A DNA stretch of 63,148 nt, filler included, from Atractiella rhizophila (Eukaryota), in the NCBI GenBank assembly GCA_021432655.1. It is 8 parts of 8 records of this genome, joined end to end, with 100 filler letters (N's around TTAATTAATTAA, not from the genome) between each part and the next. Parts side by side here need not be neighbours in the genome. Positions count along the whole stretch, not along the records: positions 1 to 9,262 come from MU272120.1; 7 more parts are not named here. The stretch is one strand, 5' to 3'. Positions 1 to 63,148 of this stretch are shown here, piece after piece (position 1 is the stretch's first letter; each line of letters opens with the position of its first letter). The notes under the pieces were generated by a model. The model did not search any database. It was given only the letters and a program-made list of their open reading frames with translations, and had not been told where the DNA came from. The translations under genes were made by a program, and so were the position numbers.

Positions 1-2041
1 ATTTGTGGAACAGACGAATACGGAACTGCAACAGAAGTCAGAGCGATACAAGATAATGTCACACCTTTAGAGTTGTGCAACAAATATCATGCACTCCATC
101 GACAAATCTACGAATGGTTCGAACTATCTTTTGACCATTTCGGACGGACAACGACGGAGGAGCACACTATGTTTGTCTTCTTTTCTCTCTCTCTGTTGCT
201 CCTTAAACGGACGGGGTTGATGTTCGCCTTTGGACAGGGTGAATCAGAACGCTATCAAAAAGCTTTACGAAAACAACTACCTCTATCCCCTCAAACAAGA
301 ACAACTGTACTGTCCCAGCTGCTCTCGCTTTCTGGCTGATCGATACGTCACGGGTACCTGTCCGAATACTGCCTGTAACTACGAAGATGCGCGAGGCGAT
401 CAATGCGACAAGTGCGGACGGACACATTCTCCCCTTGAGCTGATCAAGCCAAAATGCACCATCTGCGGCTCTCAGCCTGAGACTCGAGAAACTGAGAACC
501 TTTACTTGAAGTTGGGAGAGCTTAGCGGAAGGGTAGCAGACCACGCGAGGGAGATGGCTGGTGTGAAGTTGGAGGATGAGGGTGGAGTGGAGGGGGAAGA
601 GGAGAAAGAAGTGGAAGGAGAGGAGAAAGAGGCTGTGGTTGGAGAGGAAGGAAAAGGAGTTTGGAGCATTCAAGCGAAGAGGATCACGAAGAGTTGGCTC
701 AAGATGGGCTTGCTCGATATGTGCGTGACGAGGGATCTAAAGTGGGGAGTGCCCGTGCCTATGGAACAATGGAAAGACAAGGTGGCGTATGTCTGGTTTG
801 GTGCGTTGATTGGTCGCTCTCCTTCCTCGTAGTTACATGCTGAATAAAAATGGTCATCAGATGCTCCATTTGGATATCCAAGCATTACGGCAAACTATAC
901 GAAGGAATGGGAAAAGTGGTGGAGGAATCCAGACGAGGTTCGCCTCGTGCAGTTCATGGGCAAAGATAACGGTTTGTGCCGAGGGGTACACGCTTGTGTT
1001 TGGTATCTAACTTTGTCGGCACAGTTCGATTTCACACTGTTCTGTGGCCTGCTGCCCTCTTCGGGACGGGGGAGAAATGGACTATGCTCGACTCCATCTC
1101 CGTAACGGATTACTTAAACTAGTTCGTCTTTTCTCATTTAAAAATGTTGGTATATTTATTTCTTTCGGTGTGAATACAGTGAAGGAACCAAATTCTCAAA
1201 GTCTCGAAATGTTGGCGTTTTTGGAGATGCCGTCGCGAAGACTGGCCTACCATCATCCGTCTGGCGTTACACTCTCATTTCTAACCGTCCTGAGTCTGGT
1301 GACTCCCAATTCTCGTGGTCAGACATGGTCCTCAAGTCGAATGGGGAGCTGTTGAACAACATAGGCAATCTTGTAAATCGAGTGATGAAGTTCGCCAACT
1401 CCAAATTCGACTCCGTCATCGGTCCTACCGAGGATGATCTGGAGAAGGGAGTAGAGGCGTTGACAAACGAGATGGACAAGGAGCTTGTGAGGGATGTGGA
1501 GAAGTTGCTTGGAGAATATCAGCGATATATGGAGGCATTCAAATTTCGGCAAGGTCTCAAGATGTTCCTTGAGATCTCCGGACGCGCAAATCAATATCTG
1601 CAGGACAACAAGTTGGACAACAATCTCTTTGCCAATCAGCCAAAACGGTGTTCTCAAGTCCTTCTCCTCGTTTTCAACGTCATCTACCATCTCTCAGCTG
1701 TTCTCAATCCCTTCATGCCTTCGACTGAAGCTTCCATCCTTCGTCAGCTCAATGCTCCTCCTCGTATCCTTTCTGACAAATTTACAATCGACATTTTGCC
1801 TGGACACAAACTCAATAAGGCCGAATATCTATTCAAGAAGATAGAGGAGAAGAATATAGAGATCTGGAGGAGCCAGTTTGGTGGTGGTTCGCAAACGAAC
1901 CCAGAAGAGGAGGAAAAGAAGAGAAAGAAGGAGGAAAGGAAGCGGAAGAAGGAGGAGAAAAAGGCACTGGCTCCAAAAGAGGATCAAGTGACTCCGGTCC
2001 AGAAGAATGTCAAAGAGAATGAGGTGGAAGTAGTTGCTTGA
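1..2041 (+). CDS. MES1: Methionyl-tRNA synthetase, cytosolic (5' partial, spliced)
   Basis: [12 protein letters not shown], zinc knuckles (CPSC..CPNTAC..GDQCDKC..CTIC), [16 protein letters not shown] (KMSKS) motif at ~1190, [12 protein letters not shown] anticodon domain; 4 short GT-AG introns. Confidence 0.95.
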
Positions 2042-2284
2042 TTCCGTTGTGTATTAGCAAGAATTCAATCAGTTTTGTAATTCGACGTTTGCCCTTCCCA
2101 GATGCACTTTTAACTCTCCCACCAATACGAACACTCTAGTGTCTAGGCTCTATGTAGTGTCACAATCAATGGGCAACAAAATATTTGATTTTCGAACCTT
2201 AGCGCGATCTGATCTGCTGCGTCTGTACATTAAATCAGATCCAGGTTTGCAATTGTGACATTTATACGCTCTGTTGAATAGGGG

Positions 2285-2734
2285 ATGGGGGCATTATGTG
2301 GTAAAGAAAGTCATTTCAAAGGTCCGCTCTGCCCATTTGTCTTCAAGTCTTGCGGGAGGTTCATCGTTTCTCAGGAGAAGGGCAGACGCTCGGCGGTCCG
2401 CCATCTTCGTCTTCTAAACCTCAGTCGTATGGTGCCACAAGCAACGTGCTCGGTTCTTCTTCTTCCAAGCCAACTGGCGCCTCTTCAACTGGGGGACATG
2501 CAGATGAGAGAGCAGCTCGAGCAGCTGCAGCTGAAGCTCGGGTGAAAGCAGCTCAGAGCAAGGGCATTCAGGGCACTGGCGGACAGTTGGCTAAGAAAAC
2601 AGATAGCCAAGCGCGGGATGGAGGAAGGAAGGAGGAGGCATTGAGGGTTGGCGCAGAAGGTCGGCAGGAAGACTTACGGGTACGTACTCTCCTCACGAAA
2701 GAATGGTCATTGAGGAGTCGCATAGTGGGATTAA
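2285..2734 (+). CDS. Small N-myristoylated/palmitoylated protein, SVIP-like
   Basis: Spliced MGALCGK..GEGQTLGG..ERAARAAAAEAR..GGQLAKK..LRWD*; MGxxC start and AAAAEAR / LRW motifs resemble small VCP-interacting protein families. Confidence 0.6.
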
Positions 2735-2967
2735 TTCAAATGACCTCTTTTACCATTAAATTTCATTGTCTTAAGCCGTTGCTTGAGTCGATATCCGAGT
2801 TATCTATCTTGTTGCCGTAATTCCATTGTATTTCTATTCTGTTCAAGCGACATGCATCCCAGGACAGCCAGTTTTCATTCGCGTGAGCCCACGTGGAGCC
2901 AATTTGTCCTTAAGCACAGGACAAGCAGAATGTTGCAATCTCGGATCATGGATTCCTCCCACGCCTT

Positions 2968-5153
2968 TTATGAGATCCATTCCACTGAACATATTTCCTC
3001 GAATTCCTTCTCCTGTTCCACTCTCACCAAAGGCACCGTAGCCCAATAACTAAGCGCTGCCTGTCGCTGCATTGCCTTCTCCCTCCTCTCTTCCTCCTGC
3101 GCTCCATTCCACGACAGATCCATAAGAGTTTCAGGAGGTAGAATTGCCTCAAATAAGAGGGAGAGAAGTGCCGTCTGTTCTCCGTAACCTGTTTGGAGGG
3201 TGGAGACTGTATCGACTGTCACGGAGCGATGAGTTGGAGAATGCTAAAGGTGAGATGGGGAGAGGCGAAACTAACCGAAACGAGAGAGAGGCCAAGTCAG
3301 CCATGCAGGCTTTGAGAAAGACCATTCTATGCCTCTCGCCTTCGAGGCATCGATGAGTAGTCGTTCCAAGGCGTCCACTGTCTGCTCCATTTGTTCAATC
3401 ATCGATCGCTGGCCGCCATCCAGAGTCAGCTATTTAGCGAGGACGGCGCGAAACTGGTTAAGGGGATATTGACCAATTGTGCCATCGTGTTTTGTAAGGC
3501 AGAGAGCAGGTCGGAGAGCTCTTGAGATTTTTGCAGGATGTAGTCTGTCCGCAGGTTCTCCCTCACAGAAGCGGAAGAGGTGGTGAGCGAGTCGAGGGAA
3601 GCGAGCGCCGAACTGGAACAACAAATCGTCAAAAGCTTCCTTCCAGGTAAGGCCGAAATGCGAGTGCCTTTTTTTAACCTCTTCAGTTTCATGAGAGAGA
3701 AAGTTACAATTCGTCCCTTCAATCAGGGAACAGTTAAATCGTGTGCAGTTTTAAATAAATGGGTTTTCCAAAACAAACTGTATTCTTTGTCTCCCTCTTC
3801 TGGAAAACAATCTCGCACTCCTTTCTTAGGGCATTTATCTTCCTTGCGGAAAAAGATTACGAAATTGAGGTCTGGAAATAAGTCGCAATTCAGTTGGAAC
3901 GGAAACTGACTGAACGGTACTGAATCGCCTGTCCCGTGGCTGTGGAGGCATGTCCCGGTGAAGTGAACAAGTTAAAGAGTTAAAAGAGAGGTTAACAATG
4001 GCTCCCGCTATCTAAGCCTCCTGCCATCACGGTAAAAGAAAATTCAACACCGTAAATCATAGCTTACACCTTCGGCAGTTCTCACTGACCAGCATACGTC
4101 GTCTTGCCCATAAAGACCGCGTAGCAAATAAAAATCGCAGATGACACTCCTCCACAGAATCTCCCGTCACATCCTCGTGCTACACGGCCTGGGGAACGTA
4201 GCACAAGGCTTCTACGCTATCCTCTACCCCTCCTCCTGGGCACTCAAAGCCGGACCAGGTTTCGCGACTGCGAGCTCCCAGGCGGTCCAAAGCATTGGTT
4301 AGTCAACACGCATGCTTGTTGGTCTTGCACAGCTACTCATTAAATCCTTTCTGCGTTTCGATGTTCGATAATACGATATTGGGATGTTCAACGATCGAAG
4401 CACTGGGATGCCTTGGTGTGGGAATTTATAGTTTCTTTGGCGCTTTGACCGGGGATAGAAGGTTCTTTATTATCACTTGTGGACTCAGAACTGTTTTTGC
4501 GATTGTGGTCGCCTTGAATTGGGGAAAAGAAAATACAGGAGTAGTGGCTTATGAGAGTGTGGTAGCTGTTATCGCTGCCGGCGCCGCTTTGTTATGACGC
4601 TGGAGCATGTAGTGACTTTTATGTAGAGTTCAGCGATCTGGATGGTCTAAGCGAGCGCTAGGAAATTGATGTCCAGATATTGTTTCACACAACCAATTCT
4701 GTGTCATCAATCTCAGAGAGGAGATAACATCAACTGAGGAGAGTGCGAGCGGCACTTTCAAGGAAAAGATTTTTGGTATGACAGTAGAGAAGGCAAATGC
4801 GAGTGATTTCAGCATCGAAAGAAGCAAATGCAAGCTGAATTCACAAAGCGAATAAAATCTCACCTCATCTCATCCGCTATCTCCACGATCTTCCTCGCAT
4901 TTCCCAATCCCTCTACTCCAAGAACGAGGGCAATCCATCCCTTTCTAATTTTCCTGTGATCTGCCAATAAAATTTTCAGCTTCTTGTGATATGGCGTCTC
5001 TGCGACGGTTCCGATTTGCGATGGTCCTAGTTTCGAGGGAGTCTTTGAAGGGGTGCCGTTGGGAGATTCCGGTGGTGCTGAGCTGCCTCGTTTGGTAGGC
5101 GTGGTTGGAGGGGTGTTGAGGGAATAGCGCGGTTTGGCAGAAGGTCGTGGCAT
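2968..5153 (-). CDS. Conserved basidiomycete protein, CINP-like C-terminus; contains 1251-nt first intron
   Basis: Exon 1 5153-4864 (..ETPYHKKLKILL..EIADEM), GTGAG donor at 4863, CAG acceptor at 3613, phase-2 join stays in frame (SSALASLDSL..TMAQL), then RSMIEQ..KARGIEWSFSKPAWLTWPLSRF / VDTV..YWATVPLV..FEEICSVEWIS*. Confidence 0.7.
4141..4597 (+). CDS. Small multi-pass membrane protein (~117 aa), nested antisense in the intron of the 2968-5153 gene
   Basis: ATG 4141, intron 4298-4400 (GTTAGT..AAG), spliced frame open: MTLLHRISRHILVLHGLGNVAQGFYAIL..SIALGCLGVGIYSFFGAL..IAAGAALL*; about 4 hydrophobic segments. Confidence 0.75.
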
Positions 5154-5602
5154 GATGAGAAGACTCGATTCTGGGCACAGGGTGGAGTAGATTGGCTGAA
5201 ATATGCAGGATCAAGCTTCCAGATTTAGCGATGTAGCAATGCGACTGATGGTTCCTTTCGATGCGCACAGTTCAACCACTACTTTAGAAGAACTTGATTT
5301 CCGGACAAGGTCACGTGTCTAGGCGCGATCTTTAGAATAGACAGGCTCAAACAAAAGGAAAGGACTTGAGCCCTATCTATTCTTGTCATCGTAACATTCT
5401 TCACATCCTTTGCATTCTCGCAGACCAGAGACACCCATTTCTTTCTTACTTCACAAACTCCCCGTTAATTGCTTCCGCTCGCTTGCCGCTCCTGCCGCTC
5501 AGGAAGGTCTTCTCTTTTCGCGCAAATTCGTCGACCATCTCCTAGCATCTCCAAAGCCCCAGCGCTCCAGAGCAGTACAAGGAGCTCGTAGAAACAGACA
5601 CG

Positions 5603-7626
5603 ATGTCACGTTCGACATTCCGCGACTCGCGTTTTATCTCTTTTCTTCCCTTCATGCAGCAGAAGAAGTCTTCGCTTTTGGTAGACGAAGAACGCGAGGA
5701 CGAAGTTAACGAACGCACTGCGTTGTTGGAGGACCAAAAGAAGAAGAATGGGAAGGGGAAGAGCACCCCGTTGCCTAAAGGGCAGTTGTTCGTTCTTTGC
5801 GCTATGCGCTTTACAGAGGTCCGTTCCTTTTGTCCCTTCCCCTCCTCGCCTGCCGGAGCTGATTTCGCGTTTGTGGATGACGGCGGGCTGAATAGCCGAT
5901 CGTTTTCACTTGCATCTTCCCATTCGTCAACCTCATGATTGAGGATCTCGGAATCACCGATGATCCGAAGAAGGTGGGATATTACGCTGGGTTCATAGTA
6001 TGTGTTTCAACCTGCATTCTCTGCCTTGCTTTCCGTTGCCGCCGGAGGAGAAACCCACCTATTCATCCTTTCCGTTTCCAAGCTGTGCAAACCTGACGCC
6101 GACGAAACATGACAGGAATCAGTCTTCGCCCTCACCCAATTCCTGACCATCCTTCACTGGGGCCGACTGTCCGACATCATAGGCCGGAAGCCCATCATGT
6201 TAACTGGTCTGGCTGGTGTCACGCTCTCCTCGTTATGTTTCGGACTCTCGACGACCTTCCCTGCCCTTGTCGCAAGTAGAGCGCTAGCTGGAGCCTTGAA
6301 TGGAAACATTGCAGTTTTGAAGAGCATCATTGGAGAAATCACCGATAGATCGAATGTGGCTAGGGCTTTCAGCTTTTTGCCTCTTTGTTGGGCTTTGGGA
6401 GTCGTCATAGGGTTCGTCACTGCCTGCTCCCCTTCTCCTATTTGTAGTTGATTGCTCATAATTCAAACCTAGTCCTCTATTAGGTGGTTTTCTCAGCCGG
6501 CCAGCCACTAGGTATCCGAATGTATTTGGCCGGTTCGAGTTCCTGCATCATTATCCCTACTTTCTACCAACGGCAGCGGCGGCGGTCTTTCCTGCTATCT
6601 CTTTCGTTCTCGGATTCCTCTTTCTCAAAGAGGTTCGTATACCCTCCCAATCTCTCCTTCCCGAGGCATTTCTTCGCATTCATTGATCATGGCTTCACTG
6701 CGCAGACCCTCCCATCCAAAGTGGCTCGATCAAAAGCGGTCGCAGAAGGAGAACCGGTGAAGAAAGTAGAGAGAGCACCGTTGATGGATTTATGGAGCAA
6801 GAAGATAGTCGCGCTCCTCATCAATTATGGACTCCTCGCTCTCGAGACTATATCACTCGATGCACTCATCACCCTCTTTTGTTATACCCGAGTCGAGCTT
6901 GGAGGATTAGGCATGGATGAGTCTAGCATAGGGTCCGTCGTCATCCTTCACTGTTTAGTTGAGTAGTTTGCTGAGTGATGGGAATAGGAAAGCGCTCAGC
7001 TACGCTGGATTCCTCAGTATCCTTGTTCAACTCTTCATCTTCCCTCCGCTGCAGAAGAGGATCGGTACGGTGGCCCTCTACAGGAGCATGATGGCTCTTT
7101 ATCCCATCGTATTTGCCCTCTTCCCTCTATCTAACGTTTTCGCACGAAAGGGAGACATGAAGTCTGCACAAGGAGTATTGTGGACTATACTTACCATTAA
7201 GGTTATAGCCAACATGGTCTATGGTTTGTTTTCCTCCACCCTTCAGTGTCTCATAGCTCTCGTTGCTAACTGAAACTATCCGGATCGACTATAGCCTGTA
7301 ACATGATTCTCGTCAACGCTGCCGCTCCATCTCCATCTCTTTTAGGGACAATGAATGGTATAGCCCAATCGGTGGCGAGCGGCATGCGAGCCTTGGGACC
7401 GGCAGCGTCAACCTCACTTTTTGCACTGAGCGTACAAAAGAATGTGATGGACGGAAAGCTCGTCTGGGTCGTCTTTTCTACCATCGCCGCTGGCGCGTTC
7501 GGGACCAGCTGGTTACTGCATGATGAGAGGACGGATGACGAAAAGAAGGATGAGGAGAGGGAGGAGAACGAGAGGAGGAGGGCAGCTATGGAGGGGTTGG
7601 AGGAGGAGGAGGACGCAATCGCTTGA
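5603..7626 (+). CDS. MFS transporter (ZIF/TCR-Tet-like drug:H+ antiporter type)
   Basis: TPLPKGQLFVL, WGRLSDIIGRKP motif A, ALNGNIAVLKSIIGEITD, LGTMNGIAQSVASGMRALGP; 6 short introns. Confidence 0.9.
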
Positions 7627-7755
7627 GAAGTTTGAAAAAAAGGCCTCTCATGAGGATGTACATTATCTAGTTTTTGGAGTGTAGCAGTACATATAGAATA
7701 TAGAGTTGACGTAATGATACAACATATACCAACATATTACGGGTAAATAGCGTTG

Positions 7756-9262
7756 TTACAGAATGTCTTGACAGAAAGTACCCCACTTCAACACCATTGA
7801 CCGGACCCAAAGTTCATAGTCGCCCTTCGTGGCTTTGAATAACTCCTTATGTTCCCTTTTACAATCATTACACTCTCCCCTGACCTGCTCAGCCCTTCCC
7901 GCCATCTCAATGAGACAAAGACGCTCCCAACGCTTGTGATTCCTGCCACCTTCGGACGATACCTGCTGAGCGCCAGCGATCCGTGTCCCATGCACACCGC
8001 CAGACAAAGGGTAGAAGTCGCGAAGAACGAGCTGGCGAGATGGACATTGTGCTCGCCATTGAGAGAGGCGTGCAACGGGATGGAGGGAACGTCCAAGCTT
8101 TATATATGTCGTGCTTGAAGCCGAGGAAGAGGAGGAGGCGAGGAGGAGCTCGTAGACATAGATGTGCCCTGCAATATCCCTATGTTCAAGAAGAAAAGTT
8201 AGATCACGACAAAAATACGACGACTACAGACTTTGGATTCCGGTCTTTCCCCACTTCAAGCCGGAGCATCAATCGAGTTTCCTCAGGTAGAGATTCATCT
8301 ATCCAGTCCTTAAACTCGATCCATTTTCCATTCACAAATGTGCCTTTCTCCCCAAGAACCTTAATTCTCATCAGTCTCGAGTAAAAGAAAGGTCGAATGG
8401 GACAAACCTGTTTCGAATGCTGAAAACAGAACCGTCGAACTCCATAATCTTCTGCATCGTCCGCAATACCTAACTCTGACAAGCGCAAAACCTCATCCAG
8501 AGCGTCCAAGTCCGTCTGCGTAATACCTGACGAGGTAGTCTGTACCATCCTTGTGCACCGCTTCCCTGTCGAAGTCGTTCCAGAGCACTGAACCCCATCC
8601 TTCCCTGCACTCAATGACGACGGGGTGGGAGAAGGAGAAGGAGCCCGCTTCTTCCGCTTGGGCGTGATTGCAGTGTCAGACACTGAATGTGCGTGATTGG
8701 AGGTGTTGACGGCAGGATGAAGGTGTGTAGCAGTTGAAGACGATGTGGGAGGGACTGGAGCTGGAGGTGAGGAGTAAGTGCGTTGATGATATGGCTTTCG
8801 TGGAGGTGGCGGTAGGGAAGCCCCGACGGAAGACGATAAAGGAGGATGCGAAGGCTGCTGAGGGGTGACCACAGGACGTGGAGGTCGAATCCTAGCAATC
8901 CCATCGGACGGAAAGCTCGCAGGAATAGACGCTGTAGGGATCCAGGGTTCTGGCATTCTCAGCCTGTCGTCCCGCTCAGGCTCAACTTCCACATTGAACA
9001 CTGGTGGGGTCGGGAGCACAGCGACTCCAGGAGCGTGCCACGGTTTAGCGTAGAGGAGTGGTGGCTTGCCGCCATTCCCAACTGTGGAGATGCTTCGAGG
9101 TTTTGGAGGCGACGGAGGCGGCGGTCGTCCCGTCAATGGAAGCTCTGTGGCACTCACTGAAGCTTGCACACCTCCACCTGTGCGGCGGATTCCCAGTGCC
9201 GGATCTGGTAAAGGTCGTGGTCCCCAACCTATCCCTCCATCGTCAGAATCTGGGATACACAA
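7756..9262 (-). CDS. T5orf172/MUG113 (GIY-YIG-like, DUF1766) domain protein, 5' partial
   Basis: Pro-rich N-terminus, QCSGTTSTGKRCTR..FCFQH, GHIYVYEL..YIKLGRSLHPVARLSQWRAQC, ERLCLIEM..CNDCKREHKELF. Confidence 0.8.
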
Positions 9263-9362
9263 NNNNNNNNNNNNNNNNNNNNNNNNNNNNNNNNNNNNNN
9301 NNNNNNTTAATTAATTAANNNNNNNNNNNNNNNNNNNNNNNNNNNNNNNNNNNNNNNNNNNN
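9263..9362. other. Artificial contig linker
   Basis: 100 nt of N with central TTAATTAATTAA (stops in six frames). Confidence 0.99.
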
Positions 9363-10172
9363 GATATATTGAGCGCGCTAATACGATATCGTGCAGGCAC
9401 ACTCGCATTTTCTCACCGCGAAGGCCGTGACGAAGGACGAAGCGGATAGATATGACTGGAGCAGCATGGTTGCTGCCCATCGTCTGGCAGCTGGTGCGGA
9501 CCCTTTGCAGTACTTCTTTCAGATGTCGACGGAGGGAAATCTGATTTCGCCTACAGGAGACCTTACCGTCCTTTGGCTTCCAGCTCGTCAATCCAGCTCC
9601 AGAACGCGTCGATGGACCAGAGTAGTGGAAGTCAGGCCGACGGATCCTCGTAGTCTTCAAATTTCTTGTACATGTTTTTGGAAAGACGTTGTGGAGAAAA
9701 AGAAAAGGCTCCCTGCAACAGGGCAGACAACACGACAGACAACGTTAGATCTTCCAACCAAACCGCATCCCTTACACCTTACATATCTACATCCTCACTC
9801 TCTGCTCTTCACACCCCCACACTTTGAATTCAAAGAACTGAATTGAAGGGACAAACATGAGAATTACTGAGAAAGAAGCCAATAAAATAAATGGAGATGA
9901 ATTTAAAACACGTAAAGACTGGATTGATTCGATTACTACTATCAGCTGTCGAGAAGGAATGTGTGTAGTGTGTGATGAAATGTGATGGAAATGCATCCAA
10001 TGAAAGTCAATCTCAATCGTCATGAAATGTGTATGTAGGTGAAGTCACAATGTTCTGCTCACGAAACATTCTCCATCGCTGGAATGTATACGCTCGAAAC
10101 GATCCATCCACTCCACCATACGTCCACCCAAAGGAATGCTCTACCTTCTGATAACAAATCTCATACGTCCTT

Positions 10173-11511
10173 TCAGAAGAAGAAAGCAGCCATCATCGCT
10201 CCGCCGACGGAAACAGCGACTGCGAATCCACCAGCCTTCAATCCATTCGCGGCGGAATTACCCCCATTATTGCCCGCGGCACCACTAGTGGTCGTCGGCT
10301 GAGCCTGACCAGTTCCTGTTGTCTGGGAGGATCCAGTCTGCGTAGAAGAGGAAGAGGTCGTCGTGGTCGTGGAAGATGAGGATGATTGACCAGGCGGTAC
10401 CCAAGCTGCTGCTCCGTTGGTGGGGAGGGCGGAGATGACCCGACAATTGGAGGAGGCGGGAATGGGATGCGGGTCAGGCGTCACTGGATCTCCTTGATGG
10501 AAGGTCGAGGACCCGTAGATTCCTTGGAGGGGAGCCGTGTCGCCAGAGCAGGAGTCAAAGGTACCGGACGAGTAGTCTGTTATCCATCCGCCATCGTTAG
10601 CTCCTCATTCATTCCTACCTCCAATTGTGGTTTGAAGAAGAAAACGAACCAGCAGGGATATCTGAATGCCAAGGTCAGTCATCACATAGTGACAGAGAAG
10701 TAAGGAGGGCGTACTCCAACGACAGCCCAACACGTCATAGATGTGCTCGCACCTCTGTGGCGCGCTGGGATCTGAATCCTTACAAGCCCTCAAACAGAAC
10801 TCTGTCGCACCCTGGAAGTTGGTCCACTCATGGACCTGCTGGAGCTGTCCGAAGGCGGAAGAAAAGACGAGTCCTCCGATCGGGTTTCCGTTCCCGTCTG
10901 CACCGTGAGGGTCCATCTCTCCTCCTGAATCCCCAGCTGGGATACCGATCTTGGTGAAGTCTCCCTATCCAAAACCTTCAGTGCCTATGTCGAGGTTAGT
11001 GGAGGAAGGAAGACAAACGACACCAGTGATTTGAACGTAGTTTTCGGTCTGAATGAAGTGCGCGCCGAGGATGGTACCATCGGGAATGAGACGAGTTCCA
11101 TACCCTTCGAAAAAAGAGCGAGCTAAGTACGTAGTTCCAAAAAAGGAGGGGAGGGGACAGACCAGGCCGTGTGCAGTAAGCGACGGCAACACGTTCGATA
11201 GTTCCAATGGTCGCATTCACACCGTCGGAGTAAGGAGGTCCCCAAATACCTACGTTTCCCATTTCGTGTTATCCCTCGGCTGCTTTTAGGGCAGAAGGAT
11301 AAGACATACAGAAGTCCTCGAGGGAGTTGATGTACGCATTTTGGCACAACGAATCCTGACTGCTTTCTCCCCACTCTTCGCACCTGTTCGTGCCCGCCTG
11401 ACCTTCTTCAGTTTGAGCTGGGACAGAGGATGGGAGGTAAGTGGCCGAGTATCGTTGTGCGGTGATAACTGGGACGAAAGGAAGGGATGCGATGAGGATG
11501 GAGGACAACAT
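10173..11511 (-). CDS. Secreted GPI-type mannoprotein, Cryptococcus MP88-like
   Basis: Signal peptide, CQNAYINSLEDFC, VAYC..GTRLIPDGTILGAHF..YVQITG, GGEMDPHGADGNGNPIGGLV, CEHIYDVLGC, Ser/Thr-rich tail plus hydrophobic C-terminus. Confidence 0.85.
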
Positions 11512-12236
11512 TCTGAAGAGGGACGAAATTAGCAGTATGGATTAGATCGATTAGCGACAAAAAACACTAGCAGAAGAGCGAGGAAAGGCTTTTATATGAA
11601 CTCCTTCGCTTGGCTCAGCGGGCAGCTGGAGCCAAGAAGCTCAAGACTGGACACATTCCGTCTCACCGCGTTCTGCTTCGTCCCAAGAACACACCACTTC
11701 TTTCCATCCACGCTGATCTTCAGCGTATATAACACTAGTTGAAGGTAGGCTTTCATGCCCAGAGCCGAACGTCGTAAGCTTCTGAAGTAAAGAGTTCGAG
11801 ATGTTTGCACGAAGCAGACAAGAGTCGCCAGCTCTTGGAAAAGCTTGGAACTCAACTCAACTCAACTCCGCCACCCGTTGAATAACTTCATACGGTGCTA
11901 TTCTATAGATATGTGCAAACCTGACATTGGCTCCTAAGGATAAGGAACTGTTCTCGGATGATGATTGCACAAAAAGTTTGCCTCAGTGGGCATCACCTGA
12001 CATAATTCATGTGTTCACTGCGAGCATGTGGTGGTTCAAATTTAAACAAGTTATGACATGACAATGGAGACAGCAGGGGAGCAAGGTGACCATTTAACTT
12101 TAACTCTTCAGTCAAAACACCGAAAACAGACATGCCCATGGCGCCTCCTTCCAGCATCAGCCTTTCGACGAGGTTCGAAGTATAAATTCCAGCTAAATCC
12201 ATTTGAAGTATGTATGAAGTAAGGACCCATACTTGT

Positions 12237-14359
12237 TCACCCCAGTCGCTCCCATTCGACGTTGAATGGCCCAAACTTTTGGCTCTTCAGCCACTTCCAA
12301 ACATTAGAGGGAGCAACTTCAAAATAATCCTCCAACTCCCATCCCAGATGTTTAAACAATAACCAGGTCATGTGCATGGAATCCGGAGTTTGCAAGACTT
12401 CGAAGTTCCAGGCAAGGTCCTTGGACTGTAAGGTGCTCTCGTCCATGAAGACGCCAACATTCGCCATCCCAAAATCCAGAAGGACGGGGTTCAAAACCCC
12501 TGATTCGCTACGATGGCAAATTATTTGATCTGGTCGCTGGTCGATATCCGTGTGGTTTACTCCAAGAAGTAACATGGCGCCAACAAGAGCCATCCCTTTG
12601 ATGTACTGGGAAAGAAGTAAACAGTTAGCAACAGATAGAAACATTTACGGACAAAATCTCGTTGATCCTCAAGTGGAAGGGATCCTAAATCTGCTTTATG
12701 GAGATGTGGTCCTTCAACCAGTTCAAGAAGATGAGCAGGTGCTCTGCTTCCATCGCTCAGCTCCAGCTATGCAGACATGAGCCAATATTACGAGAGACCT
12801 GTCAACATACCTCATAGAAGCCGTAAGATTTGGGAATGGAAGACCCCTGTAGTAACCGAAGAGCAGAATAAGCAGTCTGCTCGCGTCCCAATGACTCTGC
12901 TGCATCTGACCATCGTCGTACTCGATCCGATACCTCCTCGTCCAGTTCCCAAGCCGGGGAGGGAAACAGCCTTTCATCATAAATCTTCAGAACCAAACGA
13001 GTACCATTCAGCTCCATGTTTGGAATCGCCACCTCGTAAATTTGTCCCCAATACTTATCGCCGGACCTGATTGTTCGAAGGAGTTGAACAACATCTCCAT
13101 CGTTTAATCGAAAATGGGGAAGTGACTTTCGTGAATATGAAGATGCATGTAAAATGAGGTTTTGCCTGTAAAGAAGTATTGGGTCATCGGAACTGGTAAG
13201 CAGCATTGGGTCGGGAAAACTAGTGTCCACAACATCTGAGAGAAGAGAAATGATTCGAATGCTCTCTCCAGGTAACTGCAAAGTATCAAGCCATAACTTC
13301 CCTCTTTCCGATCGCTGCTGATGCCAACACTGGAGAGCCTTTCGAAAATCAAAGTTGGCATTCTGAACATCGAAGGAGTCAAGCTGTGAGGCTTTTGTGA
13401 TGCTAGTGAGATCAATTTGAGTCGAGGCAGATTTCGAAGCATCCCTTCGGCACCCAAGTACGGCTGTCCGAGGAAAATGAGGTTGTCCAATTCGATCGGA
13501 ATACCGGGTGCAGTCGCATACTTTGGCAAAGCCTTCAGATAGGAAGGTAAGCAAAGGAAGGTAAGGTTCATGATGAAAAGCATATTTGATGTCATAACTG
13601 CTGCATCGAAGGGTAACGGAACATTTCAAGTCGCAGAAAACGACCAGTGAGTTATCTAGTGTTGGGCCAGCGGCATTCTCGAGTAGTCGTAAGCAGTCTG
13701 TGGTAACGGGGGTAAGATTATCTGCCGCGACCCAGTCCATTTCGCAAAGTAAATTTGGAGGCTAAATATGCGAATCAGTTTTAATCAACGACACATTTGA
13801 CAACGAAATTACCAAGAGAAAAACAGTGATCAAGCAATCGTCATCATGAAAGAAGCGTGCAGAGTATATTTCAGCTGTAGGCAACATTGTGAACCGAAAA
13901 GGGTTATAAGGAGCAATCAAGCCTACACGTTACGCATTCAAAACGGACGCTGACGACGTCTAGACAATGGGCGGGATGAAGAAAAACGAGAAAATGGTTA
14001 ATGTCTTCTGAAAATGCCGATGCACACTGTGAGTCCCTGAACAAGATTAGAGGAGCTCATACTGCTAGCTGAAAGACCTACCTGAAGTTGCCCAACATCA
14101 AGACGTTCTCGTAGAACGGCGAGAACCTGAGAGAATGCAACGCTCGCAGTTCATTTCTGACACGATCCAAGTAGGTCACAGAGAAGAACCCGTCAGTTGG
14201 ATGCGAGGGGTAACTGAAATCATCTTTTGTTATGCACTTCCCTTGTTCTTTTAATGATTGTTTCACTTGAAACTGAGCCGGCAAAGGAGGATTGGTCGAG
14301 GGCGTCACTATCAGAGAAGGGTCTGGCTTAAGAAAGGCTTGGATGCGAAAATCTTCCAT
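12237..14359 (-). CDS. Lineage-expanded atypical protein kinase-like protein (spliced)
   Basis: WGQIYEV..LVLKIYDERLFP..REQTAYSALRLLQGSSIPKSYGFYE, HTDIDQRPDQII, VLLDFGMA; N-terminal exons approximate. Confidence 0.7.
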
Positions 14360-15469
14360 TTCGACAACACTGGGCTATAATAGTTAACATCTTTCATAGG
14401 AGGAATTGTATGTGGGATGATGCGTGAAAGACTGAGTACCCTTGTCGAACCGCGAGTCCGCCCAATCAAAAAAGACAAAGAGGGAGAAAAAAAAGCTTTG
14501 CACGCATTCATTTCAGGACAATGATGATTGGTCCTGAGTGAGGAGTATTTCGACTTCACTTAACGATGTCAAAGCGAACTGATCTCACAAAGTCAAACCC
14601 AAAGGGTTAGCAAGAAAAGGGGAATGGGACTTCTCGCTATAAGAAGTCCAAGAAAGCAATCCATATTATCCTGAAATGTGCGGATAGATCAAAGGATTTC
14701 TGCGTCGGTATACTCGGTTGACAAACCTGCGTCCTCGGAAAAGCTCCGTGTTGATTCTCAGTTCTCAGGAGCTTGGAATACATTGCGTCTGAAAACAATA
14801 CCAAATTCGTGTTGTCAAAGCCCTCAGGTACGCGAAGGGTTACGGAACGCCTCAGTTAACTTGACGGAGCTACAAACGACTTGTTTTACGCGTATTATCC
14901 CTGATCGCAGCAAAAAAGATATGTGGAATGAACAGTTGTGAAAGTCCGTTCGGCGCTTAACTTCTATCATTCGCTAGGCTTGGGTTCAATTGGATTTGAA
15001 AGGTTTTCGGGTTAATATCGCTGCCTAGAGATCAAAGACAAAGTAGAGCCTAAAAGTCGTGCAAGAATGTCGGATGTATTATGCAAGTTCGAATATGTGA
15101 CGAATGAACAATAAGTCTATTGAACAAAAGTAGGTGCTTCACATTTACTTCCTGGACGTTTGCAAGACAAGAGAAGGAAGCAGGTTCACGAAAGCGACCA
15201 AGAATCGTTGAAACAAAAGCTCACCAATATGCCTCCAAATTTACTCATATGCCCCGTGATGGCAGTTCCTCTTCTCGACCTTCTCTTCGTCGTTGTGATC
15301 TTGACAAATTGTTAGTGGTTGTCGATGTTTGCGACAAGCAAATCAAAGATCCGCAGCGAGTGCTCGCTTCAGTAGGAGCTCAGCAAAAGAACTGCAGTCG
15401 AGAGTGTAAAGCAAAGTGAAAAACTGGCCATGGAGTTCGAAAAAGGGAGAGCGATGCGAAGGGAGGGTT

Positions 15470-16070
15470 CACATGTACTATCCCCTCCCACGATATCCTC
15501 CGGTTGTCTGTGCATGCACTGAAGCCTTTCCAGAGTTACTGCGAGCAGTATCAAGCGTCGTGTCGAGCCACATCTATTTCTTCCTGAGACGCATGCCTGA
15601 AATACGGCCAAGTCCATTGTCCGAAGCTCAGGCCATCAACCAGCTGTCCGCTCTGCCACTTTGCGGATGAGGATCCCAGCGTTCACCACTTCAGGCCGCT
15701 CCCAGCACTCACTTCGCATTGGGCAGGAAGTTCACATGTCTTGGCCACTAGCACTACTGGCGAACGACAAGCCAACATGACAAGGAAGACGAAGATAAAT
15801 ATTCTACCTATGGCTCCATCAAATTTCACCTCCCACCTGCACCGCTTCGCGATCGTAGGTAAAGCATACCCAACCGTTTCTTCCGACGCAGACTTCGCTC
15901 ATCCTGCGTGGTAGAGAATGATGTTCTTGTCGCCTTATCGCAGCAATCAGGCGTCAATCTCTTCCTTCATCAAAGCTCCAGTAACATGCCCAAAAGGACT
16001 CGTTCCAGCTTCTCCGTAGCTTCAAGCTTTCTCACGGCTAAAATCCTTTCGCCCTGTTCGCACTACCTTT
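15470..16070 (-). pseudogene. Possible decayed coding sequence of unknown family
   Basis: Long protein-like frames (..GHVTGALMKEEIDA*LLR*GDKNIILYHAG*..; WQSGQLVDGLSFGQWTWPYFRH..DA*YCSQ*LWKG) interrupted by single TGA/TAA stops, with a GTGAGT..AAG intron-like segment. Confidence 0.25.
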
Positions 16071-16514
16071 GTCATCATGTTCAGCAACAGTCAGGAGGGA
16101 GGTGATTGAGTTCAAGTTCTACCGCTCGCTTGACACTAACATGTTCCCGCGCCAAATGCCTCCTGGCATCAGAATCGATGTCTAAAGGTGCGTAGATTTC
16201 TGAGGCAGAAGCACCAGCACTAATATCACGGAACGTTACCACAGTGACAGGCCCCGCTGCTCTATCGGAGCTTTCAATATTGTAGTGTGGACGCCAAAAC
16301 GAGTTCTTGCGTGACGCTGGGTGGAGACGAATGGATTGCAAGTTGACTGTCACGTCAATTCGCCGAAAACAGGCCAGACCAGAGCACTTCCCCTTTCCAG
16401 GAGCTTCACGACTTCCACGAGGATTTGAAGTATAAAAGTGCATCATACTCTATCGATCAAACCCATACGTTCAGCGTCAGCGCAATATAGTGGTACGAGT
16501 ATCAGAAGACGAAG

Positions 16515-18079
16515 ATGCTTTTGTTCTCCATCCTTGCTCTCGCCACGGCCACGGTCGTCCCGAACCAGAAACGTCAAGCCACGACCTTGAAGGCTGCTGC
16601 TGGAGCTTCGCCTTATGTCGGAGCAGCAATCGCTAATTCTCACCTCTCCGAGTCCGCCTATGCCACAACTGCGGCTAGGGACTTTAATATCTTCACTCCA
16701 GAGGTAAGCAAGCCCGCAGTGTTCCTTCACACTACTCCCTAGAACTTTTTGTCTGCCTTTGTTTCGTTTTGCTAAAGCTTGACCTCATAGAACGAGATGA
16801 AATGGGACGCGACGGAGCCTCAGCAAGGTGTGTTCAACTTCGCGGCAGCGGATAACATCGTCAAGTATGTCTCAGTAGCTTCCCTCTTGCCCTTCTTTGA
16901 CGGGAACATGAAACTAGTTTTGCTTTGAACAACGGAGCGAAGGTCAGAGGTCACACGTACGTCTGGTCGTGTACTGCGGATGACTTGAGTTTGCTCTTAA
17001 TGAATAAAACAGATTCGTCTGGGCTAACCAGCTCCCTTCTTGGGTAAGCGGTCTGAGCGCGAGTCAGCTGGATGCGGCCTTAAAGAATCACATCACTCAA
17101 GTGATGACGCACTACAAGGTTGCACATCCCTTCTTTCCCCGCAATGATGATACTTAATCCTGCGTCTAGGGGAAAATATACGCCTGGGATGTCGTCGTTC
17201 GTGTTTTTTCCCACCGTTTTGCAGGTTAAAAGAAATTGGTCTCGTTTTTATTTTAGAATGAACACATTGGAGAGAACGGCGCCATTAAGGACACCATTTG
17301 GAGTAGGGCCTTCGGAATAGACCTCTTTACGAAATCCTTGACTTATGCCAGGTTTTTCCCTCTTATCTCTTCCTACAACATATAACAACGGAGATGTAGG
17401 GCTGCTGATCCTGCGGCGAAGCTGTAGTACGTCCTCCCCGTCCAACCAACATAAACAGTGCTTGACGGAGCAAATTCGCAGTATCAACGATTGTGTGTTC
17501 ACTTTCGGAAGGAGCCGCCTTTGACTCTAATGTTTGTACAGATAACATCGAAGGACAGAATGCGAAATCAGATGGATTGTACAACGTCGTGAAACAGCTT
17601 CAAGCCAAAGGTGCATTTTGCTTTCTAACAATCGCGCAATCTCATACCTTTCCCTGTGACAGGTGTTCCTCTCGATGGCATCGGGTTCCAATCTCACTTT
17701 ATCAATGGTCAAATACCGAGCACGCTCAAAGCCAACCTCGCTCGTTTCTCAGCGTTAGGCCTACAAGTGGCAATCACCGAGCTGGATATCCGTCAGCAGA
17801 CCAGCGCGAGGAACGACGCGCTGCAAGCCACGAATTATAGAGATGTTGTCAATGCTTGTCCTCAATGCGTCTCCATCACGGTGTGGGGGGTACGGTCCTC
17901 TCTTTCTCTCATGCGACACTCTGCGTTTCTAACCAGACCAATCTCTGAAGGTCACAGACAAATATTCTTGGATCCCGAGCACGTTTTCTGGTTATGGTGC
18001 TGCGCTGCTTTACGATGAAAATTATAACAAGAAGCAAGCGTGGACTGCTACGAGAGACGCTCTCGCTGCTCAAGGATGA
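16515..18079 (+). CDS. Secreted GH10 endo-1,4-beta-xylanase
   Basis: Signal peptide; spliced [28 protein letters not shown] (acid/base Glu), [26 protein letters not shown] (nucleophile), TVWGVTDKYSW; TATA box at 16431; about 10 introns. Confidence 0.95.
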
Positions 18080-18233
18080 GAGAATATCCACAGCTCAAGT
18101 CGAAATTGAATTTATCCAAAGCTTTGTGCAAATCTACTCGTCTCGAAACGGGTGCGGTTACTCATGGAATTGATATACGATTTTTCTTCAATGGATGTAC
18201 ATGCACATAAGCCTTTATGAGCTGGTTTATTTT

Positions 18234-18587
18234 CTACGCTTCCATCTTCGAGCCTTCCACTCGCTCTTCCTGCTCTTTCTCCCAGGCGTCCGAGCTTGAA
18301 GACATCGACATGCTCTTTGCTTCTTCATCTTCCCTCACGTCCTTTCTCTCTCCGTCGTTCACCTCTCTTCCGCCATTGGTTGCAGAGCGGTCGTAACCCC
18401 AGAGCTTGTCCATGTCCTCCAGCGAGACCCCCTTCGTTTCCTTAATGAAGAAATATACCCACGTTGTTCCAACCAGAGTACATGATCCAAAGAACAGGAA
18501 CGGTCCATACGATTTGAAAGATTCGAACATGTACGGCGTCGCTCGAGTGATTGCGAATTGTCCGATCCATTGGAAGCAAGTGGTCAC
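18234..18587 (-). CDS. Sugar porter (MFS, quinate/hexose-type) C-terminal fragment
   Basis: QWIGQFAITRATPYMF..YGPFLFFG..YFFIKETKGVSLEDMDKLW; truncated by linker. Confidence 0.85.
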   Translation of the reverse strand: MTTCFQWIGQFAITRATPYMFESFKSYGPFLFFGSCTLVGTTWVYFFIKETKGVSLEDMDKLWGYDRSATNGGREVNDGERKDVREDEEAKSMSMSSSSDAWEKEQEERVEGSKMEA

Positions 18588-18687
18588 NNNNNNNNNNNNN
18601 NNNNNNNNNNNNNNNNNNNNNNNNNNNNNNNTTAATTAATTAANNNNNNNNNNNNNNNNNNNNNNNNNNNNNNNNNNNNNNNNNNNN
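18588..18687. other. Artificial contig linker
   Basis: N-TTAATTAATTAA-N, 100 nt. Confidence 0.99.
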
Positions 18688-18987
18688 TGAACAAAATGAG
18701 GAACTTTGATTGTGATGCATCACATTCTCACCCACTATTTCGATTTTCACACCATCCACGACTCTGTCCCTTTCGTTTGCTTGGATTTTTAGTGCTCTTT
18801 TGTAATTAATGGACTTTTCACTTTTCTTGATGAGGATCTCACGATACCCTCAATGTTACCCAACGCCAAAAGATTAAAACTTCCCATTACTGCACCTGAA
18901 GTAAGCTGGAGCATGAAGGTACTGCACATGTAATAAGTCAGGACGGATACATCATACTGTATTGGCATCCAATGACGCCTTTTTTGC

Positions 18988-21809
18988 TCAACCACTCTTC
19001 GCTTTCTCAGCCGCCTCTGCCGCCTCACGCTCACGGTGCCACTACAAATTGATTAGCGAATCAAATATGGGAGAATAAGGTGAGCACTGACGGCCATGGT
19101 AATCTTGACCGCTTCCTCCATCGTTACCAATGGTTCATAACCAAGGAACAACCTCGCCTGCACATCATCATTAGCCTAGCAAGAGGAAAGGAATAGGAGA
19201 AAGAAGCGCACCTTCTCAATGTTGAAATACCGATCGACAGTCATATAAGTGGCCGTCGCTCTTGTCAACGGCGCAGGCTGTCCCTTCAACCAACTCGCAA
19301 CCTCTCCTCCCGCTCCAATAAACCAACTCAGGAATGCGGGAACGGCCGTGATTTTCTTTGGGGAGAAACCATTGTAGGCCTTCCACAAGCTCCTAGCGAA
19401 ATCCCAAAAGTAGATTGGCTCTCCATTGGTGATCAAGTAGACTTGACCAGCAATGGGAATTGGAGCATCGGGTTCGGGATAGTAAAGGTCAAGGGAGGCT
19501 GGGTGGAATTGATCGAACCTGTTCCGTGAGGAGGGCAGAGGGGGATCGATGGGAAAGGAGGATGAGAGGGCCTGAGACACAGTGTATGAAGGCGGTGGAA
19601 GTGTTTGAGAATTCTCGTTCACGAGCGTGAAATCGTGGCTTTCGCTGTCGGAGGATTGATCGACGCCTTCCACCGTCCTTGAGTTGGGCATAGGACGTCT
19701 TTCCCATCCGATGTCGATGTCTTTTGAGCGTTCATCGAAGATGGACCAGTCCGTGATATACTTGTCCAGCTTCTCCATGGCGAGCAGGTGGCCATGGACG
19801 AGGTTGTCAACGAAGGTAAAATCTTGAAGATTATCATTGGAGCCGATCTGGAAGCCGGTTTGGCCATTGTGGAGCGCCTGAAGTATGCGATAGGACACTT
19901 GACGGTCGCCAGGTCTACAAGCTCATGAGTTACGACAACTGGGCAGATACTGAGACCTACCCAAAAATGCCGGACGGACGAATAGCGCAAGTCAACAAGC
20001 CATCTTTTCCGTTCGCAGCGATGACGGCTTGCTCGGCTAAAGCCTAGAAATGGAGGTCAGTGAGAACGCAAGGATTATGACCGGTTTGACTTTTGACAGA
20101 AAGCGAAATGTACACGATCTAGAGAAGATAATCTAAGGATTACCCTCGAATCTGTTCAACACGTACGTGGCTGACCAATTCGCAATCGTGGATCTGAAAG
20201 GAGATTTGGGAGAAATTCTGCTCTCAAATCTTTCAAAGCGTATAACCCCCAAGAGAACTTGTAAGAGGAAATGTGGCACAACTTTAGTTCTGAGCTGGAA
20301 TACAACGATACGCCTTCAGATAAAAGCTTTGAAAGACATTATTTGAATGATTCCGAACATCCAACCAAACGTAGTCACACGAAGTTGGAAGAGAGAGAGG
20401 CATCTCAAGCATTCTGCAGCTTGTTTTATTGTGTGATTGAACAATCTCGCTCAACCTTCGATCTAGAGAAGGCAAGTTGATTGCAAATCAATACAATATC
20501 TTGAGTTGTCCATAACTTCTCAGGTACCTTCGCGAAGTATTCGGTACCACAGTGTAGGATGGCACTTGAGCCCCGTTCACAGGTCAACGGCCCGCCTGCA
20601 CATACGATGTACAATAAAGATCAAGCGGTCACCAACTGTAAACTTTTTGGGTAGAGCAAGACAATTCTACAAGATGGTAAGTGTAAACGACTATCAACCA
20701 GAGCTGAGCATTAGAACACGACGGGCGAGACTCATGCTCCTTGACTTCTTGAGTGCGATCACAAGCTCGCGTTCATCTGAATCAGGGAATCAAACTGGAA
20801 CTCTTCAAGTGTTGCAGTCGACGATGACTTCTAGATGAGCGTTGAGCTTTAGTGATGATTGAGTGCTGCGTTATCAGCTTTAAATCCAATATAATATGCG
20901 CCGAAGCTACAGTAATGTACTAAATAACGGTGATGCCAACACTCCATGACAACTCACTCAACAATTGTCAAATTGCTTCTGTTCAAACTCAAGAACCCAA
21001 CATGAAATTACTAAGGGCACAACTCTGGTCTTGCGTTCTTTCCAGTATTGCACTCATAAGGGAGAAAGAGAAAGGAGCTGTCTTTCCTCCACGGTTTCAT
21101 GTGAATTATTCACTCCTCAATGACACCCAAAAATCATCAGATGCAAGACTCTTCACGTTGAAGGTTACGATGGCCAAAAATGGCTGTCAGACAACATTAT
21201 TTGTGCCTGTCCAAGTAAATAATGGTACGCCATTTTGAACGTACTATGGGCGGAGACGAAAAGTAAGAAAAGATTCTGAAATTCACACATTTCTCTCTCT
21301 TTCTCTCGCCTTCAGATACTAGACACTAGACGTACCTTTGTCCTGTTATAATCATCCGGCCAAGCATCCGGATAGGGAACCCTCTCGTCCACATTCCTCA
21401 ACCCCACCCCAGAATCCAACACCTCATTCCCCAACACGACCCCACTCGAGCTCGTATACACAAACTTCCTAGCCCCACGCTTCACACACCAAGCGATAGT
21501 ATGTTCCGTCCCCTTCACATTCACAGCGTCGCAAATCTCCTTTCCGCTAGCCAGGTGCGGAGAAGCGGTATGGAACACGACGTTGGGGTGCGGATCGAGT
21601 TTGAGGTCTTCGAAGGGCTGGGTCAGGTCCAGTTTGTGGTATGTGCACCGAGGAGGAAGCGGGCTGGTGGCTGGCGCGGGGAAGAGGTCGAGGGAGTAGA
21701 TGGTCGCTGTGGGGTAGCGGGAGGAGAGCGCCTTGAGCAGGTTTCCGCCGAGGAAGCCGCTGCCGCCGATGACGGCGTAGACTTCGGGTGGAGAGGGGTT
21801 GTAGGGCAT
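18988..21809 (-). CDS. ERG26: C-3 sterol dehydrogenase (3-beta-HSD family); 1292-nt first intron
   Basis: VIGGSGFLG, VFHTASP, VNVKGT, FVYTSSSGV, YNRTK|ALAEQAV (YxxxK), CAIRPSGIFG|PGDRQ, QIGSNDNLQDFTFVDN, GQVYLITNGEPIYFWDF; intron 1 20044-21335. Confidence 0.9.
20271..20838 (+). CDS. Putative nested antisense ORF inside the ERG26 intron (hypothetical)
   Basis: ATG 20271, 67 codons, GC-AG intron 20472-20523 with in-frame continuation, further GTAAGT..TAG segment 20677-20714; no recognisable homology. Confidence 0.3.
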
Positions 21810-22885
21810 CGTCCTGAGTGGAAGAGGGCGACTTGGAGTGGCTCAAATACGTGGCTGGCGGAGCGAAGCAACAATCCTCAGAATGCTGGATGCATCAACC
21901 AGCTTCAACTGAGTTGGAAGTGAGTAGTTTATTTGATCTTGTAATTCGTGTAGCAAGTTCATGAGCAAGGTCGGGCAACGTAGCTGGTGTAGAACAGGTT
22001 GAAATAAGACCATTAATGCAATGGAGGCATTTATAAAGGTGTTTCGAAAGAAAGAACATGCTTGTGCGCAATTCACTCGGTTGCGACAAGGGGTACCCCA
22101 GTTCAGTATAAACACGTTGGTAGTATCAAAGATATGGAATGCTGTTCTCTAACTCTATGGTTAGTTTACATGATAATGTTGACGGAAAAGCATAATACTG
22201 CTCTAAAACGAGTTATCACGTGTTTTGTAGCAACATCTCATCTCCCACACTACGAATGGAGGAGAAGGCGTCTAAAGCTGAGAGGAAGGAGCTTACCATA
22301 TAAGGGGAGAGAGGCAGCTACGTTTATCTACAAAGTTAGGCAACTGATGCGACAGAGCTTTCCAAGACCATTATCTAAACCCATTGTAAATCACTGCCTA
22401 AAAGAACAAATGATTCTTTTAACTCTCTCCGTTATTGTTCCATCAGTGAAGAACAATACACGAGACAAAGCCGACCTTGTCACAGAATATATTTGCAGTC
22501 CGCTTTGGTACGCTATTTCATGGTCCTTGGATCACTCTAAGCTAGAGGTATCTACATTTACGGTTTTAGGACAGATGCTTGATTCTGTCCCGCTGTAAAG
22601 TGCATCTACCGCCCGTATTTACTCAACGCGCCTAAGCACGCCTGGAAAGCGAGGTGTTTAAACTCTGCTACTGTTTGTATGATGACAACATCGAATAATA
22701 TTTCCTAAAAGTACACTATCTCGAACCCTGGAACTTACGCTAGGATTTATGCCACTATTTACACCCGAATACCGGATGCCTCAGTATGGTCAACATGTTA
22801 ACATGTTTTGAATTGCCCTTTTATTAATGTTTGTCATAGTTGCTCCCCAGAACAAATTAAAAATTAAGTTGCTTACCTCCGCCTT

Positions 22886-23137
22886 TCAATGTTTCCCTCC
22901 AGTTTTACCTCCCCTCACCGCCCTCGGCCTCCCCCCTTTCTCTCCGCTCCTTCTCGTGCCCATCCCATGAATAGATCCTCGTCCTATAGAACCGTTAGAG
23001 CCGCTTCCCCTCCTCGGATTCGATCCAGGAATCGTGGACAAGATGTCGTTGCTCTCCCCTCGGAGACGACGAGCCAGGAGGATATCTTTTGGCATTACTG
23101 TGACGCGTTTCGCATGGACGGCACATAAATTTAGATC
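22886..23137 (-). pseudogene. Histone H3 C-terminal fragment with novel Gly/Arg/Lys-rich extension
   Basis: [28 protein letters not shown] (23137-23054) matches H3 alpha2-end/L2/alpha3; no H3 N-terminal part seen upstream. Confidence 0.7.
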
Positions 23138-23416
23138 CAAAATCGTCCATTGTCCCTTGAAAATCAGAGAGCACGGTGAGGCAGTTAAGAGGCGAAGATC
23201 ATCGAACTTTTCGTTGTTGAGAAGCGCCTGCTCCAATTCCATCCAGGCTTGGAGGTTCTGTCTGGGCCCAGATACCTTCCGTAGATATCATGGAACAGGG
23301 TGATCTTCATACAAGTCTCTATTCAGGCAGGAACAAGATGCACTAACAAACCGGACGGAATGAAGGAAGACTAACGAAGAAACAATGGTGGGACAACTCC
23401 TCCTCGAACTATCCAT

Positions 23417-25567
23417 CTATCGAGTCGATGGAACTACATCTGCCCACCAAAAGCTGTTAAGCCCATCAAAACCTACAGTCTAGTTAGCGGATAGAATAGT
23501 TGAATGAAGACAAACCTAAGTGTGCGCTGTCGCAATTCATCGTCCTCCCTTGGTTGATCAACCACCTTGCCAATCCCCTCCAGTCCCGCCTTCCATACAG
23601 TCAAACTCCATCATTATCATGGAAGCCCAGGCTAAACCAACTTGGTCCTGCCGTGTTCTGGATAATATATCGAGATATCGAAGACTGTCTCCAATTTGCT
23701 GACGACAGAGTTGTTCTCACTCTTGCGAAAGGGTTTGCAGTTCGTTGCTGGTGGGGAAGACTGAGATGTAAGACCGGCGAAATGGTATCAAGGAGGAGGG
23801 CATGTCGCGTCATTAGTGAGGTTATCATGACGGACTGGAGCATTGGAAGTTGTATTCCGGCTAACAAGGTCGCCATGGGTGACGAGGGGCTCTCCACGTT
23901 ATAGCTGGATGGGCTGTTGGCTGCTGAGAACTCGAGCGATGAAGGGAAGGAAGCAGACGGTTCCAGGATTCGCGAAATCCTTGAACCGCGTGCAGGAGAT
24001 CAGACAGCGTATTCTCAACCGAAATATTGACATTCAGACAACCTTGCTTTTCGGTCAGTACAGGTTCCCTACAGGCAAGTTGAAACGTTAGGACATACGG
24101 GCAGAGGCAAGCTGGCGACTCGTGCACTGGAGGTGTCCGTCGATGGCTGTGAGATCTTCGGCCGCCTCCGAAATTAAAGTAGAATAAAATGTGATATCTG
24201 TGAAGAGACGACAATCCATGCTGCCCTCTTGTGGAAGGAACCGTTTGTAATGTTTCTCCGAACTAAACATCCGTTTAGGATAATGGGGCCTGTTTGAGAA
24301 TGTGGACGTACAGCAGAGGGGAGCCACCAAATCGACAGGTGTAAGAGTTAGACAGTCGCTTGGGCCACAATTAGCATGAGCCTGTTTGCCAAGGACAGGA
24401 ATGAGACTTACAATCAAATGGGCAAGTTGTCGCTTTCTCAGCCACTCTCGCTCGGTTACACTTCTCCGCCAAAGCGCACCAAAATGTTCCAGAGCAAGTT
24501 CGAGCATCGCTTTCCAAACGTCCGGCCGAGGCAATTGATCAATAAATGCATGTGTGAGCTGAAGGATGATGGATAAGTTGTCGAAAGTTGCCTTCCGGAG
24601 TGACGAGGACGAGGAGAGGCATGACTCTAATAGTTTAAGTAATGAAGATTCTCGTCTCCCTTGTCCTTCCCGTGAGGATAAAGCGTTGGCACGCAAAAAC
24701 CGCCAAGGTATTGATCGCACAATATCCTGCAGAGTCGGTCAACAATGGCCTTTTCATCAGGATGTAATTTAGGGCCCACAGAGTTTGGAGCAAACCAGAT
24801 TCCAACAGATATGGTGTAAATAAGCCAGATCTACGCCTTCGTAAGTCCTACACATCCTACGACGGTAACAAGCTTTAGGCTCACCTCCATTTCCGTTTGA
24901 AGCGCGTATCCCACTGTCTTTATCTCGTTCGAGTAATATTGTTCGAATGCAAGTGGCGCAACGTCTGTTTGTCCCATTAATTCAGGAATCTCACCCGTGT
25001 ATAAGAAGACGAACCCTCCAGTAGATGTTTCTCAAACTTCAGCTGCTGCTCTGAGCTCGACAGGCTATCGTCATACGAGAATGGTACTTCATTTCGAAGC
25101 AAACGCTCCAACAAAACGATGGCGAGGTACAATCGAGCGGTATTCGACAGTTTGGATTGCAATGTCTTGTCGAGAGCGATGGGAGACGAGAAATCTTCTT
25201 CGGGGTCGCGACGTCGCTTGTTCTTCAGTCTCCCCACGTCGGCTCCAAGTTGATGCGACGATGTATAATTCATCTGAGGAAGTTGTGCCAGTTTCCATCT
25301 GCAACAAGAGGGCACAGCGGGGAAGGTCAACGGTCAGGACACGATCGCTTCCAGAAGGAGATGGAATCTGACAACCCACCTTTTGTGGAGGTGCTTCGGT
25401 TTTGTATGAAAGGAAGCCGCGCTCAATTTTGGGAAGGTCGAAAGGTGATAAACAACTTCGCAGTCCAAGCCGTTGTTGGCACATCGTTCACAGGAAGTGG
25501 CTTGATTAGCGCGCATACACTTCACTTGCGCAGAGCGGCAAGACTCGCAAGGGGAAACAGCAATCAT
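23417..25567 (-). CDS. Zn(II)2Cys6 fungal transcription factor (exon model approximate)
   Basis: CESCRSAQVKCMRANQATSCERCANNGLDC binuclear cluster near the start; downstream helical ORFs separated by short introns. Confidence 0.65.
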
Positions 25568-27013
25568 ACTGACAAACGGGATATGCGGAAAGCAGGGTCG
25601 GGATGCAAGCCTCCCCAAGTCTTAAATATTTGTTTGACTTGTAAAACGGAGCAAGGGCCCTTGGATGCAGCGGCGTGAAGTTCGATAGTCGCACTTAAGG
25701 GAAGGAAGGATCTCGATCGACATACGGTAGCAATGAACCTCAGAGCACCTTGGATTGCACTTCTCCTTTCTAATCGCCTGTTTCATGGTCGCTTCTTGCG
25801 GCCTTGCAAGCGGGCAAGGATGGAGACGTACAAGCGCTTGTTCGCTGGAATGCGCAACGAGTGAGCGGATGAAGTACAATGCGAACAGGCGGTCTTTCAT
25901 CTGAGTGTACGATTATATTCATCAGGACTCCTTACCGAACAAGCCAAGAAAGAACTGCTTGATTGTGTTGAAGTCACACCAATTTACAGCTCCTCCTTGT
26001 CTCCCCATGTAAAGGTGTCAACCATCTTCAATTTAAAGAAAGCATCAACACTTCTAATGAATTTCACCCACCAAACCGACGCCGCCGTTCCGTTGCCACT
26101 TCCTGGAAAGGCCAGCGGCATTTCGGGAAGCAGAGTGGCGACGTAAGCAACCTCTGAATATTCTACTGAATCCCATCGCTCGAACCAATTTTAACCAAAC
26201 TCCGAGTGGTCAAATTTGGAAAAAAAGCGGGCAATGAAAAAGGTTCCGAACATTTGCAGAGGTGCAACGCCGTTCCACCATCACACGTGAGGCTGATAAG
26301 GAGTGTTAAATGCGAAGCTATCTGCATCGGATGCTGTCACATTGGTATACTCAGGTCAAAAGTCCATGCAGTTGTGTAGTATGCAGGTAGTACGCGTAGT
26401 AAAGATACATAACCCCGAAATGCTGAAGAATCAGTCCGTTTGTATCATCCTACCTTAGAGCACACTTGTACCCTTTAACAAGACAGCCTCAGCGAGCTGG
26501 AAATGCGGCAGCATCCCGTTGTAAAGCTGCAAATCAAATCAAATAGTCATGGTGGATGGAGAGAGCACTTTGCAGAAACGCTCTTCACACGTTGCAAGGA
26601 GAAGAGTTGACATATACTCACCTGAGTTTCCAGTGGACCTGAATCGAACCATCTAAACTTGAAGTTTGGAAATTTGCCCCAATTTCCATATAAAATGCCG
26701 CTAACGTGGACCCATGTCTTCCGATACGATGCCTGTACGCGTCGAATCTTCAAAGGAGACTCAAGGGGCGAGTGATCCTACCTGAGGGGACATTCTCCTC
26801 CGTGCTCCGTTTCCGAATTCGAATTCTGAGCCACAGCTCCACTATGTAACTAACTACTCAGATTTCCACACCGCGATCCCCACCACGCAAGAGGAGGTGG
26901 AGGGGCTGCCAATTTGGGCATATAAAAGGTGGCACTTCATCAAATCAATCGCCTACTGTCCCTTTCTTCATCTCAAGCAAACTATTGACACCAAGTACAT
27001 CATTGCACTCAAA

Positions 27014-27875
27014 ATGGCAAGCGATAAGAAGAAGATGCCTTATGGTTCGAGATATTTCCTGTATGATGTACTTGTGCTAAGGATGATCCACAGTGAGATT
27101 GGGGAATTCTGGATTGAAGGTTTCAAAAGTATGTGGACTCTCGTCTGAAACCTAAGAGCGTCGTTGATGATAGATGTGCTTAGATCATCTTAGGTTGCAT
27201 GAGCTATGGTATGCTCTCCTCCCCTTCTCTGAAAAGGGTTATAACTCCCTTTCCAGGTAGTCCCGAGTGGCAGGACTGGGTGTTGGGAGAGGAAGAGGGG
27301 ATCAAGCACATCAAGGCTGCTTATGAGCTAGGGATCAACACGTTCGAGTGAGTTCATTTCTGGTTGTCCCTCTCTATGATGGAACATGACTTCGCTTCCT
27401 AGTACCGCCAACGGTTCGTTCCCGATTTTAATTGGGGATCGCTGCTGAAAGGACCTGGGATTAGTCTATTCTTCTGGTCTCTCAGAAGTCGTTCTGGGAA
27501 ACGCGATCGAGCAGTTGAAGTTACCGAGAGAGAAGATCGTGGTCATGACGAAGGTTCTTCTCACTCTTCCGTTTACGAAACCGTTTCTGATCGAGTAACA
27601 GGTATACTCTACAGTTCATGACGAACCAGGGAAGAATGTTATGGCAACTTGTCCTGGAAACCCCGACGATTGGGGCTATGTCAAGTACGCGTCCTTCCGT
27701 TCCCTTGCTTTCTCCATTTCATGAACCAATTTGGGTATAGTCAACACGGTTTGAGCCGAAAGCATATTTTTGCCAGTGTGCAAGCATCCTTGAAGCGTTT
27801 GAAGCTGGACTACATCGACTTGCTGCAATGTCCGTCTGTGCTTCACGCCATCTTCGAACAGCTAAAGACTTTTTG
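27014..27875 (+). CDS. Aldo-keto reductase (aryl-alcohol dehydrogenase-like), 3' partial
   Basis: Spliced MPY|VRLGNSGLKVSK|IILGCMSY|GSPEWQDWV..GINTFD|TAN|VYSSGLSE..VMTK..GLSRKHIFASVQASLKRLKLDYIDLLQC; TATA box at 26921. Confidence 0.92.
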
Positions 27876-27975
27876 NNNNNNNNNNNNNNNNNNNNNNNNN
27901 NNNNNNNNNNNNNNNNNNNTTAATTAATTAANNNNNNNNNNNNNNNNNNNNNNNNNNNNNNNNNNNNNNNNNNNN
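27876..27975. other. Artificial contig linker
   Basis: N-TTAATTAATTAA-N, 100 nt. Confidence 0.99.
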
Positions 27976-29788
27976 GTATCAAACACATATCGATACCTGC
28001 TCATTTCTTCTTTCGATATCTTCTCCTCAAAATGCGTCACATTATTAAGGAAATCGCAAAGCATAGGTTCGCACTGAACAGCTTTCCCAGTCGCTCTCAC
28101 GCCTGAAAATCGCTCGTTGAGCTCCTTCAAGCTGGTGAGGACATCCACTTGATATTCTTTTCCACGGTAGTCCTTGCGAGTGGCACGAATGGAGCGAGGA
28201 GAAGTGTCTTTCGAATTGAAGAGCGAAGTGAGCCGAAATCGATGGGTTGAACGCCACGGTGTCCACCTTCCCACCCAAATGAGTATTACGGATCCATTGA
28301 GTGATGTCACACGTACCATTGCACCGAGACCCCATCTAGAGATCCACGCCAAAGCAGCTTGTGATATGGCTTTTCTTCGAATGCCATTTCATTCTTTGGA
28401 TTGAGGTTGTACTGTATCGGAGGAGGGAAGAGCAGGTCACCTGTAAAGGCTGCATGATATGCTTCAGCCTTTTGTAAAGGTACAAAGAACGGGGAAAGCT
28501 ACCTGCTCCAGACATTGCGAAACTTGGATAAAGTTTGGTTAAGTAAGTATCGAGCGTCAAAGCACCTAAGTAATTAAGGGATATGTAAAAGGGGTAAACG
28601 TTCGAGATAATTACACACCTGAGTGTCGCGTAAACATGAAGTCATTGTTGCAATAATCCATTGTTTTTCTGTGGTCTTTGACGAAGGGTGGACCCACATG
28701 ATCCGTTGTTGGGAGTATGTCATCGAAACCAAGGACGGAGCGATGAAAGCGTGAGTTGGGAGGACACAGACGCTCTTTGTGCGACCACCTGAACCAAAAA
28801 AAGTTAACATCTCCATGGAAAGTTATGTGATCCTATGAGGTAACTTACGGTGTATTTCCATCAATCTGAAGCTCGTCCTCGTTTGCGACTGGCCCACAAC
28901 CTTAAGGGAACAATAAGGGATCAGACCACGAAGAAGCATACGCATTCCTTTGTCGCCTGCTTCACAGTACGCGTTCCTCACCTATCCAGAAGTTCGAAAG
29001 CGGTAGACAAGAAAGGGGAGAGAGACTCACACTCCAATCCAGTCTGGTGCGGTATGAATCATGTAAATGCACGGCGAACTCCATGTCGGGCAAATATTTC
29101 ACAAACGGTTCCATCATTTCTGTGAGGCCATCCGTAATATCTTTACGCCAAGTAGCACCGAGGGGTTCGAGTATTCTTCCTCGACGGATGCGCATTAGGG
29201 CATAGGAGTCCTTCCATTCACCTTCCATGAGCCACTTCTTCCGCCGCAATATTTCGTCTGCTGACTGCAGAGAAGCATTAGATCGTTCACACATTTAGGT
29301 CGCTCCTTACAAGGCCGAAGAAAGGACGAATGGACTCCATGACCGGGTCGTACTCGTCGATGAGCTGCACGCCATGTTCTCTAGCAAACGTGAACCAATT
29401 TCTGAATCCTTCAGGAGGAGAACGCCGATACCGCCTTTGGTACTGAAAGCTTCGTGAAGGAATGAAATATCGAGGGTGTGAGTACACTCACTTCAACGAC
29501 GGCTTCTTCATAAGTGCTGCTAGCACTTGCAAGCTTTGCTTCCCACTGTTTACGTGCATCCAGCATCAACGAGTGGATAGGATGAACGGGATACGGGTTC
29601 CTCGAAGCATCTGGGACCGCATGAACGTATATGTCGTCTATTCGCTCGAACACAATGTCGTGTGTTGGGAGTGTCCAAGAGTTTTCATCCAAATAACGCG
29701 ACCACAAAGCAAACAACAAGAAAGCAAAGGCAGCGAGCACTACGACCGCTCCTTTCGTCCTTCGATTTAACAAGAGACTCTGAGACAT
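27976..29788 (-). CDS. Glycosyltransferase family 90 (CAP10/CXT1-like), 3' partial
   Basis: N-terminal TM helix, HPIHSLM..EAVVE|YQRRYRRSPPEGFRNWFTFA..IDEYD, YLPDMEF, LLWRGS, HRFRL, VQCEPMLC..YRYVFD. Confidence 0.88.
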
Positions 29789-30106
29789 TCGCGAGGACTC
29801 CTCCTGGCTCTGAAGGCCAAACAGCAAGGTGGTAAATGGTTGAAAAGGGCAAAGTTAAGACCATCAGAAACCATCCTATTCAAACCATCCTATTTCCGGG
29901 TTATTCGGAGAAGGGAGAGCACGAGTACTTCCGTCCGCCTGCGGATCCGCAAGACGACGAGGACGAATCTGGTCCGCGTATGTCCGAACGCACGGACGTT
30001 GTTGCTCGCCCTGGACAAACAAACAGAAGTTATTCGTTGGCTTCCTTTGTCTCGCCCTCTCAAAAGCGACCAACTGCTCTCTCGAACCAGGAATCGCCTT
30101 TCACCA

Positions 30107-31875
30107 ATGCCTCCAAGGATCCCCTATTCGAAGAATACGGACACTCGAAACCAGTCCACAAAGAAACCAGCGGGGTTGCATGAAAACAAGCTCTACTGCA
30201 CATATCCTCCTCACGCGGACGTCGATTGTAATGGACTGACAACTACCATGTCGACTTTTGGACCCATTCTCAGGGTGGATATACCTATAAAATCGAAAAA
30301 TTATGCCTTTGTCGTCTTCAGAGAGGTGGGTTCATTTGCGTTAGTTACGTTGATGAAGCTTTTGGGACCGTGAAGCTCTGAATTTCTCTTGATATCGATG
30401 GAATGGACTGTCTGAGAAAAGACTTTGATCGATAAAGACGAGACTCTATTATTTGCCCCAGAACTCGAACGATTTTCCACCAGCTTCACCGCATTTGGTT
30501 CCCAGTCCCGATGATTTTATCGAACTTTGAGTTTGACATCTCCCTTTACGAGTTTATCAACCAATGATTTGAATTTCACCTGCCTGCTTATCTTCGTCAA
30601 CCGGACACAACTGACTCCTATGACTTTGCCACCGGTTCATGTTTTAGGAAGGCGTAAGTTTTCCTCCCATGTTCAGAGAACACAAATTGACCATCGTGTA
30701 GGATGCTGAAGAGGCTCTCCAATGCTCCATCAGGCGCCGATTGAACTGCAATACAATTCCAATCACCGCTTCCTGGGCGAAAGTCGACGGTAACGCGCAA
30801 AGTCCTCCTCACAACTCGCGCAATTAACGATAGAGGTCACTACAGCGATCGCAATGACCGGAACCAGAACGCAAGCGACCGAAATCAAAACCAGAGCTTT
30901 CGCAAATCTGATACTTACAGACCTACTCGCGATCGCGAGGAACCTATTCTTGCTCGGCGTCTTTCCAGGAGAAGCCCCGTAGATACTGGCTTTGACAGTA
31001 CACAGGTGGGAGGAATGAGGAAGAGGAAGATGGACGAACTTGCTGAAGAAAGACAGGACATGGATGTCGAACCTCCACAAACTCCTTATTCCGTCACGCA
31101 GGACTTTCATGGAAGGACCATCAAGCATGATTTGGAAGACGGCGAAGAGGGCGACCGCGACATGCCCATTCTTCCGGAGCCCAAACGCCAAAGAATGATG
31201 AGTGATGCGAACGATGATGGAGAGCGGAGGAACCAAGATCCTCCCGGTAACATGGCGCCGGAATCCGAATCGAGCAGCGGGCATTCTGCTGTCGGCAAAG
31301 GCGTGAGCAATCTTGTTCTCATCGATGGAGACGACGTGGAAGACGTGGAGCACCCCGCTGCCAACGCTAACAGTTCGTCTTCGTTTCACACTGCTAGTGC
31401 GCCTCGCCCATGCCATTAATGGGTGGCACTGACATACAATTGCAGATGTCTCCAACAATCCTTCCCGAGTTCAGACTCCTGAACATGAGGAGCCGGAAAA
31501 TAAGCCTGAAGAACAGTCTACGCTCATGATTGGACCCTCTTTTGAAAGTAAGTCGTCTGCTCATTGGATGAACTGAACTGATACTGGTTCTAGTGGAATC
31601 TGCGCGAATTCTTTTACGCAATCTACCACATGTTGTGACAGCCGAGGAACTGGCGGAATGGGCGAAACAAGCTGCTCCAGTCTGGTACGCCGATTGTCAT
31701 AGATATTCTCCTGGAGAAGGAGTAGTCGAATTCCAATATGTCAAGGTTCGCTGCCTGTCCTTCCATTTACGTTGACCGCTTTGCTGATTGGTATTCTCAG
31801 AATGTGGACACGGCGCTGGAAACACTTCCTGGGTTGAAACTTAAAGAAAACATTGTTCGCGTTCAAAGGTTTTGA
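30107..31875 (+). CDS. RRM-containing SR/Npl3-like RNA-binding protein (divergent)
   Basis: RRM1 KLYC..TFGPILRVDIPIKSKNYAFVVF; R/D/S-rich middle; RRM RILLRNLP..VWYADC..GEGVVEFQ..LPGLKLKENIVRV*. Confidence 0.65.
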
Positions 31876-32129
31876 ACGAATGATCGCCTGGTCGTTTCTG
31901 GAACTTTTTATTACCTGCCCACTCCGTTTCTCATGATTAACGAAATATTTGTGATTCCATACTAACCGAAAATATGTATCCTGGGTATACGGACTCTTTC
32001 CTTTTTTTGTGGTCAGAGGACCGTCAGTAGGTGTAAGCTGTTGAGAATTATGATCGGTCTGTCCATTCCGTGCAACTCATCGAATTTCTTCATTCTAACA
32101 GTTTTCCAATTTCAGCACCTTTCTTTCCT

Positions 32130-32229
32130 NNNNNNNNNNNNNNNNNNNNNNNNNNNNNNNNNNNNNNNNNNNNTTAATTAATTAANNNNNNNNNNNNNNN
32201 NNNNNNNNNNNNNNNNNNNNNNNNNNNNN
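32130..32229. other. Artificial contig linker
   Basis: N-TTAATTAATTAA-N, 100 nt. Confidence 0.99.
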
Positions 32230-32230
32230 C

Positions 32231-33552
32231 ATCACGTACCGCATCACCGTTGCCTCTAGAGCTGCTACCCCGACAACTTTCTCGTCCTCCAAGCCCATTC
32301 CAAGTTCAAACCGTCAAGTTCTCAAATTCCCTGACAATATCAAGAAGACGTACGAACAAGGACCCCGAATCCTCGCTATCAACAACGGCGGCATCTGTGC
32401 CTTCTCCACGCTTTACATGCTCGAAGTCGTCATGCTCGAGGTTGGAAATATCCTCAACGTTCCCGAAAGAGAAGAAGTCCGGTCATGCGGTGTTTTTGAT
32501 CTCATCTGCGGCACTTCCACGGTATGGTGGATTGGCCTCATGCTCGGAAAGTTGGGTATGACTGTTCGACAATCCATCAGCGAGTACGAAGAGATCGTGC
32601 AGGACGTGTTTTCCGAGGGAGCACCACTTTCCAATGAAGGCGACGCATACTCTAAAAAGACGCTTGAAGCCGTCCGTCAGGAGTCATTACCCGGCATGCT
32701 CCATAGTCTATATCGTCTTCTCAACTTCCTATGAAGGATGCGGCAATTGGGGATAGATGTAGAACCGTTGCCGTGTCAAGGTACAAATCAAACACAGTTG
32801 TTTCAACAGAGATGCGCACGTACGAGGGAAGAATGCAGTTCATTCCGCTGCACGATGTACGGTGTTGGAAGCAGCAAGAGCGACTTCCTCTGCACGTCAA
32901 ATCTTTCGTCCTATCGTCATCAACAATACGAAATATGTCGCCATCGGGGACAATAACCCAGCGGCAATAGCGATTGATGAGGCAAACCGCATATGGGGAC
33001 AAGGAAGCGAAGTCGCCTGTCTCGTCTCTCTCGGGTCAGGGATCGCTCCGGCTGTTAATTGGGGTCCTACCAAACGCGAGATTGAAGTCGCTGTGAAGGC
33101 AATCATCGAAGATTGTTCCCAGGTAGCGGATCAGTTGAAGATGAAGATGCAAGATCGCGGTCTAGGGCATCGCTATCACCGCTTTTCAGTCCACACGACG
33201 GGAAGCGTCAAGTGGGAGGAGTGGGAGCGAACAAAGGACGTCGTGGGTCGGACGAAAGCCTATATGGAAGTAATGGGTCACGAAGCGCGTAATGCTGCTC
33301 AATGTCTCGTGCAGGGTACGTTCTCTTACCTCTTGTGTAAATTCCACATTGAGGTACTTGTAGCGTGCAGTGAAAGGATTGCGGTTCGTCGGCGGTTACC
33401 ATTACCGCCTCCAGGCTCTTGCTTTGGCCGCAACGATGAAATCCAACGCGCTCAAAAAGCAATACTGTTCGTCCATCTTCGCTCGCAGACCCAACCATGC
33501 TTTCTTCCTCCAGCAGCTTGATCAAATTCAGTCTTCCCAAAGTTTCACACTG
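32231..33552 (+). CDS. Degenerate patatin-like phospholipase domain followed by truncated NB-ARC/NACHT start (NLR-like), 5' partial
   Basis: RILAINNGG, FDLICGTST..IGLMLGKLGMTV, LEAARATSSA..F, NNPA..AIDEA, CLVSLGSG, YHRFSV; then LPLPPPGSCFGRNDEI and an early stop. Confidence 0.75.
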
Positions 33553-34274
33553 ACCCTTTTTTTTATGGATGTGGATGCCAATGGATGCAACCTTAACCTG
33601 CAAAGACCACGGAAGGGCCGCCACCATCCTCAACCTTGTAAGAAAGACATGTCGGATGCGGTGAAGAAAACCAACAGCCACGCCATAACCCCCAAATGCT
33701 CTGTACGACGTGTCGGATCACTGGTCACTTCCTGGTCACAAATGATAAGTTTACGAGCGCAGCAACGCGCGAGGCTGCGAGGTGCGAGACCAAACCAAAT
33801 GAGAATGTGTTTCTTAACTATGTATGAGACAGGCCTCGCCAGGGAAGGATTGGAGTTTAATGCCGAAGCGAGATTTGGAACTGTCGAGCAGCATGTCGTT
33901 GTGTTGTGGAGGCCCTCGTCAACAGTGAACAGCAAGGAAAGCAAGGTCCACACATCCATGCTGAAGGTAGTCAAGCTATTATGAGCACGTCGGTATTTGT
34001 TAAGTTCCCCCGCACCTCCACAACGAGGGCAGTGGCAGACACAAGTGAAGTAGTCGACAAGTAAGGTGGTTCAGGCAAAGGAAGTGAAGTGGGGACAGAG
34101 GAAGGATGTCAAGGAGGCCTATGACATGGTTATCATGTCGTAGATGAGAGAACAGGTAGGACGAGGGAAAGCAGGCAATGATCAAGGTATTGGTGTAGAG
34201 GACATTTATCCAATTTCAAAGTTAGAAAGGGGCAGCTGTGAGTGCAAGGGAACCTGTTTGGGAGTTGATATAGG

Positions 34275-35843
34275 TCAATCCCATATTCCATATCTCCGGC
34301 AAAACCCAGTCACCGCCGATTGACTGACGGAGGCACAAAGGTATTCCACACCTTTCCTCTCGCAAAATTGCACTAGGTTCTCCAATACCCTCGTCCCAAA
34401 CTCCACCGGAATGATCATCGCTTTGAGGTTCTCGAATGGGTCCAATCCGCTTTTCAAATAGTTGAAGAGCAACACATCGCAGGAGAAAAGTACAATATTC
34501 TTCTGTTGATGATGAAGAACCTCGTTGAGCGCGTAAAGTCCATTTCGATTAGGTGAATTTAGCCCAGATAGGTGAAGGATCGGGAACTTCATCAGCGCGG
34601 TTAGTATTTCGGAGAATCGGTTCGGGGATCGGAAGGATGCGTCACTTTCGAATTGCACGCTGAGTGAAATGGCCGGCCGTCTCTCTCCCAACTGTCTGAC
34701 AAGATTGTTCACCGTGGGATCTTCTAGCAAGCTGCCAGAAATAACCAGAAATCTGAAGTGTTCTTGGAGAAGGCAAGGTTCGAGGCAAGCTAAATAACTT
34801 TTATCGACTTCCTTTACGGCAGCGAGAATATGGGCATCCTTGAACAGAGTACCATCGTCAGAAAAAACGATGTCCCTGCGAATAACGCAGGTTCGCAATT
34901 TCGGAAGCACGCCATATAGCCTGGGATCTTTTAGTGCCACTCCAGAAATTCGTAGCTCTTGTAGCTGTGAATTGTTGGCTAAATTGGAAAAAAAACATCC
35001 AGCATCCACCCCAAGCTCTAGCGGTTCCTGGTTCTTATAGAAGAGCACGCTCCCTAAATCCAGTACCCGGAGACAATTGGGAAGGTGCAGCAAAACCGTA
35101 TTCCTATGCTGGAAGTCTGCCTGGAGAGTGAGCACCTCGGGATTCTTGCATACACTCAGGAAGTCATTGATCACCTTGAAATCTTGCATTTGAACTCGTA
35201 GCAGGGTAATGTTGCGTAGCGTGAAGCAAGATGGAATAAAAGCATCAAATATCGTTTGGTTGTAATTCCATAAACGTAGATTCAGGGAGTCTAACTTCTC
35301 GAATTTCAGTGTTGAGAGCGTCTTCGTCCAATCCAGCCTTGACCCGATAGTGACACTTCTAAGCTCACGAGAGTGCTGAAGGTTGAGAAATGGATCATCC
35401 AGTTGGATCCCAGCAAGTTGGACTTCCAAAATCCTGATATTAGGAAGAGGAGGGACGAAATATGTCAGTATTCCTTCAGCCTTGGTGCGCAAAATGAGAG
35501 TTTGAATATTTGGAAGCAGCGTGATAAGTCTACGAGCTAAGTCTGAACCATCGACCTCAAGACATTTCACTTGAAATCTTTTCTCGGAGCGCGAGCTTAA
35601 CATCTCAACAAGCTGCTCGCCATTCTTCAAATCCAGGTGAGCAGGTATGGAGATCCATGAGAGTAGAAGATCTGAGATTACGCCAGACCACCTCTTGTTG
35701 ACGTGAGCAAGAGAAACGAAGTGACTTTGTTCGTTAAGCGGTGGGAGGTTGTAGGACAATATGGGGCGAAGGATCTCTGAGGGTATCTTCGCCTCGAAAT
35801 TGAACGTCGCCTCTCCCACTCTGGGAACAGCAGTAAGGGGCAT
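34275..35843 (-). CDS. F-box/LRR (RNI-like) protein, intronless
   Basis: 522-aa ORF; IPSEILRPILSY..LAHVNKRWS F-box-like motif; LxxLxL repeats. Confidence 0.8.
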   Translation of the reverse strand: MPLTAVPRVGEATFNFEAKIPSEILRPILSYNLPPLNEQSHFVSLAHVNKRWSGVISDLLLSWISIPAHLDLKNGEQLVEMLSSRSEKRFQVKCLEVDGSDLARRLITLLPNIQTLILRTKAEGILTYFVPPLPNIRILEVQLAGIQLDDPFLNLQHSRELRSVTIGSRLDWTKTLSTLKFEKLDSLNLRLWNYNQTIFDAFIPSCFTLRNITLLRVQMQDFKVINDFLSVCKNPEVLTLQADFQHRNTVLLHLPNCLRVLDLGSVLFYKNQEPLELGVDAGCFFSNLANNSQLQELRISGVALKDPRLYGVLPKLRTCVIRRDIVFSDDGTLFKDAHILAAVKEVDKSYLACLEPCLLQEHFRFLVISGSLLEDPTVNNLVRQLGERRPAISLSVQFESDASFRSPNRFSEILTALMKFPILHLSGLNSPNRNGLYALNEVLHHQQKNIVLFSCDVLLFNYLKSGLDPFENLKAMIIPVEFGTRVLENLVQFCERKGVEYLCASVSQSAVTGFCRRYGIWD

Positions 35844-36189
35844 TTGCAATTCTGCTCACGACAGAACACCAGTGAATTATCACAGGCAATTGTTCGGGAG
35901 ATGAACAAGTAGAATGATTTAACATACGGCGCGACTCCAGGAAGTTTTCGAGCAGGACTCCAGTTATTGGTTGTTTGGCGAGTATGCTCGAAGGCCCCAG
36001 GGTGGTGATGTCTGCGTCGGAATAATAACAATGAAAATGCAACGAGGTCTTCCTTCTTCTTGATAATAGTGACGGAGCGCTGTTAAAACGTTGGGCGGGG
36101 CTGCAGCAGAAGGACGGTTGAGGTTTTATTGGTCCCCTGACGTTCGGCTCGTTCGTTCAGCTCGTGTTCAACGGGACCGAGACGCACGA

Positions 36190-36362
36190 ACAAATGGTGA
36201 CCGGTGACCGGTGATCGCGGACACAGTAGGGCAAGACCTGTCGACCGACCTGCGATAAAACTGGTCGACCAGTTTTGACCCGATTTTGGCTGCAAATTTT
36301 GTCAATAGTGAAGCGCAAAGCCATTTTTGGCTTGCGGCCATCCGGTCACTTAAGCAAACCCC
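36190..36362. mobile_element. Putative DNA transposon terminus (MULE-like TIR)
   Basis: Clustered GACCG/GGTGACC repeats, perfect 20-bp palindrome AAAACTGGTCGACCAGTTTT (36257-36276), ending ..GGTCACTTAAGCAAACCCC directly against a truncated gene; partner end not found. Confidence 0.4.
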
Positions 36363-36364
36363 GG

Positions 36365-49287: not shown

Positions 49288-50577
49288 ATGCTGTAAGTCT
49301 GTTCAGAGTATGTACAGCAGTACTGATTCGCGGGTTCAGATACCTGCTTGATTACGGAGCTGGTGAGCTCTCTTACAAGTATCACGCCTGCAACTAACGA
49401 TTTCCCTGATAAGGCAATGTTCGTTCGCTTGCAAACTCAATAGAGAAGCTAGGATTTCAATTTCGATGGGTGGAGAGTGCTTCAGATCTCTCAAATGCAA
49501 CTGTATGTTTGTTGTCAGTTCAGTTCAGACTCATCACTGAATTGATACATCTCAGGCTCTTGTCTTTCCAGGCGTTGGTGCCTTTGGACAGGCGATGGAA
49601 TCTCTTCACTCGAAAGGGTATTCGTCAGCTTTGAAAAGCTACATAGAATCTGGAAAACCGTACTATGGCATCTGTATCGGCATGCAGACTCTCTTCCTCT
49701 CATCTGAGGAAGACCCCGTCGACGGATTGGGGGTAATTCCCGCTTCAATTACTCGTTTCTGCTCAACTTCCAAATCTGTGCCTCACATCGGATGGAACGG
49801 CGCGTCAGCTTTTTTTGAGGATGCACCATCTGGGGAGGAGGAGAAGTACTACTTTGTCCATTCTTACAAGGCCACCTTTGCGGCCGAAGAGGAGTGGGCA
49901 AAAAACTGGACTGCTACCATCACACGGTATGGTGACGAAGACTTTGTTTCGAGCGTCCAGAGAGGAAACGTTTTTGCAACTCAATTTCACCCCGAGAAAT
50001 CGGGAAAGGCTGGTCTCGAACTGTTGGACCAGTGGTTACGCAAAGCCTCTTCCTTGGAGCCCCGTCGTCTAAAAGAGATACCTTCTATAACGACAAGAAA
50101 ACCTCTTCCCGATCTGAATGGCCGTCTGCAACGAAATGGACTCACCAAGCGCGTTGTGGCGGCTCTTGACGTGCGGACAAATGATGAAGGCGACCTCGTC
50201 GTGACTAAGGGTGATCAATACGACGTTCGAGACAAGTCTACGTCTAATTTAGGATCTAACGCCGTCCGCAACCTTGGGAAACCAGTTGATCTCGCGAAGA
50301 GATATTATGAAGAAGGAGCGGACGAGATTTGTTTTCTCAACATCACTTCTTTCCGCTCCTGCCCTCTCGCCGACCAACCCATGCTGGATGTAGTTCGTCT
50401 CGCTGCCCAGGAAGTCTTCATACCTCTTACAATTGGAGGTGGGATACGGGATACGGTTGATCCTGATGGGAAGAAGACTAGTGCGCTAGAGGTGGCTGGA
50501 ATGTATTTCCGGCAAGGTGCGGACAAGGTCAGCATTGGCAGCGACGCAGTCGAAGCGGTCGAAGCTCTTCTGAGGCA
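49288..50577 (+). CDS. HIS7: Imidazole glycerol phosphate synthase HisHF, 3' partial
   Basis: LDYGAG|NVRSL, FPGVGAFG, GICIGMQ, VPHIGWN, YYFVHSY, TQFHPEKSG, LDVRTNDEGDLVVTKGDQYDVR, GADKVSIGSDAV. Confidence 0.96.
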
Positions 50578-50677
50578 NNNNNNNNNNNNNNNNNNNNNNN
50601 NNNNNNNNNNNNNNNNNNNNNTTAATTAATTAANNNNNNNNNNNNNNNNNNNNNNNNNNNNNNNNNNNNNNNNNNNN
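50578..50677. other. Artificial contig linker
   Basis: N-TTAATTAATTAA-N, 100 nt. Confidence 0.99.
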
Positions 50678-52014
50678 GTGTCAGAAATGTTCCCGATCCT
50701 TAGAATACGGAAACGGAGGAAAGCAGGGAGGAGGTGGACTGTATTGTGAGCTGCGGCAGAACTCTCGAAAAAGACCGAGAGGATCACAGGGGTTCCTTTT
50801 CGTTCGGAGAGTTGGTGCATGAGAGCGAGGGAGGCAGCGCCAGTGGCTTCATGATAGCCCTGCACAGATATAGATAACGAGGTGATGTTTCTCATCCCAT
50901 TGATACCGTCCTCGAGCCATCGTCGGAAGGTAGGTTGGAAGACGTTTCGTGACACTTGGTCCTCCCATCCGAACCCACTTCGGAAGCCTGTCCCATCTGG
51001 ACTGGGAACCGGCACTGTACATCTCCTCAGCTGGATGTCATTGAGATTTGGAAAGACCCCATAGAGAAAAGGATTCCACACTGGCACCTGTGTGAGGGAT
51101 AGAGATGTGAGAGATGGATGTGACTTGAGGTTCGTGAAGAAAAGGGATATGTCTAAATCCCTGCGGCGTTCGACGAGAGAAGGGGCAACTGCGAGATCTG
51201 CTACCTCGAGGAAATGAAGATGCGGCGGGAGTGGTATGAGGAAACCGGTGTGAATGTAAAAGTCACTTCTGAGGCTGAGTTTCGATAGGTGGACACACTG
51301 TGATACAAAATGCGAGACCACCTCGAATTCGGCAGGAGAGAAGCCGTGCAATTGGACAGTTTGCAGAATGCGGACGCTGGCGAGAAATCTTTCAAGTGTA
51401 CGTGTGAACGGGACGTTGACTGTAAGGTGGCGTATGGTATCGAAATCCTGGGAGAGCAAGGCTGATGGCGACGGCAATCGACAATCTTGAAGTTGAAGCG
51501 TGAACCTCTTTAACAAACGAGATTCCCCGATCTTTGGGAATAGACAGTCGAAAGGCACCGCCATCGAGGTCGCACGGAAAACAAGATATTTAAGCCTCCG
51601 TAGGGGAGGAACCATGATCAGGTTCTTGTCATGTGCGACGTCTCTAGTATAAGCGATAAGCTCCTCAAGATTAGGGACGCAGAGTAAAAGCTGTGCGGCC
51701 AAATAAACCTCGGTGCAGTCAATAATGAGTGTCTTCACGATATTTCCCTTCTGAGGATTAGAAACGAGTAGGTCCAGAAGCTTGACGCCGTTTTCTTCGA
51801 GATCTTGAAACAGCGTCTTCACAGGAGAGGAGGCAATGTGACCGGGAATAGAGAGAACCGACAGAAGGAGTTCTGATGCGATTAAGGACCACCGATAGTT
51901 GACAAGTGCAAAAAGGTAGAAGTTACTTTGTTGACTCGAAGGTGGAAGTGCATGAGCAAGGATGAGACGGAGAAGCTCAACAGGGACCCTTTCCTCGAAT
52001 CTGAAAGGCAGCAT
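50678..52014 (-). CDS. F-box/LRR protein, intronless, paralogue of 34275-35843 (3' partial)
   Basis: FEERVPVELLRLILAHALPP..LVNYRWS aligns with FEAKIPSEILRPILSYNLPP..HVNKRWS; shared FF.NL..LYGV.P.L motif. Confidence 0.8.
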
Positions 52015-52229
52015 TTCAAGCTGCGATAGCGCAATCAACGTCGCATTTGAGCTCTTAGGTAGAGGTACTTACAGAGTCGTCCATGATTGTCGCAATTTGC
52101 GAAAAGAAGTTCAATGCAACCTTTGTCAACTCGCAGTAGAGCTAATCAGTAAATCTTTGTAACACAGTAATTACGAACCTTGATTTCTCCCTCTGAATCG
52201 CTTTGCTTTGCGCAATCATAGAACAAGAG

Positions 52230-53351
52230 ATGTATGTGTATGGGTCAGTGCCTCTTTCTTTCACTGTTTGCAGGTCTGATCTAGTCGATTAGATACGGCT
52301 GTAGGTCTTTCAACCTGACGTTATACCTTCTGCCAACGACTCGCCAAACATCTTCTCTTTAGCTCTGATCTGGAAGCCGCCACCGCACACAATAGAAAGA
52401 AGTAAGCCTCTAGCTCTGTGAGCATTATACTTCTTTTTGATTCACATGAAAGGCAGTTCCCGGCTACGTTAAGGGATTTGTCAGACGCTTCGCCCAAAAA
52501 TCGCACGACCATCGTGGCGTTCCTGGTGTTCGTCATCCCCTCACCTCTTACCTTCCACCGCTTTGTTTGGCGATGAAAGCTCATTAAAATTATGCACGGA
52601 TATAGGCACCAGGGAGAGTCGTCACTCTCCTGACGGCTGATGATTGGAAAACTGTGTCACAGAATGCAGGTCTTCACACATTCAGCATGGCTGATTAAGT
52701 ACTGATTATTATGTTAGGATGAGCATCTACGTTCATCCGAAGAATGCATAGTTTGGGGAGTAGCCTATCTCATCGATCCTGCTTACGAGAAAGAGGTATT
52801 TGCCTACCTGGATCATCGAGAAAAGGCGCGTCCCACTCATTTGTTTTCAATCCGGTTGACGGGTTATCAGGATGGTTATACTCTCAGAAACGTCGACTTG
52901 TACGGTCCCTCTGAAGACGGCACTGGGGAGCGAGTGCTCGTCTCCAAAGTTGGTTCCTTCCTGACCTAGAGCCTGATGCTGATGCTGACACTTGCCTGTT
53001 CACGAATCGAAGGCTATGACCTACGTAGGCGAGCTATCAAATCCTTCATTTGCCGGATATGAGAAGCTTTCCCTTGTTGCTGAAACAGTGCATCGGAGTG
53101 TCGGTTGGTGTTTGCTTCGACTTTCCTTTCACAATGGCTGACGACCACAATCAGGTCCATCAGGTCCCAACCAGGTTTGTGCTAGTGCCTTTTCTCGCGG
53201 CGAAAACTGATTGAGGGAACTAAAGGAGTATCTTTTCAAGCTCGTTGAATCGATTGCGGAGTTGGCGCCAGAGAGCGAGGATACCTATTTGATGGAGATG
53301 GTACAGAGGGTCAAGGAGCTTGATGAGATAAATGGGCGTGTAAAGATTTAG
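52230..53351 (+). CDS. GCG1: ChaC-like glutathione-specific gamma-glutamylcyclotransferase
   Basis: Spliced MYVYGYGSLIWKP, GYVKGFVRRFAQKSHDHRG, PGRVVTL, VWGVAY, YLDHREK|DGY, GPSGPN|EYLFKL; start may lie in an upstream exon. Confidence 0.9.
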
Positions 53352-53760
53352 ATTGAGAAATCGAAACATATACACCTTCTCCCTACTTTGGGGACTCTGA
53401 AAGCGCTTGATATTCATCTATCCACTTTGGTCGAATTGTTGCCTCTCGCAAATGTTTCGGAAATAGGAACGCAATGAGGACGATCAAATTTCTCCCCTTC
53501 TTTCAAATTTACGCGTCTCTTTAGTCCTTTATATATACTCCACCGCATTACAGCACCCTCCGTCTTGCCAAAGTTGCTTTGTGTCGTGTCTTGGTCGTGT
53601 TTTTTGTTTGTCATTCACTTTCTTCAGCAACAATCTAATCTCCGATCATTCCACGTTCAACTTTCAACTTTCAACAGCTTCAACAGTGCGCAGACTCAGC
53701 AACATACCCTTTTCACTCCCATTATTTTAACAGGGCACCGTCCTAGACATATTCTATACA

Positions 53761-55762
53761 ATGCCTGTCGCGCCAGGCTGGCCACACGCACCATACTACA
53801 CGCTCCAATCCCCGTCCTCATCCTCACCCATCCTATCCGCACTCCTCGACCCTTTCTTCCCCAAGAAGGACCGCAGCTATGGGAGGTGGGATCTGCCGCA
53901 TAGTCCCCGGGAGGAGAAGGTCAGAGATGATAGGCGGCTGGAGTATGAAATTAAGAGAGTGTTTAGGGGAGAGGAATGGGTTGCGTGGCAGGAGATTAGC
54001 TGGAAAGAAAAGGTGGTCGAGAAAGGTATGGCTTGTTTTATTTATTGGAAGGGAGAGCGATGGAGGGATTGATTCGCCCTTGATTGCCCTTCAAAGGCAA
54101 ACGCAGTTACCACATGCTTTATCAGTGCGCTTTGCCTACGTGCCTACGTTGGTTGTACCACCTACATCTTACACTCTGTTCCCTGCGCAGTGGAAGGGAA
54201 TGCCTTCATCTTAACTGTGATGTTTATAGTGGACAAATGGAAATAGGTAGAGCGCGCTTGATAACATTCATCCAAATTCCCGAGCTCGCTCTCCTCTCAG
54301 TTATCCCAAACCTTTGCTCTTAGCTAAATTCATGCATACTGGGTATCGAGTAGGACTGAACCTTGACCTTTCCGCAAAGGGCAGAGCGCTTGAGCTCGTC
54401 TGCGTTTGAGATGACCAAGTCCGCGCTCTTGTGGGAAGGGTAGGACAGCTGTGGTTTTATCCACAATGATACGATGTGGCACTGACAACGAACCTACTCA
54501 CCATCTATAATCAATCAATCTTCGGGCTTGGCTATCCCGCTTCTGCTGTTACGTTTGGTAGCACAACAAGCTAACAATATTTTTTCTTTCAGGACATTAC
54601 CGAACGCTTGTTTTCGTCCATGGAATCAACGATTATGGTCAGCTCCCCCATTTCTCGCCATTTCCAGAGTAACGACTTTGTTACAGCGGGCAAGTTCACG
54701 GATCACTGTCTTTTCTTTCTCGAAGCCGGATACCGTCTCATCCTCCCTGACCTCCCCTCCCATGGGCGGTCCAGCGGTCTACATGTCTACTTGACGGACT
54801 TCGATCAAGCTGTAGAAGGCGTTAGGGTGGTGCTCGAAGAGGTGCAACGGGAGGACAAGCAGACGGTTCGTCCTTTCCTGCTTCCAGGAATAAGAAGAGA
54901 GGATTAAGTGTCTGGTACTGGCGATAGGGCAGGAAGAAGGGAAAGTGGTTTATCGCTGGCGCTAGCTTTGGCGGTTGGGTCGCTTCCAATACAGCCTGGA
55001 GCGTACAAGTGTGCGTCGTCAATTCCTCACAAGTAGCCCAACTAACCCCACAACACGACAAAGACATGCTTCACCTGACATCGAACAATTCTCCGGCGTT
55101 CTGCTCCTCGCTCCCATGTTTTCAATGTCGGTCTCCCCCACTCATCCACTTCCACTTCCTGACCGCTGACAACGGTACGATGCTCTCTAGAGTCGGGGAC
55201 AGTCGGCCGTCCAAAGCGGTGGAACTCGTCGCCCGCAGCCTCGCTTACGTCGCTGGGCGTTTCCCTCTTGCGGCGGCCAATCGCGGAAACTCTTCAGCGA
55301 AGCCTGGGATCGAGGAGGAGTTCATAACCGTGCGTTATCCTATCCTGATTGAGGAGGGGTATCAAGCTGAAACTGGTGTTCAGGATTGTCAGACGTATCA
55401 TGGGAAACTGCGAATTGCTACAGGACTCGCAGTACTCAAGGTCGGTGTTATTTCAATCAATCTAGGCTCTTGAACAAGCGTTCAATGGGGTTTATTTGCA
55501 GGCTTTGGATGATGCTAAGACGCGCTTGATGGATCTTGATCGGCCGATCAAGATCTGGCACGGGTTGGCGGATAGGGTGACGGACTGGAAGGGATCTCAG
55601 AGGGTGATTGAGATTGCGAAGAGTAAGGATAAAGAGTTGGAGTTGGTGCCTGATGGCGAACATGTGTTGCTCCCGGTTGGAGATGAGAATATTAAGGACG
55701 ATGATGTTCCGAGACAGAAGATGTTGAAGGCTATGATGGATTGGATGGAGGCGAGGGGATGA
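53761..55762 (+). CDS. Alpha/beta hydrolase, monoglyceride lipase/Hydrolase_4-like; 567-nt first intron
   Basis: Exon 1 53761-54025 joins in phase to GHYRTLVFVHGINDY; DLPSHGRSSGLH, GASFGG nucleophile elbow, YHGKLRIATG, IWHGLADRVT, GEH. Confidence 0.88.
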
Positions 55763-56306
55763 TTTGGTTCTGTGCTGTAAGTTTGATGTTAGATTCTTGT
55801 GCTCTAGAGAACTGTCTAGATTCCTGTTGTGATCGATATATCCTTACTACTTATATATCATCCTATATTCTACGTAGCGAGTAATACATAATTGCATGGT
55901 TTGTCGTCACACCTCCAAGGGCTTATGATGCCCAACATCCCCATGTCACAGCAATGAACTGCAGTACATGCTACAGCATTCGCTCTATACCAATCCTGTT
56001 CTTCCCTCAACTGTCCCACCCTGTTCAATCCAGCATTGTTCCCATCCCATCCATCCTCCCCAGCTTCCTGCTCCTCTGATACCCATGCCCGCCTCATCTT
56101 TCGCGCTGTCCCCTCCCTGTTCTTCCCTCAACGGCCCACTCTCCAATGCTTTATTCCGGCGACACTGAGCGACATTGCTTCCCACCTACTTCCCGATCGG
56201 CAGATCCCGGCTCAGGCAACACCGGTGTTTTCACGCCCGGCATCAACGCGCTCAAAAAAGTGAACCCCCAGCTTCAGCTTTCCTCCCAACAACCTGCACG
56301 AGACAG

Positions 56307-59300
56307 ATGCTGCAACGGCAGCGACTCCCCCACACCCTCCGCCACATCGCACTCCGCACCACCCCAGCTAAGCTCATGGCTCGCTCGACCTCCTCTTCCT
56401 CTTCCCCTTCCTCTTCCTCGCAGCAGGCACAGGTGCTGTACGCTTCTGACGCCTCGCTGCCGCATCTGCCGGTGCCGAGCATCGAGCAGACGGCGGAGAG
56501 GTATTTGGATAGTTTGAAGGCGTTTTGGAGGACGAAGGAGGAGGAAAGGAGGAGTAGAGAGGCTGTGAAGGAGTTTAAGGAGAGTCCCCTTGTTAGGACA
56601 CTCCAGGAGAGGCTGGAGGAGAGAGCGAGGGATCCGGAGTCGAAGGGTAACTGGTAGGTTTCCTCTATTTGCTGAGTTGAAGGTTTGGCGTGGTGGGAAA
56701 AGCGAATGCTATCGCTCTGCATTTGCACTTGGCGAATAGTGGGCAAAGGGCTCAGAGAGTATGGATAACCAGTATGCCAGTTCATGTTTCTCAAGAAACT
56801 GCGAAGAAGAATGAAAGGATAAATCCTGCGCATTGCCCTATCGTAACGAATACTTCATTTATTTAATTTTCAGGCAGCATGCTCATTATTAAAGCAAGCA
56901 TATAATATATTAAGGACAGAAAGAAGTCCCTTGGAGCTTCTCATTAATGTTCCAGTATCTCTCATTGAGAGTGAAGTGGCAATATTACTCTGTCAACCGG
57001 GATAACCAAAGAGATTTGTCGTCTCCGTTATTTATTTCCCTTTTTAAAGAAGTTAATGCGGAACAATCCATTCATTTTATTCTCCAGCTTAAACGGGAGA
57101 TGAGGATGGTACAGGTGTGCTGTTGCGCAACAAAGTTGATTTGGTTTTTGGATATCTTCTCTCCTCGTTAACATGTGCAGAGAAGGGAAGAGACGGGAGT
57201 AAGCTTCATCCTTTCCTTTCTCCTATTTCTTCTTTTGCTTTCTTCTTTCTCGGTCTCCCCTTGAAAGTGATTTGTGGATAGAAGGGAGAAGACGATACTC
57301 CTCATCTTCTTGAGCAAATCACAATATTGCGCAAAGTTGAACATTTATTTATTACGGTGGCTCTTTCATTTGGCGGTGGAGGAGCACGGAATAAGATAAA
57401 GTAGATAAGAAATATTGCCGTCATTGCTATATTCTATTTGAAGAGTCTGTCAAATGTGACTTGCTGTATTTGCGAACAATTTCATGCAACTTGGGCGTGA
57501 CACATCACATGTCTCTGGATGTCGTATATCAGGTAGCTGACATTGAACGGGGTAGGCTCGCTGATTGGTGGAACTACTACGCATACCTCCAACCTCGCGA
57601 CCCTCTAGTACCCTGGGTGAACTACTTCTATTCCCACGCCCCAGTCCCTCACACTCCCCCCTCCCCAACCCTTCGAGCAGCTCTCCTCACTCGCGGGATC
57701 CTCGCCTTCCGAAAACTCGTAGTGACCGAGACCCTCGCCCCTGAAGCTGTCGGAAAAGGGGCAAAACTCGATTCCTCCTCTTACAAATACCTCTTCGGCG
57801 CATGGCGAAGACCCGTCAAGGGCGGACCGGACGCGACAGGCGCTGGAGAACAGAATGGTCGACAGACGATCGTCGTTATGAGGGGCGGTGAAATGTTTGA
57901 GGTGGAAGTCATCAATGAGGCGGGACAGGAATTGAGCGCGAGGGAACTGCAGGAGTATGTCCATATCCTTCACTGATTGAGTGCGAGAGGTTAACCCTGC
58001 GGTTCAAGTCAGTTCGACGTCATCGTCAAGGCCCAAGGGCAGAAGAAGACACCGTCTCCAGTTGGTGCTCTCACCACAGCTAATCGTGACCATTGGGCTG
58101 AGGTACTTGCATCTCCTTTTGATTCATGCCTCCCTCTCATCCGTTTGGATAGGCTAGGGAAGAGCTCTTGAAAAATGCCGCCAACAGCGAATCGATAGCA
58201 AAGATCGACAGGTCTCTCTTGGTTCTCGTACTGGATCAGGACCGACCGACGACTCGAGAGGAAGTCTCTTGGGGGTTGTGGGTAGGAGATGGCAAGAATC
58301 GATGGTTCGACAAACACCAGTGTAACTAGACTCCCATACCTTCCTTCACCCCTCGCTGAAGCTTCATACAGTGATTGTCTTTGACAATGGTCGCACTGGC
58401 TTCAACGGAGAACATTCCATGCTCGATGGGACACCCACATCGCGTCTCAACGACTTCCTACTTCGTTCCATCGCCGCGCGCACCCTTCCATTGGGAGACT
58501 CGCGCCGCTCCTTGCCTCCTCCCACCAAGCTCCAATGGGATCTCAGCCGCGCGTCCCAAGAACACATTGGCAAAGCAGAAAGCGACTTCACAGCTCTGAT
58601 GGGCAAGCATCAACTCTCAGTACTGGACTACGCCGGGTATGGAAAACCCGAAATCAAGTCGTGGAAGACATCACCTGATTCGTGGGCTCAGATGGTGATG
58701 CAGCTGGCGTATTGGAAGCTTAGCGCTCACAAGAAGGCGAAAGCTTTGGCGTTGGCTGGGAAGGAGGTCGGAGAGGGAGAGGAAGTCGGAGAGCTCGCTG
58801 GAACGTACGAGAGCTGTCAGACCCGTCGATTCAAGCGAGGACGCACAGAGGTCATTCGTACAGCCGGCATTGAAGTTCGAGAATGGTGTAACAGCATGTC
58901 AGATGGAAATATCTCCAGCGTGAAGAGACTGGAACTCTTCCGGAAGGCTTCTGCTGCTCATATTCGGTACGCTGGTTGGGCAGCGGAGGGACAGGGAGTA
59001 GACAGGCATTTGTTCGGTGCGACTTTGCGACTTCTAAATGGAGATTTCTCTAACGCTAAGCAGGCTTAAAGCTGTTGCTCAAGGAGGACGAGAAGATGCC
59101 AGACATTTACACAGATCCCTTCTTTGAGAAGTCTAAGAAGTGGGTCTTGTCGACAAGTCAGCTTAGCTCTGAATTTTTCGAGGGATGGGGTTATGGAGAA
59201 GGTATGTGTCCGATGCTTCTGAGGAGATCGCCGTGCTTACCTTGCGCCGTAGTTGTTGAAGACGGATATGGGTTGGCGTATTCTGTGAACGATCGCAGTC

Positions 59301-59443
59301 TTCGCTTTACAATCACAACAATGAATGGGGATGCAGAGGTCCTCAGAGGATTTTTGGAGGAATCGTGCAGAGAGACGAGAGCGATGGTCGAGGAAGCGAT
59401 GAAGGAGGAGGCTGCATCCAAGGAACAGCAAGCTAAGCTCTAG
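56307..59443 (+). CDS. CAT2: Carnitine O-acetyltransferase, mitochondrial/peroxisomal; 902-nt first intron
   Basis: LPHLPVPSIEQT, NW|LADWW..AYL..RDP, NRWFDK, GEHSMLDGTP, SPDSWAQM, YESCQTRRFKRGRTE, GQGVDRHLFG, LSTSQL; C-terminal AKL*. Confidence 0.95.
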
Positions 59444-59777
59444 ACACACACGTGTAGATACTGGTTGCTCTATGAAGAAAATAATGCCATCATTTGTGCG
59501 GAGTGTGGTCTTTGTCCTGCCTGTCAGAATGAAGATACATTAACGTGGATGCTTTGTTGAATACAATTGATCTAGCACAAACAACAGGAGACAACTGGCA
59601 GAAAATACACAAATACGGCAAGGAACTTTACATCGTAGACTTCTTGGACAGATCTGTTGGTTGCAGGAGGGAATCCGTGGAACCAGCAATGGAGCCAGTT
59701 TCAGTCTTCCCCGGCTCTCGACTTACATCCGGTTGCGCCTACATCCTGAATGTCAATGACATGGTGACCAGGAGAAG

Positions 59778-59877
59778 NNNNNNNNNNNNNNNNNNNNNNN
59801 NNNNNNNNNNNNNNNNNNNNNTTAATTAATTAANNNNNNNNNNNNNNNNNNNNNNNNNNNNNNNNNNNNNNNNNNNN
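59778..59877. other. Artificial contig linker
   Basis: N-TTAATTAATTAA-N, 100 nt. Confidence 0.99.
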
Positions 59878-60255
59878 ACGGAGCAAAGCCAGCGCGCGAG
59901 GGCGCATGGCAGCGCAACAACCTAAAGAAAACCAGAGTCGTAGTGTTGTCTCTTCCCGCTTTCTCCACCTCCGACGGGAACACGCCGTGCTTGCATGGAA
60001 GATCGGTCCAAAATGTGCATATGGTCACGCACAAATCTAGGCAGTCCGGGGCTTGGGCGGGCACACGGCATCTTTCCCAACTCGCTCTGCTCCTGTAAAA
60101 CCACGTCCAGCTCGAATTAGCTCCTTTAGAGCTTTCCTGTTCCCCACTTAGATATCGTCTATTGGGACATTTAAGGTGGTGGTTGTGTTATTCTTGGCCA
60201 CTCTCCATTTTTCTCAGCTCCCTTTCAACCATCATCGACCTGTCGAGCCTTCGAT

Positions 60256-61490
60256 ATGCCTCTCCTCCTCCTTCTTCAAGCGTTCCTCGTCAACGCCCAA
60301 TCTGAAACGTCCTTCCCGTCCTACATCCCATCCGTGGTCGTAGGCAGCGGTCCCTCTGCCATCCCAGTCTCCTCCTCGGTCGCACCAGGGACATGGGAGG
60401 CAGGTGGCAGCGTAACCGTTAGCGGGACCGTGCTTCCCCCTCCTTCGATGACGGGGATGGGTCGACAAGCTCAGATAAATTCTGCCACGGACTTCTGTCT
60501 CTTCCTTCCACCAAACCCGGACAAAGAGAACCTCGTCCAGGCTGAAGCTGATGCCGTTGCTTACTGCTTCAATCCCTAGTGATTCCTTCATTTGATCGAT
60601 CCAATTTTCATGCTGAAGGTCCGGTGACAGTAATGAGACCCGTCCTTTCCCTGATGGATTTATCACGAGAGCGCACTTTCGAAGGACTGCGGACTATGTG
60701 CAAGTCAGTGGCACGTATGACTGGGCCAGGATGAATCTCAATCCTTACGATTGTATGGCTCCTTCCCTTTGATGTGGAGAAAGATTAAAATACGTGTAGG
60801 TGGTGGAGAATACGACAATCACGGACCTGATGGAGTCGTGCGTATCTCTTGATTGATGACACATAGAAAGATTCTGAAAGAAAGCAGGGAAATCCCGTTG
60901 GTGCACATATCGACGGCGGTCAAGACTTTTTCGTGGGTCTTCCGTCCTTACCTCTCAGCAATCCTTTCTGAATGAGCCGTCCCCAGCAATTTCTTGGGCA
61001 CTGCGATATCCCCGGTGTCGGAACATTTGTGATCCGCTCCTGCTTCGGAGACCAATCCTATCCCTACTGTCGCAACACCTTCGACCTCATGGGCGGACTC
61101 TGGGTCGCGCCGGGAGACTATAACGTGGATCCAGGATGGACGAACTGCGATGCGAACGCTGATCTTCCAGTTGGAGTCTACAACGACTCTTACACCTTCG
61201 CTCAGGGTCAATCCGTCACTCCGACACCTGTCACCGCTCCTGCTTCCTCCAACTGTGTGGAAACCGCCAGTCCCGTGAACAAAGGCGTCACATATTACTT
61301 TGAGGATAACGTCTCCGGTATTGGCTCTGCGACGGGTAAAACTGGTAGCACTGGTGGACCTAAAGAAACTGGTGGGAGTGGAAGTGGAGGTTCTGGAAGC
61401 AATTCGGCCGCTGCACCATCTGGAGGTGTTGCTGCCTTTGCGGTAATGGCTGTTGCGGGAATGGTGGTGGGAGTTTTAGCCATTTTGTGA
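60256..61490 (+). CDS. Secreted GPI-type mannoprotein, MP88-like (paralogue of 10173-11511)
   Basis: Signal peptide, QINSATDFCLF..AVAYC, TRPFPDGFITRAHF..YVQVSG, GGEYDNHGPDG..GNPVG, YCRNTFDLMG, PASSNC, Gly/Ser tail plus hydrophobic end. Confidence 0.85.

Positions 61491-63148: not shown

Follow-up and report, generated by a model that had tools for sequence, protein, structure and literature searches.

In Atractiella rhizophila, a root fungus, the gene for a homologue of CINP carries a second, complete gene on the opposite strand within its first intron. The pre-mRNA of the host gene is spliced over 1251 nt to give one 269-aa protein with the CINP fold, and a separate plus-strand RNA lies wholly inside this intron, has an intron of its own removed and contains an intact hydrophobic frame of 117 codons. 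We regard it as probable (roughly 0.7) that this is a true opposite-strand pair of a host and a nested gene, in which an old intron gained a gene by the mechanism proposed below.

The window analysed here is a stretch of DNA of 63,148 nucleotides. The locus is present twice in the assembly, on contigs C941 (the window) and C513, and the two copies are 96% identical across 9.3 kb. Since the sequencing run X3 contains both allele sets at about equal depth, the copy on C513 most likely represents the second haplotype of this locus. Among proteins, host exon 1 is matched best by a hypothetical protein of 270 aa from A. rhizophila (P0001, 96% identical), which is the public model of the second copy. 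Splicing was judged from the contigs of three runs, X1, X2 and X3. These contigs are presumed to derive from RNA, which is backed by their precise GT-AG skips, and the transcript strand was taken from the orientation of the splice sites and not from stranded reads. X1 and X2 stem from one study of a near-identical strain, which is filed under a different organism label, and their sequence deviates by a few per cent from that of the window. The features of the locus are the following:

4864..5153, minus strand: host exon 1 (CINP-like), with the ATG at 5153; it encodes a low-confidence N-terminus rich in Pro, Ser and Thr and the first two helices
3613..4863, minus strand: host intron 1, 1251 nt, phase 2, with donor GTGAGA, a TTGAC branch-like site and a CAG acceptor; joint 3612/4864 in X3
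3474..3612, minus strand: host exon 2, from the X3 joint, the model of the second copy (P0001) and the frame
3409..3473, minus strand: host intron 2, 65 nt, phase 0; joint 3409/3477 in X3, in agreement with P0001
3276..3408, minus strand: host exon 3, which holds the conserved aromatic motif of the family, G170...W180-x-x-W183...F188 (P0001 numbering)
3216..3275, minus strand: host intron 3, 60 nt, phase 1; joint 3215/3276 (CT..AC) in X3
2968..3215, minus strand: host exon 4 with the stop codon, from the model of the second copy and the frame
4025..4140, plus strand: 5' leader of the nested gene, minimum extent; record 3 of X1 begins at 4025 and record 6 of X2 at 4030, and contig starts may differ from the true starts
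4141..4297, plus strand: nested gene exon 1, with the ATG at 4141 and the weaker fourth hydrophobic stretch
4298..4400, plus strand: nested gene intron, 103 nt, GTTAGT...AAG, phase 1; joint 4296/4400 in X1 and X2
4401..4597, plus strand: nested gene exon 2 with the stop codon, encoding three hydrophobic helices

The four host exons form a frame of 810 nt. The two minus-strand ORFs on either side of the long intron are joined in frame and in phase 2 by the GTGAGA donor at 4863 and the ...TTGAC...CCAG acceptor at 3613. The corresponding junction is present in an X3 contig that skips 1251 nt with CT..AC ends, at a depth of 21.7 and with 59 letters on its shorter side; this long joint stems from one contig in one run. 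P0001 joins the same host halves. A phmmer search with the host protein returned 44 proteins at E up to 0.001, and the best stretches of 29 of the 43 non-self matches bridge the junction (the remaining 14 cover one side only), so the halves are not separate in the orthologues. The initial annotation had merged the two minus-strand ORFs into a single CINP-like protein, and the X3 joint, the public model, the bridging homologues, the family profile and the predicted fold all bear this out.

One could also assume three independent genes, two on the minus strand that flank one on the plus strand, or an artefact of the assembly. In this copy, a frame that leads into exon 2 indeed starts with an ATG at 3692, and the one-sided homologue matches would agree with separate genes. 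However, the frame from this ATG is broken by a one-base insertion both in the second copy and in X1 and was dropped as a candidate ORF, and both halves are covered by the X3 joint, the bridging homologues and the CINP fold. The junction sits inside the second long helix of the host protein (residues 81-106), so that no domain is formed by one half alone. An artefact is argued against by the same layout on two separately assembled contigs. Taken together, we consider this alternative extremely unlikely. A plus-strand ORF at 3544-3909 was rejected too, as a one-base insertion breaks it in the second copy.

The smaller host introns are also visible in X3. Two letters stand between the ends of the joint 3409/3477, which is explained by the allele of the second copy, and a reading of host intron 2 with 44 nt was rejected, being contradicted by this joint and by P0001. 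Joints in this stretch reveal four other introns, of 46, 60, 65 and 103 nt. The suggestion that typical introns here have about 50 nt is therefore roughly right at the local scale. A motif scan for local intron lengths performed no better than on shuffled sequences and gave no length distribution. Within host intron 1 there are three branch-plus-YAG decoys (4699, 4268 and 3940), each of which leads to an early stop if used. X3 is uncovered over 3684-4860 and X2 over the host exons; we treat these as holes in the contigs and not as opposite expression of the two genes.

X1 contains an unspliced record over the host acceptor (3482-3658, depth 2.4). This record stops at 3658 and continues with letters that match 3709-3738 (28/30 by eye), i.e. 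with a skip of 50 nt, which in this strain reads GT...AT on the minus strand and is seen in this one record at a depth of 2.4. The skip is either a deletion in the strain or a small intron of an RNA that starts within the long intron.

The nested gene itself is directly visible as a transcript. The joint 4296/4400 (GT..AG, with the cut at +1) is seen in X1 and X2, and the records of the nested gene span 4025-4606, wholly within the host intron and on the plus strand as judged by the splice sites. The splice unites two frames into one ATG-to-stop ORF (4141-4297 and 4401-4597) for a hydrophobic product of 117 aa. The earlier proposal of a complete, spliced plus-strand gene inside the host intron is thus confirmed by the removal of a 103-nt GT-AG intron in both runs. 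In a hydropathy profile, three hydrophobic stretches stand out clearly and a fourth, weaker one lies near the N-terminus, and a low-confidence model of exon 2 alone consists of three helices (pLDDT 61.9). Judged from its amino acid sequence, the product is most likely a small membrane protein with three to four predicted passes.

A comparison of the copies and strains is informative in regard to the coding nature of this frame. The frame is intact in the second copy, with four synonymous and three conservative replacement codons between the copies. The listed differences of X1 and X2 touch at least 11 nested codons (4 silent, 7 replacement, none giving a stop), and 13 further X1/X2 differences of this stretch lie outside the 11-codon tally. 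The signal of selection on the frame is weak, with 4:3 between the copies and 4:7 among the listed X1/X2 differences. In the host gene, the copies differ by 19 synonymous and 12 replacement codons, and host intron 1 has 1246 nt in the second copy instead of 1251 nt. The flanking parts of this intron carry indels between the copies, whereas the nested frame is without stops or frameshifts. A run of 345 nt over the putative promoter and the leader of the nested gene (3832-4176) is identical between the copies, which was reached in 0 of 20,000 uniform shuffles. Promoter constraint was nevertheless dropped as an explanation, since the 9.3 kb contain further identical runs of 574, 383, 369, 333 and 292 nt.

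The modest synonymous excess and the failure of exon-level queries to find a homologue might suggest that the nested gene originated de novo after the intron had been enlarged in another way, or that it is a spliced non-coding RNA with an incidental frame. We judge this distinctly unlikely. The frame has remained free of stops and frameshifts in both copies and across the listed X1/X2 differences, although its flanks carry indels, and splicing creates one ATG-to-stop ORF with regular hydrophobic helices. Moreover, the queries of 52-66 aa are too short to exclude distant relatives. Rfam gave no match over 3560-4900 at E up to 5, i.e. no intronic snoRNA or other known RNA.

The history of host intron 1 can be read from nine related fungal loci that were obtained by a motif scan of metagenomes; they are most similar to Microbotryomycetes proteins and represent about five lineages. 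A phase 2 GT donor is present at the aligned codon in 9/9 loci. With the donor fixed at this codon, the introns of all nine loci, which are computed and not RNA-verified, measure 76, 75, 75, 75, 71, 71, 137, 71 and 70 nt, and the acceptor restores the frame that matches the orthologues. A free fit put the intron at the same alignment column in four of the nine loci. Fits based on the score alone chose other, weaker donors in several loci and were discarded as misplaced. In flanks of up to 3 kb around the nine loci, no match to the nested gene was better than E 0.2.

The position of the intron is hence ancestral and older than the nested gene, with the sampled loci including no close relative of Atractiella. 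The later insertion of the nested gene, as supposed at the outset, is in line with an intron at the same codon and in the same phase that is short (70-137 nt) and empty in 9/9 related loci; the intron length in relatives had been named as a check. Because all nine loci have a short, empty intron there, an old short intron appears to have acquired a gene within the lineage of Atractiella, and the simplest reading is that about 1.1-1.2 kb were gained in this line.

The origin of the inserted gene was addressed with exon-level pieces of 52-66 aa as homologue queries. In the word index of the protein collection, neither the 51 candidates for exon 2 nor the 2 for exon 1 contained a homologue, and pattern scans of metagenomes, of 185,579 prokaryote genomes and of plasmids likewise gave none. 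Neither NCBIfam nor Pfam (with a limit of E 10) matched the nested exons, and a fold search with the weak exon-2 model gave no match at E 0.001. Exon-level queries of the own genome revealed no paralogue; a match on contig C265 (E 1.45) was not confirmed. The leads from the atlas point to small bacterial membrane proteins, with scores of 0.88 and 0.80 that are below the threshold of the tool. The second of these, DUF4345 (PF14248, rank 21), resembles the nested product in size and in its hydrophobic, helical make-up, but Pfam matched neither exon up to E 10, and its score of 0.80 is in the range of chance matches.

These results bear on the possibility that the nested gene was acquired horizontally, with another fungus as the most plausible source, and then put into the intron. 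The lack of a paralogue in the genome, of a match in the 3-kb flanks of the nine related loci and of a match in the protein collection by word searches would agree with a transfer, and so would a possibly patchy distribution and the weak atlas leads to bacterial proteins. In contrast, the nested gene has a GC content of 0.52 and a GC3 of 0.525, which are close to the values of the host gene (0.517 and 0.544) and to the GC3 of three neighbouring exons (0.545-0.586), and it possesses a spliceosomal intron. A test for foreign composition or a lack of introns consequently failed. Since the composition is native-like and the gene has its own spliceosomal intron, both a recent bacterial gene and a plain retrocopy are argued against, and the scans of prokaryote genomes and plasmids are on the same side. 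Horizontal transfer, which the initial annotation had considered as the possible origin, therefore did not find support, as no bacterial, plasmid or other donor was detected with the exon-level queries; it appears rather unlikely to us.

There are also no signs of a mobile element. No convincing inverted repeat and no conserved target-site duplication was found around the nested gene, i.e. none of the transposon ends expected of Pack-MULE-like cargo. In the genome, the intron flanks 3613-4140 and 4598-4863 match the second copy only and are single-copy apart from this allele. An exact direct repeat of 11 nt is located near both ends of the long intron (3656-3666 and 4795-4805). As a target-site duplication it was rejected, because its probability is 0.002 if only the ends are considered and 0.14 for anywhere in the intron, both calculated post hoc, and because it is altered in the second copy. 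A short repeat with a period of 31 nt is present near the donor (4793-4834), and both of its units show the same difference to the second copy. As the searches revealed neither a homologue or paralogue of the nested gene nor a donor site for it, we arrive by elimination at a native gene that was moved.

The pair was probably formed as follows. A segment of about 1.1-1.2 kb with an intron-bearing eukaryotic gene, its promoter and its terminator would have entered the short ancestral intron, with the donor and the branch and acceptor sites of the host being kept. The insertion was likely tolerated because the nested gene is antisense, so that its splice and polyadenylation signals would be invisible to the host spliceosome. 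Transcription of the host would proceed leftwards from above 5153, and the spliceosome would pair 4863 with 3613, thereby bypassing the three decoys. The nested gene would be transcribed rightwards from a putative promoter within 3613-4025 and end at or beyond 4606. Head-on encounters of the polymerases, over about 600 nt, would require both genes to fire together, and the mature mRNAs would have no exon sequence in common. Most likely, host and nested gene have no functional relation, and each is regulated on its own. For animals, insertion is described as the main route to nesting, without a functional link between the genes (PMC3488318, PMC3814207 and PMC11694760).

A different role of the nesting is conceivable, in which it has been retained as a regulator and induction of the inner gene lowers the splicing or the completion of the CINP mRNA through head-on transcription. 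The head-on geometry is given by the sequence, X1 possesses the unspliced record over the host acceptor next to spliced nested RNA, and interference by nested genes is reported for animals (PMC3814207 and PMC3192792). However, the unspliced record is a single contig of low depth that possibly represents pre-mRNA or DNA, and contig depths cannot rank genes. This record is the sole hint that head-on collisions, proposed at the outset as an interference with host transcription, would matter. Furthermore, the pairs in mammals are mostly without a positive or negative relation in expression (PMC11694760). We therefore grant such a regulatory function very little probability and return to the insertion of an independent gene as the preferred reading.

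Opposite-strand nesting is already known and common in animals, and it is well supported that the Atractiella locus represents a new fungal example in which the ancestral state is visible. In the reports on Drosophila (PMC3814207) and on mouse and human (PMC11694760) and in a review (PMC3488318), the inner gene lies wholly inside a long, 5'-most intron. The Atractiella pair also shares with the animal pairs that the host is more conserved and older than the nesting, that the genes are on opposite strands and that no functional link is evident. In contrast to animals, the ancestral intron had only about 70-140 nt here, and the gene with its control regions makes up nearly the whole present intron. 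Another difference is that nested genes of animals are often young duplicates, whereas no parent copy was found for the nested gene of Atractiella.

Nesting is called rare in compact fungal genomes in PMC4363200, which agrees with what had been assumed for this locus, and according to the same paper annotation filters in fungi can drop inner genes. The nested protein is absent from the word-search matches in the protein collection, and the host protein is present there. No publication on nested genes in basidiomycetes was found in the literature searched. The locus is a clean case of nesting in a fungus, in which both splices are supported by RNA and the state before the insertion is visible: an intron of 70-140 nt took up a whole gene. 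The resulting intron of 1251 nt is still spliced in a genome in which the neighbouring introns have 46-103 nt, and the locus could serve as a test case for the recognition of long introns and for head-on transcription in a compact genome.

The identification of a fungal CINP may matter even more than the nesting. Pfam gave nothing over the cut-off for the host family, and 4/29 members weakly touch a CA109-like entry below the cut-off. A profile of 29 sequences, in contrast, ranked the four PDB sequences of CINP on top (E 1.9e-7 to 3.3e-7, positions 61-241), with the next match at 0.006. The model of the host protein has a pLDDT of 84.7, with values of about 50-56 for residues 1-50, and contains helices at 55-79 and 81-106. 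In a Foldseek search with this model, ranks 1-6 were taken by entries of the CINP complex, with E-values of 1.5e-4 (8cih_A) and 3.7e-4 (9gwj_B, 196 aa, which is CINP) versus 0.14 for 9gwj_A. VIA alignment of the host with CINP gave a Z of 19.1 and an rmsd of 2.1 Å over 192 residues, the first unrelated entry reaching 13.1, and the fold is nearer to CINP than to its paralogue C1orf109. On the basis of profile and fold, the host is a CINP homologue.

In comparison with human CINP, a subunit of the SPATA5-SPATA5L1-C1orf109-CINP complex (55LCC; PDB 8cih, 8rhn, 9gwj and 9lgo), the host protein has the same helical fold over 192 residues at 19-21% identity. The profile alignment places a P-x-x-x-T-W motif region and a C-terminal W...P helix in both proteins. 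The disordered N-terminus of the host is longer than in human CINP and Arabidopsis OAP1 (PMC12332008). With respect to possible partners, the genome contains a gene for a Drg1/SPATA5-like AAA ATPase in two copies (L032, G000:C367:6108-10256, and L033, G000:C4), which is likely the partner of the host protein and a candidate for this role. In contrast to 55LCC, SPATA5L1 and C1orf109 were not found among the candidates scored: no SPATA5L1 was named among the 25 of 72 AAA candidates that were scored, with two loci compared with the PDB, and the best E-value of the C1orf109 family PF15011 was 0.36.

[quoted passage not shown] A role of CINP in late 60S maturation together with Drg1/SPATA5 is described for human and plant in PMC12332008, PMC11055677 and the preprint bioRxiv 10.1101/2025.11.07.687187. 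It is possible, but doubtful, that basidiomycetes, including yeasts, kept CINP as a stand-alone cofactor of Drg1 in a minimal version, without SPATA5L1 and C1orf109, of a complex otherwise ascribed to animals and plants. That Atractiella in addition uses the antisense gene as a conditional brake on the splicing of the 1251-nt intron, and hence on late 60S maturation by a stand-alone CINP-Drg1 pair, seems a very remote prospect to us.

The taxonomic distribution of the homologues deserves attention as well. Ten homologues were looked up, and the 9/10 that carry names are all from basidiomycetes, including Microbotryomycetes, Mixia, Tilletiaria, Pleurotus, Tulasnella and Kockovaella. The CINP homologues among P0002-P0044 are spread over Pucciniomycotina, Ustilaginomycotina and Agaricomycotina, yeasts included. 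The preprint (bioRxiv 10.1101/2025.11.07.687187) calls CINP "eumetazoan-specific" and absent from single-celled organisms. This is contradicted by the basidiomycete homologues, yeasts among them, although the species set of the preprint may have excluded basidiomycetes. Together with plant OAP1, fungal CINP points to an old eukaryotic factor that was lost in budding yeast. In the literature searched, no publication on fungal CINP was found. Entries for fungal CINP-like proteins may already exist in PANTHER or InterPro.

Some further observations concern the surroundings of the locus. A small plus-strand gene at 2400-2820, whose frame gave no Pfam match, has a 46-nt intron (in the region of 2679-2724) that is spliced in all three runs, with a depth of 496 in X3. 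On the other side, an X3 record runs unbroken over 4973-5479, from host exon 1 to the start of a divergent, plus-strand transporter-like gene. Overlapping leaders or a very short common promoter are possible for the host and this gene, with the caveat that contigs do not show single transcripts. Paired runs of N with 44 nt recur about every 9.2 kb in the window, at 9263-9362 and in six further places, and contig C941 covers positions 1-9262 only.
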